Assembly (NCBI GenBank): GCA_964405515.1 | Contig: CAYOOG010000001.1 | Span: forward strand, 1,003-65,002 | Source: an uncultured Alphaproteobacteria bacterium | GTDB lineage: Bacteria > Pseudomonadota > Alphaproteobacteria > JAPYRI01 | Direction of reading: 5' to 3' | DNA: 64,000 nucleotides | In this document: piece by piece, positions 1-64,000 of the stretch | How the letters are laid out: each line of letters starts with the position of its first letter | Position numbering within the stretch: position 1 is the stretch's first letter | Position numbers and translations under genes: made by a program | Notes under the pieces: generated by a model | The model's database searches: none | What the model was told of the DNA's origin: nothing | What the model saw: the letters and a program-made list of their open reading frames with translations, nothing else

Positions 1-411
1 GCCGTTCTTCTCGAACACACTTTTAAGCTCGCGCTCGGTCATCTCTACACCGGCGGCGAGATTGGTCAGACCCTCGTTGCCCTTTCGGCTTTCCTCGGGC
101 GCCGCCTCCAGGGCCCGGCTCAGGTTATCGGCGACGTTCAGCAGGTCGCGGGCGAAATTGGTCACTGCGTACTTTATGGAGTCTTCGCGCTCGCGCTCCG
201 CCCGGCGGCGCAGATTTTCGGTGTCCGCAACGGCCCTCAAGAGCCGGTCCTTCAAGTCGGCGATGATCTCTTCCGGCTCCGCCTCTTCAGCGGCCGCGGC
301 GTTTGCCGCCGCCTCCTCTTCGCCGGCTTCATCCTCCGGCATGGGCGCCGCTTCGAGAGCTTTTTCCTCGTCCGCGTCCTTGGGCTGGTTTTCTTGTTTG
401 GCCTTACTCAT
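1..411 (-). CDS. grpE: GrpE nucleotide exchange factor; C-terminal part runs off the window edge
   Basis: Reverse-strand translation from the ATG at 411 reads MSKAKQENQPKDADEEKALEAAPMPEDEAGEEE...IIADLKDRLLRAVADTENLRRRAEREREDSIKYAVTNFARDLLNVADNLSRALEA. This is typical GrpE, and it lies directly downstream of hrcA on the same strand. Confidence 0.85.
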   Translation of the reverse strand, partial: MSKAKQENQPKDADEEKALEAAPMPEDEAGEEEAAANAAAAEEAEPEEIIADLKDRLLRAVADTENLRRRAEREREDSIKYAVTNFARDLLNVADNLSRALEAAPEESRKGNEGLTNLAAGVEMTERELKSVFEKNG

Positions 412-477
412 CAAGCTGCCTCGTTCTTCGTAAACGCTCAGTGTTATGGGTTTGTGGATGTAAATAGGGGATGGAGG

Positions 478-1512
478 TCAGCCGATCAAGCGGCCAACGA
501 CCTGGGCGGTATAATCCACCATGGGCACAATGCGGGCGTAATTGACGCGGGTCGGGCCAATAACGCCCAAGGCGCCCACCACCTTGCCCTTGCCGTTCAT
601 ATAAGGCGCGACAATAAGCGAAGAACCGGAGAGGCTAAATAAATTGTTCTCGGAACCGATGAAGATGTGCACGCCCTCGCCATCCTGGGCCAACTTCAGC
701 AGTTTGACCAAATCGCGCTTGCTCTCCAGGTCGTCAAAGAGCTTGCGGATAACCTCCAGGTTCTCAACAGCGTCCACATCGTCCAAGAGATTCGAGCGTC
801 CGCGCACAATAAGATTCTGCCCCTTGTCGCCGCCGCTCCAGGCGGCCACGCCCTCCTCGACCACGCGGGCCGACAGGGTATCCAACTCGGCCTGGCGGGC
901 CGCCAGTTCGGCAATGATCTGATCACCGACCTCGTCCAATGTGTGCCCCCGCACCCGCGCGTTCAGGTAATTGCCGGCCTCGGCCAGGGCAGACGGGGTG
1001 AGTCCCAGGGGCACGTCGATCAACCTGTTCTCGACCGAGCCGTCGGCGCTCACCATGACGACCAGCGCCCGGCCCGAATCGAGGGATACGAATTCCACGT
1101 GCTGCAAGGCGGCCTCTGTCTTTGGCGCCACGACCACGCCCGCACAATGGCAAAGGCCTGACAGGGCGGTCACGGCCTCGGTCAGGACCTCTTCCATGTC
1201 GTGCCCGGCGGCGGTGCAGCGGCCCTTGATGTCGATCCGCTCCTGATCGGTCAGGTGGCCGACTTCCAAAAGCCCGTCGACAAATATGCGCAAGCCCGTT
1301 TGCGTCGGCAGCCGCCCGGCGGAAGTGTGGGGCGCGAACAAAAGGCCGGTTCGCTCCAAAAGGGCCAAGACGTTGCGCACGCTGGCCGGAGACAGATTCA
1401 TCGGCAGCCGTTCGGCGATAGTGCGCGAGCCGACGGGCGCGCCGGTTTTCAGATAGGTCTCCACCACCTGACGGAAAATCTGCCGCGATCTATCGTTCAA
1501 CTCTCTAATCAT
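478..1512 (-). CDS. hrcA: Heat-inducible transcription repressor HrcA
   Basis: 344 aa ORF. It has an N-terminal winged-helix region (VGSRTIAERLPMNLSPASVRNVLALLERTGLL) and the architecture of the HrcA family. It sits in a classic hrcA-grpE arrangement. Confidence 0.9.
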   Translation of the reverse strand: MIRELNDRSRQIFRQVVETYLKTGAPVGSRTIAERLPMNLSPASVRNVLALLERTGLLFAPHTSAGRLPTQTGLRIFVDGLLEVGHLTDQERIDIKGRCTAAGHDMEEVLTEAVTALSGLCHCAGVVVAPKTEAALQHVEFVSLDSGRALVVMVSADGSVENRLIDVPLGLTPSALAEAGNYLNARVRGHTLDEVGDQIIAELAARQAELDTLSARVVEEGVAAWSGGDKGQNLIVRGRSNLLDDVDAVENLEVIRKLFDDLESKRDLVKLLKLAQDGEGVHIFIGSENNLFSLSGSSLIVAPYMNGKGKVVGALGVIGPTRVNYARIVPMVDYTAQVVGRLIG

Positions 1513-1541
1513 GGGCCCAATTTGTCGGGGATTTCATCTTG

Positions 1542-1570
1542 AATGTAGGTGCGCGGCGGCCTTGCGTCAA
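1542..1570 (-). promoter_or_regulatory. Putative sigma70-type promoter for hrcA, read on the minus strand as TTGACG-N17-TACATT
   Basis: The plus strand has cgtcaa at 1565-1570 and aatgta at 1542-1547, 17 nt apart, about 30 nt upstream of the hrcA ATG at 1512. No CIRCE inverted repeat (TTAGCACTC-N9-GAGTGCTAA) was found in 1513-1674. Confidence 0.3.
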
Positions 1571-1674
1571 CGCGGCCCGGCGCCCCGAAGGGCTTGCCCG
1601 GTAACGGCAAGGCTGGACCTTCCGGTCCGATAGGGCTAGAAATCCGGGCTCTGAAGCTTTTTGCGGAGATCATC

Positions 1675-2391
1675 ATGCGTCCTTCCGGCCGTGCCGACGA
1701 CGAACTACGGCAAATCTCGTTGGAGACCGGCGTGAGCAAGCACGCCGAAGGCTCCTGTCTGGTGCATTTCGGCGACACGCGGGTTCTGTGCACGGCCAGT
1801 CTCGACGAGGGTGTGCCCCACTGGCTGTGGAACACCGGCAAAGGCTGGGTTACGGCGGAATACGGCATGTTGCCCCGGGCCACCGGCCAGCGCACCCAGC
1901 GCGAGGCGGTGCGGGGCAAGCAGACCGGTCGTAGCCAGGAAATTCAGCGTCTTATCGGCCGCTCCCTGCGCTCGGTCACGGATATGTCGCGCCTTGGCGA
2001 ACGGCAGATCAAGGTGGATTGTGACGTTATCCAGGCCGACGGCGGCACGCGCACGGCCTCCATCACCGGTGCTTACGTGGCTCTTCACTTGTGTTTCGCC
2101 GACATGGCCGGGCGTGGTCTGGTCGAGGAAAACCCCCTTGGCGATCAGGTAGCGGCTGTCTCCTGCGGGCTGTTGGGTGGCAATTCCATTCTTGATCTGG
2201 ACTATGCCGAGGACAGCACGGCCCAGGCCGACGCCAACTTCGTCATGTCCGGCGCCGGCGGTCTTATCGAGGTCCAGGGCACCGCCGAAGGCGACCCCTT
2301 TTCCCGCGGTGAATTTATCGCCATGCTCGACCTCGCGACCGCTGGCATCGCCGAATTGTGCCGCCTGCAGCGCCAGACCCTCGGTTTATGA
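1675..2391 (+). CDS. rph: Ribonuclease PH
   Basis: Taken from the internal Met of ORF 1549..2391. The sequence [43 protein letters not shown]...[21 protein letters not shown] is a RNase PH signature. Confidence 0.9.
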
Positions 2392-2401
2392 CGAGACGCC
2401 C

Positions 2402-3031
2402 GTGACGGCGCTGCTCAAGCGGGAAGTCCTGGTCCTGGCCAGCCATAACGCCGGCAAGGTACGGGAAATTGCTGATCTGCTGACGCCCCATGGCGTGCAT
2501 GTCGTCTCCGCCGGCGATCTGGCCCTTGAGGAACCGGAAGAAACCGGGTCAAGCTTTGCCGCCAACGCTGAGCTGAAAGCAAGGGCTGCGGCGCAAGCTT
2601 CAGGCAAACCGGCATTGGCGGACGATTCCGGCCTTGCCGTGGCGGCGCTCGATGGCGCGCCCGGTATCCGGTCGGCCCGATGGGCCGGCGAGGGGCGCGA
2701 TTTTCGCACCGCCATGGAAAAGGTCGAAGGGTTGCTCACCGACAGGCTTGGCCCCTTATCTGACGACCCGGCAAAGCGCAGCGCCGCCTTCGTCTGCGCC
2801 CTGGCGCTGGCTTGGCCCAATGAATGCGATGGGCCGGTGGAGATCTTTGAAGGCCGGGTCGAGGGGACACTCGTCTGGCCGCCCCGGGGCGACAAGGGGT
2901 TTGGCTACGATCCCATATTCCAGCCGGAGGGTTACGATCAAACCTTCGGCGAGTTGGACCCAGAGGTTAAGCACCGCATCAGTCACCGCGCCGATGCCTT
3001 CGCAAAGTTGGTCGATGCCTGTTTCAATTAG
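2402..3031 (+). CDS. rdgB: Non-canonical purine NTP pyrophosphatase (dITP/XTP pyrophosphatase, RdgB/Ham1 family)
   Basis: C-terminal 210 aa of ORF 2177..3031: [18 protein letters not shown]...[39 protein letters not shown] start near 2402 is inferred. The rph-rdgB-hemW synteny supports the call. Confidence 0.8.
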
Positions 3032-4178
3032 TCCGGGCTTCGGGGTCTATATCCACTGGCCCTTCTGCGCCTCCAAGTGCCCTTACTGCGACTTCAACAG
3101 CTACGTGATCGAGGATCCGGACCCGGACCACTGGTCGCGGGCGCTGGTCGCGGAGCTGGATCACTACGCCCGGCAAACACCCGGGCACATGGTGACCTCG
3201 GTATTTTTCGGCGGCGGCACACCGTCGCTGATGGCGCCCCGTGTTGTGGAGGCCGTGTTGGAACGTATTGCCAGGCGCTGGCCCCTGGCGCCGGACGTGG
3301 AAATTTCGCTGGAAGCCAATCCCACAAGCGTTGAGGCGGAGAACTTTTTCGACCTGGCGTCGGTGGGGGTGGACCGGCTGTCGCTCGGCGTACAGGCCCT
3401 GGATGACCAGGCGCTACGGGCCCTCGGCCGCAACCACACGGTGGCCGAGGCCTTGGCCGCTCTTGATGTGGCGCGGGCTCATTTCCCCCGCGCCTCCTTT
3501 GATTTGATCTACGCCCGCCCCGGGCAGTCGCCGGACGGCTGGGCGGGTGAACTGGACGCGGCCCTCGTCCTCGGCCCGGATCACCTGTCCCTCTACCAAT
3601 TGACCATCGAGCCCAAGACACCCTTTCATGCCTTGGAGGCGCGCGGCGATCTGGTTCTGCCGATGGAAGACAATGCCGCCCGCATGTACGAATTGACACA
3701 GGAGCTTTGCGAGGCTGCCGGCCTTCCGGCCTACGAAATCTCAAACCATGCCCGGCCCGGCGAGGAATGCCGCCACAACATGACCTACTGGCGCATGGGC
3801 GAGTACTTGGGCATCGGCCCCGGCGCCCACGGCCGGGTGAAGGTGGACGGCGTGCCTCATGCGACGGTCGCCCACGCCGCGCCCGGCGACTGGCTTCAGG
3901 CGGTGGCCAACGAGGGTTGCGGCGCCCGATCCACGGACCCCTTGAGTATCGAGGAACAGGTCTCGGAATTCCTGCTTATGGGTCTCAGAACCCGCGAGGG
4001 GGTTGACCTGCCGCGGCTTACCAAACTGGCGGGGCGGCCCTGGCGGGACTGCATGTCCGCGCCGGGCCGGGCGCAGTTGCTGGAGGAAGGGTTTCTCAGC
4101 GAAGAGGGGGAGCGTCTCGTGGTCACGCCCCGGGGCCGGCCCTTGCTTAACGGTGTCCTGGCGCGGTTGCTTTTTTGA
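3015..4178 (+). CDS. hemW: Radical SAM family heme chaperone HemW (HemN-like, oxygen-independent coproporphyrinogen III oxidase-like)
   Basis: From the internal Met of ORF 2634..4178. [21 protein letters not shown] is the CxxxCxxC radical-SAM motif, and the rest of the protein resembles HemW/YggW. It overlaps the rdgB stop. Confidence 0.85.
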
Positions 4179-4181
4179 TAG

Positions 4182-4252
4182 CCACCGCCTCCCGCTCCCC
4201 CTTCCCAACCACCCGACGAGCGTACCCTTGGGGTGGTTGGAGCGGGAAAGCG
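4182..4252. repeat. REP-like imperfect palindromic intergenic element, copy A
   Basis: The sequence ccaccgcctcccgctccccc-ttcccaaccaccc-[gacgagcgtaccctt]-ggggtggttgg-agcggga lies between the hemW stop (4178) and the stop of the convergent lpoA-like gene (4274). It is about 75% identical to copy B at 26158-26233. Confidence 0.7.
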
Positions 4253-4273
4253 TAGTCAACAGATAATGCTTTT

Positions 4274-5836
4274 CTAGTTTACCTGTTCTTCGAAGGTGCG
4301 CGGTGCAGGTTGGATAACCATGAGCCGGTTGGGGCGCACCTCCATGACCGCCAAGCCTCGCTCTACCACTCCGTCGGTCCCGAAGCGAAAGATGCCGTCG
4401 GTCCCGGCGAAGCCGCGGGTTGACATAATGGCCGTGCGCGAGAACACGCCCTCGCCCGGCGGCGCCTGGTCGCGGCCCAAGAGCCCGGCGAGCGCCACGG
4501 CGTCGTAGGCCAAGCTGGCGATACGCGGCGCGGCCTGGCCGTATATCTCCTGAAAACGCTGGCGAAATGTGGCGACCGATTGGGGCTCCGGCGCGGCGAA
4601 CCAACCGCCAACCAGGGCGGGCTCGCGGCCAATGTTCTCGTCGTCCCATTGGCCGCTCCCAAGGACGCGAATTTTGGTCGGGTCCACGTCGTAGTAGGGC
4701 AGTAGAAGCGCCACTTTTTGCAATCGCTCGCCGCCTTCCGGCAGGACGACTGCGTCGAACTCCACTTCGCCCAGGGTTTCCAGCCCTTCGAGCCGCTTCA
4801 GCGCTTCGGCGGAAATTTCATCCTCTATTTCCTCCAGGAGCTTTCGCTGCTCGAGAAGCGCGTCGCGGCGCTGGTCGTAACTGGCAAGACTGCGCACGGC
4901 GTCGTGGATCGCCGGGCCCGAGGCCTCTACCTGGTCCGGGTAGACCTCGACCTGGACCACCATGCCCCCGCGCGCCTCGGCGGCACGGTCCAGGGCCCGC
5001 ACGATCACGGCGCCGTAGGGGCTGTCGGGCACCAGGGCGGCTATCCGCCAAAGACCACGGGAGACTGCGTAACCGACCACACGTCCCACCTGCTCCTCGG
5101 GCATGAAGCCCAGCAGGAACACGCCGTCGCCGGCCACGGCGCGGTCGGTGGAAAAGGCAACCATGTTGATCCCGCGGGCGCGGGCCGCAGGGGCCGCGGC
5201 GGCGACCGACGAAGACAGCAGGGGCCCCAATATCAATTCGGCGCCCTCTTCCAGGGCTGCAAGTGCTGCGCTGGCTGCGCCTTCCGGCGTACCGCCGGTA
5301 TCCTTGGGCAAGAGCTCGAGCCGCCGGTCACCGACATCGAACAGGGCCAATTGAGCGGCATCCAGAAGAGCCCGGCCGATATCACGGCTCGCCCCGCTCA
5401 AGGGCAACAGCAGGGCTACCTTCAAGGGCGCCTCCTCGGACGCCAGGGGCGGCACAAGCACCGGCGCCTTGAAAACCGGGCCCAGGTGCGACAATCGAGC
5501 CTCGCTCTCGGGGGCCGGTGAGGCCATGGGCTCGGGGGCTGGCGTCGGTGTGGGCTGCACCACTGCCCGGGGCGGCGCCTTCGCCACCCTTACGGGCGGG
5601 GCCTCGGGCAAGGGCGTCTCGACAGCCCGCTGCGGTGTTGGCCTCGGCGTTTGCCTTGGCGACGCGGCTTTTTCTGGCCAAGCCGCGCGCTCTCTGGGTA
5701 CTGTCGGAGAGCCACAGCTGCTGAGCAAAAGGGCGGCAGCGATCAGGCAAGACGCAGCGCCGGCCAGGGACTGGCTCAGGCGCGGCGATACGGTCAACCA
5801 ACAGAAGTCCAAAAGCAGGAAAAATGGGCGGCGCAC
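4274..5836 (-). CDS. lpoA: LpoA-like penicillin-binding-protein activator / periplasmic-binding-protein type I lipoprotein with a Pro-rich linker
   Basis: The 520 aa ORF has a signal peptide with lipobox LLLSSC and a Pro/Ala-rich low-complexity region. A PBP1 (Leu/Ile/Val-binding-like) domain follows. It is divergent from rsmI and adjacent to yraN and yraP-like genes, as in the E. coli yraL-yraM-yraN-diaA-yraP locus. The true start is probably downstream of 5836. Confidence 0.65.
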   Translation of the reverse strand: MRRPFFLLLDFCWLTVSPRLSQSLAGAASCLIAAALLLSSCGSPTVPRERAAWPEKAASPRQTPRPTPQRAVETPLPEAPPVRVAKAPPRAVVQPTPTPAPEPMASPAPESEARLSHLGPVFKAPVLVPPLASEEAPLKVALLLPLSGASRDIGRALLDAAQLALFDVGDRRLELLPKDTGGTPEGAASAALAALEEGAELILGPLLSSSVAAAAPAARARGINMVAFSTDRAVAGDGVFLLGFMPEEQVGRVVGYAVSRGLWRIAALVPDSPYGAVIVRALDRAAEARGGMVVQVEVYPDQVEASGPAIHDAVRSLASYDQRRDALLEQRKLLEEIEDEISAEALKRLEGLETLGEVEFDAVVLPEGGERLQKVALLLPYYDVDPTKIRVLGSGQWDDENIGREPALVGGWFAAPEPQSVATFRQRFQEIYGQAAPRIASLAYDAVALAGLLGRDQAPPGEGVFSRTAIMSTRGFAGTDGIFRFGTDGVVERGLAVMEVRPNRLMVIQPAPRTFEEQVN

Positions 5837-6735
5837 GAAAAACCCCTAAAGGCAGAATCAAGGCGGCGGAGTCTAGCGGCGGGCAAGGCCCAAGTAAACG
5901 CGTGGCGCCGGGCCTTTATTTGGTGGCCACGCCCATTGGCAACATGGCCGATATTACTCTTCGGGCGCTGGAGGTGCTGGCCGGGGCAGACGTCATCGCC
6001 GCCGAGGACACGCGGGTGACGCGCAAACTGCTGGTCCGGCATGGCATAGAGACAACCCTGGTGGCCTATCATGACCATAGCGGCACCCGCGCCCGGGAAG
6101 GCCTGCTCAAACGGCTGGAGGCGGGCGAGCGCGTGGCGCTGGTAAGCGACGCCGGCACGCCGCTGATCTCCGACCCAGGTTTTAAGCTTGTCGCCGCCGC
6201 ACGGGAGCGCGGCCTGATGGTTACGGCGCTGCCAGGGGCCTCTTCGGTGTTGACAGCGCTGACTTTGAGCGGCCTGCCCAGCGATCAGTTCTTCTTTGCC
6301 GGTTTCCTGCCATCGAAAAGAGTGGCGCGAAGGAATGCCCTCGATCGTTTGTGCCGGATTCCGGCGACCCTGGTTTTCTTTGAATCCGCCCGGCGGCTCG
6401 CCCGCTCGCTTCGGGATATGGCTGATGTGCTCGGCCCCCGCGCCGCCGCCGTGGTGCGCGAGGCGACCAAGAAGTTTGAAGAAGTCCGCCCCGGCGTGCT
6501 CGGGGAATTGGCCGATCATTACGACGAGGCGGGCACCCCCAAGGGCGAGGTCGTGGTGGTCGTCGGCCCGCCCACCGAGGATGTGGTTGTGTCCGATGAG
6601 GCCCTCGACCATTTGCTCGAAGCGGCGTTGGGGCGCCTCAGCCTGAGCCGCGCCGTGGCCGAGGTGAGCTCGGAGACAGGCGTGGCGCGCAAGCGGGTCT
6701 ATGACCGGGCGCTGGTCCTGAAAGCGCGTTCATGA
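5824..6735 (+). CDS. rsmI: 16S rRNA (cytidine1402-2'-O)-methyltransferase RsmI
   Basis: LYLVATPIGNMADITLRALEVLAGADVIAAEDTRVTRKLL is the tetrapyrrole-methylase-like RsmI signature. The start is uncertain; an in-frame GTG near 5903 is possible. Confidence 0.85.
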   Translation: MGGARKTPKGRIKAAESSGGQGPSKRVAPGLYLVATPIGNMADITLRALEVLAGADVIAAEDTRVTRKLLVRHGIETTLVAYHDHSGTRAREGLLKRLEAGERVALVSDAGTPLISDPGFKLVAAARERGLMVTALPGASSVLTALTLSGLPSDQFFFAGFLPSKRVARRNALDRLCRIPATLVFFESARRLARSLRDMADVLGPRAAAVVREATKKFEEVRPGVLGELADHYDEAGTPKGEVVVVVGPPTEDVVVSDEALDHLLEAALGRLSLSRAVAEVSSETGVARKRVYDRALVLKARS

Positions 6736-7112
6736 GCTTGCCCTCCCCGGCGAGGCAGAAGGCCTGGCGCGCCGGTCGTTGGGCGGAGGAATTGTGCGTC
6801 ATGCTCCTGCGCCTCAAGGGCTATCGCATCCTGGCGCGCGACCTGCGCACACCCCTGGGCGAAGTGGACATTGTGGCTCAGCGCGTGGCCCCGCTCGGCC
6901 GGGTCGTGATCTTCGTTGAGGTTAAGGCCCGGCGCAACTGGCGGGATGCCCTGGAGGCCCTGGGCCAGCGGCAACAGCAACGCATCTCCCGTGCCGCCGC
7001 GCATTTTCTGGCCGGCCACCCGGACCTTGCCGGGCTGGACGCGCGCTTTGACGTCATGCTGGTGGTGCCCTGGCGCCTGCCGCGCCATATTGTAAATGCC
7101 TGGGGCCTGTGA
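6732..7112 (+). CDS. yraN: YraN family (UPF0102) predicted endonuclease
   Basis: 126 aa. The sequence GEVDIVAQRV...VIFVEVKAR...FDVMLV follows the UPF0102 pattern. Its 4-nt overlap with rsmI suggests translational coupling. Confidence 0.8.
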   Translation: MSLPSPARQKAWRAGRWAEELCVMLLRLKGYRILARDLRTPLGEVDIVAQRVAPLGRVVIFVEVKARRNWRDALEALGQRQQQRISRAAAHFLAGHPDLAGLDARFDVMLVVPWRLPRHIVNAWGL

Positions 7113-7174
7113 GCCGGGCAGTGTTCGTGTATTATCTAATCCTGTATGCGTATCGAAAGAGGGAATTCATATCC

Positions 7175-7843
7175 ATGACGTCCGGCAATTTTCGCCACTC
7201 GCCCCGTCCCATCCGTGCCCTTGTTTTATCGGCTTTTTGTGGGGCGATGTTGCTCGCCCAGGGCGGTTGCGTCGCGCCCCTGCTCTTCGTTGGCGCCAGC
7301 ACCACGGGCGCGGTGGTCGGCGCCCAGGAGCGCTCGCCCAAGGATGCCCTGAAGGACACCTGGATCGCCACCCAGGTTCAACATCATCTGGCGCAAACAC
7401 CAAAAGGCAAGCTCACTCATGTTGGTGTTGAAGTGCACGAGGGCCGGGTCATGCTGACAGGTGTGGTCAAAACCGAAGAGGACCGGGAAGAGGCGGGCAG
7501 CCTTGCCGCCAAGCCCAATGGCGTGAAGGAGGTCCTGAACGAGTTACAGATTCGCGACGAACACCCGGAAAAGCAGTACCTGAAGGATGCCACCATTACC
7601 ACGCGGATCAGAAAACGCCTGATGTCGGACGCCGAGATTTACGACATCAACTATTATGTCGAAACTGTAAACGGCATGGTTTACCTTTTGGGCATTGCCC
7701 GCAGCGATGGTGAACTGACCAAGGTGACCGACCACGCGCGTAGCGTATCCGGGGTCCAGGAAGTCATTAGCCACGTTCGAGTCAAACCGCCGGAAGAAGC
7801 GGACGAGGGTGAAGCGCCGCCTCCGCCTCCGCCGGCCCAATAG
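7175..7843 (+). CDS. BON domain-containing periplasmic protein (YraP/DolP/OsmY-like) with a Pro-rich C-terminus
   Basis: From the internal Met (MTSGNFRHSP) of ORF 7109..7843. It has a signal-like N-terminus and two BON-like segments (VEVHEGRVMLTGVV...; VETVNGMVYLLGIARSD). It ends PPPPPPAQ. Confidence 0.7.
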   Translation: MTSGNFRHSPRPIRALVLSAFCGAMLLAQGGCVAPLLFVGASTTGAVVGAQERSPKDALKDTWIATQVQHHLAQTPKGKLTHVGVEVHEGRVMLTGVVKTEEDREEAGSLAAKPNGVKEVLNELQIRDEHPEKQYLKDATITTRIRKRLMSDAEIYDINYYVETVNGMVYLLGIARSDGELTKVTDHARSVSGVQEVISHVRVKPPEEADEGEAPPPPPPAQ

Positions 7844-7862
7844 TCAGGAGCGTCCGCCGGAC

Positions 7863-8819
7863 ATGAGTCTCAAAATCGCCATCCAGATGGACCCGGTCGA
7901 AGAGATCAATATCGACGCCGACAGCACCTTTGCCCTGGCCATGGAAGCCCAGGCTCGCGGCCACGGGATATATTATTACCTGCCGGAGCAGTTAAGTTAC
8001 CTCAACGGTAAGGTCACGGCGGTGGCCCGGTCCCTGGAGCTGCGCCGTGAACGCGGCAATCATTTCAGCGCAGGCGAACCGGAGCTCCTTGATCTGGCCG
8101 AAGTGGACGTTGTGCTCATGCGCCAGGATCCCCCCTTCGACATGGCTTACATTACGGCCACCCACGTGCTCGAACACGTCATGGACCGCACCCTGGTGAT
8201 TAACGACCCGGTCGAGGTTCGCAATGCCCCGGAAAAGCTCTTCGTCACCCATTTCGCCGATTTCATGCCGCCGACACTGATTTCCTATGATGTAGAGGCC
8301 ATATCAGCCTTTCGGGAAGAGCACGGCGAGATCATCGTCAAGCCCCTGTTCGGCAGCGGCGGCGCCGGTGTCTTCCATCTCAAGCCCGAAGATGACAACC
8401 TGAATTCTCTTCTGGATGTGCTCATGGAAGGTGCGCGTGAGCCGGTTATGGCGCAGCTCTACCTGCCGGAAATCAGGCAAGGCGACAAGCGCGTCATCCT
8501 TGTTGACGGAGAGCCCGCGGGGGCCTTGAACCGGGTCCCGGCGGTTCGTGAGGCCCGCTCGAACCTGCACGTTGGTGGGCGCGCCGAGAAGGCGGAAGTA
8601 GACGACCGCGACCGGGAAATTTGTGCCGCCATTGGTCCCGAGCTGGCCCGCCGTGGCATGGTTTTCGTGGGAATCGACGTCATCGGCGGGTATTTGACCG
8701 AGATTAACGTCACCTCGCCCACCGGAATTCAGGAAATCGACAAATTCAATAAGAGCAATATTTCGAGCCTGATCTGGGACGCAATCGAGCGCCGCCACGG
8801 CAAGATCGCCGGCAGCTAA
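7863..8819 (+). CDS. gshB: Glutathione synthetase
   Basis: From MSLKIAIQMDPVEEINIDADSTFALAMEAQARGHGIYYY through to ...IIVKPLFGSGGAGVF...EINVTSPTGIQEI. This is an ATP-grasp GshB. Confidence 0.9.
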   Translation: MSLKIAIQMDPVEEINIDADSTFALAMEAQARGHGIYYYLPEQLSYLNGKVTAVARSLELRRERGNHFSAGEPELLDLAEVDVVLMRQDPPFDMAYITATHVLEHVMDRTLVINDPVEVRNAPEKLFVTHFADFMPPTLISYDVEAISAFREEHGEIIVKPLFGSGGAGVFHLKPEDDNLNSLLDVLMEGAREPVMAQLYLPEIRQGDKRVILVDGEPAGALNRVPAVREARSNLHVGGRAEKAEVDDRDREICAAIGPELARRGMVFVGIDVIGGYLTEINVTSPTGIQEIDKFNKSNISSLIWDAIERRHGKIAGS

Positions 8820-9194
8820 TTCGGCGCCGACGTTACCCTGCGCCTGCCACCCGAGCGGGTGCCGGGCGGCGAAGGCAGCAGCCAATATCCTCTGTTCTAC
8901 GCTTGAGGCAACCCGTCGAGAGTGCTTTCCGGGCAGATGGAACCAGTTTGATGGGTGCAAATCGATTTCCCAGGTAGGCGCGGCGTGAAGCGCGATATGG
9001 TATATCGGGCAAGCACCGCAACGCCCCTCGGGGACCGATTTGCCCCACCGAAGGCCGGGTTCTTTTGCACCTTGGCGTTGTTGCGTTCCTTATTCGATGT
9101 CCCACATCGTAAGGCGGAGCGCTCCTTGCCAAGGCGCAAAATAATCTCGGTCAAATGATTCTATATGCCCGGAAAACACTCTAGGGTGTGGCCC

Positions 9195-10715
9195 ATGGTC
9201 GCGCACGTAAATACCGTTGCCTTTCTGGGCATCGAGGCCCGCGCCGTCGATGTGCAGGTGCAGATGACCTCGGGGCTACCCGCCTTTGCCGTGGTCGGCC
9301 TGGCCGACAAGGCGGTGGCGGAATCCCGCGAGCGCGTGCGCGCGGCGCTTTCCTCCATCGGCCTCGCCCTGCCGCCCAAACGCATTACCGTGAACCTTGC
9401 GCCCGCCGACCTGCCCAAGGAAGGCAGCCATTACGACTTGCCCATCGCCTTGGGGCTCTTGGTGGCCATGGGTGTTCTGCCGCCGGACGAGGTCGAACAC
9501 TTCACCGTGCTCGGCGAACTTTCCCTCGACGGCAACCTGGCGGCGGTGGCCGGTGTCCTGCCGGCGGCCTTGGAAGCGGCGGCGGCCGGGCGAGGGCTGA
9601 TCTGTCCCGCCGCCACCGGGGGTGAGGCGGCCTGGGCCGGAGAGGTCGAGGTTCTGGCGCCGGGCTCGCTTTTGGCGCTGATCAACCATTTCAAGGGCAC
9701 GCAAGTCTTGACGCCGCCGCAACCGGGTGAGGCCGAGGACGCCGCCAGCGCGCTTGACCTTGCCGACATCAAGGGACAGGAGACCGCCAAACGGGCGCTT
9801 GAGGTGGCCGCCGCCGGGGGCCACAACCTTCTGATGATCGGGCCGCCCGGGGCTGGCAAGTCCATGCTCGCGGCGCGCCTGCCCGGGCTGCTGCCGCCCT
9901 TGTCGCCCGGCGAGGCCCTGGAAGTGAGCATGGTGGCCAGCGTTGCCGGTGAACTGGCGGACGGCAAGCTCACGCGCCGCCGGCCCTTTCGCGAGCCCCA
10001 TCACAACGCCTCCATGGCGGCGCTCGTCGGCGGCGGCCTGAAGGCCAAGCCGGGGGAGGTCTCGCTGGCCCATTTGGGCGTGCTGTTTCTGGATGAGTTC
10101 CCGGAATTTTCGCGGAACGCGCTTGATTCCCTGCGCCAGCCCCTGGAGACCGGCCGGGTTTCGGTGGCCCGCGCCAACGCCCACGTGACCTATCCGGCGC
10201 GGGTGCAGTTGGTGGCCGCCATGAACCCCTGCCGTTGCGGTTATCTGGCGGACGCGGCCCGGGCCTGCAACCGGGTGCCCAAGTGCGCCATTGAATATCA
10301 GTCGAAAATCTCCGGCCCGCTCTTTGATCGCATCGACCTGCACATGGAGGTGCCGGAAGTACGCGCCCAGGATCTGACCTTGCCGCCGCCGGCGGAAAAC
10401 TCCGCCGCCGTGGCGGCGCGGGTGGCTTCGGCCAGATCGGTGCAATTGGAGCGCTACGAGCGCTTGGCGCCGGGCGCCGGCGTGCGCACCAATACCGACG
10501 CCGACGGCGAATTGCTGGAAGAAGTGGCGCGGCCCGATGAAGCGGGCGCCTCGACGCTCGCCGAAGCGGCGGAGCACATGCGGCTATCGGCGCGCGGCTA
10601 CCACCGGGTGTTGCGCGTGGCGCGCACGCTCGCCGATCTCGACGGCGGCGAGGGCGTCAAGCGGCTGCACATCGCCGAGGCGCTGTCCTATCGGCGCATT
10701 GCCTTGCCGAGGTAA
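9195..10715 (+). CDS. comM: YifB/ComM family Mg-chelatase-like AAA+ ATPase
   Basis: MVAHVNTVAFLGIEARAVDVQVQMTSGLPAFAVVGLADKAVAESRERV... is a Lon-like N-domain. It has a Walker A (LLMIGPPGAGKSM) and a C-terminal Mg-chelatase ChlI-like domain. Confidence 0.85.
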   Translation: MVAHVNTVAFLGIEARAVDVQVQMTSGLPAFAVVGLADKAVAESRERVRAALSSIGLALPPKRITVNLAPADLPKEGSHYDLPIALGLLVAMGVLPPDEVEHFTVLGELSLDGNLAAVAGVLPAALEAAAAGRGLICPAATGGEAAWAGEVEVLAPGSLLALINHFKGTQVLTPPQPGEAEDAASALDLADIKGQETAKRALEVAAAGGHNLLMIGPPGAGKSMLAARLPGLLPPLSPGEALEVSMVASVAGELADGKLTRRRPFREPHHNASMAALVGGGLKAKPGEVSLAHLGVLFLDEFPEFSRNALDSLRQPLETGRVSVARANAHVTYPARVQLVAAMNPCRCGYLADAARACNRVPKCAIEYQSKISGPLFDRIDLHMEVPEVRAQDLTLPPPAENSAAVAARVASARSVQLERYERLAPGAGVRTNTDADGELLEEVARPDEAGASTLAEAAEHMRLSARGYHRVLRVARTLADLDGGEGVKRLHIAEALSYRRIALPR

Positions 10716-10725
10716 GACAAAGCCT

Positions 10726-11973
10726 TCATTCGCACGCGCCGTCTTCACAGGTGATGTCACTCTTATCCGCGTCCTGTGTGCAGACGCAACCGTCCTCTTC
10801 TTCCTCGCAATCCCAATACGCCGTGCCCTCGCAACATTCGACGGGGGTGCCGTCTTCGTCCGTTACCTCTTCAGTCACGAATTCAGTGAAATCCACGCAG
10901 GAAGATGTTCCACTGCTGGAGCCGCTGCTTCCGGAACTGCTGGATCCCTCTCCGCCGCTTGTTCCGCTGCTCGATCCGTCGGTGCCCACACCCGTGTCGT
11001 CGCCGGAACCTCCTCCATTCACGTCCTCGCAGCGCTGCTTCAGGCTCACCAGGTCATCCGGGGAGTAGGCATTTTCGAATCGGCGCGTGCACCACCCTTC
11101 CATTCCTGTGAATACGGCAAATGCCCCCGCGCCGCCGGCGATGAGCCCGGCCAAAGGATGCTTTAGCGTGTAGGTGCCTACCAGTCCGCCAACAACAAAA
11201 CCGCCGGCGCTCAAACCCACAAGGCACATGTCCACGGCGGTATTGCGCAGAACCGTATCAACCATGTGGTCGCAATCCAGACCGCCGCCAGAGGCGTAAC
11301 CGAACGTGCAGCTCAAGCTTTCGGTACCGTCGCACTCCAGCGAAGCGGTCCCTGTATCCGACCAAGCAAGAATCTTGCGCTGCTCGGTTTGCCAGATGTT
11401 TGCAGATTCTGTCCTGGGGTCCACATCGGGCAATGAAAGGATCGGCATGATAGGACGTTCCAACACAGTCTCCGACCACAAGGAAATACCGTTGCGTTCC
11501 ACCCACTGGTCGATCATGTCGTTGTCGAACTGCCGATCGTCAACGCCGACGTCAACTGAAAGCCGCATGACAATCTCATAACCGGCAAGACGGCTTCTAA
11601 ACGTCGACATTTTCGTCGCACTGGTTTTCAAGTGATAAATGATGACGTTGTATTCGTTGGTGGTGAACAATACTAAATCCGGCGAACCTCCCCGTTTCCG
11701 ATTCCCCAGGGTGTGCTCGATTTCATAGCCCTCCGGCAATGCCGGGCCAAACTTTGCCTCCAGCCAGGCCGAGCTGCGGCAGGCGCCGTCGAAATAAATC
11801 TTACCGCCCATGCAGGCGCTGCCCGTGAGGCCCATGGGTCCCGTGAGTGCGTCCAGTCTGGTGGGCTGTGCGAGGGCCGGTGAAGCGGCCGAATGGATAA
11901 CGATTGATACGCCAAAAAGAAAAATAGCGGCGAGCGACACAAGCCCCGTTCCGCCGGATTGTTTTACCGTCAT
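10726..11973 (-). CDS. Orphan hypothetical secreted protein: Sec signal, roughly 250 aa domain of unknown fold, glycine-zipper segment, Gly/Ser linker, acidic Cys-rich C-terminus
   Basis: 415 aa ORF. It has a signal peptide with an AXA site (…HSAASPALA|QP) and a GxxxG zipper (VGLSAGGFVVGGLVGTYT…AGLIAGGAGAFAV). A G/S-rich run follows (NGGGSGDDTGVGTDGSSSGTSGGEGSSSSGSSGSSSGTSS), and the last 57 aa carry 9 Cys among many D/E. Local GC is about 45-52% against 65-70% in the flanks. I recognise no family. Confidence 0.6.
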   Translation of the reverse strand: MTVKQSGGTGLVSLAAIFLFGVSIVIHSAASPALAQPTRLDALTGPMGLTGSACMGGKIYFDGACRSSAWLEAKFGPALPEGYEIEHTLGNRKRGGSPDLVLFTTNEYNVIIYHLKTSATKMSTFRSRLAGYEIVMRLSVDVGVDDRQFDNDMIDQWVERNGISLWSETVLERPIMPILSLPDVDPRTESANIWQTEQRKILAWSDTGTASLECDGTESLSCTFGYASGGGLDCDHMVDTVLRNTAVDMCLVGLSAGGFVVGGLVGTYTLKHPLAGLIAGGAGAFAVFTGMEGWCTRRFENAYSPDDLVSLKQRCEDVNGGGSGDDTGVGTDGSSSGTSGGEGSSSSGSSGSSSGTSSCVDFTEFVTEEVTDEDGTPVECCEGTAYWDCEEEEDGCVCTQDADKSDITCEDGACE

Positions 11974-12096
11974 GACAACTACCCCTAAAATAGCGCCATC
12001 TCGCTGCGCGAAATGGAATTGTCAACCAACCAGGGGGCCGCGTCAACGTTGCGCAGCCTGGCAAGAGTTCAGCCCCCGGCAGGGAAAGTCACCCTG

Positions 12097-12663
12097 CTAC
12101 TTTTTCTTCTTTTTCTTTTTGTCGAGCTTGGTGATTTTCTGGCCTTCGAAGGTCAGATTGTACATCAGGCCCTTGTTGGAAAAGATGAAGCCGATGATCG
12201 GTTCCTTGAGCGTTTCGGTGTCGATCTCGCCGCCGGCGCCCATGTCGGCGACGGCGACGCTGCCGTCGATGCCGGCTTCCCAGCCGTCGCTTTCCTGGAA
12301 GTCCTCAAGGGCATAGTCCTCCATGAACAATATGACCTCGGATTTTTTCTGGGCGCCGATCTGAAAACCGATGGAAGCGCCGGCGATGCTGTAATAGGCC
12401 ACGGTTTTCCCATCAACAATAAGCGCGCCTTCGCCGTATTCGCCGCCGATGCCTAGCCCGGCCTTGAGAACCTTGGGAAACACCAGATAGCCCTCGGCCT
12501 CGCCCGCCAGTTCCTTGCCCTCTGGGGATTCTTCGCTGAAGCGTTCGAGCGCCGCCTTGACGCGGGCGTCAATCTCGCGGGCCGATGCCGCCTCGGCCGC
12601 GCGTTCCGAAAATACAAGGGCCAGGCCCAAGATAACGGCGGCGGCGATGATGCGTCTGGTCAT
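12097..12663 (-). CDS. SYLF (Ysc84/DUF500) lipid-binding domain protein with a C-terminal poly-lysine tail
   Basis: It has a signal peptide (MTRRIIAAAVILGLALVFS). The sequence YLVFPKVLKAGLGIGGEYGEGALIVDGKTVAYYSIAGASIGFQIGAQKKSEVILFM follows the SYLF/DUF500 pattern. It ends ...KLDKKKKKK before a TAG stop. Confidence 0.8.
   Translation of the reverse strand: MTRRIIAAAVILGLALVFSERAAEAASAREIDARVKAALERFSEESPEGKELAGEAEGYLVFPKVLKAGLGIGGEYGEGALIVDGKTVAYYSIAGASIGFQIGAQKKSEVILFMEDYALEDFQESDGWEAGIDGSVAVADMGAGGEIDTETLKEPIIGFIFSNKGLMYNLTFEGQKITKLDKKKKKKK
12100..12120. repeat. Poly-pyrimidine (CTT/TTT)n tract; on the coding strand it is (AAG/AAA)n and encodes the poly-K tail
   Basis: The plus strand reads c-tttttcttctttttcttttt immediately 5' of the stop codon complement cta (12097-12099). 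Confidence 0.8.
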
Positions 12664-12705
12664 GTTCGACTCCTCCGAATTGCCCCCTAGAAGCGGGATC
12701 AGAGT

Positions 12706-13554
12706 TTAGGCCTCGCTTACGTCCATGCCAATGTCCACGGCGGGGGCCGATTGGGTGATGCGCCCGACGGAAATATGATCGACACCGGTGAGTGCTATGG
12801 CCCGGATGGTCTCGAGCGTGACACCGCCCGACGCCTCAAGCTTGGCTTTTCCGCGCGCCAGCGCCACCGCCCCTTTAAGCGTGTCCAGGTCCATGTTGTC
12901 GAGGAGCAGCCAGGTCGCGCCGCTGGCCAGGGCCTCTTTCACTTGATCCAAGGTGTCGCACTCTATTTCGATATCTTTAATGCCCTTGGCCCGGACGGCT
13001 TCAATAGCCGCGCCAATACCGCCCGCCAGCGCCACGTGGTTGTCTTTGATCAGCACGGCGTCGTATAGCCCGAAGCGGTGGTTTTCGGCGCCGCCCAGGC
13101 GCGTGGCGTACTTGGCCAGACGGCGCAGGCCGGGAATGGTCTTGCGCGTATCCAAAAGCACGGCGCCGGTACCCGCGATCTCGTCCACGTAGGCGCGGGT
13201 CAAGGTGGCGATCCCCGAAAGGTGCTGCAGCGCATTCAGCGCCGTGCGTTCGGCGGTTAGAAGCGCCGCCGCCGGGCCTTCGACCTTGGCGAGAATTGTA
13301 TCGGCTGCGATCTGGTCACCGTCGTCGGTGCAAGATTCAAAACGGACATCACGGTCGACCTGATGAAAGATTTCCGCCGCCACGCCAAGTCCGGCGACGA
13401 CCATGGGCTCGCGGGCGCAGAGTTGCGCGGCAAGCCGCGCGCCTTCGGCAACGACGCAACTGCTGGTCAGGTCACCGGACCCGATATCCTCAGCCAGGGC
13501 ACGCGCTGCAAAATCGCGAATGTCATCGTTAATGTCGGTGCCCGACGGATCCAT
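12706..13554 (-). CDS. nadC: Nicotinate-nucleotide pyrophosphorylase (quinolinate phosphoribosyltransferase)
   Basis: 282 aa. The sequences ...ALAEDIGSGDLTS... and LLDTRKTIPGLRRLAKYATRLGGAENHRFGLYDAVLIKDNHV are NadC signatures. Confidence 0.9.
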   Translation of the reverse strand: MDPSGTDINDDIRDFAARALAEDIGSGDLTSSCVVAEGARLAAQLCAREPMVVAGLGVAAEIFHQVDRDVRFESCTDDGDQIAADTILAKVEGPAAALLTAERTALNALQHLSGIATLTRAYVDEIAGTGAVLLDTRKTIPGLRRLAKYATRLGGAENHRFGLYDAVLIKDNHVALAGGIGAAIEAVRAKGIKDIEIECDTLDQVKEALASGATWLLLDNMDLDTLKGAVALARGKAKLEASGGVTLETIRAIALTGVDHISVGRITQSAPAVDIGMDVSEA

Positions 13555-13604
13555 TGTTTCAATGGGGAATCAGCGGGGAAAAATTTGGCGGGCGTGTGGG
13601 GCGC

Positions 13605-14642
13605 TCAAGCGACGGCGCGCCGCGGTTCCGCTTCCTTCTTCTCGGCCTTTTTCTTGGGTGACATCTCGAGCATCTTTTCCAAGGGTGCCCGGGCGGCGAT
13701 GCGCACATCCTCGGGCAGCTCGATCTGCGGCGTCATGTCGCGCAAACTGAGATAAAGTTTTTCCAGAGTATTCAGCGCCATGTAGGGGCAGTTGTTGCAA
13801 CCGACGCAGCCGTCGGCGCCCGGCGCACCGATAAAATTTTTCTCCGGCGCCAGTTTTTGCATGTGGTGAATAATTTTCGGCTCGGTGGCGATGATGATGT
13901 CGGTGGCGTCCGAATTGACGACGAAGTCGATCATGCCGGAGGTCGAACCGATATGGTCGGACAAGGCCAAAATCTCGGGTGGGCATTCCGGATGCGACGT
14001 CACGGGCGCATTTGGATACTGCGTCTTGAGGCGCACCATTTCACGGTGGGAGAACTGCTCATGCACGACGCAGGTACCCGGCCAAAGCTCAATGTTATCG
14101 CGGCCGGTCTGTCGTATCAGGTGCGCGCCTAGATATTTGTCGGGCGCGAAGATGATCGGCTGATCCTTGGGAAGTTGACGGATGATGGCCTCGGCGTTGG
14201 TCGAGGTGACAATGATATCGGAAAGCGTCTTTACCTCGGCCGAACAGTTTATGTAAGTCAGCGCCAGATGATTCGGGTGTGCCTCGCGGAAGCGCCGGAA
14301 GTCGCCGGGCTGGCACGATGTTTCAAGCGAGCAACCGGCCTCCATGTCGGGCAAGAGCACAACGCGGTCGGGGCTTAGAATCTTTGCCACTTCGGCCATG
14401 AAAAGCACGCCGCAAAAAACAATGACATCAGCGTCCGTGGCCGCTGCCTTCCGGGACAGGTCGAGGGAGTCGCCGACAAAATCGGCAACGTCCTGAATTT
14501 CGCCGTCCTGGTAAAAGTGCGACAAGATCACGGCGTTACGTTCCCGCCGCAAGCGGTCGATCTCTTTTTCAAGGTCCAGGAAGGGGTCGATTTCGGACAC
14601 GGCACCCAGGCCGTTTAAAGGCAAATCAGTAACTGAGCTCAT
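13605..14642 (-). CDS. nadA: Quinolinate synthase A
   Basis: From the internal Met MSSVTDLPLNG. It carries the Cys motifs of the NadA family (…FCGVLFMAEVAKIL…YINCSAEVK…VTSHPECP…). It lies directly upstream of nadC. Confidence 0.9.
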   Translation of the reverse strand: MSSVTDLPLNGLGAVSEIDPFLDLEKEIDRLRRERNAVILSHFYQDGEIQDVADFVGDSLDLSRKAAATDADVIVFCGVLFMAEVAKILSPDRVVLLPDMEAGCSLETSCQPGDFRRFREAHPNHLALTYINCSAEVKTLSDIIVTSTNAEAIIRQLPKDQPIIFAPDKYLGAHLIRQTGRDNIELWPGTCVVHEQFSHREMVRLKTQYPNAPVTSHPECPPEILALSDHIGSTSGMIDFVVNSDATDIIIATEPKIIHHMQKLAPEKNFIGAPGADGCVGCNNCPYMALNTLEKLYLSLRDMTPQIELPEDVRIAARAPLEKMLEMSPKKKAEKKEAEPRRAVA

Positions 14643-14920
14643 GGCTTTCTCGTGAAATCTCTGGCGTCGGCCATTTGTTCGGCAAAACCTACACTCATTG
14701 CGCGGCGAAAAACAACCAAGAACGGCGTCTACTTTACGCCCCGTGCCGAGCGCCCTATTCCCAAGAAATAGTATGTCCGGGCGGGGGATACCAGTGTTTA
14801 TCGCCCTGAAGGGCGCAAAGTCACGGCTGGACCCGCTCTTGCGCGGGTGGCCAAAGGCGGTACTCTCTCTCCCTTTCACCGCCCCACGGCGGAATCTGGT
14901 ATTTGGCCAAGGAGAATCCC

Positions 14921-16235
14921 GGTGTCCGAAGGACCGGAAAGCAAGAGCATCCGTGCCTTGATCGCGGTTTATGGCCGGCCGGCGATCCTCGCGCTGTTTC
15001 CGCTCGGGTTCGCGAGCGGCCTGCCCCTGGCGCTGACCGCTTCCACACTCATGGTGTGGATGGCGGAATCCGGCGTCGATTTGGCCACCATCGGTCTTTT
15101 TGCCTCGGTGGGCACGCCCTATGCGCTGAAGTTCCTTTGGGCCCCGGTGATGGACCGGGTGGTGCTGCCCTGGCTCGGTACAACCCTTGGCCGCCGCCGG
15201 GGCTGGATTCTACTGACCCAGGTCTTGCTTATGGTGGCCCTGGTTGCTCTGGGCGCCAGCGCGCCCGATCGCAGCGCCGGGATCACTGCAATTCTTGCGT
15301 TTACCGTGGCCTTCCTGTCCGCTAGCCAGGATATCGTCATAGATGCGTTCCGCGTGGAATCCCTCGAAGAACGTGAACAGGCCGCGGGCGCGGCGGCGGT
15401 TGTTTTCGGCTACCGCGTCGGCATGTTGGCCTCGGGTGCGGGAGCGCTTTACCTGGCAAGCTACGCCTCCTGGGCCGTGGCCTATACGGTCATGGCGGGG
15501 CTGATGCTGGTGGGCGTGGTGACGGTGCTGCTGCGGCCCGAGCCGGCGCCCGAATCTGCGGTTAACGCGGACAGGCCCATTTCCCCAGGCGGCGCCAACA
15601 ATCTGGATGCAGCGCTGGCTTGGCTGCGGGAAGCCGTCGTCGCTCCCTTCGCCGACTTCACCCGCCGCCGCGGCTGGCTGGCGATTCTGCTTTTTGTCAT
15701 GCTCTACAAGTTCGGCGACAGTCTGGCCGGTGTCATGACCAGTCCATTCCTGGTGGATGTCGGCTTCAGCAAGATCGAGATCGCCAACGTCAGCAAGGTC
15801 TACGGCTTTGGCGCGACGATGGCCGGGCTGGCCTTGGGCGGCGGTCTGATGAACGCCGCCGGCATGTGGCGCTCGCTGTGGGTCTGCGGCGTTCTGCAAC
15901 TGCTCTCGAACTTCATGTTCGCGGTGCAGGCCATGGTGGGCGCAAACCTCGGCCTACTCGCCCTTACCATCGGCATCGAAAACCTGGCGGGCGGCATGGG
16001 CACGGCGGTATTCGTGGCTTACCTGTCGTCCCTTTGCAATGTCTCCTACACGGCGACCCAATACGCGCTTCTGTCGTCCTTCATGGCGGCGGCGCGAACC
16101 TGGCTGTCGTCCAGCGCCGGCTTCGCGGCGGAGGCAATGGACTGGGTCGGATTCTTCATCATGACGGCGTTCGCCGCCCTGCCGGGTCTCGTTCTTCTGT
16201 GGTGGTTGGGGCGGCGGGAAGAGCGCCGCCCCTAG
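14921..16235 (+). CDS. ampG: AmpG-family muropeptide MFS permease
   Basis: A GTG start sits 7 nt after an AAGGAG RBS. It has 12-14 predicted TM helices, and ALFPLGFASGLPLALTASTLMVWMAESGVDLATIGLFASVGTPYALKFLWAPVMDR matches AmpG. Confidence 0.8.
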
Positions 16236-16406
16236 TTGGGCCCCTGACCGGGGACGCGGCCTCATCCTGTCGGCGACACTCTTGTCCGGCGAAGAAATCA
16301 ATTCATTGCTCGACAGGGATTCTGACAGCGGCTACTTTTGTTTTCAGTAAGCGCGGTCAATAATTTTTCAAACGACCCTATTCCTCGTTTTTTCTCCGTC
16401 GGTGCC

Positions 16407-17948
16407 ATGGCTGAAGACTCCTCCCCCGCCAAAAAAAGCGCTCTCGACAAAGACCTGAAAAAGATCGTCCGCCTGGAAAAGGCCGGGCGCAAGGTTGGGC
16501 TTGAAGTCGGCAAGCTGGGCATTGGCGTTCTGTTTCTGCTTTGCGTTCTCGCCTATGTCTTGCTGACATCAAGCGGTGTGGACGGCGCCGTGTACGTTGT
16601 GGCTGCCGGCGTCATCGGCGGCTACATGGCCATGAACATCGGCGCCAACGACGTGGCCAATAACATGGGCCCGGCTGTAGGCTCGAAAGCCCTGCCGATT
16701 ATGGGCGCCTTGTTCATTGCGGCTATTTGCGAAACCGCCGGCGCCTTGATCGCCGGCGGCGATGTGGTCAGGACCATATCCAAGGGCATCATCGACATAA
16801 ACGCAGTGCCCGGTCTCGATGCCTTTATCTGGGCCATGCTGGCGGCGCTTTTGGCGGCGGCGATTTGGGTCAACATCGCAACCTACATCGGCGCGCCGGT
16901 GTCGACCACCCATGCCATTGTTGGCGGGGTCATGGGTGGCGGCGTGGCGGCGGCAGGCTGGTCCGCTGTTGATTGGCTGGTCTTGGGCAAGATCGCCGCA
17001 AGCTGGGTTGTCTCGCCGGTTATGGGCGGGGTCATAGCCGCATTGATCCTCTATGCGGTGAAACGGTTGGTTGTGTTTCAAGATGACCGAATAGCGGCCT
17101 CGCGGCGATGGGTGCCGATTTTCGTCGCCATTATGTCCAGCGCCTTTTCGGTCTATCTGGTGATGAAGGGGCTGAAGCACGTATGGAGGCCCGGCGCTTT
17201 CGGCTTGTTCGGTATCGGGCTGGCGGCCTTTATCTTGACCATTGCCGCCATGCGCCCGGTTATCAGGGCGGCCTCGGCCAAACTAGAAAATAGGCGCAAG
17301 TCCGTCGCCCGCCTGTTCACGGTTCCCCTGATATTCTCAGCGGCGCTCTTGTCCTTTGCTCACGGCGCCAACGATGTGGCCAATGCGGTCGGGCCGTTGG
17401 CGGCCGTGGTCTCGGCGGTCTCCAGCGGTGGTGTCGAGGCCGAGGTGAATGTGCCCTTGTGGGTGCTTGTTGTGGGCGCCGTCGGCATTTCAGCGGGATT
17501 GGCACTCTATGGTCCCAAGCTCATTCGCATGGTGGGTGAAAAGATTACGCGTCTTGATCCCATTCGCGCCTATTGCGTGGCGCTTGCTGCCGCGGTCACG
17601 GTGATTATCGCCTCGGCCTTGGGCCTGCCGGTCAGTTCTACCCACATCGCCGTGGGGGGAATTTTCGGCGTTGGTTTTTTGCGCGAATACCTGACCAACC
17701 GCAATCGCCGGTTAAGTTATGCCGCCGCCGCTGCCGCACCGCAACCCACCGCAGATGACAACGAAGACCTCGATGCGGAGCCCGACCGCAAGGCGACAAA
17801 AAAGGCCCTCAAGAAAGCGCGCAAACGGCGCCTGGTGCGGCGCCAACACTTTTACGCCATCATTATGGCCTGGGTCATCACCGTGCCCAGCGCCGCCATA
17901 ATGTCGGCCATGATCTATTACATGCTGCGCGGCATAATGCTGCCATGA
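16407..17948 (+). CDS. pit: Inorganic phosphate transporter, PiT family
   Basis: From the internal Met MAEDSS. It has duplicated GANDVAN motifs (NIGANDVANNMGPAVGS and FAHGANDVANAVGPLA), as in PHO4/PiT. Confidence 0.85.
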   Translation: MAEDSSPAKKSALDKDLKKIVRLEKAGRKVGLEVGKLGIGVLFLLCVLAYVLLTSSGVDGAVYVVAAGVIGGYMAMNIGANDVANNMGPAVGSKALPIMGALFIAAICETAGALIAGGDVVRTISKGIIDINAVPGLDAFIWAMLAALLAAAIWVNIATYIGAPVSTTHAIVGGVMGGGVAAAGWSAVDWLVLGKIAASWVVSPVMGGVIAALILYAVKRLVVFQDDRIAASRRWVPIFVAIMSSAFSVYLVMKGLKHVWRPGAFGLFGIGLAAFILTIAAMRPVIRAASAKLENRRKSVARLFTVPLIFSAALLSFAHGANDVANAVGPLAAVVSAVSSGGVEAEVNVPLWVLVVGAVGISAGLALYGPKLIRMVGEKITRLDPIRAYCVALAAAVTVIIASALGLPVSSTHIAVGGIFGVGFLREYLTNRNRRLSYAAAAAAPQPTADDNEDLDAEPDRKATKKALKKARKRRLVRRQHFYAIIMAWVITVPSAAIMSAMIYYMLRGIMLP

Positions 17949-18059
17949 TTGTACGGGGAGCTTAGCGACCCGAAACTAGAGAAGTTTTCTTCCCGCATCG
18001 TGGGCGGCACCCCGGCGGCGGACGCCGCCAAGAAATAAATTGCATTTGCCGAGATGGGG

Positions 18060-20333
18060 CTAGAGCAACTTGCGCCCCGCGTCGTGGGCGGCAAAGGCGG
18101 CGAGATTGACCAGGTCGGATACGTTAGTGCCCATGCGCGCAATCTGTGCCGGATGATCAAAACCAATGAGCAATGGCCCGATCACTGTTCCGCCGCCCAG
18201 TTCGCGCATCATTTTGGTGGTGATGTGTGCTGAATCGAGCGCCGGCATGACCAGGATGTTGGCATTGTCGGTCAAGCGGCAAAACGGGTAGAGCTCCCGC
18301 ATGCGGGGGCTGAGGGCGACATCCGCCGACATCTCTCCGTCGTATTCGAAGTCGGGATTGCGAGAATCCAGAATGGCCACCGCTTCGCGGCTACGTTGTG
18401 CCCGCGTGCCCATGGGGCTGCCAAAATTGCCGAAGGACAAGAGCGCTACTCGAGGTTCGTGGCCCAAGCGCCGGGCTTCCGCCGCCGCCTGCATGGCGAT
18501 GTCGGCCAGGTTTTCGGCGCTGGGCTCCGCATGGACGGAGGTATCGGCAACCATGACCGTCCGGTCACGGGCGACGATCATGGACATGCCAAAAACAAGC
18601 GATCCGGTCCGCGGCGCGAAGACCCGTTGCAAATCCTGCAACGAGACGCCGTAGCTGCGGGTTACACCGGTGACCATGGCGTCAGCATTGCCGTGGGCCA
18701 CCATGCAGGCGGCGAAGACATTGCGATCCCAATTAATCATGCGCTGACAGTCACGGAGCAGGAAACCCCGGCGTTGTAATTTGTCATAGAGGAATTCGGC
18801 GTAAGTCGCGTTATCGGCACTTTTCCCGGCATTGTGAATCTCCAGGGTCTCTCCCGGGTCGATACCGATCTGCACCACGGTCTCGCGAATACGGTTCTCG
18901 CGCCCGATCAATACCGGTGTGCCGTAGCCGCTATTGCGGAACGAAAGCGCCGCCCGGATGACCATTTCTTCCTCGCCTTCGGCAAAAACGACGCGCTTGG
19001 GGTTGGCCCTTACTTCGCCGAAGATCAGCGCCAGCGACCCCGCCGTTGGGTCGAGCCGGGCACGCAGGTCCTGGCGGTAGGTGTCCATGTCGATGATCGG
19101 GCGGCGGGCCACGCCCGTGTCCATGGCGGCCTGGGCCACGGCGGGCGGGATATCGGAAATCAGCCGCGGGTCAAAAGGCACTGGGATGATGTAGTTGGGG
19201 CCGTAGCGCAAGCGCTCGCCGCCATAGGCCGCGGCCACTTCGTCCGGCACGTCGCGGCGCGCCAGCTCGGCCAGGGCCTCGGCTGCCGCGCTTTTCATTT
19301 CGTTGTTGATGGTACTGGCGCGAACATCGAGTGCTCCCCTGAAAATATAAGGAAAGCCCAGAACATTGTTCACCTGGTTTGGATAATCGGAACGCCCGGT
19401 GGCGACCACCGCGTCCTCGCGCACCGACCAAATGTCTTCCGGCGAAATTTCCGGGTCCGGATTGGAAAGCGCGAAGATAATCGGCTGGTCGGCCATGGAC
19501 TCGATCATCTTGGGGGTAAAGGCGTCTTTGACCGACAGGCCCAAGAGCACGTCCGAGCCCTTCACGGCGTCTTCAAGCGTGCGGGCGTCGGTTTCCACGG
19601 CGTGGGCGGATTTCCATTGGTTGATGCCGTCTTTTCTGTCCTTGTGGATGACCCCCTTGCTGTCGCAAAGAATGACGTGATCGTGGGGCAGGCTCATGCT
19701 TTTTAGAAGCTCAAGACAGGCGATAGCGGCTGAGCCGGCGCCGTTGACGACAAAGCGTGCTGTCTTCATGTCGCGGTCGGTCAGGTCCAGGGCATTGATA
19801 ATTCCGGCGGCGGTGATGATTGCGGTGCCGTGCTGATCATCGTGGAACACGGGGATGTTCATTTCCTCGCGCAGGCGCTGCTCGATAATAAAACACTCGG
19901 GCGCCTTGATGTCTTCAAGGTTGATGCCGCCGAAGCTGGGACCAAGGAAGCGCACGCAGTTGATGAATTCGTCAACGTCTTCGGTGTCCACTTCGATGTC
20001 TATGGAATCCACGTCGGCGAAACGCTTGAAGAGAACCGCCTTGCCTTCCATCACCGGCTTCGAGGCAAGCGCGCCCAAATTGCCGAGGCCCAGAACCGCG
20101 GTGCCGTTACTGATGACGGCCACCAGGTTTCCCTTGGCGGTAAAATCGTAAGCCAGGCTTTCGTCCTCGGCGATAGCGTTGACCGGTACCGCAACGCCCG
20201 GCGTGTAAGCGAGCGACAGATCACGTTGGGTGGCCATTGGCTTGGTAGCCACGATCTCCAGCTTTCCGGGCCGCTTGCCAGCGTGAAACAGTAAGGCTTC
20301 CTGGTCTGATAATTGAGTCTTCGGCTTGTCCAT
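18060..20333 (-). CDS. maeB: NADP-dependent malic enzyme with a C-terminal phosphotransacetylase-like domain
   Basis: 757 aa. The N-terminal malic enzyme domain contains [10 protein letters not shown]...[18 protein letters not shown]. The C-terminal domain is PTA-like. Confidence 0.9.
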
Positions 20334-20508
20334 AATCCTACTTCCACCTTTGGCGGAATCCCCTATCCAACTGTTTTTTACGGGAATCCTTCATTTTACC
20401 CTTTTTCCGCGCTTTGGGAACAATCCCTGGGAAACAGGGCCAAATTGCTGCGCCGAGGGGCTGAATACGGTAAGTTTCCGGCCCGGCCCAGAATCAGACC
20501 ATGCCCAA

Positions 20509-23289
20509 ATGACCGAAACGCAGCCCAGCTCAACCACGGAAAAGCCCCTGTCAGGCAGCAACAGCGCCGGTAAAGCTATGTCTGCGAAGAACAGCGCCAA
20601 GCCTACCTCGCCCATGATGGCGCAGTTCCTGAAAATCAAAGCGGATCACCAGGACTGCCTGTTGTTCTATCGCATGGGCGACTTTTACGAGATGTTCTTT
20701 GACGACGCCGTGGCGGCGTCGGCGGCGCTCGATATAACCCTGACCAAGCGTGGTAAGCACGAGGGCGCGGACATTCCCATGTGCGGCGTTCCAGTCCATG
20801 CCGCCGAGAACTATACGGCGCGGCTCATCCGCAAGGGCTTTCGCGTTGCCGTTTGCGAGCAGGTGGAAGACCCGGCGGAGGCCAAGAAACGCGGCGCCAA
20901 GGCCGTGGTGCGGCGCGAGGTCACACGGCTGATCACGGCGGGCACCTTGACCGAGGACACCCTTCTGGACGCCCGGCATAACAATTATCTGGCGGCGCTT
21001 GCCCGCGCCGGCGACGATCTGGCCATCGCCTGGCTGGACATTTCAACAGGCAGTTTCGCCGGCCAGGCGGTGGTGCCCGACGCGCTGGCCGCAGAACTCT
21101 CCCGCATCGATCCGGGCGAGCTTTTGGTGGCGGACCGCTTGATTGCCGAGCCCGGCCTGTTCGAGCTCTTGGCCGACTGGAAGGACCGTCTGACGCCGCG
21201 GCCCGATTCCGTATTCGACAGCCGCGGTGCCGAGCGGCGCCTTTGCGCGCTGTTCGAGGTCGCCACCCTGGACGCTTATGGTGTCTTCGGCCGGCCCGAA
21301 TTAGCAGCGCTGGGTGCGGTTGTTGAATACGTCGAGCTGACGCAAAAGGGCCGCCTGCCGCTTATCCGGCCACCGGCGGCGCGGGGCTCCGGCGCGGCCA
21401 TGGCCATCGACGGCGCGACCAGACGAAACCTGGAGCTCGTGCGCACCTTGAGTGGCGAGCGCAAGGGCAGCCTGCTTGCGACGCTTGATCGAACGGTCAC
21501 CGGCGCCGGTGCGCGCCTCTTGGCGGCGCGCCTGGCCTCGCCCCTGACCGATGCGGCCGACATCAACCGGCGTCTCGATATGGTGCAGTTCATGGCCGAT
21601 CAGGCATCGCTGCGTGAGGCCGTGCGCACCGCCCTCAAGGCCTCGCCGGATGTCGAGCGCGCCCTGTCCCGCCTGGCCGTGGGGCGCGGCGGCCCGCGCG
21701 ATCTTGCCGCTGTGGGTAACGGCCTCAAGGTGGCCGGTGATCTGCGCGAGCAATTATCGGCGCCGCCGCCCAAGGCCGGCTCCGGTGAACAGTCCCTTGC
21801 CGCCCTGCCTCCCCTGCCGGATGGTCTTGCCGATCTGGTCAGGGACCTAGGCCATCATGGGGTTCTGGTGGACCGGCTGGCCCGTGCGCTGGCCGCCGAC
21901 CTGCCGATCCTGGTGCGGGACGGCGGCTTTATCGCCATGGGCTACCACGCCGGCCTCGACGAGCTGCGCCTGCTGCGCGATGAAAGCCGGCGGCTTATAG
22001 CCGGGCTTGAAGCCGAGTACCGCAAGACCACCGGAATCCAGAGCCTCAAGGTCAAGCACAACAACGTGCTCGGCTACCATATCGACGTTACGCAAATTCA
22101 CGCCGACAAACTGATGTCCGACGAGGCCTTTATCCACCGCCAGACCATGGCCAATGCGGTGCGCTTTTCGACAACCGACCTGGCCGATCTGGCGCAGAAA
22201 ATTTCCCGCGCCGCCGACCAGGCACTGGCCCTGGAGGCCGAACTGTTCCAGGATCTGACGGGCGAAGTCACCGCGGCGGCGGTGGAAATCGCCACGGCAG
22301 CGGGGGCGCTGGCCGCCCTTGACGTGACCACGGGCTTTGCCTCCCTGGCCGAGGAAGACAACCATTGCCGTCCGCTGGTGGATGACAGCCTTGCCTTCGC
22401 GGTCGTGGCCGGCCGCCATCCGGTGGTTGAACGTGCCCTGGCGGCGGGTAGCGCCGGGCCCTTTGTTGCCAACGACTGCCATCTGGGTGCCGGTCCCGTG
22501 GCCCAGGAGGATGCCGATAGCCGCCGCTTGTGGCTGCTTACCGGCCCCAATATGGCCGGCAAGAGCACCTTCCTGCGCCAGAACGCGCTTATCGCCATCA
22601 TGGCCCAGGCGGGCGCCTTCGTGCCCGCCGCGTCGGCTCACATCGGCGTTGTTGATCGCCTGTTCAGCCGGGTCGGGGCGGCAGACGATCTGGCGCGGGG
22701 GCGGTCGACCTTTATGGTTGAAATGGTTGAAACCGCCGCCATTCTCAACCAGGCGGGCGAGCGGGCGCTGGTCATTCTGGATGAGATCGGCCGTGGTACG
22801 GCGACATTCGACGGCCTGTCCATCGCCTGGGCGGTGGTCGAGCACCTGCACGAGGTCAACCGCTGCCGGGCGCTCTTCGCCACCCATTATCATGAACTGA
22901 CGGCGCTTTCGGCCAAGTTGCCGGGCCTCGCCAACCATGCTCTTCGGGTCAAGGAGTGGCGGGGCGACGTGGTATTCTTGCACGAAGTGGTCGCAGGCGC
23001 CGCCGACCGTTCCTACGGCATTCACGTGGCCCGATTGGCGGGATTGCCGGCAGCCGTGGTGGCCCGCGCCGAGCATGTGCTGGAGACCCTGGAATCGACG
23101 GAGTCGGGTGGCGCGGCAGCGGCGCGGCTGGCCGAGGATTTGCCGTTATTCGCGACCGCGTCCACGGCGGCGGCCGTTCAGCCCGAGACGCAAGACGTCA
23201 TTCGCGAGGTGTTCGAAGGCGTGGCGCCCGATGAACTGTCGCCCAAGGAAGCGCTTGAGCTTATATACAGGCTGCGCGGTCTGTTGTAG
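20509..23289 (+). CDS. mutS: DNA mismatch repair protein MutS
   Basis: From the in-frame ATG (MTETQ...). [34 protein letters not shown] is the mismatch-binding domain, and Walker A is [13 protein letters not shown]. The start could instead lie a few codons downstream. Confidence 0.9.
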
Positions 23290-23333
23290 CGGGCCGGCGC
23301 CTCGCGACCTGGACAGAGTGAGCCTATTACACA

Positions 23334-26141
23334 ATGCCAAGATTTAAGATCAAGGATCAGCGCAAGATCATCGACCGCAAGAAACTGGCGGCGGCGCTCG
23401 ACCAATTGGCCGAGGACCACGGGCCGCAGAGTCTTGAGTTGCGGCGGGCTCTGCTGGCCATGCTCCGCCAGGCGCTGGAAGACGGCCGGGCTGAGATCAA
23501 GAGCCGGTTTGAAGACGGCGCCGGTGGACGGGCCACGGTGTATGCCTATGGCTTTCTGATCGACCAGCTGCTGCGCGCGCTCTTCGACCTGGTGGTCAAC
23601 AAGATCTACCGCGCCGACAATCCGACCAAGGCGGAGCGCCTTTGTCTGACCGCCGTGGGCGGCTACGGGCGCGGTGACCTGGCGCCCCAGTCAGATATCG
23701 ATCTCCTGTTCCTGCTGCCCTACAAGCAAACCCCCTGGGGCGAACAGGTGGTCGAATACATGCTCTATATTCTTTGGGACTTGGGCCTCAAGGTGGGGCA
23801 CGCCAGCCGCTCGGTCGAAGGCTGCCTGAGCTATGCCAAGAAGGACCTGACCATTCGCACCGGGCTGTTGGAAGCTCGATACATTTGGGGCGAGAAAGAA
23901 CTGTTCGACGACCTGAGTGCGAGATTCGCGAAGGAAGTGGTCGCCGGCAAGGGGCCCGAATATATCGACGCCAAGTTGGACGAACGCGATCGCCGTCATC
24001 GGCGGTTTGGGGAATCGCGGTATTTGGTGGAACCCAATATCAAGGAAGGCAAGGGTGGCCTGCGCGATCTCCATACCTTGTTCTGGATTGCCAAGTTTCT
24101 TTACCCCAACGAGCGCATTGACGAACTTGTGGATCAAGAACTGTTGACCAAGTCGGAGGTGCGCTCTTTCGCCAAGGCCGAGGAATTTCTCTGGCGCGTG
24201 CGTTGTGCCCTGCATTACCTAGTCGGTCGGCCGGAGGAACGCCTGACCTTCGATTTGCAGCCCGCCATGGCCCAAGAGCTGGGCTACGAAGACAAGGCCG
24301 GCATAAGCGCCACCGAGCGCTTCATGAAGGACTATTTCCAGAACGCCCAAACCGTTGGCTCACTGACCCGGATATTCTGCGCCTTTCTTGAGGAAAAGCA
24401 CCGCCGCCGCCCACGCTTCAGGCTGCCGCGCTTCGGCCTCAGGTGGCGGGACGTGGAAGGGTTCCGGATCGAAGGCGATCGCGTCAACTTGCGCAGCGAC
24501 GATGACTTCAAGCGCGACCCGGTCAAGCTGATCCGACTTTTTCATTTGGCCCAGGCCCACGATTTTGACATTCATCCCCATGCCTTGACGGTGATGACGC
24601 GAAACCTGGGCCTGATCGACGAAAGCTTGCGCGCGAACGAAGAAGCCAACCGGCTGTTCCTGGAAATTCTGACGTCGACCAAGGCGCCCGACGTAAGTCT
24701 TCGGCGCATGAACGAGGCCGGGGTGCTGGGCCGTTTCCTGCCGGACTTTGGCCAGATCGTGGCGCAGATGCAGCACGACATGTACCACGTCTATACGGTC
24801 GACGAGCATGCCATCCAGGCCATTGGCCTCTTGGCCCGCATCGAAAGCGGCAGCTTGGCCGAGGACCATCCGGTCTCCAACGAGATCATCCATAAAATAC
24901 TTTCCCGCGAAGTGCTTTATATGGCGACCTTCCTCCATGATATCGCCAAGGGCCGCAAGGGCGACCACTCGGAGCTCGGGGCGGAAGTTGCCAACGAAGT
25001 GTGTCCGCGTTTCGGCTTTTCCGAGGGCGAAACCGAAACCATTGCCTGGCTGGTGCGCCATCACCTTCATATGAGCGGTTTTGCCTTCAAGCGGGATTTG
25101 TCGGATCCCAAAACCGTGGCCGATTTTGCCGAAATCGTGCAGAGCCCGGAGCGGCTGCGTCTTCTCTTGGTATTGACCGTCGCCGACATCCGCGCCGTCG
25201 GCCCCGGCGTCTGGAACGGATGGAAAGGCCAGTTGCTGCGCGACCTGTACTATTTGTCTGAAGAAGTACTGTTGGGTGGCGTTGGCGGCCTCGCCGTCAA
25301 GGAGCGCGTGGCCGCCGCCGAGGAGGCTCTGCGCGATCGCCTGTCCGCCTGGGATGATGAAACCTTCACCGCCTATGCGGCGCGTCATTTCCCGCCCTAT
25401 TGGTTATCGGCGGACACCGATCTTCATGAATATCACGCGCAACTGGTGAATCAGGCAGATCGGGACGGCACGCCCCTCACCCTCAAGACCCGCGTCGACA
25501 CTTTCCGCGACGTCACCGAAGTCACGCTCTATGCCGCTGATCATCCGGGACTTTTCGCCCGCATCGCCGGGGCCATGGCCCTGTGCGGCGCCAACATCGT
25601 GGATGCACGCATCGCAACGACAACCGACGGCATGGCCTTGGATGTCTTTTGGATTCAAGATGCTGATCAGCGCGCCTTTGCCCGGCCCGAAAAGTTGGCG
25701 CGTCTCAGCGCCCTTATCGAGCAGACCCTGGCAGGCCGCGTTCGGCCGCACGAAAAATTGGAAGAGGCTCCAAGCCTGCCGACCCGAACCAGCGTCTTTA
25801 CGGTCGCCCCCCGGGTGCTTGTGGACAATGCTGCCAGTGACAGCCACACGCTGATCGAGGTTAATGGCCGCGACCGTCCGGGTTTTCTCTCCCGCGTCAC
25901 TTACGAGTTGTTCCAGCTCAGTCTGACGATTTCCAGCGCCCGCATCGCGACCTATGGCGAACGCGCCGTTGATGTGTTTTACGTGCGCGACATGTTCGGG
26001 CTCAAGATCACCAACCAGTCCAAAATCAAGATCATCGAAAAGCGCCTCTTGGCGGCGCTCAAGGAACTTGCGGGCGACGTGACCGAGGATAAAGACCCCC
26101 CCGCCGGCGACGGCCCGGCAAAGCGCACCGCCGCCATTTAA
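23334..26141 (+). CDS. glnD: Bifunctional [protein-PII] uridylyltransferase/uridylyl-removing enzyme GlnD
   Basis: 935 aa. It has a nucleotidyltransferase domain (LTAVGGYGRGDLAPQSDIDLLFLLP), an HD domain (FLHDIAKGR...H) and two C-terminal ACT domains. Confidence 0.9.
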   Translation: MPRFKIKDQRKIIDRKKLAAALDQLAEDHGPQSLELRRALLAMLRQALEDGRAEIKSRFEDGAGGRATVYAYGFLIDQLLRALFDLVVNKIYRADNPTKAERLCLTAVGGYGRGDLAPQSDIDLLFLLPYKQTPWGEQVVEYMLYILWDLGLKVGHASRSVEGCLSYAKKDLTIRTGLLEARYIWGEKELFDDLSARFAKEVVAGKGPEYIDAKLDERDRRHRRFGESRYLVEPNIKEGKGGLRDLHTLFWIAKFLYPNERIDELVDQELLTKSEVRSFAKAEEFLWRVRCALHYLVGRPEERLTFDLQPAMAQELGYEDKAGISATERFMKDYFQNAQTVGSLTRIFCAFLEEKHRRRPRFRLPRFGLRWRDVEGFRIEGDRVNLRSDDDFKRDPVKLIRLFHLAQAHDFDIHPHALTVMTRNLGLIDESLRANEEANRLFLEILTSTKAPDVSLRRMNEAGVLGRFLPDFGQIVAQMQHDMYHVYTVDEHAIQAIGLLARIESGSLAEDHPVSNEIIHKILSREVLYMATFLHDIAKGRKGDHSELGAEVANEVCPRFGFSEGETETIAWLVRHHLHMSGFAFKRDLSDPKTVADFAEIVQSPERLRLLLVLTVADIRAVGPGVWNGWKGQLLRDLYYLSEEVLLGGVGGLAVKERVAAAEEALRDRLSAWDDETFTAYAARHFPPYWLSADTDLHEYHAQLVNQADRDGTPLTLKTRVDTFRDVTEVTLYAADHPGLFARIAGAMALCGANIVDARIATTTDGMALDVFWIQDADQRAFARPEKLARLSALIEQTLAGRVRPHEKLEEAPSLPTRTSVFTVAPRVLVDNAASDSHTLIEVNGRDRPGFLSRVTYELFQLSLTISSARIATYGERAVDVFYVRDMFGLKITNQSKIKIIEKRLLAALKELAGDVTEDKDPPAGDGPAKRTAAI

Positions 26142-26157
26142 ATACAAAGCCTGGAAG

Positions 26158-26233
26158 CCTCCCGCTCCCCCGGCCCAACCACCCGATGAGTGTACCCTTG
26201 GCGTGGTTGGGCCGGGGGAGCGGGAGGCGGTGG
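26158..26233. repeat. REP-like imperfect palindromic intergenic element, copy B
   Basis: The sequence cctcccgctcccccggcccaaccaccc-[gatgagtgtaccctt]-ggcgtggttgggccgggggagcgggagg-cggtgg has about 27-nt arms with one or two mismatches. It lies between the glnD stop (26141) and the stop of the convergent CDF gene (26239). Confidence 0.75.
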
Positions 26234-26238
26234 TAGAC

Positions 26239-27150
26239 CTATTGTGCCCCCGCCTCGGCCTCGATGAAGACCCGCCGCACTTCGGGGCAGGCGGATTTGA
26301 TCTCGGCGGTCAGCTTGCTCACTAATTCTTCCAACTGCCCCGCCGATAGCTGATCGTCAAAGTCCAGGCTCAGGTTCACAAGTATGTCCTCGGGCCCAAA
26401 GTGCATGGTCAGCAGCTCGTTGATCGCTTCTACGCCCGGCTGGGCCGTGACCAGGCCCTCGATGCGCCGCCGCGCGCTCCGCCCGGCGGCCTCTCCCGTC
26501 AACAGCCCCTTGCACTCGTAGGCCAGAAGCGCGGCTGTAGCGGCCAGTATTACTCCAATGACAATACTCGCGGCCCCGTCCAGCACCGGCAGGTCAAGGT
26601 TGTCGGCCAGGGCCACGCCGGCAAACGCCACCAAGAGGCCGAGCATCGCCGCCGTGTCCTCAAAGAGCACGGTAAAGATTGCCGGATTCTTGGAATCGCG
26701 CACGGCCTCGATCCAGCCCTGCTCGCCCTTGGTGCGGCGGAACTCGGCAAAGGCAACGGCCCAAGCCGCGCTCTCAAATAGAAGCGCCGCGCCAAGGACC
26801 AGGTAATTGATATAGGCGTGGCTGATGGGCTCGGGCGCCTGAACCTTGTGGATGCCTTCGTAAATAGAGATGCCGGCGCCAAGGCCGAATATAAGGATCG
26901 CCACGACGAATGCCCAGAAATAGAGCTCCATTCCGTAGCCAAAGGGATGATCCTCGTCGGCGGGTTTGGCGCTGCGCTTGATACCGTAGAGAAGCAGAAG
27001 CTGGTTGCCGGTGTCGACAAGCGAATGGATGGCCTCGCTCAACATAGCCGAGCTGCCCGTATAGGCAGCGGCGCCGAATTTGGTGACGGCGATAAGGGCG
27101 TTGCCGGCAAGGGCGGCAAAGACGACTTTTTTTGAGGAATGAGCGGCCAT
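26239..27150 (-). CDS. Cation diffusion facilitator (CDF) family divalent metal efflux transporter
   Basis: 303 aa with six TM helices. SEAIHSLVDTGNQLLLLYGI...ADEDHPFGYGMELYF is a CDF signature, and a C-terminal cytoplasmic domain follows. Confidence 0.85.
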   Translation of the reverse strand: MAAHSSKKVVFAALAGNALIAVTKFGAAAYTGSSAMLSEAIHSLVDTGNQLLLLYGIKRSAKPADEDHPFGYGMELYFWAFVVAILIFGLGAGISIYEGIHKVQAPEPISHAYINYLVLGAALLFESAAWAVAFAEFRRTKGEQGWIEAVRDSKNPAIFTVLFEDTAAMLGLLVAFAGVALADNLDLPVLDGAASIVIGVILAATAALLAYECKGLLTGEAAGRSARRRIEGLVTAQPGVEAINELLTMHFGPEDILVNLSLDFDDQLSAGQLEELVSKLTAEIKSACPEVRRVFIEAEAGAQ

Positions 27151-27243
27151 GGCCCGGGCAGTTTAGCGGAAATTACCGGCTTCGTGGCAAGCCCGGCAAA
27201 GCCTTGCCTTTTTTCCGCCCCGATTTTCCTCTATCACTCGCAC

Positions 27244-28806
27244 ATGAGTTTGCTGCGCTCCATTGCCACCGTGGGCGGCTATACCGGCCTCAGCCGGATA
27301 CTGGGCTTTGTCCGCGACATCCTGATCGCCGCCATCCTGGGCGCCGGCTGGGTTGCCGACTGCTTCTTCGTGGCCTTCAAGATTCCCAATTTCTTCCGCC
27401 GCCTGTTCGCCGAAGGCGCCTTTAACGCCGGTTTTGTGCCGCTTTTTTCAGGCGCACTGGCGCGCGACGGCATGGCATCCGCCAAGCGTTTTGCCGAGGA
27501 GACGCTCGCTGTATTCGTGGTGTCGCTGCTGCTCTTCGTGGCGCTCATGCAGGCCGCCATGCCCTGGGCCATGATGGGTCTGGCGCCGGGCTTCGTCGAT
27601 GAGCCGGAAAAGTTTGACCTCGCCGTGGCCCTGACCCGGCTGACCTTTCCCTATCTGCTTTTCATCAGCCTGGTTTCGCTGCTGGGGGGCATTTTGAACT
27701 CCCTCGGCCGCTTCGCCGCCGTGGCGGCCACGCCCATTCTGCTTAATCTGGCGTTGATCACGGCGCTGCTGGGCTTCTCCGGGCGGGCAGAGACCCCGGC
27801 TCACGCGCTGGCCTGGGGCGTGTCGGCGGCGGGCGTTCTGCAATTCCTCTGGCTCATTGTGGCGGCGCGGCGCGCCGGCGTGGTGCTGCGCCTGCTCCGG
27901 CCGCGCCTTACACCGAGAGTGCGCGAGTTGCTCATGCTCATGCTCCCCGCAGCCATCGGGGCGGGCGTGGTGCAGGTCAATCTGATGGTCGACGTGATTA
28001 TCGCTTCGCTTCTGCCCAGTGGTTCCTTGTCCTACCTGTTTTTTGCCGACCGCCTCAACCAGCTCCCCTTGGGCGTGGTCGGCGTTGCCGTGGGCACGGC
28101 CCTGCTGCCGCTTTTATCTCGCCAGGTGGCCTCGGGCGAGGAGGAGTCGGCTGCCGAGGCGCAAAACCGGGCGCTGGAGTTCGCGCTTGTGCTGACCTTG
28201 CCGGCGGCAACGGCGCTCATGGTCATGCCGGGGCCTCTGGTGAGTGTCTTGTTTGAGCGCGGCGCCTTCGACGCCGGGGCCACGGCCGCCACGGCGGCGG
28301 CGCTGGCGGCCTATGCCATTGGGCTGCCCGCCTATGTCCTGGTCAAGGTTCTAGGGCCCGGGTTCTTCGCCCGCCGCGACACGGCGACACCGGTGCGCTT
28401 CGCCATCATCGCCATGTTCGTCAATCTGGCGCTCAATCTCGCCCTCATGGGGCCGTTCAAGCACGTTGGCCTGGCGCTTGCGACCGCGCTCTCCGCCTGG
28501 CTCAACACCGGACTCTTGGGGCTGGCCCTGTGGCGGCGCGGGCATTTGCAGGTGGACCGGCGCTTGGCCCGGCGTTTTCCGCGCATGATCCTAGCCTCCG
28601 CCGGCATGGGGCTGGCGCTATGGTTTGGCGCAAGGGCGCTGGCGCCGGCCCTAAGTGGCGGCAGCTTCGAGCGCGTTGCCGCTCTCGCCGCCCTGGTGAT
28701 CGGCGGCTTGGTCATCTATGGCCTTCTCGCGCGCGTGTTGGGTGTGGTCTCCGGCGCGGAATTGAAGACCGCGCTTTCTCGGGGCGGTGACCTGAAAGAG
28801 CGTTGA
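27244..28806 (+). CDS. murJ: Lipid II flippase MurJ (MviN)
   Basis: From the internal Met MSLLRSIATVGGYTGLSRILGFVRDILIAAILGAGWVADCFFVAFKIPNFFRRLFAEGAFNAGFVPLF. This is a canonical MurJ N-terminus. Confidence 0.9.
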   Translation: MSLLRSIATVGGYTGLSRILGFVRDILIAAILGAGWVADCFFVAFKIPNFFRRLFAEGAFNAGFVPLFSGALARDGMASAKRFAEETLAVFVVSLLLFVALMQAAMPWAMMGLAPGFVDEPEKFDLAVALTRLTFPYLLFISLVSLLGGILNSLGRFAAVAATPILLNLALITALLGFSGRAETPAHALAWGVSAAGVLQFLWLIVAARRAGVVLRLLRPRLTPRVRELLMLMLPAAIGAGVVQVNLMVDVIIASLLPSGSLSYLFFADRLNQLPLGVVGVAVGTALLPLLSRQVASGEEESAAEAQNRALEFALVLTLPAATALMVMPGPLVSVLFERGAFDAGATAATAAALAAYAIGLPAYVLVKVLGPGFFARRDTATPVRFAIIAMFVNLALNLALMGPFKHVGLALATALSAWLNTGLLGLALWRRGHLQVDRRLARRFPRMILASAGMGLALWFGARALAPALSGGSFERVAALAALVIGGLVIYGLLARVLGVVSGAELKTALSRGGDLKER

Positions 28807-28857
28807 CCGGGAGGGGACGAGTTGGGATAACTCTGCCGCCATGATCGGGTAGAAACA

Positions 28858-29871
28858 ATGAACGAAAAGCCAAGCAAGAGAATATTTTCCGGCATCCAGC
28901 CCACGGGCAACCTGCACCTCGGCAATTACCTGGGCGCGGTGCGCAATTGGGCGCGGCTTCAGGACGAATACGAATGCCTCTATTGCATGGTCGACATGCA
29001 CGCCATTACCGTGCCCCAGGATCCGGAACAACTGCGCGCAAATACGCGCGAGACCACGGCCATGCTGCTGGCCGCCGGTATCGACCCCAAGGGCTCCATC
29101 GTTTTCAACCAAAGCCAGGTGCCGGCCCACGCCGAGCTGGCCTGGGTCTTCAACTGCGTGGTCCGCCTTGGTTGGCTCAACCGCATGACCCAGTTCAAGG
29201 ACAAGGCGGGCAAGAACCGTGAAAACGCGAGCCTCGGGCTTTACGGCTACCCGGCGCTGATGGCCGCCGACATTCTTGCCTATAAGGCGACCCACGTACC
29301 GGTGGGCGAGGATCAGAAGCAGCACCTTGAACTGACCCGCGACGTGGCGCAAAAGTTCAACAGCGATTTCGGCGTTGATTTCTTTCCGCTGACCGAGCCC
29401 TTGATCTACGGTGGCGCCACGCGGATCATGTCCCTGCGCGACGGCACCAAGAAAATGAGCAAGTCGGACCCATCCGACGCCTCGCGTATCAATGTGCTGG
29501 ATACGGCGGATGACATCGCCCGCAAGATTAAGAAAGCCAAGACCGATCCCGAGCCTCTGCCGAACAGTGTCGACGATTTGGCCGACCGGCCCGAAGCGGC
29601 AAACCTCATGACCATTTTCGCCGCTCTCGACGAAAGCGACCTGGCTGATGTTTGTGGCCGCTACGCAGGCGCGCAGTTCTCCGCCTTCAAGTCGGATTTG
29701 GCCGACTTGGCGGCGCAAAAACTCGGGCCCATGGCTGATGAAATGCGGAGGCTGCTTGCCGACACGACCCATGTGGATGGAGTCCTGCACGATGGCGCCG
29801 AGCGCGCGGCGGCGATGGCCGCGCCCATTCTTGCAGAGGTCTATGACATCGTCGGATTTCTTCGGACCTGA
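28858..29871 (+). CDS. trpS: Tryptophan--tRNA ligase
   Basis: [19 protein letters not shown] carries the HIGH-like motif and ...KMSKSDP is the KMSKS motif. It is a class I aaRS, in a glnD-murJ-trpS synteny. Confidence 0.9.
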
Positions 29872-29966
29872 GAGATAGGTCGCCGCGCTCGCCGCACCGG
29901 TAACGCCCTGAAATCAGGGGATGAGGCCCTTCCCCTTGCGGTTGAGCCCATGGCAATGGCAGGATA

Positions 29967-30503
29967 GTGGCCATGAGCAAAGCGACGAGCACGCCAAATG
30001 CCGCCAACTCCAACGGCCCGAGCCCGCAAGCCGGGACGGCGTCCTTGCGGAAGTTCCTTGTGGTCGTGGACGAGACCCCGGAATGCCGCTTGGCGGTGCG
30101 TTTTGCCGCGCGCCGGGCCGAGCATACCGGTGGCGTGATAGAATTGCTCTGTGTCGTCGAGCCGGTGGAGTTCCAGCATTGGCTGGGCGTTGAAACCCTG
30201 ATGCAGGAAGAGGCCATGGGCGAGGCGGAGACCGCGCTTACCAATCTGGTCGCCGAGGTTCGCACAACCATGGGCATCGAACCTGAAACCGTGATCCGCG
30301 AAGGTAAGGCTCACGAACAGATCATCGCCCTTATCGAGGAAGACCCGGGTATTCGCGTGCTGGTCCTCGGCGCGTCCTCGGCCAAGGAAGGGCCGGGGCC
30401 TTTGGTCTCGGCCATTGCCGGCCAGGGCGCGGGCGCCTTTAACATCCCCATTACCATCGTGCCCGGCGATCTCACGGAAGAGCAGATCGACGAACTCACG
30501 TAG
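29967..30503 (+). CDS. Universal stress protein (UspA family)
   Basis: KFLVVVDETPECRLAVRFAARRAEHTGGVIELLCVV...VLVLGASSAKEGPGPLVSAIAGQGAGAFNIPITIV follows the Usp ATP-binding-like pattern. The N-terminal ~25 aa may not be translated. Confidence 0.7.
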   Translation: MAMSKATSTPNAANSNGPSPQAGTASLRKFLVVVDETPECRLAVRFAARRAEHTGGVIELLCVVEPVEFQHWLGVETLMQEEAMGEAETALTNLVAEVRTTMGIEPETVIREGKAHEQIIALIEEDPGIRVLVLGASSAKEGPGPLVSAIAGQGAGAFNIPITIVPGDLTEEQIDELT

Positions 30504-30785
30504 AATTGAGCGCGTTACGGCCCATGGCCGGCGACGGGTCTTAGAATTGGCGGCATCCGCCGCCTGGCAGCCGCGCAGGTTTCCGGCGAACAGTCGATGG
30601 CGTCCGGTCGGGGGCTTCAAAAGATTCTGGTCCCGAAGAAATTAACGAAAAGCCTTGTCTGCCACGCCATAACCCGCATGAAGCTGCGGTTTCTCGGGCT
30701 GTCAATAGAACTTCCGCCTTGACAATAAAGGCCCCCTCAACCATTTATGGGCCAGACCGCATCCCTCAAGGCTATACAAATCATG

Positions 30786-31328
30786 TTTATCCAGACCGAA
30801 CCCACGCCCAATCCGGCGACCATGAAGTTCCTGCCCGGCCGAGATGTCATGGCCGGGGGCACCATGGATTTTGCCGACGCCAAGGCTGCCGAACGCTCAC
30901 CCCTGGCTCAGGCCCTCTTTGCCGTCGATGGCGTGGAGCGCGTGTTTTTTGGCGGGGATTTCGTCTCGGTCACCAAATCCGGCGGCGAATGGGAGCATCT
31001 GAAACCCGCAGTTTTGGGTGCGATCATGGAACATTATTCCTCCGGCGCGTCGCTTTTGGCGGAAAATGCCGCCAGTGCAGGGGCCGAGGACGAGGAAGAC
31101 AGCGACATCGTTCTGCAGATCAAAGACCTGCTGGAAACCCGCGTGCGACCGGCGGTTGCGCAGGATGGAGGCGATATTGTCTTCCAGGGATACGACGACG
31201 GCATCGTGTATTTGCACATGCAAGGTGCCTGCTCCGGGTGCCCAAGTTCGACAATGACCCTTAAATATGGTATTGAAAACCTGTTGAAACACTATATACC
31301 GGAAATTCTGGAAGTTCGGCCGGTATAG
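30786..31328 (+). CDS. NifU/Nfu-family Fe-S cluster scaffold/carrier (Nfu N-domain plus NifU C-terminal CxxC domain)
   Basis: From the internal Met MFIQTEPTPNPATMKFLPG, which is the Nfu_N domain. It continues to ...GYDDGIVYLHMQGACSGCPSSTMTLKYGIENLLKHYIPEI, the NifU-C domain. Confidence 0.8.
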   Translation, partial: FIQTEPTPNPATMKFLPGRDVMAGGTMDFADAKAAERSPLAQALFAVDGVERVFFGGDFVSVTKSGGEWEHLKPAVLGAIMEHYSSGASLLAENAASAGAEDEEDSDIVLQIKDLLETRVRPAVAQDGGDIVFQGYDDGIVYLHMQGACSGCPSSTMTLKYGIENLLKHYIPEILEVRPV

Positions 31329-31475
31329 TAATCAGCGGTTGACGGCTCTATCGTGGCGCCCCTTTGGCGCCTAAAGAGGGGTGTGTGCCGCAGAACACAA
31401 GGACTTAGTGTGAATTCCAGTCTGCATATTCAACGTTTGTTGCGCTTCAAACCCCGGGAAGTCCCCGGGTTTTTG

Positions 31476-32588
31476 ATGAATCGGGTGCCGTCGCGGCTGC
31501 CCCGCCGCAGGTTTTGGCGTCGTCTGGCCTGGGCAATCAAGGGCCGCAAACGCCTGCACTATTCCATTGCAGATAGAATTAACAGCTCAACAGTTTATGC
31601 CCGCGTGCAATCGGCGGCACGGCCCCTTACGGACCAGTTCAACGGTTTGGAGCGGATGGCCATGGCTGGGCTTGCCATGGCCTTCGGCATGATGGCCGCC
31701 ATAATCGGCGTTAATCACGCGTATCTTCCCCTGGACCGGGCGCCGCTTGAACAAAATTCCACCGTTATCATCGATCGCTCTGCCGTTGATACCGCCGCCG
31801 GCGAGCAACTTGCGTTGCAGTTCGCCAGCCTCGAATACGCGCTTCCCGCGGTCTTCGCCGGGGATATCGACGTGCCGCGCATCTACGTGGCCAACTTGCC
31901 GCCCAATATGGCGAGGATGACCACGGGAGCCCGCAAGGCCTTGTTCATCCGCACCATGTTGCCCCTTGTTCTCAAGCAGAACGAAACGATTTTGGCCGAC
32001 CGTCAAAAGCTCATTCGCCTCAGCGATCAGGTAGCGGCGGGCGTGCCGCTGGATAGCGCCGATGCCGAATGGATGACGGCGCTGGCCGAGGCTTACCGGG
32101 TCAAGTCCGGCGACACGGCGGCGTTGCTCGCCCGGGTCGATGTGGTTCCGCCCTCGCTTGCCGTGGCCCAAGGGGCCGAGGAATCGGGCTGGGGCACATC
32201 GCGTTTTGCCGTTCTTGGCAACGCCCTCTTTGGCCAGTGGACCCACGTGAAGGGCGCGGGGATTGTGCCCGAAGGCCGCAACAGCGGCGCCAGTCATGAA
32301 ATCAAGGTTTTTGAGGCCCTGGAAGGTTCGGTGGCCGGTTACATGCGCAACCTCAATACCCACGCTGCTTACCGTGATCTGCGCGCAGCCCGGGCCGAGA
32401 TGCGCCATAGCGGCGCGCCCCTGGACGGAATGATTCTCGCCGGGACCCTGACCAAATATTCCCAGCGTGGCGAGGCCTACGTGACGTCGATACAAACGAT
32501 CATGCGCGCCAACAAATTGTCAGCCCTTGATCGCGCCAGTTTGCGCCCAGCGCTGACGGCATCCCTGAAGAGAAACCCCGAGGGCTGA
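31476..32588 (+). CDS. Glucosaminidase-domain protein (Bax/FlgJ-like mannosyl-glycoprotein endo-beta-N-acetylglucosaminidase family)
   Basis: The C-terminal half (QGAEESGWGTSRFAVLGNALFGQW...EGSVAGYMRNLNTHAAYRDLR) is a glucosaminidase domain. The start is ambiguous; the ORF extends to 31353. Confidence 0.65.
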   Translation: MNRVPSRLPRRRFWRRLAWAIKGRKRLHYSIADRINSSTVYARVQSAARPLTDQFNGLERMAMAGLAMAFGMMAAIIGVNHAYLPLDRAPLEQNSTVIIDRSAVDTAAGEQLALQFASLEYALPAVFAGDIDVPRIYVANLPPNMARMTTGARKALFIRTMLPLVLKQNETILADRQKLIRLSDQVAAGVPLDSADAEWMTALAEAYRVKSGDTAALLARVDVVPPSLAVAQGAEESGWGTSRFAVLGNALFGQWTHVKGAGIVPEGRNSGASHEIKVFEALEGSVAGYMRNLNTHAAYRDLRAARAEMRHSGAPLDGMILAGTLTKYSQRGEAYVTSIQTIMRANKLSALDRASLRPALTASLKRNPEG

Positions 32589-32620
32589 GGTCTCACCCTC
32601 CAAACTCCATCTAGCTTTAT

Positions 32621-33757
32621 CTAAGGTTTCGGCGTGTAAAACTGCGTGCCGTTCCAGCGCCAGCGTCCACCCGGCCCCGGCACCGTACAGTTGACGCGGC
32701 TGCGCCCCGCCGGAAGCGGCGCCGATGCCCGCACCTCAAATCTGTGTTCCCCCAGGCGCTCGATATCGGCCGCCTCACCTTCGTGGGAATAGAAGCACGA
32801 AAGCCGATCTAAACGTGCGATACCGCTACCGACCGTGAACCCAAAGGGCGGCGGGTTGACCGTGACAATCGTGTCCGCCGGCGTGATTTCAGACATCGGC
32901 AAGGGCAGGGCGTTGGCGGCGAGCCTGAAACGGTCCAGGCCGGCGTACTTTTCATTGAGCGCGAAGCGCGGCAAGGCAAACATATTGATGCCGGTATAGA
33001 CCACTCCCGAGTGCTGCCCGAAGGCGGCATCAAACCCGGCCTCCCGCGCCAGGTCTTGCTGGGTCAGCCCGAACTCACCGTAAGGATAGGCGAACAGATT
33101 GGGGCGAAACCCCAGCTCGGCCTCGAAGCGGGCGTTGGCATCGGCGATATTGGCCCGGTTCTTCTCGCTGTCGGCCGGGGGCATGTGGCCATGGTCCACG
33201 GTGTGGTTGCCGATAGTCACGCCGGCCGCCGCCAGTTCCCTGATCTGGTCCCAGTTCATCAAGCCTTCGTACCCGCCGTCCACGGGGCCGGTGGAAACGA
33301 ACAGTGTAAAGCTCAAACCGGCTTCCCGAAGCCTGGGCCAAGCCTCTTCATAAACAGATAGAAAAGCGTCATCGACGGTCAGCGCCAGTGTCTTTTCGGG
33401 CAGGGTTTCGCCTGAAGTGATCGCGGCAACGATGCGGGGCAGGGGCAGCACGGTATAACCGCCCTCGGCAATTTCCGCCAAATGGGCCTCGAACTGTTCG
33501 ATGGTTACGTTGGTGCTGGGGTAGGCGGACTCGCCAAAGCGGTGGTACAGCATGACCACGGCTGATGCCGTCACTGTCTCCGCCGCGGTCACGGGCGCCG
33601 CCAGCAAAGACAAAGTCGCTGCCGGCAAAAACAAAGCCGCGACCAACGGCGCGGCAAGCAACCTAGTGGCCAGGATCCGCTTGGCCAAAGCAATTAGGCG
33701 CTGCCCGGACCGCCGCCAAACCCCCATTTCCGTACCTCCCCTTAGCGGGAAATCCAC
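32621..33757 (-). CDS. Polysaccharide deacetylase family protein (NodB-type), secreted
   Basis: It has a signal peptide. LALTVDDAFLSVYEEAWPRLREAGLSFTLFVSTG...TIGNHTVDHGHM is the NodB homology domain with its Asp and His motifs. The start is probably at the second Met, near 33727. Confidence 0.75.
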   Translation of the reverse strand: MDFPLRGGTEMGVWRRSGQRLIALAKRILATRLLAAPLVAALFLPAATLSLLAAPVTAAETVTASAVVMLYHRFGESAYPSTNVTIEQFEAHLAEIAEGGYTVLPLPRIVAAITSGETLPEKTLALTVDDAFLSVYEEAWPRLREAGLSFTLFVSTGPVDGGYEGLMNWDQIRELAAAGVTIGNHTVDHGHMPPADSEKNRANIADANARFEAELGFRPNLFAYPYGEFGLTQQDLAREAGFDAAFGQHSGVVYTGINMFALPRFALNEKYAGLDRFRLAANALPLPMSEITPADTIVTVNPPPFGFTVGSGIARLDRLSCFYSHEGEAADIERLGEHRFEVRASAPLPAGRSRVNCTVPGPGGRWRWNGTQFYTPKP

Positions 33758-33901
33758 CGCACCCTATGTACTGTATTCCGACATGGTTTGCGAGACCGGG
33801 GCCCGTGGCCGGGCTCTTCGGGTTTGCGAGGGTTTGACGCGCGGGCGCATATGGGATAGCGCTTGTTGGTTAGCTCTACCCCTCCAAACATATATGGAGC
33901 C

Positions 33902-34573
33902 ATGAAAGTACTGGCCTTCGATACCGCTCTTGGCGCCTGCTCGGCCGCTGTCGTGGAAAGCGGACGCGTATTGGCGAAGGCTTTCGAGCCGCGCACACGC
34001 GGCCACGCCGAGGCGCTCATGCCCATGGTCGAACGGGTGCGCGCCGAGGCCTGTCTTGAATATGAAGATATTGACCGTCTTGCGGTGACCGTGGGCCCGG
34101 GCACCTTCACCGGATTGCGCGTCGGTCTTTCGGCCGCGCGCGGGTTGGCCCTGGCCGCGGGCAAACCCCTTGTCGGCCTGACCACACTGGAGGTTCTGGC
34201 GGCGGCGGCGATGTTGGAAAACGCACAGCACGAAGGCCACGTGAGTGTTCTCATCGACGCCCGCCGTGGCCAGGTCTACAGGCAATCCTTCGGTCCGGAT
34301 CGGCGGCCCCTTAATAATGCCGAGGCGATTGACATTGGGAACATAGCTGATCAACTGCCACCGGGCCCCGGGGGCTTGGCGGGCAGCGGCGTCGCGATTG
34401 CCGCCGAGGTGCTGCGGGAGTGCCGCGCCGATCTGATCCGACTTGACGCGCCCGAGCAACCGGACGCCGTCATCGTCGCGGCCCTCGGCGCATTGCGGGA
34501 ACTCGATGCGGATGCGGCTCCGCCAAACCCGCTTTACCTGCGGCCGCCGGACGCCAAGTTGCCGGCATCATGA
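33902..34573 (+). CDS. tsaB: tRNA threonylcarbamoyladenosine biosynthesis protein TsaB (YeaZ)
   Basis: From the internal Met MKVLAFDTALGACSAAVVESGRVL...VGPGTFTGLRVGLSAARGLALA. It is followed by rimI. Confidence 0.85.
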   Translation: MKVLAFDTALGACSAAVVESGRVLAKAFEPRTRGHAEALMPMVERVRAEACLEYEDIDRLAVTVGPGTFTGLRVGLSAARGLALAAGKPLVGLTTLEVLAAAAMLENAQHEGHVSVLIDARRGQVYRQSFGPDRRPLNNAEAIDIGNIADQLPPGPGGLAGSGVAIAAEVLRECRADLIRLDAPEQPDAVIVAALGALRELDADAAPPNPLYLRPPDAKLPAS

Positions 34574-35118
34574 ATGGCATTATGACCGGCGAGACAGAAG
34601 TGTCTGTCCTGGGGGGCGCCGGCGCCGGGACTCTGGCGGCGCTTCACCGGGCCTGTTTCGCGGGCTCGGGCACCAGATCCTGGAGCGAAGAGGAATTCGC
34701 CACTTTGCTGAGCCTGCCTGGAACTTCCGCAGTGGTGACGGAAGCTCTCGTTGCGGAAGCGCCGGTATGCGAGACCGTGCCTGCGGGATTCGCGCTATTT
34801 CGTGTGGCCGGCGGCGAGGGCGAGTTGCTTTCCATCGGCGTCCTTCCCGAGGCGCGATCAAAGGGCCATGGCAACCGGCTGTTGTCGGCTGTCTTGCGAC
34901 TTGCGGCACCAGAGGCGGCCCTGCTGCATCTCGAGGTCGGAGAACACAACATGGCTGCCCGGCGTCTCTATGAAAAGGCCGGGTTCGAACCGTCGGGCCG
35001 GCGCCCGGGATACTACGGCGCGGGTGAGAGCAACGAAGATGCACTGACTTACTCTCTCACCTTGGAGGGTCACGTCGGCACTTTTACCGGGGCTTTAGGC
35101 CATGACAGAAGGGCCTGA
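34570..35118 (+). CDS. rimI: Ribosomal-protein-alanine N-acetyltransferase (GNAT)
   Basis: LLSIGVLPEARSKGHGNRLLSAVL...MAARRLYEKAGFE is a GNAT fold. It forms a tsaB-rimI pair. Confidence 0.8.
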   Translation: MNGIMTGETEVSVLGGAGAGTLAALHRACFAGSGTRSWSEEEFATLLSLPGTSAVVTEALVAEAPVCETVPAGFALFRVAGGEGELLSIGVLPEARSKGHGNRLLSAVLRLAAPEAALLHLEVGEHNMAARRLYEKAGFEPSGRRPGYYGAGESNEDALTYSLTLEGHVGTFTGALGHDRRA

Positions 35119-35131
35119 AAGGGAGTACAAA

Positions 35132-35149
35132 CTAATGAGAATTGATCTC
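35132..35149. promoter_or_regulatory. Weak Fur-box-like AT-rich hexamer repeat upstream of fur (possible autoregulation)
   Basis: ctAATGAGAATTGATCtc partially matches the GATAATGATAATCATTATC consensus, roughly 11 of 19 positions. It lies about 50 nt upstream of the fur ATG. Confidence 0.25.
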
Positions 35150-35200
35150 ACGGGAACATATGGACCGCCCCGGCATGGAATGCAGCAGGAGTAGCGATTA

Positions 35201-35611
35201 ATGGCCGACCGCATTGAGAATCTATGCGTTGAAAAGGGCATGCGCATGACCGAGCAGCGCCGGGTCATTGCCCGTGTGCTTTCCAAGGCGGATGACCACC
35301 CGGACGTGGAAGAGCTCTACCATCGCGCCGCCGTGATCGACCCCAATATCAGTATTGCCACGGTCTACCGCACGGTTCGCCTGTTTGAAGAAGCCGGTAT
35401 CCTTGAACGCCATGATTTCCGCGACGGTCGCGCCCGCTTTGAAGAGGCAACGGAAGGCCACCACGACCATCTCATCAACGTACAATCCGGCGAAATCACC
35501 GAATTCAAGAATAGTGAAATTGAGGAATTGCAGCGGCGTATGGCGGAAAAGCTGGGGTACAAGCTTATTGATCATCGCCTAGAGCTCTATGGCGTACCCC
35601 TGAAAAAATAG
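35201..35611 (+). CDS. fur: Fur-family metalloregulator (Fur/Mur)
   Basis: 136 aa. RMTEQRRVIARVLSKADDHPDVEELY...ISIATVYRTVRLFEEAGIL...HHDHLIN... follows the Fur pattern. Confidence 0.85.
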   Translation: MADRIENLCVEKGMRMTEQRRVIARVLSKADDHPDVEELYHRAAVIDPNISIATVYRTVRLFEEAGILERHDFRDGRARFEEATEGHHDHLINVQSGEITEFKNSEIEELQRRMAEKLGYKLIDHRLELYGVPLKK

Positions 35612-35801
35612 GATTCCGTTGGGGATTGATGCCGCGGGAATTCTTGCCAAGTGAAATACGCAAGCTACGGGAAACATTGACTTTTTGTGCCAATGGTCAT
35701 TAATCTCGCCTGGTGTTCATACATTCTCATGACGTTGAATGTTCCGGCCTTGCTCCAGAAGAAGGCCAGGGAATGACGCCTTATGGTGTCCACGGAATAA
35801 A

Positions 35802-37202
35802 TTGCCTAAGTCTCTTTTCATAAAAACCTACGGCTGCCAGATGAACGTCTACGACTCCGGTCGTATGGAGGAACTCCTGGCGCCCGAGGGTTATGTCCAG
35901 GGAACCTCCCCCGACGAGGCCGACCTGATCATCCTCAATACCTGTCATATCCGCGAGAAGGCGGCGGAAAAGGTTTATTCGGAACTCGGCCGCTTGCGTC
36001 CCTTGAAAGAGGCAAAGCGCCGCGCCGGTGGCCGCATGGTTGTTGCCGTGGGTGGTTGCGTGGCCCAGGCCGAGGGGGTGGAGATCATGCGGCGGGCGCC
36101 GGTCGTCGACATCGTCTTCGGGCCGCAGACTTACCACCGGCTACCCGCACTGGTCAGCAAGGTATTGGACGGCGAGGGCCGCGCCGTTCTCGACACTGAC
36201 TTTCCGACTGAGTCCAAGTTTGATTTTTTGCCTAAGGGTCTGGATGGTCTTTCAGCCAAAGATTCAGGTACGGGAAATCCGGCGGCGTTTCTCACCGTGC
36301 AGGAAGGCTGCGACAAGTTCTGCACCTTCTGCGTTGTTCCCTATACACGGGGCGCTGAATATTCCCGCCCGGTCGAGGAAGTTGAAGCGGAAGCCCGCCG
36401 CCTGGTGGCGGGCGGTGCCCTCGAAATCACCTTGTTGGGCCAGAACGTCAACGCCTATCACGGCGGGGACAGGAGCGGCACGCCCATCGGCCTGGGCCGG
36501 TTGTTGGAAAGGCTGGCCCGGATCAATGGCATCCAGCGACTACGCTACGCAACATCTCACCCGGTTGACATGGACGATGAACTCCTGGCCGCGCACCGCG
36601 ACTTGCCACAAATGATGCCGTTCCTGCATTTGCCGGTGCAAAGCGGATCGGACAAGGTGCTTGGCCTCATGAACCGGCGGCACCGGGCGGACGACTATTT
36701 GCGCACCGCCGCGCGCGCGCGCGAGGCCCGCCCCGATCTCGCTCTTTCCAGTGATTTTATTGTCGGCTTTCCGGGCGAAAGCGAGGCCGACTTTGCCGAG
36801 ACGTTACGGCTGGTGAGCGAAGTTGAATTCGCCCAGGCCTATTCCTTCAAGTACAGCGCCCGCCCGGGGACGCCTGCGGCGGCCCTCGACGGACAAGTGG
36901 AGGAAGCGGAAAAGAGCGACAGGCTCTTGCGTCTGCAGAATCTGTTGAACGAGCAGCAGCAGGTCTTTAACGAGGCTTGTGTCGGGCGCGTCATGGAAGT
37001 GCTCTTTGAGCGCCCGGGCCGCCGGGCCGGTCAACTGGTGGGACGCAGCCCTTACATGCAGGCGGTTCACGCCGATGCCGGGGACGATTGCCTGAGCCGT
37101 GTCGTCGGCGTTGAAATTGAATCAGGTCAGGCCAACAGTTTGGCGGGCCGGCTGGTGGATACGGCGCCCGGGCAGCTGAGCCGGCGGGGCGCGGCGGCAT
37201 GA
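35802..37202 (+). CDS. miaB: tRNA-i6A37 methylthiotransferase MiaB
   Basis: A TTG start gives [19 protein letters not shown]. It carries the radical-SAM motif [11 protein letters not shown] and a TRAM domain. The supplied ORF begins at 35739. Confidence 0.9.
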
Positions 37203-38242
37203 CAACTTCGGCCAAGAGAGACAAGGCGGCGAATGAGGTGGACCCCTTGATCCTCAATTTCGATGACAATGGATTGTTGCCTTCCCTGTTCGGCGAACAC
37301 GACCGGCACCTCGCGCGCATCGAGCAAAAACTTGGTGTGTCGCTCCATTCCCGTGGCAATCGTGTCGCGGTTTCCGGTCCGCCTGAATCGTGCAGTATTA
37401 CCAGCACCGTGCTGCGGGACTTATACAAGCGGTTGGAAAGCGGCATGGACGTCGGCGAAGGCGAAGTGGACGCCGCTATCCGCATGGCGAATGCCGATCC
37501 GGGCGGCGGGGCAGCCGGCGGCAAGGGCAATCATTCGGTTTCCGACGCGGCGCTGCAATTGAAGACCTTTGGCCGTAGTGTCACGCCGCGCTCACCCATG
37601 CAGGCGGAATACGTGGCGCGAATATTCGATCATGAACTGGTCTTCGGCCTTGGGCCCGCGGGCACCGGCAAGACATATCTGGCTGTGGCGGCCGCCGTGT
37701 CCATGTTGCGGGAGGGTCAGGTGGACCGGCTGGTATTATCACGGCCCGCGGTGGAGGCGGGCGAGCGCCTCGGCTTTCTTCCCGGCGACATGCGCGACAA
37801 GGTGGATCCTTATTTGCGGCCACTCTATGACGCGCTCAACGAAATGCTGCCGGGAGGCCAACTGATGCGGCGCATGGAAAGCGGCGATATTGAAGTGGCC
37901 CCCCTGGCTTTCATGCGCGGGCGGACGCTCACGAATTCGTTCGTGATACTGGACGAAGCGCAAAACACTACGCCGGTGCAGATGAAAATGTTCCTGACGC
38001 GGTTGGGCGAGAATTCCCGCATGGTTGTAACGGGTGACCCCAGCCAAGTAGATTTGCCGCCCGGTATTACATCGGGTGTAGCGGACGCGAGGGCAACACT
38101 GAAGAAGGTCAAGGGAGTTTGCTTTGTTCGTTTCAGTGACGCCGACGTCGTTCGCCACCCGCTGGTCACCCGCGTGGTCCGCGCCTACAACGAACGTGAC
38201 GCAAGACGCAGCGAAGAATCCACAAACGGTGGAAGCAAGTAA
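37199..38242 (+). CDS. ybeZ: PhoH-like ATPase (YbeZ)
   Basis: Walker A is [16 protein letters not shown]. The C-terminal half is PhoH-like, ending [36 protein letters not shown]. Confidence 0.9.
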
Positions 38243-38817
38243 TGTCCGGATGTCCAGCCCAGGTTGGAGAAGCAACCTTGCATCAAACCGACATCACGGT
38301 TGCGGCCCCACAATGGGTCCGCGACCTAACCGATATCGAAGACCTCTGCCGCCGCGCCGTGGCCATGACCTTGGATGTAAGTGCGCTTGACGTAAGCGCC
38401 CCGGATGCCGTCTCCGGGCCCCTCGAAGTCAGTCTATTGCTCACCGACGACGAGGCCGTGCGCCATCTTAACAATCAATACCGAAATAGCGACGAGGCAA
38501 CGAACGTCCTGTCGTTTCCCGGCAATCACCTGGGCGATGCCGCCGCCGCGGGCGGGCCCATTGTGCTGGGGGATATCGTGCTGGCTTACCAAACCGTAGC
38601 CCGAGAGGCGTCGTCTTGCGGCTTGACGCTAGCCGACCACTTAAGCCATCTGGTCGCGCACGGCCTGTTGCATTTGATGGGGTACGACCATCAAGAGAAG
38701 GCTGAAGCTGAACACATGGAAGCTCTTGAAGCGGATATCTTGAAGAGCCTTGGTATTGACGATCCCCATGGTAGCCTCGGGGGCGAGGGCGGGGCGACAA
38801 ATGGAAAGGAATCATGA
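38242..38817 (+). CDS. ybeY: Endoribonuclease YbeY (rRNA maturation)
   Basis: HLVAHGLLHLMGYDH is the zinc-binding H3xH5xH motif. It sits in a phoH-ybeY-corC-lnt block. Confidence 0.9.
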   Translation: MSGCPAQVGEATLHQTDITVAAPQWVRDLTDIEDLCRRAVAMTLDVSALDVSAPDAVSGPLEVSLLLTDDEAVRHLNNQYRNSDEATNVLSFPGNHLGDAAAAGGPIVLGDIVLAYQTVAREASSCGLTLADHLSHLVAHGLLHLMGYDHQEKAEAEHMEALEADILKSLGIDDPHGSLGGEGGATNGKES

Positions 38818-39746
38818 GCGACTCTTCCAGTAGCGGGCCCCGCGGTGGCGGGGCCGACGACACACCATCATTATTCGCCGCGCTTGCTGATTGGTTGAGC
38901 GGGCTTGGCGGGGGGCGAAACGGCGAGGCGACGCTACGCGAAAGCCTCGACGAAGTTCTCGAAGAACACGAAGACGGCACGCGTTCACTCGAGCCCGAGG
39001 AACGCGCCATGCTCAGTAATATCCTTGAATTCGGTGACCGCCGTGCCGGAGACGTCATGGTGCCTCGGGCCGATATTGTCGGTGTCGAGGTTTCGACCAG
39101 CAGAGAGGAATTAATGGCCTTGTTCGCCGGCGCCGCGCACTCGCGTCTTCCGGTCTACAGAGAGACATTGGACGACCCCTTGGGAATGGTTCACATCAAG
39201 GATTTGTTGGCCGCCGTCGCCGTCGGTTCAGATACCTCTCTCGCCGACATGGTGCGTCAGGTTCTCATCGTGCCGCCGTCCATACCGGTGCTGGAACTCT
39301 TGAGCAAAATGCGCGCGACACGCCGTCACATGGCTCTGGTTGTCGATGAATATGGTGGCACCGACGGGCTGGTAACCATCGAAGACGTGGTCGAGGAAAT
39401 TGTCGGCGAAATAGAGGACGAGCACGACGAAGTAGAGAAGCCCTTGGTGGCGCCGTTACGCGGCGGCGGCTTCGAGGCGGATGCCCGTGTCACTATCGCT
39501 GAATTCGAGGAGCATGTCGGCTGCGATCTCTTGCCCGACGAAAAAGAGGAAGATATCGATACGCTGGGTGGGCTGGTGTTCTCATTGTTCGGGAGGGTGC
39601 CCGGCAAGGGTGAAGTCATCTCGCACCCCTCGGGCCTGCGAATTGAGGTTCTCGAGGCCGACCCGCGCCGGGTCCTTCGTCTCAAGGTGGGGCCAATGGA
39701 CGAGGTGGCCGGCGCCGGCGAAGATGGCGGCACGACCAAGGACTAA
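38814..39746 (+). CDS. corC: CBS-pair / CorC-HlyC transporter-associated domain protein (CorC/YbeX)
   Basis: It has two CBS domains (VMVPRADIVGV...; MALVVDEYGGTDGLVTIEDVVEEIVGEI) and a CorC_HlyC C-terminal domain. Confidence 0.85.
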   Translation: MSDSSSSGPRGGGADDTPSLFAALADWLSGLGGGRNGEATLRESLDEVLEEHEDGTRSLEPEERAMLSNILEFGDRRAGDVMVPRADIVGVEVSTSREELMALFAGAAHSRLPVYRETLDDPLGMVHIKDLLAAVAVGSDTSLADMVRQVLIVPPSIPVLELLSKMRATRRHMALVVDEYGGTDGLVTIEDVVEEIVGEIEDEHDEVEKPLVAPLRGGGFEADARVTIAEFEEHVGCDLLPDEKEEDIDTLGGLVFSLFGRVPGKGEVISHPSGLRIEVLEADPRRVLRLKVGPMDEVAGAGEDGGTTKD

Positions 39747-39756
39747 GCTGCCGCCA

Positions 39757-41331
39757 ATGCAAACGCTCAAAAAGAAAATTGCCGGCCTCGGACCCTTGAC
39801 CCGCAGCTTGTTGGCGATTGGACTAGGGCTTCTGTCTGGCACCGCCCTGCCGCCGCACAATCTGGTCATAGTTCTGATCCCGGTCTTTACGCTCCTGGTC
39901 TGGCAGCTGGACGGACTCAAGACCGCGCCGTCCGCTTCCCGCTTCGCTCCCTTCGTGCTCGGCTGGTGCTTCGGCTTCGGGCAATTTCTGATCGGCCTTT
40001 ACTGGATCAGTAACGCCTTGCTCGTCGATGCCGAACAATTCGGCTGGGCCGTTCCCCTGGTCGGCTTCCTGATGCCCGCGGGTTTAGCCCTATTCAGCGG
40101 ATTAGGCGTTGCCGTTGCCGCTGCTTTCTGGTGCGCCGGCCCGGCCCGGGTGCTTCTTTTGGCACTTGCCTGGACGCTTGGCGAATGGCTAAGGGGCCAC
40201 GTTCTTACCGGATTCCCGTGGAATCTCGTGGGCTACGCCTGGAGCGGCTCTGATGCCATGATGCAAGGGTCCGCCCTGTTCGGCGTTTATGGACTAAGTC
40301 TGCTTACCGTTGCCATGGCTGCAGCCCCGGCGACCTTGGGTGACGCCGGCTCCAGCGGCAAGTGGCGGCCTTGGGCGCCCGTCGCCTGTGCGCTGCTGAC
40401 GCTGTCATTGCTGGCAATGGGCGGCGCTCTGCGGCTGGCCGCGGCCGGCAATGAAACGGTGCCTGGCGTTCGGCTCAGAATCGTTCAGGCCGGGATCGAT
40501 CAACAACTCAAATGGCGGCGGGAGTTGCGCGCCGCCAACCTCGAGAAACACCTGAGTCTGAGCCTTGAGCCTGGCGGCGATGCCATCCCGATCATTATTT
40601 GGCCCGAGGCTGCCGTGCCCTATTACCTGCCGAACGATCCGGCGGCCCGGAGCCATATTGCCCAGCGGCTCGGGCCGGGCAAGACACTGCTGACCGGCAC
40701 ACTCAGGGCGGAACGCCAAGCCACCGCGCCGCGTCGTGCCTGGAACAGTCTTGTAGTTCTTGATGACAAGGGTGATATCACCACGGTTTACGACAAGTCC
40801 CATTTGGTACCCTTTGGCGAATACTTGCCTATGCGCGCCTTGTTGGCGCCGCTGGGGCTAGAGAAGCTGACCGAGGGTCTGGGGGATTTTTCCGGGGGCC
40901 CGGGCCTGCAGACATTGAGCGTCGAAGGCCTCCCGGCTTTCTCACCCTTGATTTGTTACGAAGTGATTTTTCCGGGTGCCGTCGCCTCGGGCTCGGCGCG
41001 GCCGCAGTGGTTGTTGAACGTCACCAACGATGCCTGGTTTGGTAACAGCGCGGGGCCGCGCCAACATTTCGCCATGGCGCGGTTTCGCGCCGTCGAAGAA
41101 GGGCTGCCACTGGTGCGCGCCGCCAATACCGGTATTTCCGCCATAGTTGATTCTTACGGAAGACAGGTCGCGTATCTTGAGTTCGGCGAAAGCGGAATTC
41201 TTGACGGAGACTTGCCTCGCGCGCCTGTCCGGCGAACCATTTACGCCCGGTTCGGGGATGTGTCCGCGCTTATGCTCGCGGCGGTTATGTTGTTGCTGTT
41301 TTTACGCAAAAAACGGGCTAAACGTGCTTGA
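39757..41331 (+). CDS. lnt: Apolipoprotein N-acyltransferase
   Basis: From the internal Met MQTLKKKIAGLGPL... It has N-terminal TM helices and a CN-hydrolase domain (IIIWPEAAVPYYL...ICYEVIFPG). Confidence 0.85.
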   Translation: MQTLKKKIAGLGPLTRSLLAIGLGLLSGTALPPHNLVIVLIPVFTLLVWQLDGLKTAPSASRFAPFVLGWCFGFGQFLIGLYWISNALLVDAEQFGWAVPLVGFLMPAGLALFSGLGVAVAAAFWCAGPARVLLLALAWTLGEWLRGHVLTGFPWNLVGYAWSGSDAMMQGSALFGVYGLSLLTVAMAAAPATLGDAGSSGKWRPWAPVACALLTLSLLAMGGALRLAAAGNETVPGVRLRIVQAGIDQQLKWRRELRAANLEKHLSLSLEPGGDAIPIIIWPEAAVPYYLPNDPAARSHIAQRLGPGKTLLTGTLRAERQATAPRRAWNSLVVLDDKGDITTVYDKSHLVPFGEYLPMRALLAPLGLEKLTEGLGDFSGGPGLQTLSVEGLPAFSPLICYEVIFPGAVASGSARPQWLLNVTNDAWFGNSAGPRQHFAMARFRAVEEGLPLVRAANTGISAIVDSYGRQVAYLEFGESGILDGDLPRAPVRRTIYARFGDVSALMLAAVMLLLFLRKKRAKRA

Positions 41332-41445
41332 CCATTAGGGGTTTTGCCATACCATGCGTTTTATCAGTCGTTAAAAAAATACAGCCAACACTCCTTAATT
41401 GGATATTCTAGACCGAGGCACCGCACAATGGGTGGGCTGACGGTA

Positions 41446-41459
41446 CCCCCGGGGGGGGG
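41446..41459. repeat. C5G9 homopolymeric tract in the RBS spacer of the XRE regulator gene
   Basis: The sequence ggtaCCCCCGGGGGGGGGccgattATG has its G9 run ending 6 nt before the ATG at 41466. Confidence 0.8.
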
Positions 41460-41465
41460 CCGATT

Positions 41466-41894
41466 ATGACCAAATCAGGAAAGGCGGGGGCGTCTAAGCC
41501 AAGCCCCGTGGATGTTCACGTAGGTAGCCGCGTTCGGCTGCGCCGTACCCTTCTGGGTATGAGCCAGGAAAAACTCGGCAAGGCCGTGAGCCTGACTTTT
41601 CAACAGATTCAGAAGTACGAACGCGGGGCCAACCGTATTGGCTCAAGCCGGCTGTTTCATCTGGCGCAGATTCTCGACGTGCCGATCTCGTTTTTCTTTG
41701 AAGGACTTGAAGAAAACGCGGCGTCGGACGGCTTTGCCTCTGCGCCCCAGGAAAATTTTGAATCCGACCAAATGTCGCGGCGCGAGACACTGGAACTGGT
41801 GCGTGCCTATTACCGGATTAGCAACCCGGCCCTTCGGCGCCGGCTTTTTGAGCTGGTAAAATCACTTTCCAGCGGAGAGGCCGAGGCCGGCTAA
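41466..41894 (+). CDS. XRE-family (Cro/C1-type HTH) transcriptional regulator, conserved upstream of metK
   Basis: VGSRVRLRRTLLGMSQEKLGKAVSLTFQQIQKYERGANRIGSSRLFHLAQILDVPISFFF is an HTH_3 domain. A C-terminal ~60 aa extension follows. Confidence 0.8.
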   Translation: MTKSGKAGASKPSPVDVHVGSRVRLRRTLLGMSQEKLGKAVSLTFQQIQKYERGANRIGSSRLFHLAQILDVPISFFFEGLEENAASDGFASAPQENFESDQMSRRETLELVRAYYRISNPALRRRLFELVKSLSSGEAEAG

Positions 41895-42095
41895 GCGGCG
41901 GATTCCGCGGGTGGGCTTTTGCCCCCTTTGGGCGGCCTCCCACAAGCCTTGGTAAGGCTGCCTTGGTCCTTGACCTTGCTCTAAAAGACTGCAAGAAAGC
42001 CCGCCGGGCAAGCGATCCGGCGCTTCGTGTCCGCCGTTCTGGAGGCTTTGGCACGAGACGGATGCTGCGGTCCGCATATTGGAAAATTCGAGGAG

Positions 42096-43268
42096 ATGAC
42101 CGTGTCGAAAGCTGAATATCTTTTCACCAGCGAATCCGTATCCGAAGGACACCCGGATAAAGTCTGTGACCGCATCTCCGATTCCATTCTCGATTTGTTT
42201 CTGGAAGGTGATGCAGGATCCCGCGTTGCCGTCGAAACCCTGACCACCACCAATTTGATCGTTATCGCCGGAGAGGTTCGAGGACCTCAATCCATTGGCC
42301 ATGACCAAATGGAAGAAGCGGCGCGTCAGGCGGTCAAGGATATCGGCTATGAACAAGATGGTTTCCACTGGAAGAATTCAAAGGTCGAGGTTCATGTGCA
42401 CGGTCAGTCGGCCGATATCGCCATGGGCGTGGATGCCGCCGGCAATAAAGACGAAGGCGCCGGCGACCAGGGCATAATGTTCGGCTACGCCTGCCGCGAG
42501 ACCGATGCGCTCATGCCGGCGCCAATATATTTCTCGCACAAGATACTAGAGGGCATGGCCGCTGCCCGGCACGGCGGCAAGGCGCCGGAACTGGCTCCGG
42601 ATTCTAAAAGCCAGGTCACGCTGCGTTACGTGGACGGCAAGCCGGTGGGTGCAACCTCCGTGGTCGTCTCTACCCAGCATGCGGCGGATGCCGACCAGAA
42701 GAGAATACGTGAAGTTGTTCGGCCTCATGTTCTTCGGGTGCTGCCCGAAGGCTGGATGTGTGACGAAAGCGAGTTTTACGTCAACCCCACGGGCCAATTC
42801 ATCATCGGCGGACCTGACGGTGACGCTGGGCTGACCGGCCGCAAGATTATTGTCGACACTTATGGTGGTGCGGCGCCCCACGGCGGCGGTGCCTTTTCCG
42901 GCAAGGACCCGACCAAGGTTGACCGTTCCGCCGCCTACGCCGCCCGTTATTTGGCAAAGAACGTGGTTGCGGCTGACCTGGCTGACCGCTGCACGATCCA
43001 ATTGGCTTACGCCATTGGCGTGTCGAAGCCGCTCTCCTTCTACATAGACCTGCACGGCAGCGGTCAGGTGGATGAAGCGAAACTCATCGGCGTATTGGGC
43101 GATCTGGTGGATCTGTCACCCCGGGGCATTCGCGAGCACCTGGCGCTGAGCCGGCCGATCTACGCCCGCACAGCCGCCTATGGCCATTTCGGCAGGGAGC
43201 CTGATAGCGACGGCGGTTTTTCCTGGGAGAAGACCGATCTGGTCGATGACCTGAAATCGGCCTTCTAG
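42096..43268 (+). CDS. metK: S-adenosylmethionine synthetase
   Basis: From the internal Met [29 protein letters not shown]. The sequence [12 protein letters not shown] and the ...[32 protein letters not shown] motifs are present. Confidence 0.9.
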
Positions 43269-43297
43269 GCCGGAAAGAGATAAGCCTTGGGATAGCC

Positions 43298-44047
43298 ATG
43301 GGGTTGGCAAGGGAACAGCGAACCCGCCGTAATATATATGGCAGGCGTCTGGGCCGGCCGCTCAGCCGTCGCCAGCAGGACTTGCTGGACAACGAACTGC
43401 AGCATTATGCGGTGTTGCTTCCTACAGCACCGCAGGCCGATACACTGGACAAATCAATCTCTCTCGACAATCTGTTTAAGGCCAAGGCCTCGCCCCTATG
43501 GCTGGAGATCGGATTCGGCGCCGGAGAACATCTCGCGGCCCAGGCCCGGGCCCATCCGGAGGTTTGCTTTATCGGTTGTGAGCCGTTTATCAACGGCCTG
43601 GCTAAAATGCTCCGTCGCGTTGTCGACGAGGGCCTCCAAAACGTCCGCCTTTTCGCGGACGACGCGGCGCTGCTCATGGAGGCTCTGCCGGATCAGAGCC
43701 TGGACCGGATCTTTGTGCTTTTCCCCGATCCCTGGCCCAAGTCCCGGCACAAAAAGCGCCGCGTTGTCTCGACCGCCAATCTGGCAAGCCTGGCGCGGCT
43801 CGCGCGCGACGGTGCTGAGCTTCGGGTGGCCACGGATGTACCCTCCTATTGCCGCTGGACCCTGGCCCAAATGGCTCAAAATGCTGACTTCGAGTGGATG
43901 GCGGAGGAAGCCGATGATTGGCGCCACCCGCCCGCCGACTGGCCGGAAACGCGTTTCCAGAAAAAGGCGGTTCAACAGGGCAGAAATCCGGTCTTTTTGC
44001 GCTTCCGCCGCCGGCCGCGTTGCGGGGCAAACCCGAAAAAACCTTGA
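43298..44047 (+). CDS. trmB: tRNA (guanine46-N7)-methyltransferase
   Basis: LWLEIGFGAGEHLAAQARAHPEVCFIGCEPF...IFVLFPDPWPKSRHKKRRV is a TrmB signature. Confidence 0.85.
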   Translation: MGLAREQRTRRNIYGRRLGRPLSRRQQDLLDNELQHYAVLLPTAPQADTLDKSISLDNLFKAKASPLWLEIGFGAGEHLAAQARAHPEVCFIGCEPFINGLAKMLRRVVDEGLQNVRLFADDAALLMEALPDQSLDRIFVLFPDPWPKSRHKKRRVVSTANLASLARLARDGAELRVATDVPSYCRWTLAQMAQNADFEWMAEEADDWRHPPADWPETRFQKKAVQQGRNPVFLRFRRRPRCGANPKKP

Positions 44048-44106
44048 TTCCTGGGGCTTTTGGGCCCATATTGCGCATAACAACACAACTTGGACGAACG
44101 ATCCGG

Positions 44107-44129
44107 GTGGGCCAGCGGCCCACTTTTTT
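44107..44129 (+). terminator. Rho-independent terminator after trmB
   Basis: The hairpin GTGGGCC-agc-GGCCCAC is immediately followed by TTTTTTATT. Confidence 0.7.
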
Positions 44130-44210
44130 ATTACCTGCGATCGTTCCGGCTGGTTGGAGAAGGGCGACGATCGGTGCCGCCGATGCGCTCGCCTGAAAGG
44201 TATAGAGACC

Positions 44211-44771
44211 GTGGAGCGGGCAACTTCGATTGAACATCTGATCTCACCCTCGGTTGAGGCCATGGGCTTCGATCTGGTCAGGGTCAGCTTGTCGGAGGGC
44301 GGCGAGCGGACTCTCCAGGTCATGGCCGAGCGGCCGGATGGCACCATGACCGTGGACGACTGTGCCGAATTGAGCCGCGCCATCTCGGCCCTCTTGGACG
44401 TCGAGGAACCGATCAAGGGCAATTATTCCCTTGAAGTAAGCTCGCCCGGCATCGACCGGCCACTGGTCCGGCCCAATGATTTTGAACGTTTCGCCGGTTT
44501 TGACGCCAAGGTGGAACTGTACGAACCGCTCAAGGAGACACCCAGCGGCGGCCAGAAGCGGTTCAAGGGCCGCCTGCTTGGCTTGGACGAGGCCCGGGTC
44601 GGCCTGGATACGGCTGAGGGCCGGTTTTGGATGCCCTTCGACGACATCATGACGGCGCGATTGTTACTGACGGACGAACTGGTTGAAGCAAGCTTGAAGG
44701 GCACTATTAAGGTTCCCGGCGCCCGGACGGACGCCACAGACGAAGAGGATAGAGAAGACCAATGGCAGTAA
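44211..44771 (+). CDS. rimP: Ribosome maturation factor RimP
   Basis: C-terminal 186 aa of ORF 43338..44771: IEHLISPSVEAMGFDLVRVSL...YSLEVSSPGIDRPL. A GTG start is inferred. It is first in a rimP-nusA-infB operon. Confidence 0.75.
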   Translation: MERATSIEHLISPSVEAMGFDLVRVSLSEGGERTLQVMAERPDGTMTVDDCAELSRAISALLDVEEPIKGNYSLEVSSPGIDRPLVRPNDFERFAGFDAKVELYEPLKETPSGGQKRFKGRLLGLDEARVGLDTAEGRFWMPFDDIMTARLLLTDELVEASLKGTIKVPGARTDATDEEDREDQWQ

Positions 44772-46375
44772 GCGCAAATAGGCTTGAATTGCTGCAGATC
44801 GCAGACGCAGTGGCCCGGGAAAAAGCCATCGAGCCGGGTCTCGTGGTCGAGGCCATGGAAGAGGCGATCCAGAAAGCCGCCCGCTCGCGTTACGGCAGCG
44901 AGAATGAAATCCGCGCCGAGATCAACCGTGAGACCGGCGAAATTCATCTGATGCGGCTTTTGGAGGTCGCCGACCCGGTGGAGAGCGAGGCTCGCCAGCT
45001 TTCCCTTGATGACGCCAAGCGCCGTAACCCGGATGCCCAGGTCGGTGACTTCTTGTCGGAGGAACTGCCGCCCATCGATTTTGGCCGCATCGCCGCTCAG
45101 ACCGCCAAGCAGGTCATCGTACAGAAAGTCCGCGACGCCGAGCGCGAGCGTCAATACGAAGAATACAAGGACCGCATCGGAGAAATCGTCAACGGCATCG
45201 TCAAACGGGTTGAGTATGGCAATGTCATGGTCGACCTGGGCCGGGGAGAGGCCGCCGTGCGGCGCGATGAACAGCTCCCGCGCGAAAGCTTCCGCAATGG
45301 CGATCGGGTACGCGCCTACATTTACGATGTGCGGCGCGAACTGCGCGGCCCACAAATCTTTCTTTCGCGCACCCATCCGCAATTTATGTCCAACCTGTTC
45401 GCTCAAGAGGTGCCGGAGATTTATGACGGCATTATCGAGATTAGGGCCATCGCCCGCGACCCGGGTAGCCGGGCCAAGATTGCCGTGCTTTCTAACGATA
45501 GCGGGATTGACCCCGTGGGCGCCTGTGTGGGCATGCGCGGCAGCCGCGTGCAGGCGGTGGTCAACGAACTGCAAGGTGAAAAGATCGACATCATTCAATG
45601 GTCGCCCGACCCGGCGACATTCATTGTCAACGGCTTGGCCCCCGCCGAGGTGGTCAAGGTGGTGCTGGACGAAGATACCCAGAGCATTGAAGTGGTTGTG
45701 TCCGACGATCAATTGTCGCTGGCCATTGGCCGGCGCGGCCAAAACGTGCGCCTGGCGTCGCAATTGACGGGCTGGGATATCGATATCCTGACCGAGGCCG
45801 AGGAATCCCAGCGCCGCCAGGATGAATTCCGCATGCGCAGCGAGGCCTTCATGGCCGACCTTGATGTTGATGAAATGATCGCCCACCTTCTCGTGACCGA
45901 GGGTTTTTCAAACATCGAAGAAGTCGCCTTCGTACCGGTTGACGAACTTGCCGCAATCGAAGGGTTTGGTGACGGGATTGCCGAGGAATTGCAGGCCAGG
46001 GCCAATCAGCGCATTGAGGCGGTTAATCAGGAACTGAGCGACCGCCGTAAAGAACTGGGCGTGGTTGACGAAATCGCCGTGATCGAAGGCCTTACGCCCG
46101 CCATGCTGGTCAGCCTGGGCGAGGCCGGTGTGAAGGAACTGGATGACTTGGCTGATCTGGCCTCGGACGAATTGATCGACCCGGCGGAGGGGGCCTTGAA
46201 AGGTTACCGCCTCAGTGAGGATGACGCCAACGCCATCATCATGGCGGCGCGCGCTCATTGGTTCGAGGGCGAAGAAGATGCGCCGGCCGAGGCAGAGGAC
46301 GCGAGTGAAGAGGCGGGAGACTCCGACGACGAGGCCAATGCCGGCGAAGGTGGCGACGCCGAGGGTGCGGAGTAG
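44762..46375 (+). CDS. nusA: Transcription termination/antitermination factor NusA
   Basis: 537 aa with an N-terminal domain, an S1 domain, two KH domains and an acidic C-terminal repeat. IVNGIVKRVEYGNVMVDLGRGEAAV is the S1 region. Confidence 0.9.
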   Translation: MAVSANRLELLQIADAVAREKAIEPGLVVEAMEEAIQKAARSRYGSENEIRAEINRETGEIHLMRLLEVADPVESEARQLSLDDAKRRNPDAQVGDFLSEELPPIDFGRIAAQTAKQVIVQKVRDAERERQYEEYKDRIGEIVNGIVKRVEYGNVMVDLGRGEAAVRRDEQLPRESFRNGDRVRAYIYDVRRELRGPQIFLSRTHPQFMSNLFAQEVPEIYDGIIEIRAIARDPGSRAKIAVLSNDSGIDPVGACVGMRGSRVQAVVNELQGEKIDIIQWSPDPATFIVNGLAPAEVVKVVLDEDTQSIEVVVSDDQLSLAIGRRGQNVRLASQLTGWDIDILTEAEESQRRQDEFRMRSEAFMADLDVDEMIAHLLVTEGFSNIEEVAFVPVDELAAIEGFGDGIAEELQARANQRIEAVNQELSDRRKELGVVDEIAVIEGLTPAMLVSLGEAGVKELDDLADLASDELIDPAEGALKGYRLSEDDANAIIMAARAHWFEGEEDAPAEAEDASEEAGDSDDEANAGEGGDAEGAE

Positions 46376-46386
46376 AAACCGGTTCC

Positions 46387-47004
46387 ATGAACGCGGAGAC
46401 CAACAGGCGCTGCATTGCCACCGGCCAGGCCAGGGACACGGCCGGGATGGTTCGGTTGGTCGAATCTCCGGACGGTGAGCTGGTGTCCGATGTGGCGCAC
46501 AAGTTGCCGGGCCGGGGGTATTGGTGCACAGCGACACGGGCGGCCGTCGAGCAGGCCGCCAAGACCCGAGCCCGGCGGGGATCGCGAACACCAAAGTTGC
46601 AGGCGGCCCTTGCCGAAACGATTGAAAGCCTTCTGGCATCGCGCTGTCTGGAATGTCTGGGGCTGGCGAAGCGGGCCGGAACACTGGTGAGTGGTTTTGA
46701 CAAGGTCAAGAAGATGCTGCGCGCCGGCGACGCGGCTCTGCTGATCGGCGCCGCCGACGGCGCGGCGGACGGCAAGGCCAAACTCAAGGCTCTCGGCGCC
46801 GATTTGCCGGTGATCGAGCAATTTTCCACCACCGAATTGAGTTTGGCACTCGGACGCGAAAATGTGGTACATGCAGCCCTGTCTGCGGGCCCCTTGACCC
46901 AAAGATTCCTGAGTGATACCGCGCGTCTTGGCGGTTTCAGGGCGGAGGCCGGGGAACATGGGGCCGGTGACGGCATTGATATGCGGAACAGTCGAAGAGT
47001 ATGA
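46387..47004 (+). CDS. YlxR (DUF448) RNA-binding domain fused to an L7Ae/L30e-like (YlxQ-like) domain
   Basis: The N-terminal segment [19 protein letters not shown] is the YlxR CxxG…R motif. The C-terminal segment [36 protein letters not shown] is L7Ae-like. It sits between nusA and infB. Confidence 0.7.
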
Positions 47005-49577
47005 GCGAAGAAACGACAGATAAGAAACTTAGCCTGGGCAGCGGCCCGCGGACGCTTCAACTTAAGAAGACCGTGGATACGGGACAGGTGCGTCAAAGTT
47101 TCTCCCATGGCCGCAGCAAGGCGGTCGTGGTGGAACGCAAGAAAAAGCGGGTCTTCGCCAAATCGAAGGGCGAGTACGCGGAAGTTCCGGGCGAAGCAGG
47201 TCAAGACCTTCCGGCACAAGCGCCGGGTGACATGCCCGAAGGGCAGGAGCCCGGCACGGAGGATGGCAAATCCCGGGGCCGCGTTATTCTCCGCGAACTA
47301 ACGGATGACGAAAAGGTCGCTCGCGCCAAGGCTCTTGACGCTTCCATCCAGATGGATCGGGAAGCGAGGGTTCAGGCGGCCGAAGAGGCAAAAGTCCAAG
47401 CCAGTGAAGAAGCCCGCATGGCTCGCGAGCACGATGAGGCGGAAAGTCGCCGCATTGAAGAGGAAGCGCGCAAACGGGAAGAAGATGATGCGCGCCAGAA
47501 ATCCGAGGACGAAGCGACCAAGCGGCTTGAGGCTGAACAGGCTGCCGCGGCGGGCCAACAGCCCCTCAGCCGTCTCGACAAGAAGCGTACCCTGGAGCTT
47601 GAAGAAAGCGAGGCCGCCGCCCGTAATCGACGCGCCGGTGGCAGTGCACGCCCCTCTCCCGCTCGCCGGGGCGAGCCGCGCAGACGAAGTGGCAAGCTTA
47701 CCGTCACCCGCGCCCTGCAGGAAGACAGCGAACGCCAGCGCAGCTTGGCATCCGTGCGCCGGGCGCGTGAACGCGAAAAGCGTGACCGCAATATGGCGGG
47801 CATAAGCGAACCGCCGAAGAAAGTAGTGCGCGAAGTTGTTGTGCCGGAAGGCATTACGGTAGCGGAGCTCGCCAACCGCATGGCGGCGCGCGGCAATGAA
47901 GTGATCAAGGCGCTGATGGAAATGGGTTCGACGACCGGAATTGACGATGTTATCGACCAGGACACCGCCGAATTGATCGTCGAACAGTTTGGTCACACCA
48001 TTCGGCGCGTAAGCGAAGCCGATGTGGAAGTTGGCGTGAAAGGCGAGGTTGACTTGGATACGGATCTTGAGCCCCGCGCGCCGGTGGTTACGGTTATGGG
48101 CCATGTTGACCATGGCAAGACGTCGCTCTTGGACGCATTGCGTAACGCCGATGTGGTCTCGGGCGAGGCTGGCGGCATTACCCAGCATATCGGCGCCTAC
48201 CAAATCGACGGCGCAGATGGCCAGAAAATAACGTTCGTTGATACGCCGGGCCACGAGGCCTTTACCGCCATGCGCGCCCGTGGCGCCAACGTTACCGATA
48301 TCGTGGTACTGGTGGTTGCCGCGGACGATGGCGTCAAGCCGCAAACGGCCGAAGCCATCGACCACGCAAAGGCGGCGGATGTGCCCATCGTCGTAGCCAT
48401 CAACAAAATGGACCTCGACGGCGCCGATCCAAACCGGGTGCGGCAAGATCTGTTACAGCATGAGCTGGTGTGCGAGGCCATGGGTGGCGACATTCTGGAT
48501 GTCGAGGTTTCGGCCACCAAGAAGACAAACCTCGACAAACTGGAAGAAGTCATCCTGCTGCAGTCGGAAATTCTCGAATTAAAGTCCAATCCCAACCGGG
48601 CGGCGGAAGGCATCGTCATTGAAGCCAGGCTCGACAAGGGCCGGGGCTCTCTGGCCACTGTGCTGGTGCAGCGCGGTACCCTTAAGGTCGGAGATATTTT
48701 TGTTGCCGGCTCGGAGTGGGGCCGGGTCCGTGCCCTCGTTGATGATCACGGCGACAATGTAAAAATGGCCGGGCCATCGGTCCCGGTGGAAGTCCTGGGG
48801 CTTCAAGGCATGCCCGCGGCGGGTGATGAATTTTCGGTCGTCGAAAATGAGAACAGGGCGCGCGAGGTCTCGGAATTCCGCCAGCGCCGCGACCGCGACG
48901 ACGCATCGACCGGTTCGCGGGCGACTCTCGAGGAAATGATGGCGCAGGTCGGGGCCGAGGAAAAGAAGGACGTGCCTCTGGTCATCAAGGCCGACGTGCA
49001 GGGCTCCGCCGAGGCCATTGTCGGGGCCTTGGAAAATCTCGGTACGGATGAGGTAACGGCGCAGATTCTTCGTTCCGGCGTGGGCGCCATTACGGAATCA
49101 GATATCACCTTGGCCAATGCTTCGTCGGCGGCGGTCATCGGCTTTAACGTGCGCGCCAACAAACAGGCGCGGGATCTTGCCGAAAGTGAAGGCGTTGATG
49201 TTCGCTACTACGCGGTCATTTACGATCTTATCGATGATATCAAGGGATTCATGTCCGGCTTGCTGGCGCCGAGCGTCGAAGAAACCATGCTCGGCAGCGT
49301 CGAAGTGCGCGAGGTATTTGGTGTCAGCAAGGTCGGCAAGGTCGCCGGTTGCCTGGTAACCGACGGCGTGGTCCGGGGCGGTGCAAATATTCGCATCGTG
49401 CGGGACGGCACCGTGGTTCATCAGGGGGTCATGTCTTCCCTCAGGCGCTTCCAGGACGAAGTCAAGGAAGTCAAACAAGGCACGGAATGTGGCATGGCGA
49501 TTGAAAACTTTCAGGACTTCAAGCCGGGCGACGTTATCGAGGTCTTTGACGTCAAAGAAGTCGCGCGTACGCTTTAG
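47001..49577 (+). CDS. infB: Translation initiation factor IF-2
   Basis: 858 aa with a charged N-terminal region and a G-domain ([20 protein letters not shown]...[15 protein letters not shown]...NKMD). C-terminal beta-barrel domains follow. Confidence 0.9.
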
Positions 49578-49651
49578 GCGTTGCGCCAACCGCGGACCGT
49601 GCTTTCAAGCGGGCTCATCGGCGCGGGGCGCCAAACTTAAATATTGGGCGA

Positions 49652-50068
49652 ATGAATATGGTCATAGGAAAGGCACCTAGCCAGCGCCAGTTGCGCGTGG
49701 GCGAATTGATCCGCCACGCCCTAGCCGAATGTCTTGCCCGGGACGAAGTAAACGACCCGGATCTTGGCGGCGTTCCGGTGACCGTCAGCGAAGTGCGCAT
49801 GAGCCCCGATTTGAGAAACGCGATGGTCTTTGTCATGCCCCTGGGGGGCGGTGAGGCGGATAAGATCGTCAAGGCACTCGGCCGCAATGCCGCATACCTG
49901 CGTGGCCAGGTCAATCGTCGCGTGCAGCTCAAATATTCGCCACAGCTGCGTTTCTCAGCGGACTCGTCCTATGATTACGCGGACCAGATTGACGCCCTGT
50001 TGCGCCGCCCAAAGGTTGCCGCCGACCTTGCGACAGACGGCGGTGGCACGGACGGCGGGGAAGATTAA
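49652..50068 (+). CDS. rbfA: Ribosome-binding factor A
   Basis: QRQLRVGELIRHALAECLAR...VTVSEVRMSPDLRNAMVFV is a RbfA KH-like signature. Confidence 0.85.
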   Translation: MNMVIGKAPSQRQLRVGELIRHALAECLARDEVNDPDLGGVPVTVSEVRMSPDLRNAMVFVMPLGGGEADKIVKALGRNAAYLRGQVNRRVQLKYSPQLRFSADSSYDYADQIDALLRRPKVAADLATDGGGTDGGED

Positions 50069-50071
50069 GAA

Positions 50072-50989
50072 GTGGCGCGCAAACTCCGGGGCCAGCCTCT
50101 TAACGGCTGGGTGATCCTGGACAAGCCCGAAGGCATTACTTCCAGCAAGGCGGTCGGCGCCGTGCGCCGGGCGCTGGATGCCAGAAAGGCGGGCCATGGC
50201 GGCACTCTCGATCCGCTGGCGACGGGCGTTTTGCCCATTGCCCTCGGCGAGGCAACCAAGGCCCTGCCGTACGTGGTGGACCGCGATAAAGCCTACCTGT
50301 TCACGGCCTGTTGGGGTGAGGAGCGGGAGACCGACGACCGAGAGGGCAAGGTCACCCAAAGCGGCGGCCACCACCCGACTAAAAGCGATATTCTCGGTAT
50401 TTTGCCGCAATTCGTGGGTGAGATCGAACAAACGCCCCCCGCCTATTCGGCCATCAAGGTGGCGGGAGAGCGCGCCTACAAACTGGCCCGCGCCGGTGAG
50501 ACCGTGGACCTGGCGCCGCGCCGCGTGTTGATTCAGAGCTTCGATCTGTTGTCGCCGGATTCCGGAGAGGATGAGGCTTCGGGCCTTGAGCAAGCTGAAT
50601 TCGAGATCGTCTGCGGCAAGGGCACTTACGTGCGCGCCCTGGTTCGGGACCTTGCCCGGGCGCTTGGTACCTTCGGATACCTAGGAAAACTGCGCCGTAC
50701 GCGGGTAGGGCATTTCACCGAATCCCGGGCGATTTCGCTGGATATGCTGGATGAATTGGTACATAGTGCGCCGCTTTCCGAATGCCTCCTGCCGTTGGAG
50801 ACCGCGCTGGACGACATCCCGGCGCTGGCCGTGACGGCATCGGAAGCGGCCCGCCTAAAGAGCGGGCAGGTTGTCCGGACCCCCAGCACCAAACAGGGGG
50901 TCGTTTTCGTAACTGCGGACGGGCAACCGGTGGCAATGGCACGGGTCGAGGACGGTGCTGTCCATCCGGTGCGCGTTTTCAATCTATAA
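50072..50989 (+). CDS. truB: tRNA pseudouridine(55) synthase
   Basis: GWVILDKPEGITSSKAVGAVRRAL...GHGGTLDPLATGVLPIALGEATK contains the catalytic Asp motif. A PUA-like C-terminus follows. Confidence 0.9.
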   Translation: MARKLRGQPLNGWVILDKPEGITSSKAVGAVRRALDARKAGHGGTLDPLATGVLPIALGEATKALPYVVDRDKAYLFTACWGEERETDDREGKVTQSGGHHPTKSDILGILPQFVGEIEQTPPAYSAIKVAGERAYKLARAGETVDLAPRRVLIQSFDLLSPDSGEDEASGLEQAEFEIVCGKGTYVRALVRDLARALGTFGYLGKLRRTRVGHFTESRAISLDMLDELVHSAPLSECLLPLETALDDIPALAVTASEAARLKSGQVVRTPSTKQGVVFVTADGQPVAMARVEDGAVHPVRVFNL

Positions 50990-51005
50990 GGTTTAGGAGT
51001 TATTG

Positions 51006-51275
51006 ATGTCGATTACTGCCGAACGGAAGGCGGAGCTCATGAAAGAGTTCGCCACCGGGCCCGAAGATACGGGCTCACCAGAGGTGCAGGTGGCAATCCT
51101 GTCTGAGCGAATTGCCAATCTCACCGAACACTTCAAGTCGCACAAGAAAGATATTCATTCCCGTCGGGGCTTGCTGATGTTGGTCAGCCGCCGCCGTCGT
51201 CTATTGGACTACGTCCAGAATAAGGACAAGTCCCGGTATGAATCGCTGATCAAGCGGCTGGGCCTGCGCAAGTAG
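51006..51275 (+). CDS. rpsO: 30S ribosomal protein S15
   Basis: [15 protein letters not shown]...[47 protein letters not shown] is S15. Confidence 0.9.
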
Positions 51276-51297
51276 GCAACAGGCGTCTTCTGGCGTA

Positions 51298-51338
51298 GCA
51301 GGATCATGCTTTGGCGCAAAGCGCGCGTGATCTGCTGC
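51298..51338 (+). promoter_or_regulatory. Long imperfect stem-loop in the rpsO-pnp intergenic leader (candidate rpsO terminator / RNase III-processed pnp autoregulatory hairpin)
   Basis: The sequence gcagGATCATGCTTTG-gcg-CAAAGCgcGCGTGATCtgctgc has an inner perfect 6-bp stem (GCTTTG/CAAAGC) extended by GATCATGC/GCGTGATC and gcag/ctgc. It lies 22 nt after the rpsO stop. Confidence 0.4.
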
Positions 51339-51508
51339 ATTGGAGCCAGGTGGGCGTCCCGACTGTCATCGGCCCAGGAAATTATTTGCCAACCGCTGCG
51401 GCGGTGGCGGGCCCGAAGACAGGAAACTAGCGGCATGGGGATGGGCCCCGGTCGCGACCGGCGACAGCCAGGGGCTGATGCGCCGAAAGTAGGTAAGGAA
51501 AGAAGAGA

Positions 51509-53611
51509 ATGTTTGACGTTTTTAAGCAAGAACTCGAATGGGGCGGCCGCAAGCTGACCCTTGAATCTGGCCGCATGGCGCGCCAGGCGGACGGTGCGGT
51601 ATTGGTAACGTACGATGAAACAACAGTGCTCTGCACAGCGGTTGCCGCCAAGTCGGCACGATCGGGAATAGATTTCTTCCCACTCACCGTGAACTATCAG
51701 GAAAGAACATATGCCGCCGGCAAGATTCCGGGCGGATTTTTTAAGCGCGAAGGCCGGCCCGCCGAAAAGGAAACCCTGACCTGCCGTCTCATCGACCGGC
51801 CGATCCGGCCGCTGTTCCCGAAGACATTTCGGAACGAAACTCAGGTCATCTGCACCGTGCTAAGCCACGACATTGAAAATAACCCCGATATCGCCGCATT
51901 GATCGGCGCAAGCGCCGCCCTGACCATATCGGGCATTCCCTTCATGGGACCCATCGCCGCCGCCCGAGTTGGTTATAAGGATGGCGAGTACGTACTCAAC
52001 CCTCGGTTTGATGATCTGCCGGAGGGCGATCTCGATCTCGTGGTCGCGGGCACCGGCGACGCCGTTCTCATGGTGGAAAGCGAGGCCAAGGAATTAAGCG
52101 AAGAGGTCATGCTGGGCGCGGTGGTCTTCGGCCACAAGGAAATGCAACCGGTCATCGACGCCATAATCGCCCTGGCCGAGGATTGCGCCAAAGAGCCTTG
52201 GAACCTGCCGGAAGCGCCGGATGTCAGCGACTTGACAGCCCGTGTCCGCGATCTGGCCGAGGCGGATGTCCGCGCGGCTTACGGTGAGCAAGTCAAACAG
52301 GCCCGGGTCGAAAAACTGGGCGAAGCGCGTAAGAAGGTCATTGCGGAAGTAGGCGAGGAAGATGCCGGCGCTGCCGGTGAAATCTTCAAGAGCCTGGAAA
52401 AGGAAGTCGTCCGCGGCTCTATTCTAGAGACCGGCAACCGCATCGACGGTCGCGACACCAAGACCGTGCGCCAGATCAAGGCGGAAACCGGTGTACTTCC
52501 GCGTACCCATGGCTCGTCCCTGTTTACGCGTGGCGAGACCCAGGCGTTGGTGGTTACCACCCTTGGCACCGGCCAGGACGAGCAAATCATTGACGCCCTG
52601 GACGGCGATTACCGTGAGAATTTCCTGCTGCACTACAATTTTCCGCCCTATTCGGTGGGCGAGGCGGGCCGTGTCGGCTTTACCTCGCGCCGTGAGGTCG
52701 GCCACGGCAAGCTTGCCTGGCGGGCGCTCAAGGCGGTGATGCCGAACGCGGAGGATTTTCCCTACACCATACGCATTGTCTCCGAAATCACTGAATCCAA
52801 CGGCTCATCCTCGATGGCCACGGTTTGCGGCTCGTCTTTGTCGATGATGGACGCGGGCGTTCCCTTGTCCCGGCCCGTCGCCGGTATTGCCATGGGGCTG
52901 ATCAAGGAAGACGACAAGTTCGCCGTGCTCTCCGATATTCTTGGTGACGAGGATTATTTGGGCGACATGGACTTCAAGGTGGCGGGCACCGAGGACGGTA
53001 TTACCTCGCTGCAGATGGACATCAAGATCACCGGCATCACCGAGGAAATCATGGATCAGGCCTTGTCTCAGGCCAAGGACGGGCGCCTGCACATTCTTGG
53101 CGAAATGTCCAAGGACCTCGATCATGCGCGCGAAGAGTTGAATGAATACGCGCCAAGGATCGAAACCCTGACCATCCCCAAGGACAAGATCAAGGAAGTC
53201 ATCGGCAGCGGCGGCAAGGTTATCCGCGAGATCGTCGAAGTCACCGGCGCCAAGATCGACATTGCCGACGACGGCACCATCAAGGTGGCGGCGCCGCAGG
53301 CCTCGGTTATCAAACAGGCGATCGATTGGATCAACACTATCGTGGCGGAACCGGAAGTCGGCGTGATCTATGATGGTACCGTGGTCAAGGTTGTGGACTT
53401 CGGCGCGTTCGTGAACTTCTTCGGCGCCCGTGACGGCTTGGTGCATATCAGCGAGCTGGCGCCAAACCGGGTCAAGACTGTTGGCGACGTTGTCAATGAA
53501 GGCGACAAGGTCAAGGTCAAGGTCCTGGCGGTCGATGACCGCGGCAAAGTGCGGCTGTCCATGAAAGTGGTTAATCAGGAAACCGGGGAGGAAATAGCAC
53601 AAAGCGCCTGA
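51509..53611 (+). CDS. pnp: Polyribonucleotide nucleotidyltransferase (PNPase)
   Basis: 700 aa with two RNase PH-like domains, a KH domain and a C-terminal S1 domain ([33 protein letters not shown]). Confidence 0.9.
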
Positions 53612-53762
53612 ACCGGGCTCTGGGCGGCGGCGTTAAACTCCTGACAACATTAGGGTTTCACGCTGCCCGACAGACCTTGAACGGGACTCCCGGGGAACCA
53701 TCTAACACAGGTTCCAGTAACCCGAGGGGGGTTCCGCAGACCGGTAAGGGTTTCTGGGTGCG

Positions 53763-55169
53763 GTGAATGATATGAAGGCTCTCAACCCCGTCTTGATCTC
53801 CGGCCGCGAGATATTGCCCCTTATTGAGGGGGGCAAGGGCGTGAGCATTAGCAATTGGAGCTCTTCGGGGGCCTGGGCGGCCTGCGGCGGTGTCGGCACG
53901 GTTTCCTGCGTTAATGCCGACCATTACGGTGAGGATGGCGAGGCCATTCCGCAGATCTACAACGGCAAGACCCGCCGCGAACGGCACGAGGAGCTGGTGA
54001 CCTACGCAATCGAGGGCGGCGTGGTTCAGGTTCAACGGGCGCACGAAGTGGCCTCCGGCGAAGGCCGTCTGCACATGAACATTCTTTGGGAAATGGGCGG
54101 CGCCGAACGCGTGCTCGAAGGCGTGCTCGAACGGGTCGGCGGTCTTGTCGATGGCGTGACCTGCGGCGCCGGTATGCCTTACCGCTTGGCGGAAGTCGCC
54201 GCCAAGTTCGGAGTCTACATCTATCCCATTATCTCCTCGGCCCGCGCCTTCGGCGCTTTGTGGCGGCGATCCTATAACAAGTATCCCGAATGGCTCGGTG
54301 GCGTGGTTTACGAGGACCCGTGGCTTGCCGGTGGGCACAACGGGTTGTCGAACAAGGAAGATCCCTTGAAGCCCGAGGACCCCTATCCACGGGTGGTCGA
54401 GTTGCGCAAGCTCATGCGGGAATTGGGCCTTGGCCACGTGCCCATCGTCATGGCCGGCGGCATCTGGTTTCTGCGCGAATGGCAGGATTGGATCGAAAAT
54501 CCGGATATGGGCCCCATAGTCTTTCAGTTCGGCACCCGGGCTCTGTTGACCCAGGAAAGCCCCATTTCCGATGAATGGAAGCGCCGCCTCGGCACGCTCG
54601 CCAAGGGGGACATCTCGCTGCACCGCTTCAGTCCCACGGGGTTTTACGCCTCAGCCGTGAATAACAGCTTCCTGCACGAGTTGGAGGAACGTTCGGCGCG
54701 GCAGATAGGATTTAGTAGCGAGGCCGATGGCGGCAAATCCGTGGCCTTTAAGTTCGGTCCGCGCAAGCGCGAGGTTTATGTCACGCCGGCCGACGAGGCC
54801 CGGGCCAAGGAATGGTTGGCCGCCGGATTTACGCAGATGCTGCGTACGCCAGGGGAAACCTTGATTTTCGTTACTCCCGAAAAGGCCAACGAAATCCATA
54901 AGGATCAGACCGATTGCATGGGCTGCCTTAGCCAATGTCTGTTTTCCAATTGGATGGCGGGCGAACCGGGAAATACCGGCAAAAAAGCGGACCCCAGAAG
55001 TTTCTGCATCCAGAAGACCCTGCAGGACGTGGCCCACGAGGGTTCGGTCGAACATAATCTTGTGTTCGCCGGGCACAACGCCTTCCGCTTTGCCGAAGAC
55101 CCCTTCTTTTCCAACGGCTTCGTCCCCACGGTGCGGCAACTGGTCGAACGCATGCTCACGGGCGACTGA
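53763..55169 (+). CDS. NMO-family (nitronate monooxygenase / FabK-like) FMN-dependent oxidoreductase, long form
   Basis: ILPLIEGGKGVSISNWSSSGAWAACGGVGTVS...PIVMAGGIWF is an NMO/2-nitropropane dioxygenase-like TIM barrel. It is 468 aa against a typical 320-370. Confidence 0.65.
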   Translation: MNDMKALNPVLISGREILPLIEGGKGVSISNWSSSGAWAACGGVGTVSCVNADHYGEDGEAIPQIYNGKTRRERHEELVTYAIEGGVVQVQRAHEVASGEGRLHMNILWEMGGAERVLEGVLERVGGLVDGVTCGAGMPYRLAEVAAKFGVYIYPIISSARAFGALWRRSYNKYPEWLGGVVYEDPWLAGGHNGLSNKEDPLKPEDPYPRVVELRKLMRELGLGHVPIVMAGGIWFLREWQDWIENPDMGPIVFQFGTRALLTQESPISDEWKRRLGTLAKGDISLHRFSPTGFYASAVNNSFLHELEERSARQIGFSSEADGGKSVAFKFGPRKREVYVTPADEARAKEWLAAGFTQMLRTPGETLIFVTPEKANEIHKDQTDCMGCLSQCLFSNWMAGEPGNTGKKADPRSFCIQKTLQDVAHEGSVEHNLVFAGHNAFRFAEDPFFSNGFVPTVRQLVERMLTGD

Positions 55170-55248
55170 AATCTTGACTTTTCTCCACTGCGGGCCGACC
55201 CTTATATGGAATGGTTCTTGACCATCGCCTAAACGGAACGCGCTACGT

Positions 55249-55689
55249 ATGAAAAAAGAGCCTAGCGATAAGTTTGGTCGGCCTTTTGCTGGTGCGTTGG
55301 AACAGTTGCGCCGCACGGGCATGCGGCCCACGCGCCAGCGCATGGCCTTGGCCAAGTTGCTCTTGGACGGCGGCAAACGGCACATTACGGCCGAATCCCT
55401 TCACGCGGAAGCGGCGGCCTCGGGCATCCGCGTGTCCCTGGCGACGGTCTACAACACGCTCCATCAATTCACCGGCGTCGGCCTTTTGCGCGAAGTCGTG
55501 GTGGATGCCGGAATCACCTACTTCGATACCCGGACCAACGACCATCATCATACTTATTGTCAGGACGACGGTACATTGCGGGACGTGGACGATGGCGATT
55601 TCAAGATTTCGTCCCTGCCAAAACCACCCAAAGGCACCGAAATCGAGCGCGTGGACGTGGTTATTCGCGTCAAGTCCAAGGGCCAATAA
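55249..55689 (+). CDS. irr: Fur-family regulator, Irr-like (iron response regulator, HHH motif)
   Basis: MRPTRQRMALAKLLLDGGKRHITAESLHAEAAASGIRVSLATVYNTLHQFTGVGLLREVVVDAGITYFDTRTNDHHHTYC. The internal HHH triad is characteristic of Irr. An Irr box lies just downstream. Confidence 0.7.
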   Translation: MKKEPSDKFGRPFAGALEQLRRTGMRPTRQRMALAKLLLDGGKRHITAESLHAEAAASGIRVSLATVYNTLHQFTGVGLLREVVVDAGITYFDTRTNDHHHTYCQDDGTLRDVDDGDFKISSLPKPPKGTEIERVDVVIRVKSKGQ

Positions 55690-55718
55690 TTGCTTAAGAA
55701 CAGCGTGTAATGCTTGGT

Positions 55719-55735
55719 TTTAGAATTACTCTAAA
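55719..55735. promoter_or_regulatory. Irr box / iron control element (ICE), TTTAGAA-tta-CTCTAAA
   Basis: It matches 13 of 14 positions of the alphaproteobacterial ICE consensus TTTAGAA-N3-TTCTAAA. It is immediately followed by TTGACA (55738-55743), then 17 nt, then CATATT. It lies about 160 nt upstream of the rubrerythrin ATG. Confidence 0.6.
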
Positions 55736-55894
55736 TGATTGACAGGCGGGCGGCGAGGGCCCATATTAACGCCAACCGCCGCCAATGCGGATAAGCGGAT
55801 GTCGTTGCGGGCGCAAATCGTTTCGCTTCGGCGTATTACTTGAACGGGCTCGGCCCAACCGAGCCAAATCAAACCATGGATAGGAGATCCCAAG

Positions 55895-56311
55895 ATGTCA
55901 CTTGCCGGGAGCAAGACCGAAGAGAATCTAAAAGCGGCGTTTGCCGGGGAAAGCCAAGCCAACAGGCGCTATCTCTATTTCGCTCAAAAGGCCGACGTGG
56001 AAGGCTATAACGATGTTTCGACGGTATTCCGCTCTACCGCGGAAGGTGAGACCGGCCACGCCCACGGCCACCTGGAATATTTGGAAGAAACCGGGGATCC
56101 GGCCACCGGCCTGCCGATCGGCAGCACCGCCGACAACCTCAAGGCCTCCGTTGCTGGTGAGACTCACGAGTATACGGATATGTATCCGGGTATGGCCAAG
56201 ACCGCCCGCGAGGAAGGCCACGACGAAATCGCCGATTGGTTTGAGACTTTGGCCAAGGCGGAGAAGTCCCACGCCGGACGTTTCCAAAAGGCGCTCGACA
56301 ACCTCGACTAA
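55895..56311 (+). CDS. rbr: Rubrerythrin-family diiron protein (erythrin-like, no rubredoxin domain)
   Basis: 138 aa. [26 protein letters not shown]...[12 protein letters not shown]...[50 protein letters not shown] has two ExxH diiron motifs. Confidence 0.85.
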
Positions 56312-56398
56312 ATTGTTGAAAGATTTTTTGGGCCCGGCGGCTTTGGTGGCGCCGGGTCCAGTTGTTCCAACACCTCTACGAAAAGGTAACGGGCCAAC

Positions 56399-57754
56399 AT
56401 GAGTGAAGAGGGTTACAGGGAAGGCAGTCTGGGGGCGCCGACCCGCCACCCCATTGATTGGCGTAGCCCGGCCTTTTATGACCAGGCGGAAATCGACGCC
56501 GAACTGCGCCGCGTTTTCGACATATGTCACGGCTGCCGGCGCTGCTTCAATCTCTGCGATTCCTTCCCGCGTCTTTTTGATCTTGTTGATGATTCGGAGA
56601 CCGGCGAACTCGATTGTGTGGACAGCAGGAATTTTGCATCAGTTCTGGCCGCCTGCACGCTTTGCGACCTGTGCTTCATGACCAAGTGCCCCTACGTGCC
56701 GCCCCACGAATTCGACCTGGATTTCCCCCACTTAGTGTTGCGCGCCCGCGCCGCCGCCCACCGGCAGGGTGAGACGCCCTTTGTCGTCAAGCAACTGGCG
56801 AGAACCGACCGCAATGGGGCATGGGCCGCGCCCATCGCTTGGGCCGTCAATTGGGCGGGGCGTGTTTCCAACTGGCTGACGCGGCCCTTGCTGGCCTTGG
56901 TTGCCGGCATTCACCGCGCCGCCGCCCTGCCGCGTTTCCATCGCCGCAGTTTGACGGTGCGTGCCCCAGGCGGCGAACCACCGGTCAACACCAAAGCCCC
57001 GGCCCACGACCGTAAGGCGGTGATCTATGCCACCTGCTTCGCCAATTTCAACGACCCGGCCATCGGCGCGGCGGCACAGCGCGTTTTGGCCGCCAATGGC
57101 GTCGAGACGGTGATCGAGCATTCGGCCTGTTGCGGCATGCCGCTCTTGGAACACGGCGACATCAAGGCCGTGGCGGGCCGCGCCGAGCAGGTGTCGGCGG
57201 CATTCCTGCCCTGGATCGAAAAGGGCTACGATATTGTGGCTCTGGTGCCGTCCTGCGCGCTGATGATGAAGTTCGAGTGGCCGCTGATCCTGCCCGGCAG
57301 CGAGAGCGTGCGCCGCCTTGCCGAGGCTACCTTCGATATCACCGAATACGTCGTGGACATCGCCAAGAAGGAAGGCCTGGGCACCCGGCCCGCGCCCCTC
57401 GACGGCGGTGTAACCGTGCATATTCCCTGCCATGCCCGGGCCCAGAACATGGGCGCCAAGGCGGCGGAGATGCTGCGGCTCATTCCCGATACTCCCATTG
57501 AGGTGATTGAGCGCTGCTCCGGCCACGGCGGCTCCTGGGGCATGATGAAGGATAATTTCGAAGTTGCGCTCAAGGTGGCAAGGCCCGTCGCAAAAACCGC
57601 CGCCAAGCAGGCCAACCCCTACCTGGCGTCCGAATGTCCGCTGGCCGGGCCGCACATTCTGCAGGCCATGGAGCGCCTGGAGGGTGAGATCCCCGACCGC
57701 GCCTGGCATCCCATTCAGTTGTTCGACAAGGCCACGGGTGGAGGCACACGATGA
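56399..57754 (+). CDS. (Fe-S)-binding oxidoreductase, HdrD/GlpC/GlcF-like: two 4Fe-4S ferredoxin motifs plus two cysteine-rich CCG domains
   Basis: The ferredoxin motifs are CHGCRRCFNLC and CTLCDLCFMTKCP. The CCG-domain cysteines are ...HSACCGMP... and ...HIPCHA...CSGHGGSWG. It is 451 aa and overlaps the downstream DUF3501 gene by 4 nt. Confidence 0.8.
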   Translation: MSEEGYREGSLGAPTRHPIDWRSPAFYDQAEIDAELRRVFDICHGCRRCFNLCDSFPRLFDLVDDSETGELDCVDSRNFASVLAACTLCDLCFMTKCPYVPPHEFDLDFPHLVLRARAAAHRQGETPFVVKQLARTDRNGAWAAPIAWAVNWAGRVSNWLTRPLLALVAGIHRAAALPRFHRRSLTVRAPGGEPPVNTKAPAHDRKAVIYATCFANFNDPAIGAAAQRVLAANGVETVIEHSACCGMPLLEHGDIKAVAGRAEQVSAAFLPWIEKGYDIVALVPSCALMMKFEWPLILPGSESVRRLAEATFDITEYVVDIAKKEGLGTRPAPLDGGVTVHIPCHARAQNMGAKAAEMLRLIPDTPIEVIERCSGHGGSWGMMKDNFEVALKVARPVAKTAAKQANPYLASECPLAGPHILQAMERLEGEIPDRAWHPIQLFDKATGGGTR

Positions 57755-58386
57755 GCAAGGCGGAACGGGAAATCACGCCCGCCGATATTTTGGCCCCGGC
57801 GGACTACGAAACCCGGCGCAAGGAATTGAAGGCACGGCTCCTGGAGACGAAACGTTTCCGCCGTGTCGCGGTCGGCCCGGACGTCACCTTCTACTTCGAG
57901 AATTACGACACCATGTGGATGCAGGTTCAGGAAATGCTGCGCATTGAAAAAGGCGGAGACGAGCAGTTGGCCGATGAGCTAGCGGCCTATAACCCCTTGA
58001 TTCCAAAGGGCCGTGAACTAGTGGCCACGATGATGTTTGAAATTGACGATGAGGGCCGCCGGGCCAGGGTCCTGGGCGCCTTGGGTGGTGTCGAGGACAC
58101 CGTGACCCTGACCGTCGATGGCGCGGCGGTGCGGGCGCAACCGGAGACCGATGTCGAGCGCACGACGGCCGACGGCAAGACCTCTTCCATACACTTCCTG
58201 CGCTTTGCCTTGTCGGATGATCAGGTGGCCCAATTTCGCAAGTCCGACGCTCAGGTGGTGCTGGGTATCGGACACGACGACTACGCGCACATGGCGGTGC
58301 TGCCCCCAGCCGTGCGTGAGGCTTTGGCGGAAGATTTTATGGATAAGCCTCGCCCGGCTGCACGCCCCACAGGCCGGAGCGCCTGA
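57751..58386 (+). CDS. DUF3501-family protein (uncharacterised)
   Basis: 211 aa. ITPADILAPADYETRRKELKARLLETKRFRRVAVGPDVTFYFENYDTMWMQVQEMLRIEKGG matches my recollection of the DUF3501 N-terminal pattern. It is translationally coupled (ATGA) to the CCG Fe-S gene. Confidence 0.6.
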   Translation: MSKAEREITPADILAPADYETRRKELKARLLETKRFRRVAVGPDVTFYFENYDTMWMQVQEMLRIEKGGDEQLADELAAYNPLIPKGRELVATMMFEIDDEGRRARVLGALGGVEDTVTLTVDGAAVRAQPETDVERTTADGKTSSIHFLRFALSDDQVAQFRKSDAQVVLGIGHDDYAHMAVLPPAVREALAEDFMDKPRPAARPTGRSA

Positions 58387-58897
58387 TCCAGCCCTCGTGT
58401 CCGGCGATATCCACCTGGCACCATTCTTTGCGGCAGGCCAATAGGCCCGCGATCACGCCGGGCTCGGCGAGCGCCAGTCGCGACGCGGCCAGGTTAGGCT
58501 CCTGGTACAGGGACTGCACGTCGTCGCCGACCACCAGGGCGGTCCGATCGCCGGACAACAAACCCCGGTGAACCCAGCCGACGGCGCCGTCGGCATCGCG
58601 CACCTTGCGCCACAGTTCGTATTCATCAATGACCTGAAGCGGCATGCCGGCCCGAACGATGACCCAGTCGATGGGATAACGCACACCGGGGCCGGTGCGG
58701 ATGTTCGCCTCCTTGGCGGTGACCGAGACGAAACGTGGCAGCGGCAGCCCGGTCTTGACCACGCGCTGCTCCTGGGCAGCCGGCGGCGGAACGATTTCCG
58801 CCGAAAAGGCAAAAACCAGAGCGATCAATGGGGCCACGAATCTCAAAAGGATATTCCCAGATGATGTCTTGAAAGCCCCGGTTTCCGGGACCTGCAA
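58337..58897 (-). CDS. Secreted protein with SH3b-like domain(s)
   Basis: It has a signal peptide (LLRFVAPLIALVFAFSA). EANIRTGPGVRYPIDWVIVRAGMPLQVIDEYELWRKVRDADGAVGWVHRGLL is a bacterial SH3-like segment. Its 3' end overlaps the DUF3501 3' end by about 50 nt, in convergent orientation. Confidence 0.55.
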   Translation of the reverse strand: MQVPETGAFKTSSGNILLRFVAPLIALVFAFSAEIVPPPAAQEQRVVKTGLPLPRFVSVTAKEANIRTGPGVRYPIDWVIVRAGMPLQVIDEYELWRKVRDADGAVGWVHRGLLSGDRTALVVGDDVQSLYQEPNLAASRLALAEPGVIAGLLACRKEWCQVDIAGHEGWIRRSGLWGVQPGEAYP

Positions 58898-59075
58898 CAG
58901 TTATGGCGGGCGGGAGCCGAGAGGTCAAGCCGGAGCCCGGAAAGACTCTGGCAATCGGATAATGCTCTTATTGTATTGTTGCACTCCATCCGGTAAACAG
59001 GGCCGGAAACCGCCCCCATGACCCGAAAAAGGGCACAACCCGGTGGGCCTATGGCCTTACCCGTCAAGACCCGGC

Positions 59076-60062
59076 ATGACCCAGAAAAAACCCCTTGTCA
59101 TCGTCACCCGCAAGCTCCCGGAGCCCATCGAGACACGGATGATGGAGCTCTTCGACGCCCGGCTCAACGTTGACGACGAGCCCATGAGCAAGGCGGAGCT
59201 GGTGGAAGCGGTCGGCCTGGCCGATGTTCTGGTGCCCACGGTCACGGACCGCATCGACGCCGGCATTCTCGCCCAGGCCAATCCGAATCTGCGGCTGATC
59301 GCGAACTTTGGCGCCGGCGTGGATCATATTGATCTCAAGAGCGCGCGGCAGCGGGGCATTACGGTTACCAGCACGCCTGACGTGTTGACCGAGGACACCG
59401 CCGACATGGCGCTGGCGCTTATTCTGGCGGTCTCGCGCCGCCTCGTGGAAGGCGAACGCATTGTCCGCCACGGCGAATGGAAAGGCTGGTCGCCGACCTG
59501 GATGCTGGGCCACCGTATTGGCGGCAAGCGGCTCGGCATCATCGGCATGGGCCGGATTGGCCAGGCCGTGGCGCGCCGCGCCAAGGCCTTCGGTCTTTCG
59601 ATCCACTACCACAACCGCACGCGCGTGCATGAAGACATTGAGGCGGAACTCGAGTGCACCTATTGGGAGAGCCTCGACCAGATGTTGGCGCGCATGGATT
59701 TCGTTTCCGTCAACTGTCCCCATACCCCCGCGACCTATCACCTATTGTCGGCGCGTCGGCTGAAGCTGTTGCAGCCCCACGCCTACGTGGTGAATTCCTC
59801 GCGCGGGGAGGTGATCGACGAAAATGCGCTGGCCCGCATGCTGGAGGCCGGTGATCTGGCTGGCGCCGGATTGGACGTGTACGAACACGAGCCCGCCGTG
59901 AATCCCAAGCTGGTGGAGATGGATAACGTGGTTCTGTTGCCACATATGAGTTCATCCACCATCGAAGGCCGCGTTGACATGGGCGAGAAAGTGCTGATCA
60001 ACATCAAGACCTTCGTCGACGGCCACCAGCCGCCGGATCGCGTGCTCGAAGGCGCACTTTAG
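59076..60062 (+). CDS. ghrA: D-isomer-specific 2-hydroxyacid dehydrogenase (glyoxylate/hydroxypyruvate reductase GhrA/GyaR-like)
   Basis: From the internal Met MTQKKPLVIVTRKLP. The NAD-binding motif is GIIGMGRIGQAVARRA, and the catalytic R, E and H residues are in context. Confidence 0.85.
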   Translation: MTQKKPLVIVTRKLPEPIETRMMELFDARLNVDDEPMSKAELVEAVGLADVLVPTVTDRIDAGILAQANPNLRLIANFGAGVDHIDLKSARQRGITVTSTPDVLTEDTADMALALILAVSRRLVEGERIVRHGEWKGWSPTWMLGHRIGGKRLGIIGMGRIGQAVARRAKAFGLSIHYHNRTRVHEDIEAELECTYWESLDQMLARMDFVSVNCPHTPATYHLLSARRLKLLQPHAYVVNSSRGEVIDENALARMLEAGDLAGAGLDVYEHEPAVNPKLVEMDNVVLLPHMSSSTIEGRVDMGEKVLINIKTFVDGHQPPDRVLEGAL

Positions 60063-60099
60063 GGCCGGAAAGACTCTAGAGCTCGCTACAGCCGATAAA

Positions 60100-60897
60100 T
60101 CAAGCGGCGTGGCGGGAAAGGTCGTGGATCGTGGCCTCGGGACTGCAAAGGGCGCATTTTGGATCGGGCGGCACCTTCACGGTACGAAAGCTGGCGGCCA
60201 GGGCGTCATAGATCAACAGCCGTCCGGCCATGTCGTCGCCCACGCCCAAAATGGTTTTGAGAACCTCCGTCGCCTGCAATGACCCCATAACTCCGGCCAG
60301 GGCGCCCAGGATGCCGCCCTCGGCGCAACTGGTGACGGTCTCCGGGTCCGGGGCCTCGGGGAACAGGCAGCGATAGCAGGGCTTCGCCTCCTTGGCCTCA
60401 AAGGCCCGGAAGGTGGCCAATTGGCCCTCGAACTGGCCGAGCGCCGCCGAGACCAAGGGGCGGTGCGCCAGGAAGCAGGCATCGTTTACAAGGTAGCGGG
60501 TCTCGAAATTATCGCAGCCGTCGGCCACCACGTCGTACTGGGAGATAAGCGCGAGCGCATTGTCGACCGCCAGTCGTTCGTCGTGACGGATCACCGTCAC
60601 ATCGGGATTGAGCCGGGCCACGGCCTCGGCGGCGCTTGCCGTCTTGGCCGTTTCCAGATCGTCTGTGCCGTGGGCGATCTGGCGTTGCAGGTTGGACAGC
60701 GTCACCCGGTCGTCGTCGACAATGCCGAGAGTGCCGACGCCCGCCGCCGCCAGATACATCAAAAGCGGCGAGCCAAGCCCGCCGGCGCCGACAACCAGTA
60801 CCTTGGCGTCCAGTAGCCGCGCTTGCCCGGCTCCACCAACCTCGCGCAGGATGATGTGGCGGGCGTAACGCTCCAGTTGCTCGTCGCTCAGGGGCAT
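60100..60897 (-). CDS. moeB: Molybdopterin-synthase adenylyltransferase MoeB (ThiF/HesA family E1-like)
   Basis: LSDEQLERYARHIILREVGGAGQARLLDAKVLVVGAGGLGSPLLMYLAAAGVGTLGIVDDDRVTLSNLQRQ. Two CxxC pairs are present (CYRC...CALC). Confidence 0.85.
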   Translation of the reverse strand: MPLSDEQLERYARHIILREVGGAGQARLLDAKVLVVGAGGLGSPLLMYLAAAGVGTLGIVDDDRVTLSNLQRQIAHGTDDLETAKTASAAEAVARLNPDVTVIRHDERLAVDNALALISQYDVVADGCDNFETRYLVNDACFLAHRPLVSAALGQFEGQLATFRAFEAKEAKPCYRCLFPEAPDPETVTSCAEGGILGALAGVMGSLQATEVLKTILGVGDDMAGRLLIYDALAASFRTVKVPPDPKCALCSPEATIHDLSRHAA

Positions 60898-60922
60898 GGG
60901 CCGACCGGCGTTCCTGCCTGCC

Positions 60923-61888
60923 TCAAATGCCGTCGAACAGGGCTGTGGTCAAATAGCGCTCGGCGAATGAGGGCAACACGACGACGATGAGTTTGCCCGC
61001 CATGTCGTCCCGCTGGCCGACTTCAATGGCCGCGGCGACCGCGCCGCCCGATGATATGCCGCCGGGGATTCCCTCGACCCGGGCCAATTGCCGTGCTGTC
61101 TCGAAGGCGGTCTCGTTGCTTACCGTAACCGTCTCGTCGATCATATCGCTGTTTAGAATTTCCGGCACAAAACCGGCGCCGATGCCTTGAATCTTGTGGG
61201 GCCCGGGTTGCCCGCCCGAAAGCACCGGGCTGTCTTCGGGCTCGACGGCAATCATTTTCAGCTCCGGCCGCCGTGGCTTGATGACCTCGCCAACGCCGGT
61301 CAGGGTGCCGCCGGTGCCGACGCCGGAGACCACCACATCTACCTTGCCGTCGGTATCGCGCCAAATTTCCTCTGCCGTGGTTGCGCGGTGCACCGCCGGA
61401 TTGGCCGGGTTCTGAAACTGTTGCGGCATAATGGCATTATCATCTTCCGCCACCAGTTCTTCGGCTCGGGCGATGGCGCCCTTCATGCCTTTCTCCGCCG
61501 CCGTCAATTCAAGCTCCGCGCCCAGGAGCGACAACATCTTGCGCCGTTCGATCGACATGCTCTCTGGCATCACCAGAACCAGACGGATGCCCCGCGCCGC
61601 GCAAACAAAAGCAAGCGCAATTCCCGTATTGCCAGAGGTTGGCTCCACCAGAACCGTGTCCGGCCCCAACTTGCCCTCGGCGGCCAAGGCTTCGATCATG
61701 GAAACGCCGATCCGGTCCTTGACCGAGGCCAACGGATTGAAGAACTCCAACTTGACGACGATATCGGCCTTGACCCCGGCTTCCTGGGGCAAGCGGTTGA
61801 GGCGGACCAGTGGCGTGTTGCCAATCGTTCGCGTGATGTCGTCGTAAATCAGGCCGCGGCCTACGTCGGTGGGAATAAAATCAGTCAT
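60923..61888 (-). CDS. cysK: Cysteine synthase A (O-acetylserine sulfhydrylase)
   Basis: From the internal Met [33 protein letters not shown]...[11 protein letters not shown]...[12 protein letters not shown] is the PLP-lysine motif region. Confidence 0.9.
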
Positions 61889-61988
61889 GTCGGGGGATGC
61901 TCCTTGGCGGATTGTTTGGTGGGCGGGGAAGTTCTCATTCCCCACGCCACCATTTCAAGCAGTAATTCTTCATGGGTCAAGTAAGGGC

Positions 61989-62456
61989 TCAAATCGTGAA
62001 ATCCAGATGTTCGGTCGTGGCCTCGGCGCCCGGCCGGTTGGCGACACCTTCCACCGTGGCGCGCCGGCACAGGTCCTCAATCGTAATGTCTTCAAGGCGC
62101 GCCATGACCATTGTTTCGATGTCCTGGGAAAGTGGCGTCACAACCTTGCCCGCCAGATCCGAATTGCCGTCGCACTGCGGCCCGCCGGTACTCTCCATGG
62201 CCTTGACCACGCGAACGACCTCGGCTGCGGTAATGCGGCGGCGCTCGCGGGCGAGAAAGTAGCCGCCCTTGGGGCCGCGCACGCCCTTCAGGATCCCGGC
62301 GCGGACCAGTTCCTGCATGACCTGCTCCAGATAGCGCTGGGGGATGCCCTGGCGGCGCGTGATCTCCCGCGCCTGCACGGGCTCGGGCCGGGCGTTGTAG
62401 GCGATGTCGACCACGGCTTCCAGGGCGAACAGGGTCTTTTTGGACAGGCCGGTCAT
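61989..62456 (-). CDS. Rrf2-family transcriptional regulator (non-Fe-S, CymR-like), upstream of cysK
   Basis: [70 protein letters not shown] is an Rrf2 wHTH domain. It lacks the three-Cys Fe-S ligand cluster of IscR. Confidence 0.8.
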
Positions 62457-62959
62457 GATCTGCTCCCCGCGCCCCCGATGGACTTGACGGCCTTGGGGTC
62501 GGTGCCGGTGGAACCGAAGCCGCCGTCGCCGCGCGCGGTCTCGTCCAAGGCCGCCACCGGGCGCCAGGCGACCCGGGCGACCGGGGCCACCACCAATTGG
62601 GCAATGCGCATGCCGCGGTTGACGGTAAAATCCTCGGTACCCTGGTTAATCAGGATGACGCCGATCTCGCCCCGATAATCGGCGTCGATAGTGCCGGGGC
62701 TGTTCAGAATGCCAAGGCCACTCTTCAGGGCAAGGCCCGAGCGCGGCCGTACCTGGGCCTCAAAGCCCGGGGGCAGAGCCACTGCGAACCCCGTGGGCAC
62801 CAAGGCGCGATCGCCGGGCCCGAGCGTCAAGGCCCGGTCTTGCGGCAGCGCCGCCATAAGATCAAGCCCGGCGGCGTGGGCGCTGCCATAGGCCGGCGGG
62901 TCCAGCCCCTCGCCATGGGCCAGCGTCTGAATTTCAATGTCGAGGGTATTGTCCGTCAA
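62453..62959 (-). CDS. dut: dUTP diphosphatase
   Basis: [77 protein letters not shown] carries the dUTPase motifs. Confidence 0.85.
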
Positions 62960-64000
62960 CGGGGATCATTCCGGCGGGAGAAATGGTCGGCGATACGGCT
63001 GGCCAGTCCCTCGGCCACGGCCTGCTTGCTGAGCGTCGGCCAGGATTCATCACCGTCGGCTGTCAACAGGTGCACGGTATTGTGCTCGCCGCCCATGACG
63101 CCGCCGGCTTCGGAGACGTCGTTGGCGACGATCCAGTCACAGCCCTTGGAGGCCAGCTTGGCGCGGGCATTGGCCAGCACATTCTGGGTTTCCGCCGCGA
63201 AACCGACCACCAGGGCCGGGCGGCCTTCGGGCCGCGTGGCAAGGCTCGCCAGCACGTCCGGGTTTTCCACCAGATTCAGGGCCGGGTCGCCATTCTTCCC
63301 GGACTTGTCCTTCTTGATTTTCTCAAGAGCCGCGGACTTTGCCCGCCAATCGGAAACCGCGGCAGCGCAGACCGCCACATCCGCCGGCAGGGCCGAGGTA
63401 CAGGCGTCGAGCATTTCGCGCGCCGTTTGGACATGCACGGCATGAACGCCCTGGGGATCGGCTTCGGCGCTGGGGCCGGTGACCAGGGTGGTCTCGGCGC
63501 CGAGGCTCGCCAGCGCCCGGGCCACCGCATGGCCCTGCTTGCCGGACGAGCGGTTGGCGAGGTAACGCACCGGGTCGATGGGCTCATGGGTCGGGCCCGA
63601 TGTGACCAGAGCCCGGCGCCCGCTCATGGGCCCCTTGGCGGCCAGAAAGAAAGCCTCGACGGCGGCGATAATGTCGGCCACCTCGGTCATGCGACCGGGG
63701 CCGACCTCGCCACAGGCCTGCAGCCCGCCTTCCGGGCCGACCTGCAGAACGCCATCGCGGGCCAGGGTTTGGACGTTGCGCTGGGTCGAGGGCTTGGTCC
63801 ACATTTCCACGTTCATGGCCGGGGCCAGCATCACCGGCTTGTCGGTGGCCAGCAGCGCCGTGCTCGCCAGATCATCGGCCAGGCCGCCCGCCATCTTGGC
63901 CATGAGGTTGGCGGTCGCCGGCGCCACAATCACAAGGTCTGCCTCGCGGGACAGCCGGATGTGGCCCATTTCGGCCTCGTCGGTGAGCGAGAACAGATCG
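62956..64000 (-). CDS. coaBC: Bifunctional phosphopantothenoylcysteine decarboxylase / phosphopantothenate--cysteine ligase CoaBC (Dfp); N-terminus lies beyond the window edge
   Basis: The reading frame is open to 64000. ...[46 protein letters not shown] is the flavoprotein domain, and [30 protein letters not shown] is the CoaB domain. It forms a dut-coaBC pair. Confidence 0.85.

What the first reader, a model, noticed from the sequence alone, without database searches (positions are those of the whole stretch)
4182..4252. REP-like palindromic repeat family, copy A, between the convergent hemW and lpoA-like stops
This roughly 75-nt imperfect palindrome has arms tcccgctccccc..cccaaccaccc / ggggtggttgg..agcggga around a 15-nt loop (gacgagcgtaccctt). 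It is clearly homologous, at about 75% identity including the loop, to a second copy at 26158-26233. Both copies sit in the short gap between two convergent stop codons. That is the hallmark of REP/BIME/RIME-type elements, which act as bidirectional terminators or mRNA stabilisers and as recombination substrates. Copy A has lost part of its right arm, which suggests decay. The arms carry the motif CCCAACCACCC / GGGTGGTTGGG.
Basis: seen in the sequence. Interest (0 to 1): 0.5.

Follow-up and report, generated by a model that had tools for sequence, protein, structure and literature searches.

The report
Dispersed long-hairpin repeat, decayed copy
This is a partly deleted copy of a GC-rich hairpin repeat that sits after genes in many uncultured Alphaproteobacteria; it is a real, apparently undescribed family of an ordinary kind (REP/REPIN/MITE-like selfish DNA) and lacks the U-tract of a classical terminator.

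Summary
Window 4187-4252 (copy A) and 26157-26228 (copy B) are homologous palindromes, and each fills the gap between two convergent stop codons. Copy B is a near-perfect hairpin with 35-bp arms (-71 kcal/mol). Copy A has lost about 8 nt of its right arm (-35 kcal/mol).

Single Mb-size contigs carry at least 4-8 copies. Host flanks range from 49 to 74% GC.

The architecture is: variable outer arm, CCCGCTCCCCC, 1-4 nt linker, CCCAACCACCC, a roughly 15-nt loop (often GGTACCCT), then the mirror image. Compensatory changes occur at 20 of 33 stem pairs.

- No U-tract follows the hairpin.
- No target-site duplication was found.
- No GTAG/CGTC tag was seen by eye.
- No RAYT-like motif or recurrent neighbouring gene was found.
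- Rfam and a limited literature search gave no match.
- Copies favour gene 3' ends and avoid divergent gaps.
- Syntenic relatives differ in presence, position and decay.

Most likely it is non-autonomous, REPIN/MITE-like selfish DNA that folds into a very stable 3' hairpin when transcribed. A terminator or stabiliser role is untested. I rate it a new member of a known kind, of moderate interest.

The parts
4187..4252 (.). Copy A of the hairpin repeat. It comprises a left arm (4187-4214, GCCTCCCGCTCCCCC-TT-CCCAACCACCC), a loop (4215-4229, GACGAGCGTACCCTT) and a truncated right arm (4230-4247, GGGGTGGTTGG-AGCGGGA, then AAGCG). About 8 nt of the right arm are deleted.
   Evidence: D5, I5; 42.3 bits, E = 1e-7. 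The RNA fold is -35.1 kcal/mol on the + strand and -40.1 on the - strand.
4179..4273 (.). The 95-nt gap between the convergent stops of the HemW-like radical-SAM gene (+, stop 4176-4178) and the LppC/LpoA-like periplasmic-binding lipoprotein gene (-, stop 4274-4276). Copy A starts 8 nt after the first stop and ends 21 nt before the second.
   Evidence: PF04055 + PF06969; PF13458 + PF04348. No canonical terminator or promoter lies in the gap.
26157..26228 (.). Copy B, the intact hairpin. It has 35-nt arms (GCCTCCCGCTCCCCC-GG-CCCAACCACCC... / ...GGCGTGGTTGGG-CC-GGGGGAGCGGGAGGC) with one G/C mismatch next to the loop GATGAGTGTACCCTT.
   Evidence: -71 kcal/mol, z = -10.2; I2; 77.8 bits. The copy is identical in 8 independent assemblies of the same organism, three of which break inside it.
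26142..26238 (.). The 97-nt gap between the convergent stops of glnD (+, stop 26139-26141) and a cation-diffusion-facilitator gene (-, stop 26239-26241). Copy B lies 15 nt and 10 nt from the two stops.
   Evidence: In relatives glnD is directly followed by murJ (L136) or by other inserted genes (L134, L135), and none of these carries the element.

Best explanation
Copy A is a partly deleted member, and copy B an intact member, of a family of non-autonomous long-hairpin repeats (about 70-100 bp, up to 145 bp). The family populates intergenic DNA of uncultured Alphaproteobacteria; the window organism is Rhodospirillales-like.

The unit is a near-perfect palindrome: outer arm, CCCGCTCCCCC, short linker, CCCAACCACCC, a roughly 15-nt asymmetric loop, then the mirror image.

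Shown:
- It is multi-copy within genomes. A rough extrapolation gives about one copy per 30-35 kb.
- It occurs in unrelated gene contexts.
- Genome-specific sub-families exist.
- It is gained, lost and decays between syntenic relatives.
- It sits mainly downstream of genes.

Inferred:
- It spreads as selfish DNA by a mechanism that leaves no target-site duplication of 3 bp or more. This would most plausibly be a hairpin-recognising (single-strand, HUH/Y1-like or similar) enzyme encoded once elsewhere in the genome.
- It survives where insertion is harmless, that is, beyond stop codons and especially between convergent genes.
- The arms are kept complementary either by arm-to-arm correction in the extruded hairpin or by selection for the hairpin the mobilising enzyme needs. 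This would explain the abundant compensatory changes, which show no strand-specific G-U preference.
- When transcribed from either side it forms an extremely stable stem-loop. That stem-loop probably blocks 3' exonucleases and impedes read-through, as REPs do, but it is not a canonical intrinsic terminator.
For: Family size and dispersal:
- The 28-mer scan hit one unrelated locus in an Alphaproteobacteria MAG, also between convergent genes.
- The core-only pattern gave at least 120 metagenome stretches. These include 8, 5 and 4 copies on three Mb-size contigs of one sample.
- The covariance model found further copies without the exact core within a few kb of seeds.
- The window has 2 copies in 64 kb.

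Architecture and covariation:
- Of 33 stem pairs, 20 show compensatory changes. For example, column 28/75 is GC:40, UA:35, AU:8 with none broken.
- In my hand tally from the table, G-U (66) and A-C (69) mismatches are about equally frequent.

Context:
- Convergent, tandem and divergent contexts number 36:46:12 and 19:17:6 by two heuristics. About 70% of element sides face a gene 3' end.

Turnover:
- L015 and L071 are syntenic (about 85% amino-acid identity). They carry the element in different neighbouring gaps, and L015 keeps only a centrally deleted relic at the L071 site.
- One-arm deletions like copy A's recur.

Hosts and sub-families:
- Host flank GC ranges from 49 to 74% while the element stays about 55-78% GC in the copies listed.
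- Sub-families are genome-specific. The window's two copies share GCCTCCCGC arms and the GAYGAGYGTACCCTT loop.

Other observations:
- There is no TSD above chance.
- No U-tract follows the stem.
- Assemblies break inside the element.
Against: - No mobilising enzyme was identified. There is no RAYT-like HUH...Y motif in about 0.7 Mb of held sequence and no recurrent neighbouring protein family. Such a gene would, however, be single-copy per genome, and whole genomes were not available.
- Mobility is inferred from distribution, not observed.
- The strong conservation of the C/G tracts and of the loop motif across hosts of very different GC content is unusual for REP-type families, which tend to be lineage-specific. 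It could point to a host-level function instead.
- No transcript data exist for any copy.
- Loop orientation shows no link to gene direction or to GC skew, so it gives no handle on strand-specific mechanisms.
Confidence: 0.6

Rival explanations
1. It is a host-selected regulatory element. On this view the hairpin is maintained because it ends or stabilises transcripts of both convergent genes, acting as an 'I-shaped', U-less terminator, a 3'-exonuclease barrier, or a ribosome-stalling REP close to stop codons. Its repetition would reflect recruitment rather than selfish spread.
For: - In the window each gap (95 and 97 nt) contains no other terminator-like structure.
- The hairpins lie 8-21 nt from the stop codons.
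- Copies are enriched at gene 3' ends and convergent gaps.
- The hairpin is very stable on both strands.
- REPs are reported to stabilise mRNA, attenuate transcription and stall ribosomes when within 15 nt of a stop (as summarised in PMC5082802).
Against: - A U-tract follows the stem in 0 of 81 and 3 of 81 copies.
- Clear canonical, even bidirectional, terminators sit beside the element in L001, L114, L124 and others, so the element is not needed for termination there.
- Copies also occur in tandem and some divergent gaps, and in clusters less than 1 kb apart.
- Decayed copies such as A persist.
- Relatives lack the element at the same sites.
Confidence: 0.22
2. It is a conserved structured nucleic-acid element with a specific trans-acting partner. 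Candidates are a protein-binding cruciform, a hairpin/G-quadruplex (i-motif) switch, or a small RNA. The conserved C/G tracts and the GGTACCCT loop would be the recognised features.
For: - Stem positions outside the search pattern are not equally variable. The C tracts are nearly invariant (76-82 of 83), while the tract-separating positions vary freely but are never C.
- A canonical G3+N1-7 x4 motif is present in the 3' arm of both strands in 80 and 81 of 84 complete copies.
- The loop keeps TACCC in 86 of 124 copies.
- A sub-family forms a 4-way junction with two small covarying hairpins and a GGGTGCG/CGCACC closing stem.
Against: - The full hairpin (-70 kcal/mol) out-competes any G4. A G4 is predicted only for an isolated arm.
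- No Rfam family matches; there are only sub-threshold generic miRNA-hairpin hits.
- Loop orientation flips relative to flanking modules and to genes.
- No promoter-like site lies nearby.
- High copy number, decay and presence/absence variation are typical of selfish repeats.
- Tract conservation could equally reflect recognition by a mobilising enzyme.
Confidence: 0.1
3. It is an integron attC site or the terminal hairpin of an insertion sequence. The mid-stem GCCCAAC...GTTGGGC of copy B fits the attC R''/R' consensus RYYYAAC...GTTRRRY.
For: The sequence of copy B contains GCCCAAC and GTTGGGC in inverted orientation.
Against: - The motif lies in the middle of a perfectly paired 35-bp stem, not at its base.
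- There are no extrahelical bases.
- The first position is T or A in many copies, in the linker variants GT, CT and TA.
- Neighbours are housekeeping genes, not cassette arrays, and no integrase or transposase recurs nearby.
- There is no TSD.
Confidence: 0.02

Closest known systems
REPINs (REP doublets forming hairpins) mobilised by RAYT Y1 transposases
   Same: - The element is a 70-110 bp hairpin-forming, non-coding, extragenic repeat.
- It is present at tens to hundreds of copies.
- Sub-families are genome-specific.
- Decay produces half elements.
- There is no target-site duplication.
- Compensatory evolution occurs in the stem.
   Different: - Each arm is a C-rich, non-palindromic sequence rather than a REP with its own short hairpin.
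- No conserved GTAG/CGTC tetranucleotide was seen.
- No RAYT gene was found in the held sequence.
- The same core is shared by hosts spanning 49-74% GC, whereas REPIN-RAYT systems are described as lineage-specific and vertically inherited (bioRxiv 10.1101/2022.05.22.493013 abstract).
Bacterial MITEs (e.g. Correia/NEMIS, ERIC, Nezha)
   Same: It is a small non-autonomous repeat with inverted-repeat ends. It folds into a long hairpin, is inserted near genes, and is co-transcribed with them.
   Different: - There is no TSD above chance.
- No parent IS was found.
- The whole element is one palindrome, rather than TIRs around an unrelated core.
Br-REP1/Br-REP2 of Bradyrhizobium and CGTC-tagged REPs of Alphaproteobacteria (PMC5082802; PMC3733652)
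   Same: These are alphaproteobacterial intergenic palindromic repeats found in overlapping 3' UTRs of convergent genes. They are sometimes flanked by further palindromes, giving mosaic forms.
   Different: - The published consensus sequences are unrelated (Br-REP1 is CCGGAATCTCGAGATTCCGG).
- Their stems are 8-9 bp with 4-5 nt loops, against 33-45 bp stems with a roughly 15-nt loop here.
Intrinsic (Rho-independent) bidirectional terminators
   Same: It is a GC-rich hairpin centred between convergent stop codons.
   Different: - No U-tract or A-tract flanks the stem.
- The stem is far longer than in typical terminators.
- Some loci have a separate canonical terminator next to the element.

Membership tests
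REP / BIME (classical repetitive extragenic palindromes) | The unit is a short (20-40 bp) imperfect palindrome. | tested here: not met
   The unit is a single 70-100 bp palindrome. Individual arms (e.g. GGCCCGCTCCCCCGTCCCAACCACCC) are C-rich and not self-complementary.
REP / BIME (classical repetitive extragenic palindromes) | A conserved GTAG or CGTC tetranucleotide at one end (PMC3733652). | tested here: inconclusive
   By eye, the flanks printed share no obvious tag. CGTC occurs only inside the stem of the 'GT-linker' sub-family and is replaced by GG, CT, TG or TA in others. No dedicated tetranucleotide count was run.
REP / BIME (classical repetitive extragenic palindromes) | High copy number, extragenic, mostly at gene 3' ends. 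| tested here: met
   See for copy number and for context. Whole-genome counts were not obtainable; the figure of about one copy per 30-35 kb is an extrapolation.
REPIN-RAYT system | A single-copy RAYT (Y1/HUH transposase) gene flanked by the repeats in the same genome. | not testable with these tools
   There was no HUH...Y motif hit in about 0.7 Mb of held DNA and no recurrent neighbouring gene. Complete carrier genomes could not be fetched.
MITE (DDE-transposase dependent) | Target-site duplication flanking terminal inverted repeats. | tested here: not met
   The distribution of direct-repeat lengths at the junctions equals that of shifted controls. A 2-bp TSD cannot be excluded.
Intrinsic terminator | A GC-rich hairpin followed within 0-2 nt by a U-tract. 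| tested here: not met
   At least 5 T in the 9 nt after the stem occurred in 0 of 81 copies on the canonical strand and 3 of 81 on the other. Background is 2.9%. The tool scan finds none at either window copy.
Integron attC | R''-L''...L'-R' sites at the base of an imperfect hairpin with extrahelical bases, arranged in cassette arrays next to intI. | tested here: not met
   The RYYYAAC/GTTRRRY-like motif is mid-stem and not conserved at its first base. The stem is perfect and the neighbours are housekeeping genes.
Any Rfam RNA family | A score at or above the family gathering threshold. | tested here: not met
   There were no hits in the window at gathering thresholds. Five loci at E <= 1 gave only generic miRNA-precursor hairpin hits, all below threshold.

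The most novel reading that the evidence does not exclude
The element would not be a lineage-bound REP but a broadly shared hairpin element, with the same 24-nt core and loop motif in hosts from 49 to 74% GC. It would be mobilised or bound by a so far unidentified hairpin-specific protein. That protein would recognise the invariant C/G tracts and the GGTACCCT loop, and would not be a classical RAYT. Under this reading the family defines a new repeat-enzyme system, or a conserved cruciform/G4-capable regulatory site, in marine and sediment Alphaproteobacteria.
Probability: 0.15. Interest if true: 0.65.

Novelty: new member of a known kind. Interest (0 to 1): 0.4.

Why it matters
- The family is a convenient marker and a source of assembly breaks in MAGs of uncultured Alphaproteobacteria.
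- It shows that REPIN-like hairpin populations exist well outside the Gammaproteobacteria where they were defined.
- It has unusual features that could lead to the enzyme that moves it: non-palindromic C-rich arms, no obvious terminal tag, and a core conserved across hosts of very different GC content.
- For annotating this window, the two hairpins should be read as repeat insertions. They should not be taken as evidence of dedicated terminators, small RNAs or recombination sites.

Tried and rejected
- **Genome scan.** I used the single genome-contig scan on a loop-specific 28-mer. It gave only one hit, so the taxonomic breadth among reference genomes could not be measured.
- **PLSDB plasmids.** blastn with copy B found no match.
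- **Literature.** Searches for the core and arm sequences found only unrelated human, aptamer and primer papers. Topic searches found REP/RAYT work but not this family.
- **Neighbouring genes.** All-vs-all clustering of 2,467 ORFs from the loci found only generic families, with no transposase.
- **RAYT motif.** The regex found nothing.
- **Orthologous empty sites for the window copies.** The closest CDF homologues (70% identity) are in unrelated contexts. TrpS relatives (74-76% identity) are syntenic, but the glnD-murJ interval differs and lacks the element. No clean filled/empty pair was obtained for the window itself.
- **Taxonomy from translated-element peptides.** The first query was too short. 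The second returned only 2 unnamed hits.
- **Replication-strand bias.** Loop orientation against local GC skew was 36:28, not significant.
- **G-quadruplex switch.** The motif is present, but the hairpin is about 45-60 kcal/mol more stable than the isolated arms fold.
- **attC reading.** Rejected on anatomy.
- **Four-way-junction RNA.** Its full form (both closing-stem motifs present) was found in only 4 of 95 copies.

Full report
**Observation**

It has a left arm GCCTCCCGCTCCCCC-TT-CCCAACCACCC, a 15-nt loop GACGAGCGTACCCTT, and a right arm GGGGTGGTTGG-AGCGGGA that lacks about 8 nt.

The second copy at 26157-26228 is an almost perfect inverted repeat with 35-nt arms (I2). The two copies are 86% identical over 66 ungapped nt (D5) and 81% per column in alignment.

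As RNA, copy B folds at -71 kcal/mol (z = -10.2) and copy A at -35 kcal/mol (z = -3.9). Values on the opposite strand are similar.

Both copies fill gaps between convergent stop codons:
- HemW-like radical-SAM (stop 4178) against an LppC/LpoA-like periplasmic-binding protein (stop 4274).
- GlnD (stop 26141) against a cation-diffusion-facilitator (stop 26239) (Pfam).

A's left flank CCACCGCC and B's right flank GGCGGTGG are complementary, so the ancestral arms reached at least 40 nt.

**Is it a family?**

Inside the 64-kb window there are only these two copies. This holds for motif searches and for a full covariance-model scan, where the next hit has E = 0.29.

Outside the window the picture changes:
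- A 28-mer covering inner stem and loop hit one Alphaproteobacteria MAG (L001). The surrounding genes are unrelated, the site is again between convergent genes, and the stem carries a compensated change, GG/CC to GT/AC.
The samples are varied; some records are labelled marine sediment.
- Three Mb-size contigs of one sample carry at least 8, 5 and 4 exact-core copies.
- The covariance model finds further copies without the exact core within a few kb of the seeds.

From the extra copies in held flanks, and from the window itself (2 in 64 kb), I extrapolate about one copy per 30-35 kb. That implies on the order of 100 per genome. This figure is an inference, not a count.

Eight assemblies of the window organism carry an identical copy B, and three of those contigs end inside it. 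That is typical of repeats. IMG/VR holds only two contigs with the element, and both show the same locus. PLSDB plasmids hold none.

**Anatomy**

Aligning 83 distinct complete copies gives this layout:
- a variable outer arm of 5-20 nt, exceptionally more (total palindrome up to 145 bp in L052);
- (R)GCC(R/S)CCCGCTCCCCC;
- a 1-4 nt linker (G, GG, GT, CT, TG, TTG, TA, A);
- CCCAACCACCC;
- a loop of about 15 nt whose 3' part is usually GGTACCCT (TACCC in 86 of 124 copies);
- the exact mirror image.

RNAalifold predicts one 33-pair helix, and 20 of the pairs show compensatory double changes. Column 28/75, for example, is GC 40, UA 35, AU 8 with none broken. In my tally from that table, G-U and A-C mismatches are about equally common (66 against 69). 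There is therefore no sign that one particular strand is selected as RNA.

The C tracts (G tracts on the other arm) are almost invariant, although they were not part of the search pattern. The tract-separating positions vary but are never C.

Each 3' arm, on both strands, matches the canonical G-quadruplex pattern in 80 and 81 of 84 copies. However, the full hairpin is about 45-60 kcal/mol more stable than the isolated arms fold.

A small sub-family is flanked by two short covarying hairpins and closed by GGGTGCG/CGCACC, giving a 4-way junction. Four of 95 copies carry both closing-stem motifs.

**What it is not**

- Rfam has no matching family. There were no hits at gathering thresholds in the window, and five loci gave only sub-threshold generic miRNA-hairpin hits.
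- It is not a canonical intrinsic terminator. A U-rich tract follows the stem in 0 of 81 copies on one strand and 3 of 81 on the other, against a 2.9% background. The terminator scan finds none at either window copy.
- Several loci have a textbook, even bidirectional, terminator immediately beside the element: L001, L114 and L124.
- It is not a classical REP. The arms are not short palindromes, and by eye no GTAG/CGTC tag marks an end. The definition is taken from PMC3733652; no dedicated tetranucleotide count was run.
- It is not a TSD-forming MITE.
- The attC-like RYYYAAC/GTTRRRY motif of copy B lies mid-stem and is not conserved.
- No RAYT-like HUH...Y motif and no recurrent neighbouring protein occur in about 0.7 Mb of held sequence. 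Where two copies bracket a gene (L072), that gene is an ordinary dehydrogenase.

**Context and dynamics**

Two rough ORF/GC3 heuristics give convergent: tandem: divergent contexts of 36:46:12 and 19:17:6. About 70% of element sides face a gene 3' end. Loop orientation shows no preference for the direction of the upstream gene or for local GC skew.

L015 and L071 come from related organisms (about 85% amino-acid identity, syntenic). L071 has the element downstream of a small ORF. At that site L015 has only a relic with the central hairpin deleted, and it carries a full copy in the neighbouring gap.

One-arm deletions like that of copy A recur in L054 and L093. Sub-families are genome- or sample-specific. 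The window's two copies share GCCTCCCGC arms and the GAYGAGYGTACCCTT loop.

Host flanks range from 49 to 74% GC, while the listed elements stay about 55-78% GC.

The window organism is an uncultured alphaproteobacterium. Its TrpS is at most 76% identical to anything else, and the best named hits are Rhodospirillales MAGs. In relatives, glnD is followed directly by murJ (L136) or by other inserted genes (L134, L135). No element occurs in those 96 kb. The CDF gene plus copy B therefore sit in a variable spot.

**Interpretation**

The best-supported reading is a non-autonomous, REPIN/MITE-like selfish hairpin repeat. It proliferates within genomes, persists where insertion is harmless (beyond stop codons, above all between convergent genes), and decays by arm deletions.

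The lack of a TSD of 3 bp or more and the dependence on a long perfect hairpin point to a hairpin-recognising, probably single-strand-acting, enzyme encoded elsewhere. This step is inferred.

Arm complementarity may be kept by repair within the extruded hairpin or by selection for mobilisability. When transcribed the element must form a very stable 3' stem-loop, so a REP-like stabiliser or roadblock effect is plausible. In the window it is the only structure in either gap, lying 8-21 nt from the stops. That role is untested, and canonical termination is not supported.

Rival readings are listed with their evidence in the rival-explanations section: a selected terminator/stabiliser, a conserved protein-binding or G4-capable element, and attC or an IS end.

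**Novelty and score**

I found no description of this family in Rfam or in the searchable literature. That search was limited.

It belongs to a well-known kind of element, the dispersed intergenic palindromic repeats, so I rate it a new member of a known kind. The unusual points are non-palindromic C-rich arms, no evident tag, invariant C/G tracts and loop motif, and a core shared across hosts of very different GC content. These keep a modest chance (about 0.15) that a new repeat-enzyme or protein-binding system lies behind it.

Interest: 0.4.

Noticed in passing
window 17976-18009 and 18060-18093: Two 34-nt direct repeats (79% identical, CTAGAG...CCCGCRTCGTGGGCGGCA) lie 84 nt apart (D19). A 14-nt inverted repeat lies just upstream at 17856-17908 (I23). 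This may be a regulatory region.
   Followed up: no
window 26142-27150 versus L134, L135, L136: The glnD-murJ interval is a variable spot. Relatives have glnD directly followed by murJ (L136) or RraA-like plus PEP-mutase genes in between (L134, L135). The window instead has an oppositely oriented CDF transporter whose nearest homologues (70% identity) sit in unrelated contexts. This suggests horizontal acquisition.
   Followed up: partly
L004, L008, L009 (contig ends) and about 15 of the 124 metagenome copies: Contigs of independent assemblies end inside the hairpin, so the element fragments short-read assemblies.
   Followed up: partly
L015 6784-6942; L071 1279-1423; L067; L107 (also L025, L122): In one sub-family the main hairpin is flanked by two short hairpins with loops ATCC/GGAT and GGAG/CTCC and covarying stems. 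It is closed by GGGTGCG/CGCACC, giving a predicted 4-way junction of about 145-165 nt. Four of 95 copies carry both closing-stem motifs. The small hairpins may be a separate REP-like family forming mosaics.
   Followed up: partly
L137 9100-9290 and L138 1660-1850 (IMG/VR contigs): An intact copy lies between the left arm and the right-arm remnant of a second, broken copy, and a short flank (GCCTTCCGGGCA) is repeated. This indicates a nested insertion or a tandem duplication with deletion.
   Followed up: no
L072 64-145 and 1076-1131; also L023, L055, L018, L076, L043, L110: Copies often occur in pairs 0.25-5 kb apart. In L072 two copies bracket a single 3-hydroxyisobutyrate-dehydrogenase-like gene.
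   Followed up: partly
L001 5995-6060 (shown on the - strand): A canonical bidirectional intrinsic terminator (A-run, stem-loop, T-run) lies about 25 nt from the element in the same convergent gap.
   Followed up: yes
All complete copies; window 26198-26228 and the complement of 4187-4214: Both arms carry four or more C3+/G3+ tracts with variable spacers, which is the canonical G4/i-motif pattern. The spacers are never C, so the tracts never merge. Copy B's + strand lacks one tract because of the GGCG mismatch. The hairpin is predicted to dominate energetically.
   Followed up: partly

Follow-up and report, generated by a model that had tools for sequence, protein, structure and literature searches.

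A gene convergent with comM in an uncultured alphaproteobacterium encodes a putative exported protein of a very rare family

A total of 64,000 nucleotides from an uncultured Alphaproteobacteria bacterium (the window) were used for the analysis. The open reading frame list places the target ORF at 10726..11973 on the minus strand (stop codon 10726-10728) with a product of 415 amino acids, as reported in the initial annotation. Housekeeping genes and a gene for another exported protein, of the SYLF/BPSL1445 family, surround it. The coordinates also confirm the convergent arrangement with comM, whose stop lies at 10715, and the 10-nt gap between the two stops (10716..10725, no strand assigned). 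Scanning of this gap found no terminator-like site, and a bidirectional terminator was rejected there because folding was no better than that of shuffled sequences (local z-scores -0.3 to -0.6). The target ORF occupies the entire 1.25-kb interval separating two genes, and its GC content by codon position (GC3 > GC1 > GC2) is coding-like. The gene was found in identical form in three independent metagenome assemblies, and all available copies are identical except for a run of N.

Analysis of the upstream intergenic region (11974..12096, minus strand) by promoter scan and sequence position revealed a promoter-like site TTGACG-17-GACAAT (TTGACG 12046-12041, GACAAT 12023-12018, minus strand) and a Shine-Dalgarno-like AGGGG (11986-11982, minus strand). 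The scan returned 2 sites versus 0.4 expected. The TTGACA hexamer (12025-12020, minus strand), previously placed about 30 nt upstream of the ATG, actually lies 46-52 nt from it and overlaps the -10-like hexamer GACAAT of the promoter-like site. Folding of this region was no better than that of shuffles. A candidate ECF/EcfG-type promoter, GAAC-N18-CGTT at 12070-12045, was rejected since this pattern occurs in the window at chance frequency (7 found versus 6.8 expected).

The features of the encoded protein are given below with their coordinates, all on the minus strand. A predicted signal peptide covers aa 1-35 (11869..11973), with K4 in the n-region, LVSLAAIFLFGVSIVI as the h-region and SPALA, followed by Q, as the c-region. 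The leader, by reading of the sequence, ends in SPALA before Q in accordance with the -3/-1 Ala rule, and the Sec signal peptide predicted earlier, cut after ALA, is consistent with this hydrophobic leader. Its Kyte-Doolittle hydropathy peaks at 2.27 and its crude Hessa sum of -0.38 kcal/mol makes it the sole clearly membrane-competent segment of the protein. The N-terminal domain (aa 36-233; 11275..11868) is the family-defining part in a four-member alignment, where C54, F61-x-G-x-C-R66, W70, F75, A-G-Y-E 130-133, W166, W194 and C-D-G-T 214-217 are conserved. All modules of the layout described earlier are present, with an N-terminal domain of about 200 amino acids as against the approximately 250 claimed.

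A Gly/Ala-rich hydrophobic helical hairpin at aa 247-291 (11101..11235) was identified from hydropathy, GxxxG motifs and a short K-H-P turn. Its Gly-rich hydrophobic segments, both with GxxxG, occupy aa 247-267 and 273-291, and these correspond to the double GxxxG glycine-zipper segment noted previously. By crude Hessa sum the two segments score +2.5 and +4.3 kcal/mol, borderline values for insertion by the translocon, and an Arg-Arg pair directly follows the second segment. The element may lie in a membrane as a hairpin or serve oligomerisation, and its Gly-rich segments may not span the membrane at all. The segment after the hairpin (aa 292-320; 11014..11100), with C295 and C315, is helical in the structure models (helices 294-302 and 305-319).

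The composition of aa 321-358 (10900..11013) identifies a low-complexity Gly/Ser/Asp linker encoded by imperfect AGC/GGA-rich repeats. The Gly/Ser linker thus stands as described; the "quasi-tandem" units reported for it amount to two exact copies and one approximate copy of CTGCTGGANCC, and TRF found only a weak 12-nt repeat of 2.3 copies in the linker DNA. The C-terminal module (aa 359-415; 10729..10899) is a 57-aa acidic, Cys-rich tail with an ECC-x-GT motif. Its acidic character (21 Asp/Glu) agrees with the earlier description, and its Cys count is eight, not nine.

An exhaustive HMMER search covering 1.8 billion representative proteins revealed three distinct relatives, the metagenomic hypothetical proteins P0004, P0005 and P0010, with 24-33% identity. 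The gene is consequently not the orphan it had been taken for: it has three distant homologues, one of them with the complete architecture. The phmmer E-values for relatives were 2e-7 and 5e-7 against the 1.8 billion proteins, P0010 was recovered by profile search, and pairwise BLASTP across the N-terminal domain gave E-values of 8e-20 and 7e-17. Alignment and BLASTP found the N-terminal homology, with its conserved Cys and motifs, in all four members. The distribution, for which a check had been proposed, is very patchy: some 15 billion predicted proteins include four distinct members.

The gene and its family exist, and the module order is kept in one distant homologue: P0004 has the leader, N-terminal domain, Gly-rich hairpin, linker and Cys-rich tail in the same full order. 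Its hairpin consists of two clear segments with a TGGG turn, a C-T pair past the hairpin aligns between the two proteins, and its tail also carries the ECC-x-GT motif. The hairpin similarity exceeds that of composition-matched shuffles (14 of 2000 reach the score, p about 0.007), and the tail similarity is reached by 72 of 2000 shuffles (p about 0.036). Unlike the target protein, P0004 has a lipobox-like leader (...ATVGC) and a tail of no acidic character. P0005 and P0010 are short forms that contain neither the hydrophobic hairpin nor the linker and tail; a non-hydrophobic Cys-containing segment occurs in place of the hairpin. An N-terminal hydrophobic leader is present in all four members, and the number of Cys outside the leader is even in each (16, 20, 10 and 10), which fits with exported, disulfide-bonded proteins.

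Comparison of the genomic contexts of the family loci found them unrelated, with no conserved neighbouring gene. The loci of the two short-form members have only the gene in common (79% nucleotide identity) and unrelated flanks, so the family can occur as a single-gene unit. These two short forms provide indirect support for a possible single-gene mobility at the level of the family.

The relatives surfaced solely in the exhaustive HMMER search; word-indexed searches with the full protein and with the linker-free protein matched only the protein itself. Scans of the whole protein, its modules and the homologues against Pfam, NCBIfam, PHROGs and PADLOC gave nothing significant, and PDB sequence and profile searches also gave nothing significant, the best matches being low-complexity (E 0.017 and 1.9). 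The earlier remark that the protein could be placed in no familiar family is upheld for these curated resources. In particular, the N-terminal domain had no match in Pfam, NCBIfam or PDB, and the tail had none in Pfam (max_evalue 10, with HMMER filters dropping most matches above about 0.1). Neither tblastn searches of plasmid and phage sequences nor a viral-contig scan returned a match, and nothing relevant was found in the literature on glycine-zipper Cys-rich periplasmic proteins, XAC2610 and FG-GAP. The AlphaFold2 models proposed as a fold check were poor, with a mean pLDDT of 43.4 from the single sequence and 44.2 from the four-sequence alignment; fold searches with them therefore carry no weight and no function gains fold support. 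In the single-sequence model the hairpin helices reach pLDDT 66-75; the linker stays below 50 in both models.

Within the N-terminal domain, the segment aa 75-133 (11575..11751; FGPALPEGYEI...PDLVLF...VIIYHL...LAGYEIV) weakly resembles one FG-GAP-like unit. It is similar to an FG-GAP/VCBS unit (PF13517) in FGP-x-LP-x-GY, a PD-hydrophobic strand, a second strand and a-GY-E. Phmmer matched it to three FG-GAP_3 repeat proteins with E-values of 4e-4 to 9e-4, which are inflated because the matched proteins carry multiple repeats, and profile-profile comparison (hhalign) gave a probability of only 41%. In contrast to a propeller, which needs several units, a single unit is present, and the place of the Ca-binding loop D-x-N-x-D-G is taken by GNRKRGGSPD. 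An FG-GAP/VCBS beta-propeller (PF13517, PF01839) was rejected on the absence of a Pfam match, the single blade-like stretch and the hhalign value. The likeness is a hint and not a classification.

Glycine-zipper 2TM and SlyB/Pcp-type envelope proteins (Pfam PF13488, PF05433) are small exported proteins with a Gly-rich GxxxG hairpin. The target protein resembles them in its predicted export and its Gly-rich helical hairpin with GxxxG, and differs in its large N-terminal domain, its Cys-rich tail and the lack of a lipobox. The whole protein gave no match to Gly-zipper_2TM (PF13488), SlyB (PF05433, Rick_17kDa_Anti), Gly-zipper_YMGG or Gly-zipper_Omp at max_evalue 1, and the isolated hairpins of the target protein and P0004 gave none at max_evalue 10, a setting at which few matches beyond about 0.1 pass the HMMER filters. 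Identity as a SlyB/Pcp-type lipoprotein was rejected, as there is no lipobox and the first Cys is residue 54, well past the leader.

Analysis of composition revealed a GC content of 57.8% for the target gene compared to the window mean of 61.9%, which is the 7th percentile of same-size segments. It had been reported that windows inside 10726-11973 are at about 45-52% GC. This does not hold for the gene overall: GC is 52% or lower in only 25% of its 60-nt lines and drops below 50% in only one 200-nt window, with a local dip to 47-53% in aa 101-200. Recounting reproduced 27/60 GC for the line at 11581 and gave 46/60, not 43/60, for the line at 9601. As for the suggested check of codon usage against the flanks, the gene ranks 6th lowest of 54 genes in GC3 (z about -1.4) and 5th lowest in codon-usage score (z about -1.6), that is, in the low tail and not as an outlier, and 12% of same-size segments are as deviant in dinucleotide signature. 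Its right-hand neighbours are at a similar level (SYLF gene 58.6% GC, nadA 57.3%), and comM has the highest GC content of the genes in the window (69.3%). The gene therefore looked low in GC because it was contrasted with the GC-richest gene. The composition is a mild dip in the low tail and not a sharp island, and our analysis corrects the impression of such an island adjoining comM.

Overall, our analysis suggests, at a probability of roughly 0.5, that the target gene, which is real, is a lineage-restricted accessory gene encoding an envelope protein whose family is very rare and uncharacterised. At the same even odds, to judge by its sequence, the protein would be Sec-exported and disulfide-bonded in the envelope, and it is from such features that we infer its export, disulfides, topology and any ligand. 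In the proposed mechanism the 35-aa leader would send the protein out and be cleaved after ALA, and the N-terminal domain (some 200 aa), the sole part common to all members, would fold outside the cytoplasm, held by the conserved Cys pairs 54/65, 214/222 and 234/250. The hairpin at aa 247-291 would join the membrane with both ends periplasmic and may self-associate by GxxxG packing, and the flexible Gly/Ser linker would present a small and strongly acidic module, knotted by disulfides, with a possible affinity for divalent cations. Our best guess is that the protein is tethered to a membrane and has a binding or structural role in the envelope. This model has to accommodate the marginal hydrophobicity of the Gly-rich segments, a tail acidity that is not kept in P0004 and neighbouring genes that offer no functional clue.

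The Arg-Arg pair is a further point against the model, since by the positive-inside rule it would favour a cytoplasmic C-terminus. A protein with its N-terminus out and its C-terminus in, crossing the inner membrane an odd number of times and binding Zn or Fe with a cytoplasmic tail, for example as a sensor or transducer, would also suit the weak second segment (+4.3 kcal/mol) and the 8 Cys and 21 acidic residues of the tail. We consider it very improbable: the Cys that flank the hairpin on either side and the even Cys counts fit an oxidising compartment, P0004 has a clear two-segment hairpin with its TGGG turn, and the searches recovered no known domain for cytoplasmic signalling or metal binding. 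The Cys on both sides, together with the Cys-containing segment of the short forms at this place, favours extracytoplasmic positions for both hairpin ends. The same marginal hydrophobicity would permit Sec passage and later insertion elsewhere, as expected of a functional analogue of SlyB/Pcp that associates with the outer membrane and oligomerises through its hairpin in the inner leaflet, for instance in envelope stress. The lipobox-like leader of P0004 and the adjacent envelope protein of the SYLF family agree with such a role, which is nevertheless quite improbable given that the target leader has no Cys, so the protein is not a lipoprotein, that its large extra domains are missing from SlyB-type proteins and that no Pfam glycine-zipper family matched under the limits given above. 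Toxin, adhesin and metal-binding roles, raised in the initial annotation, are guesses. Of these, a membrane-active toxin or bacteriocin, a single-gene cassette whose hairpin forms pores or depolarises targets, can draw on the GxxxG-rich hydrophobic hairpin, the very patchy distribution, the two members with the gene alone in common and the precedent of glycine-zipper toxins such as EsxX, which is described in this way in PMC12744356. It is improbable: the hairpin is absent from the short forms and is hence not the conserved core, the window shows neither a small immunity-like gene next to the target nor any secretion-system gene or delivery domain, PADLOC, PHROGs and Pfam gave no toxin match, and no plasmid or phage copy was found.

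The origin of the gene was weighed in the same way. Comparison of the comM junction used 80 fetched related loci, the nearest ComM being at most 75% identical. On the 3' side of comM synteny generally breaks down among these relatives, where 63 loci show 53 different neighbour clusters, and in none of the best ComM relatives (at most 75% identity) does SYLF or nadC lie downstream of comM. A low-GC islet recently inserted beside comM by horizontal transfer, as first proposed, would be consistent with this breakpoint, the patchy family, the single-gene cassette behaviour of other members, the GC dip over aa 101-200 and the low-tail codon score and GC3. We regard it as possible but doubtful, because its composition does not make the gene an outlier (GC at the 7th percentile, a dinucleotide deviation equalled by 12% of segments) and the gene shares its GC level with the adjoining SYLF and nadA genes. 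Moreover, no integrase or transposase was found among its housekeeping neighbours, no tRNA or Rfam match anywhere in the window and no meaningful direct or inverted repeats flanking the gene. A spurious ORF or a decaying gene of no function, for which low codon adaptation and poor structure predictions could be cited, is extremely unlikely in view of the ORF filling its interval with coding-like GC3, homologues in other organisms that retain the Cys and motifs at 24-33% identity and the promoter-like and Shine-Dalgarno-like elements upstream.

If the preferred reading of an accessory envelope protein is true, the gene adds one more lineage-restricted protein of this kind, and its chief value is as a seed to define a new, very rare family whose architecture has a modular C-terminus of Gly-zipper and Cys-knot; it has no bearing on any long-standing question. 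More speculatively, and unlikely as it is, the family may comprise mobile single-gene cassettes for secreted disulfide-rich proteins, the long forms inserting into membranes by the glycine-zipper hairpin, with a role in competition, as a pore-forming toxin, or in protection, by remodelling of the envelope, and an N-terminal domain whose fold would be new and may go back to an FG-GAP blade.

A minor observation concerns the tail. The Excalibur Ca-binding domain (PF05901) is extracellular and has the motif DxDxDGxxCE. Membership of the tail was rejected, as there was no HMM match and the two loops are approximate and both absent from the P0004 tail. The likeness consists of the loops DEDGTPVEC and DADKSDITCE, which follow a D-x-D-x-[ST]-x3-C pattern defined post hoc and lie in the acidic Cys module of a predicted exported protein.

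The open reading frame on the minus strand at 10726-11973 was confirmed as annotated, with a product of 415 amino acids. All modules drawn in the initial annotation are present in this protein: a hydrophobic leader ending SPALA/Q, a domain of about 200 amino acids, two Gly/Ala-rich hydrophobic segments (residues 247-267 and 273-291) separated by K-H-P, a Gly/Ser/Asp linker (residues 321-358) and a C-terminal tail of 57 amino acids with 21 Asp/Glu and 8 cysteines, not the 9 counted earlier.

The description of the protein as an orphan is nearly right, but distant relatives exist among metagenomic hypothetical proteins (P0004, P0005 and P0010). Word-indexed searches of 5.8 billion clusters recovered the protein itself alone. 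Searching 1.84 billion representatives exhaustively with phmmer revealed P0004 (375 amino acids, E 2e-7, alignment spanning residues 29-398), P0005 (272 amino acids, E 5e-7) and a 111-amino-acid fragment, P0006, that closely resembles the P0004 N-terminus. P0010 (280 amino acids) was gained by profile search, and a longer contig carrying P0005 came from a metagenome scan. Pairwise E-values for the N-domain (residues 36-233) were 8e-20 and 7e-17. The four-way alignment revealed C54, F61-x-G-x-C-R66, W70, F75, A-G-Y-E (130-133), W166, W194 and C-D-G-T (214-217) as invariant. P0004 repeats the whole architecture of leader, N-domain, Gly-rich two-segment hairpin, linker and Cys-rich tail, and an ECC-x-GT motif is common to both tails. 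Similarity between the two proteins exceeded that of composition-matched shuffles at the hairpin (observed score reached by 14 of 2000) and at the tail (72 of 2000). The short forms, P0005 and P0010, end instead in a non-hydrophobic Cys-containing segment.

Searches of Pfam, NCBIfam, PHROGs and PADLOC with the whole protein, its isolated modules and its homologues gave no significant match, and neither did single-sequence and profile searches of PDB sequences; plasmids, phages and viral contigs also gave no match. Residues 67-133 matched three FG-GAP_3 repeat proteins weakly, at E about 5e-4, values to which the multiple repeats of those proteins contributed. When the family profile was compared with one built from twelve FG-GAP_3 repeats, the probability was 41% across 41 columns, a hint and no more that part of the N-domain may resemble one propeller blade. 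Two D-x-D-x-[ST]-x3-C loops in the tail resemble the Excalibur motif DxDxDGxxCE; the loop pattern was defined only once the sequence had been seen, the loops are missing from P0004, and the isolated modules gave no Excalibur match in Pfam even at max_evalue 10. AlphaFold2 gave a mean pLDDT of 43.4 from the single sequence, with values of about 66-75 only at the helical hairpin, and 44.2 with the four-sequence alignment, with values of about 51-75 in parts of residues 51-145 and 371-410.

All four family members start with a hydrophobic leader. Once leader cysteines are removed, their mature cysteine counts are 16, 20, 10 and 10, all even, and cysteines flank the hairpin on either side in the 415-residue protein. 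This pattern fits an extracytoplasmic, disulfide-bonded protein in which both hairpin ends would be periplasmic. The Arg-Arg pair directly after the second Gly-rich segment points weakly to a cytoplasmic C-terminus, and a cytoplasmic, metal-binding tail is the less likely placement. Crude Hessa-scale sums for the two Gly-rich segments are +2.5 and +4.3 kcal/mol; they are marginal as translocon-inserted helices, so the hairpin could be a membrane-associating or oligomerising element rather than a pair of true transmembrane spans. That the protein is a pore-forming toxin or a SlyB-like outer-membrane protein is judged less probable. For the isolated modules, none of the Pfam glycine-zipper families was listed even at max_evalue 10. 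That the open reading frame is spurious is likewise a weaker explanation. Contigs from three metagenome assemblies carry the identical sequence.

Overall, the favoured reading, at roughly even odds, is that the gene encodes a Sec-exported accessory protein of the envelope with disulfide bonds; a glycine-zipper hairpin would hold it at a membrane or drive its oligomerisation there, and cations may bind to its acidic Cys-knot tail. The earlier interpretation is supported in part: the protein is modular, has export features and falls in no known family, though it is not a true orphan. Specialists would see a hypothetical protein that is rare but not remarkable.

Comparison of the P0010 and P0005 contigs revealed 79% nucleotide identity across 922 bp (loci at L086 9987-10895 and L087 7903-8814). 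The shared block takes in the gene together with about 45 nt on its upstream side, which include a perfect TATAAT, and about 35 nt on its downstream side; beyond it, the two contigs have nothing in common within 8-10 kb in either direction. The block has the look of a single-gene cassette placed in two settings, indirect evidence that the family may move as a single gene. Both neighbourhoods look accessory. The cluster upstream of P0010 (L086 6795-9516) encodes a thermolysin-like M4 peptidase, a peptidoglycan amidase of the Amidase_2 type and small unknown proteins, and different unannotated open reading frames of 345, 274 and 889 amino acids lie beside P0005. The P0004 gene (67% GC, on a 68% GC contig) adjoins an unrelated gene. 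Given these findings, the family is extremely sparse, patchy and tied to no neighbourhood. The P0004 gene runs 19 nt into the 3' end of a convergent neighbour (L084 1275-1293), a packing that mirrors the 10-nt gap to comM in the window.

The low-GC islet proposed for the gene was overstated; a GC contrast exists, but it is mild and mostly an effect of comM. The gene has 57.8% GC against 61.9% for the window (7th percentile among same-size segments), with only a quarter of its 60-nt lines at or below 52% and only one 200-nt window below 50%. Among 54 genes, its GC3 (0.66) is 6th lowest (z -1.4) and its leave-one-out codon-usage score 5th lowest (z -1.6); 12% of same-size segments deviate at least as much in dinucleotide signature. 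The right-hand genes have the same GC (SYLF 58.6%, nadA 57.3%). The apparent cliff at the comM 3' end arises because comM is the most GC-rich gene in the window (69.3%, GC3 0.84), with a codon-usage score among the highest of the 54. Island hallmarks were lacking: no tRNA or other Rfam match in the window and no meaningful repeats flanking the gene, and the 20 kb around it consists of housekeeping genes. Recent horizontal acquisition may still have occurred.

A total of 80 comM loci were retrieved from species-representative genomes. None of them encodes a ComM more than 75% identical to that of the window, and the top matches are all alphaproteobacterial MAGs, with labels such as Rhodospirillales, Kiloniellaceae and Sphingomonadales. 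This makes the host an uncultured alphaproteobacterium that lacks a close sequenced relative in this set of representative genomes. None of the 80 loci has the gene, the SYLF gene or nadC downstream of comM. The gene adjoining the comM 3' end fell into 53 unrelated clusters in 63 alphaproteobacterial loci, on either strand; hence, synteny breaks at this junction across the whole group. Upstream of comM, 39 of the 83 loci searched retain gshB; three of these 83 are copies of the window's own contig.

The space between comM (9165-10715, plus strand, with all three Mg-chelatase/ComM Pfam domains) and a SYLF/BPSL1445-family gene (12097-12663, minus strand, 188 amino acids; NCBIfam 211 bits, Pfam Ysc84) is wholly occupied by the open reading frame. 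The convergent arrangement with comM was borne out, with 10 nt between the two stop codons; this gap contains no terminator-like site, and shuffled sequences fold as well as the local sequence. A promoter-like site, TTGACG-17-GACAAT (12046-12018), lies upstream, and 8 nt separate the ATG from an AGGGG Shine-Dalgarno-like element. The reported TTGACA is present (12025-12020) at a distance of 46-52 nt, not about 30, from the ATG, and overlaps the -10-like hexamer of the promoter-like site. An ECF/EcfG-like GAAC-N18-CGTT upstream of the gene (12045-12070, minus strand) was rejected, as such matches occur at chance frequency (7 found, 6.8 expected in the window); the usual spacer is 16-17 nt, shorter than this N18. 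The SYLF/BPSL1445 protein has a leader without a lipobox cysteine, despite the family name of lipoprotein, and its C-terminus is a lysine run (LDKKKKKKK) encoded by an A-rich tract (12097-12123).

Follow-up and report, generated by a model that had tools for sequence, protein, structure and literature searches.

An Irr regulator and a near-consensus Irr box preceding the rubrerythrin/CCG Fe-S protein/DUF3501 operon of an alphaproteobacterial aerobic-type rubrerythrin system

ORF calls and the sequence of a 64-kb stretch of DNA (the window) revealed a co-oriented four-gene cassette, irr–rbr–RFO–DUF3501, at 55249–58386. Its core reading, an Irr regulator and an Irr box placed before an operon for a rubrerythrin, a CCG-domain Fe-S protein and a DUF3501 protein, is supported by comparative evidence. 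The module is the published “aerobic-type rubrerythrin system”, of which the window provides a new example and not a new type. On balance, its control is most likely explained by apo-Irr occluding the rbr promoter when iron or haem is low, with haem binding lifting the block.

All four genes lie on the plus strand. The first, irr (55249–55689), encodes a Fur-family iron response regulator of 146 aa (Pfam FUR, 4e-20), and is followed by rbr (55895–56311; rubrerythrin, 138 aa, PF02915), by the Fe-S/CCG gene, here termed RFO (56399–57754; 451 aa, PF02754 in two stretches), and by the DUF3501 gene (57751–58386; 211 aa, PF12007, 1e-60). A preliminary description of this DNA had claimed four co-oriented genes, which ORF calls, Pfam and NCBIfam all recover, together with a promoter, an Irr box and two hairpins, each of which is present in the sequence, albeit with small slips in the coordinates given.

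The regulator scores above the curated NCBIfam cut-offs for both IrrA (NF045678, 197.5 bits against 150) and Irr (NF045677, 180.9 bits against 170), in agreement with its earlier designation as an Irr-like Fur paralogue with an HHH triad. PerR and Fur identities were rejected, as the respective models reached only 32–58 and 16–47 bits against cut-offs of 146–250, and no Zur model was listed at E ≤ 0.01; these scores speak against the PerR or Zur orthologue that had been raised as the case that would overturn the proposal. The triad occupies residues 99–101 and forms the H-x-H haem-binding motif, which is kept in 57/57 irr genes adjoining rbr. The Cys-Pro haem regulatory motif, which serves haem-triggered degradation and is a mark of the B. 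japonicum Irr subtype only, is absent from the window Irr, and a CP dipeptide occurs in none of the 57 rbr-adjacent irr genes. For this reason the window Irr resembles the R. leguminosarum type, which is not degraded. Haem-free Irr binds the iron control element (ICE), and haem at the HxH motif abolishes binding (PMC7762939).

The Irr box, or ICE, between irr and rbr (TTTAGAATTACTCTAAA, 55719–55735) has a single mismatch to TTTAGAA-N3-TTCTAAA, a T to C change at position 11 relative to the 17-bp palindrome TTTRGAAYNRTTCYAAA. It had been put forward as near-consensus, matching at 13 of 14 positions, and this holds: it is the sole Irr-box match in the window at up to three mismatches, none of 100 shuffles contained any match at up to one mismatch, and its position weight matrix (PWM) score of 22.9 makes it the only window site above 10. 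The ICE abuts the upstream edge of the −35 hexamer of a predicted sigma-70 promoter on the plus strand at 55739–55767 (TTGACA at 55739–55744, a 17-nt spacer and CATATT at 55762–55767), which matches 10 of the 12 consensus positions, lies where the preliminary description had it, next to the box, and has no other good candidate beside it in the region before rbr. Transcription of the operon is predicted to start near 55774, which would place the ICE centre near −47; the box is a putative operator, the in silico cognate site for Irr. A marginal Irr-box-like site (ATATGGAATGGTTCTTGAC, 55204–55222) has its centre 36 nt ahead of the first base of irr and is possibly a weak autoregulatory operator. 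Its PWM score of 3.0 falls between the 95th (0.8) and 99th (4.6) shuffle percentiles; in 37/56 orthologous loci a site exceeding the 99th percentile precedes irr.

The comparative evidence comes from a set of 80 alphaproteobacterial loci, with irr adjacency and boxes counted over the 68 that bear the cassette. The order and orientation of the genes are invariant over all loci compared, and irr is immediately upstream and co-oriented in 57/68. An Irr box scoring above the 99th shuffle percentile lies at the orthologous position upstream of rbr in 64/68 loci; these scores are somewhat circular, as the PWM started from the published consensus and was then refined on the loci themselves. No Irr box was found upstream of rbr in the remaining four, namely both Phenylobacterium loci (L041 and L078), L064, which has no adjacent irr, and L053; the order of Phenylobacterium, the Caulobacterales, lacks Irr (PMC1698941). 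In 53/63 loci a TTGAC-type −35 begins 10–15 nt past the centre of the ICE, most often at 12 nt, as against 1.9% at random anchors; the hexamer is a full TTGACA match in 29 of these loci and TTGACN in the other 24. CATATT is the commonest −10 hexamer. In Methylocystis the box lies between a −35 and the gene start and overlaps the −10 region, which is a classical repressor position. The arrangement of irr, box and cassette is common to dozens of other alphaproteobacteria, and the earlier suggestion that the rbr–HdrD-like–DUF3501 triad recurs in other proteobacteria proved correct, both in the locus set and in the literature (PMC5114695).

Two RNA hairpins had also been proposed, and both exist with corrections. 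The stem-loop in the rbr 5′UTR (55840–55872, plus strand) has a perfect 7-bp core, GGCTCGG/CCGAGCC, about 30 nt before the rbr ATG, with its arms at 55847–55853 and 55859–55865, about 4 nt from where they had been placed. The fold of the whole 5′UTR is not distinctive relative to shuffles (z = −0.61), the stem-loop has no Rfam match, and perfect stems of at least 7 bp occur in 10/43 orthologous 5′UTRs, compared with 4/129 coding controls, with no positional conservation; this hairpin is probably incidental. The GC-rich stem-loop in the rbr–RFO spacer (56329–56360, plus strand) is built on the core CCCGGCG/CGCCGGG (56333–56339 and 56350–56356), its loop being 10 nt and not 9, and its stem extending to 11 bp with one mismatch. 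It is more stable than shuffled sequence (z = −3.17, 1/200), and perfect stems of at least 7 bp are found in 52/70 orthologous spacers as against 5/70 coding controls, those of at least 9 bp in 33 spacers and no control. This conservation supports the suggestion that the hairpin could set differential expression. Its tail in the window, TCCAGTTGTT, has no U-run and drew no call from a terminator scanner, whereas canonical T-run terminators occupy this position in L011, L016, L022, L025, L033 and L057. The window stem-loop is likely a partial terminator or 3′-stabiliser that yields more rbr than downstream message, and the full terminators seen in some orthologous loci call into question whether the three genes are constantly co-transcribed.

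The rbr product carries the Rubrerythrin domain (PF02915, 2.5e-30) and no rubredoxin domain in Pfam, which bears out its description as a short, erythrin-type rubrerythrin of 138 aa. Its nearest solved structures in the PDB are those of B. pseudomallei Rbr (BpRbr; 9onm/4di0, about 9e-71) and sulerythrin (1j30, 3e-50). Every one of 69 orthologues retains the di-iron ligands E19, E52, H55, E89/E92, E123 and H126, which include the ExxH pairs. By sequence, it is classed as an aerobic-type, rubredoxin-less rubrerythrin of the ferriperoxin/sulerythrin/BpRbr type. Ferriperoxin (Hydrogenobacter thermophilus), sulerythrin (Sulfolobus tokodaii) and BpRbr are likewise rubredoxin-less, about 140 aa long, and have the same di-iron ligands. 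Irr is, to our knowledge, confined to alphaproteobacteria, so the hosts of these three proteins, unlike the window, do not place them under Irr.

In RFO, two ferredoxin-type motifs (CHGCRRCFNLC at residue 43 and CTLCDLCFMTKC at residue 86) precede two CCG domains, and the Cys motifs together with PF02754 confirm the 451-aa architecture originally described. The tripeptide CCG itself occurs once (residue 244), and the second CCG domain keeps just three conserved Cys; fifteen Cys are invariant in 72/72 orthologues, and the protein would carry four Fe-S clusters. This layout is shared with GlpC, HdrD and GlcF, but RFO falls below every curated cut-off (NCBIfam: GlpC NF008369, 165.1 bits against 278; TIGR03379, 86.4 against 279.9; GlcF, 40 against 333), contains no transmembrane segment (maximum Kyte-Doolittle 19-residue score 1.54), and has no GlpAB, HdrE or GlcDE partner nearby. 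It is GlpC-like, but an identity as GlpC was rejected on the cut-offs and on the lack of neighbouring glpAB genes. No solved structure has a sequence match to RFO. The DUF3501 gene, the last of the cluster, has a start codon that overlaps the RFO stop codon, the ATG and TGA sharing the ATGA at 57751–57754 as had been noted, and is translationally coupled to RFO through this overlap. PF12007 covers the full length of its product, which also has a 15-aa C-terminal tail that is not conserved. The DUF3501 protein of the window is at most 68% identical to any database protein, and the window proteins are diverged copies. It contains no redox cofactor motif, and its distant fold matches are only Ig-like sandwiches, some of them metal-binding, and are weak and generic; as such, a chaperone or adaptor role would be as likely as electron transfer.

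Together, these features can be assembled into a mechanism. When iron, and with it haem, is scarce, haem-free Irr dimers would bind the box near −47, whose flank touches the −35, and so block RNA polymerase and spare iron, a saving that follows from an operon encoding a di-iron protein and a protein inferred to hold four Fe-S clusters. Haem binding at HxH would then cause Irr to drop off the DNA, allowing transcription; release of this R. leguminosarum type is suggested by the missing degradation motif. The post-rbr stem-loop would terminate or stabilise some transcripts, so that rubrerythrin exceeds the translationally coupled RFO and DUF3501. The di-iron site of rubrerythrin would reduce both H2O2 and organic peroxides, and RFO, docked through or assisted by DUF3501, would stand in for the missing rubredoxin domain as electron donor. 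Repression at low iron is a plausible direction of control. That electrons pass through the Fe-S protein and DUF3501 is an inference here and a hypothesis in the literature (PMC5114695), still held as such in the 2025 work on the BpRbr structures (PMC12154734). Ferriperoxin, a peroxidase needed for aerobic growth and the only such protein assayed, was active in vitro when ferredoxin:NADPH reductase served as its partner (PMC3317640), which leaves RFO and DUF3501 as putative donors.

The likeliest of the rival accounts concerns the direction of control. Irr bound upstream of the −35 at low iron and haem might instead recruit RNA polymerase and activate the rbr promoter, so that a non-haem peroxidase takes over because haem catalases and peroxidases cannot be made; we consider this unlikely, though it has several points in its favour. 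The rigid offset between box and −35, with its mode of 12 nt, would suit contact between protein and polymerase. Activator-dependent promoters usually lack a good −35, whereas the 53 hexamers counted above all read TTGACN, 29 of them as the full TTGACA, and a consensus −35 suggests that the promoter has to be repressed and not activated. The window box lies upstream of the −35, not over the −10 or +1 as in proven Irr-repressed promoters; where the box lies decides whether Irr represses or activates, and Irr often activates directly (PMC7762939). Also in favour of activation, close homologues bind Mn and Co in addition to Fe (PMC12154734); against it, the operon products are iron-expensive, with a di-iron site and 15 invariant Cys. 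Iron limitation raised the rbr transcripts of Pelagibacter 1.57-fold, which runs counter to simple repression (PMC2864753), although this effect is small. Against activation also stand the Methylocystis box, which over the −10 region can only repress, and the characterised rubrerythrin-like targets of Irr, which are repressed (PMC3413700).

Two further alternatives concern the extent of the unit under Irr and the function of the cassette. That Irr governs rbr alone, the post-rbr stem-loop being an effective terminator and RFO–DUF3501 a separate unit with its own expression, so that no single module would answer to Irr, is improbable: most loci have a stable hairpin after rbr, which in the six named above is a canonical T-run terminator, but that of the window has a tail without a U-tract, only 38 nt separate it from the RFO start with no promoter-like site between, and the gene order and orientation are invariant in a triad that strictly co-occurs (PMC5114695). 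Lower still do we place a cassette that is not mainly a peroxidase, in which rubrerythrin would be a ferroxidase or would buffer iron, DUF3501 would serve as a metallochaperone, and RFO would repair or reduce the metal site. Control by an iron regulator fits such a role, as do the annotation of the Pelagibacter rubrerythrin as a hypothetical ferroxidase (PMC2864753) and the promiscuous metal binding of BpRbr at a pre-formed site (PMC12154734). The DUF3501 fold matches that might suggest a metallochaperone are, however, the generic Ig-like ones, and ferriperoxin, the one rubredoxin-less homologue tested both biochemically and genetically, is a peroxidase without which aerobic growth fails (PMC3317640). 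Peroxidase activity is also on record for sulerythrin (cited in PMC12154734), and expression in Magnetospirillum tracks oxygen, with rubrerythrin down-regulated under anoxia (PMC9549626).

Returning to apo-Irr repression of a peroxidase operon, a wider and decidedly tentative proposal is that irr–ICE–rbr–RFO–DUF3501 is the ancestral home of Irr, where a local regulator in a PerR-like role used haem status to gate a non-haem peroxidase, and that Irr became a global iron regulator only in the Rhizobiales. If so, the peroxidase module gated by ancestral Irr would be one later inherited by mitochondria, and the rigid box-to-−35 spacing, the second box upstream of irr (37/56) and the conserved post-rbr attenuator would form a self-contained Irr circuit, not described as such before.

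Both the rubrerythrin triad and the link from Irr to a rubrerythrin-like gene have already been published. Cardenas et al. (2016) described RBR–RFO–DUF3501 as the aerobic-type rubrerythrin system, which shares with the window a rubredoxin-less rubrerythrin, a GlpC-related, COG0247-type CCG Fe-S oxidoreductase and PF12007, co-localised and co-oriented; the triad co-occurs in 185 genomes, with a DUF3501-RFO fusion in Nitrosomonas and the RFO gene apart from the other two in Hydrogenobacter (PMC5114695), and the system is also present in the mitochondria of Andalucia and other protists (PMC7050145). Papers on this system leave Irr aside (0 occurrences in PMC5114695), whereas the window and 57/68 loci have irr and an Irr box directly upstream. 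Rodionov et al. (2006) predicted a minimal Irr regulon with a rubrerythrin-like gene in the Rhodospirillales; in Rhodospirillum, Magnetospirillum and Pelagibacter it comprises, as in the window, an Irr orthologue and an ICE before the rubrerythrin-like gene, at times with a second ICE elsewhere, and the motif consensus TTTRGAAYNRTTCYAAA is the same, while the main text of that paper does not describe irr–rbr adjacency, a downstream RFO/DUF3501, the ICE-to-−35 register or a post-rbr hairpin (PMC1698941). Two rubrerythrin-like genes, blr7895 and mbfA, are repressed by Irr (PMC3413700) and, with bfr, in Bradyrhizobium and Rhodobacter likewise combine Irr and its box with a rubrerythrin-like di-iron target (PMC3413700, PMC7762939). 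The products there are bacterioferritin or ferritin/VIT1 fusions bound to the membrane, the box lies across the transcription start, and B. japonicum Irr is degraded through its Cys-Pro haem motif; the window, by contrast, pairs an Irr free of that motif with a box abutting the upstream edge of the −35 and a soluble peroxidase triad.

The four co-oriented open reading frames of the cassette were recovered on the plus strand exactly where the preliminary description had placed them: irr (55249-55689; Pfam FUR), rbr (55895-56311; Pfam Rubrerythrin, with no rubredoxin domain), RFO, encoding a Cys-rich 451-aa protein (56399-57754; Pfam CCG, in two stretches), and the DUF3501 gene (57751-58386; Pfam DUF3501, 1e-60), whose ATG at 57751 shares bases with the preceding RFO TGA, the overlap that had been reported. 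A metagenome assembly contains an identical copy of the DUF3501 protein, on a 7.7-kb contig where gene order is unchanged; its other nearest database proteins are at most 68% identical, which points to an uncultured alphaproteobacterium as the origin of the window. Origin as a horizontally transferred island was ruled out, as composition runs without a break and the flanking NMO-like and SH3 genes are syntenic in many relatives, and the cassette is therefore regarded as native to the chromosome.

The upstream flank is an NMO/FMN-oxidoreductase-like gene (468 aa; 53763-55169, plus strand; weak PF03060), situated 80 nt upstream of irr, whose product carries a C-terminal CxxCxxxC...C cluster (CMGCLSQC...FCIQ). 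It holds the equivalent position in ~17 related loci, and might supply a flavin/Fe-S electron input to the module, or reflect mere inherited gene order. The SH3-domain gene (58337-58897, minus strand) shares a convergent 50-nt end overlap with DUF3501 (58337-58386), which arises because the DUF3501 protein of the window has a non-conserved 15-aa C-terminal tail, its homologues being ~196 aa.

The rubrerythrin matches B. pseudomallei Rbr (~9e-71) and sulerythrin (3e-50), and retains the full set of di-iron ligands. Both ferredoxin-type motifs attributed to RFO were found, with 15 invariant Cys. RFO is GlpC-like, yet falls under every curated NCBIfam cut-off; assignment as GlpC, GlcF, LdhH, TfrB or TcuB was rejected, since all score below cut-off and the partner genes are absent, as was a membrane location, there being no hydrophobic segment. 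DUF3501 has the fold of a B. pseudomallei protein (PDB 3fjv), its other structural neighbours being weak and Ig-like, and shows invariant His175 and His180; as it has no conserved Cys, it probably holds no Fe-S cluster of its own. The family is broad, with 2,342 cluster representatives at 50% identity, and no DUF3501-RFO fusion protein was present among the best 150 of these. Eight representatives of 240-320 aa (P0136, P0144, P0146, P0159, P0165, P0193, P0200 and P0228) have N-terminal extensions of 45-170 aa ahead of a C-terminal DUF3501 domain, and may be the mitochondrial-targeted eukaryotic copies described by Gray et al. (2020).

The regulator exceeds both curated NCBIfam cut-offs for Irr (IrrA, 197.5 bits against 150; Irr, 180.9 against 170) and scores far under those of the PerR and Fur models, which bears out its description as Irr-like; PerR, Zur and Fur are excluded by these scores, and the preliminary description's caveat that it might really be PerR or Zur does not hold. 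The reported HHH triad lies at residues 99-101. All 57 Irr proteins encoded next to rbr retain H-x-H and none of them has the Cys-Pro haem regulatory motif, which groups the Irr of the window with the R. leguminosarum type, whose DNA affinity is lowered by haem at the HxH, and not with the B. japonicum type, which is degraded (PMC7762939).

Between irr and rbr, the Irr box TTTAGAATTACTCTAAA at 55719-55735 proved to be the sole match to the consensus across the 64 kb, even allowing three mismatches, and none of 100 shuffles gave a match at one mismatch. The promoter previously noted, TTGACA-17-CATATT, was located by the scanner at 55739-55767 and was the only promoter that it returned for rbr; the extended 23-bp Irr box motif stops one base short of TTGACA. 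An arrangement in which the box would overlie the -10 of a different promoter was also considered: the left half-site does contain TAGAAT, and on reading the sequence no -35-like hexamer is seen 16-18 nt upstream, so this alternative was rejected.

The arrangement extends well beyond the window. Scanning a single genome for each species with a DUF3501 alignment yielded 80 loci, titled nearly all as Alphaproteobacteria with a few MAGs labelled otherwise, and spanning Rhodospirillales, Rhizomicrobium, Kiloniellaceae, Sneathiella, Azospirillum, Magnetovibrio, Pelagibius, Methylocystis and Phenylobacterium. That the triad recurs in other proteobacteria, as had been suggested, is confirmed by these loci and by the 185 genomes in which the triple has been reported, with fusions in Nitrosomonas (PMC5114695). 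In 57 of the 68 loci with a readable rbr upstream region, the window included, irr lies immediately upstream and co-oriented, and in 64 of the 68 the region ahead of rbr contains a site resembling the Irr box, with a score exceeding the 99th percentile for shuffled upstream regions. The PWM started from the published consensus and was then refined on these very loci, which makes its absolute scores somewhat circular; simple mismatch counts agree with this picture. No such box was found upstream of rbr in the remaining four, namely L053, L064, which lacks an adjacent irr, and the two Phenylobacterium loci; Irr was not found in the order to which Phenylobacterium belongs (PMC1698941).

Spacing is conserved along with the box. 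In 53 of 63 loci a TTGAC-type hexamer begins 10-15 nt (mode 12) past the box centre, where random anchors give 1.9%, and CATATT-like -10 hexamers follow ~17 nt beyond it in the box-anchored loci, so that the comparison defines a conserved putative operator-promoter, with box and -35 in a set register. Methylocystis differs from this Rhodospirillales type, in which the box lies upstream of the -35. Its six loci (L029, L044, L049, L055, L072, L083) have the triad without an adjacent irr, retain the Irr box (TTTTGAATTATTCTAAT), and show the reverse order, a TTGGACA -35 lying upstream and the box covering the -10 region.

A second, usually weaker, box upstream of irr exceeds the 99th percentile of shuffles at 37 of 56 loci, which suggests that Irr may be autoregulated; the window has only a marginal Irr-box-like site there (55204-55222). 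Palindromes of this kind (for example CTTAGAAGCGTTCTAAC) occur ~60-170 nt upstream of irr at twelve loci (L011, L012, L016, L022, L025, L028, L033, L046, L048, L057, L060, L082). At L022, L056 and the Rhizomicrobium-like L011, L016, L025 and L060, an additional palindrome (GAGAATnnnTTCTC / ATTCTCA) stands in tandem immediately ahead of the main Irr box, and hints that two Irr dimers might bind cooperatively in some lineages.

The two hairpins of the preliminary description exist, with small slips in their positions: the hairpin search places the 5'UTR stem at 55847-55865 and the post-rbr stem, with a 10-nt loop, at 56329-56360, both on the plus strand. They differ in standing. The rbr-RFO spacer folds better than its shuffles (z = -3.17), and perfect stems of at least 7 bp occur in this spacer at 52 of 70 loci (5 of 70 coding controls), those of at least 9 bp at 33 (no coding controls). 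One group of loci has a canonical terminator, complete with T-run, at this point; the window stem lacks a U-tract, the next start codon being 38 nt on, and is read as a putative partial terminator or 3'-stabiliser that would give more rbr than downstream message. The differential expression suggested earlier thus gains support from the conserved strong stem. The 5'UTR, in which the other hairpin had been noted, does not fold more stably than its shuffles (z = -0.61), and its stems are weakly enriched in orthologues (10/43 against 4/129) at no fixed position; Rfam, searched at E up to 1 over 55100-58600, returned no known RNA element in either region. A conserved regulatory structure was accordingly set aside here, and the hairpin is probably incidental. 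Three Azospirillum-like loci (L019, L065, L081) share a long stretch of the rbr 5'UTR downstream of the promoter (ggtggcataagcc...gctcggccgc.tgaggcc.catgcccg.gcg.gaccgggcc), perhaps an RNA element specific to this lineage, perhaps a reflection of close relatedness alone. A terminator-like stem with a T-run on the minus strand within the RFO coding region (57597-57628) is probably due to chance, because such sites are fewer overall than in shuffles.

With the components of the module, their order and their conservation established, a mechanism can be proposed. When haem is scarce, apo-Irr would occupy the box and keep sigma region 4 off the -35, a step we infer from how closely the extended motif abuts that hexamer; haem at the HxH would release Irr, and the operon would then be transcribed, with attenuation after rbr and translational coupling of RFO and DUF3501. 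Peroxides would be reduced by rubrerythrin, with electrons arriving via RFO and DUF3501 serving as an adaptor or chaperone; the chances that RFO and DUF3501 do take part in electron delivery are about even.

Control of the rbr promoter by Irr, in one direction or the other, is very likely, and repression is probably the direction. Against repression, the box, centred near -47, does not cover the transcription start, Irr is frequently an activator (PMC7762939), and Pelagibacter rbr rises 1.57-fold on iron limitation (PMC2864753). In its favour, the consensus -35 implies a promoter that needs no activator, the operon products are iron-expensive, the Methylocystis box sits in the classical repressor position, and rubrerythrin-like genes of Bradyrhizobium and Rhodobacter are repressed by Irr (PMC3413700).

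The reading of the locus as a redox module under Irr control is essentially right; its newness does not stand, as both halves of the idea are already in print. Cardenas et al. (2016) defined an 'aerobic-type' rubrerythrin lineage with co-localised and co-occurring DUF3501 and RFO genes, and proposed that RFO substitutes for the lost rubredoxin domain (PMC5114695), and for Rhodospirillum, Magnetospirillum and Pelagibacter, Rodionov et al. (2006) predicted minimal Irr regulons made up only of a cytochrome c peroxidase or rubrerythrin-like gene (PMC1698941). The 'three-component system' is also present in the mitochondria of some protists, with an alphaproteobacterial origin (Gray et al. 2020, PMC7050145). 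Ferriperoxin, of the same rubrerythrin lineage, is an FNR-dependent peroxidase needed for aerobic growth (PMC3317640), and in a 2025 structural preprint on BpRbr the operon partners are still hypothetical electron donors (PMC12154734). Four features were found neither in the main text of the 2006 paper nor in the other cited texts: the near-universal physical linkage of irr and the triad among alphaproteobacteria outside the rhizobia, the constant spacing from box to -35, the further box ahead of irr, and the conservation of a stem-loop after rbr.

What the comparison adds is that in alphaproteobacteria the module usually comes with an Irr of its own and has a tightly conserved operator-promoter and an internal stem-loop after rbr, which argues that its expression may be tied to haem and iron status. 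Loci of this type offer a simple, one-target natural system for Irr action at a promoter, and the cultured carriers among them (Azospirillum, Sneathiella and Pelagibius, with Magnetospirillum known as a carrier from the literature only) are better entry points than a metagenomic window to the role of RFO and DUF3501 and the direction of Irr action. The window itself holds no new type of system; its locus is a new, diverged example of a module already described, set under a regulator that had been predicted earlier.
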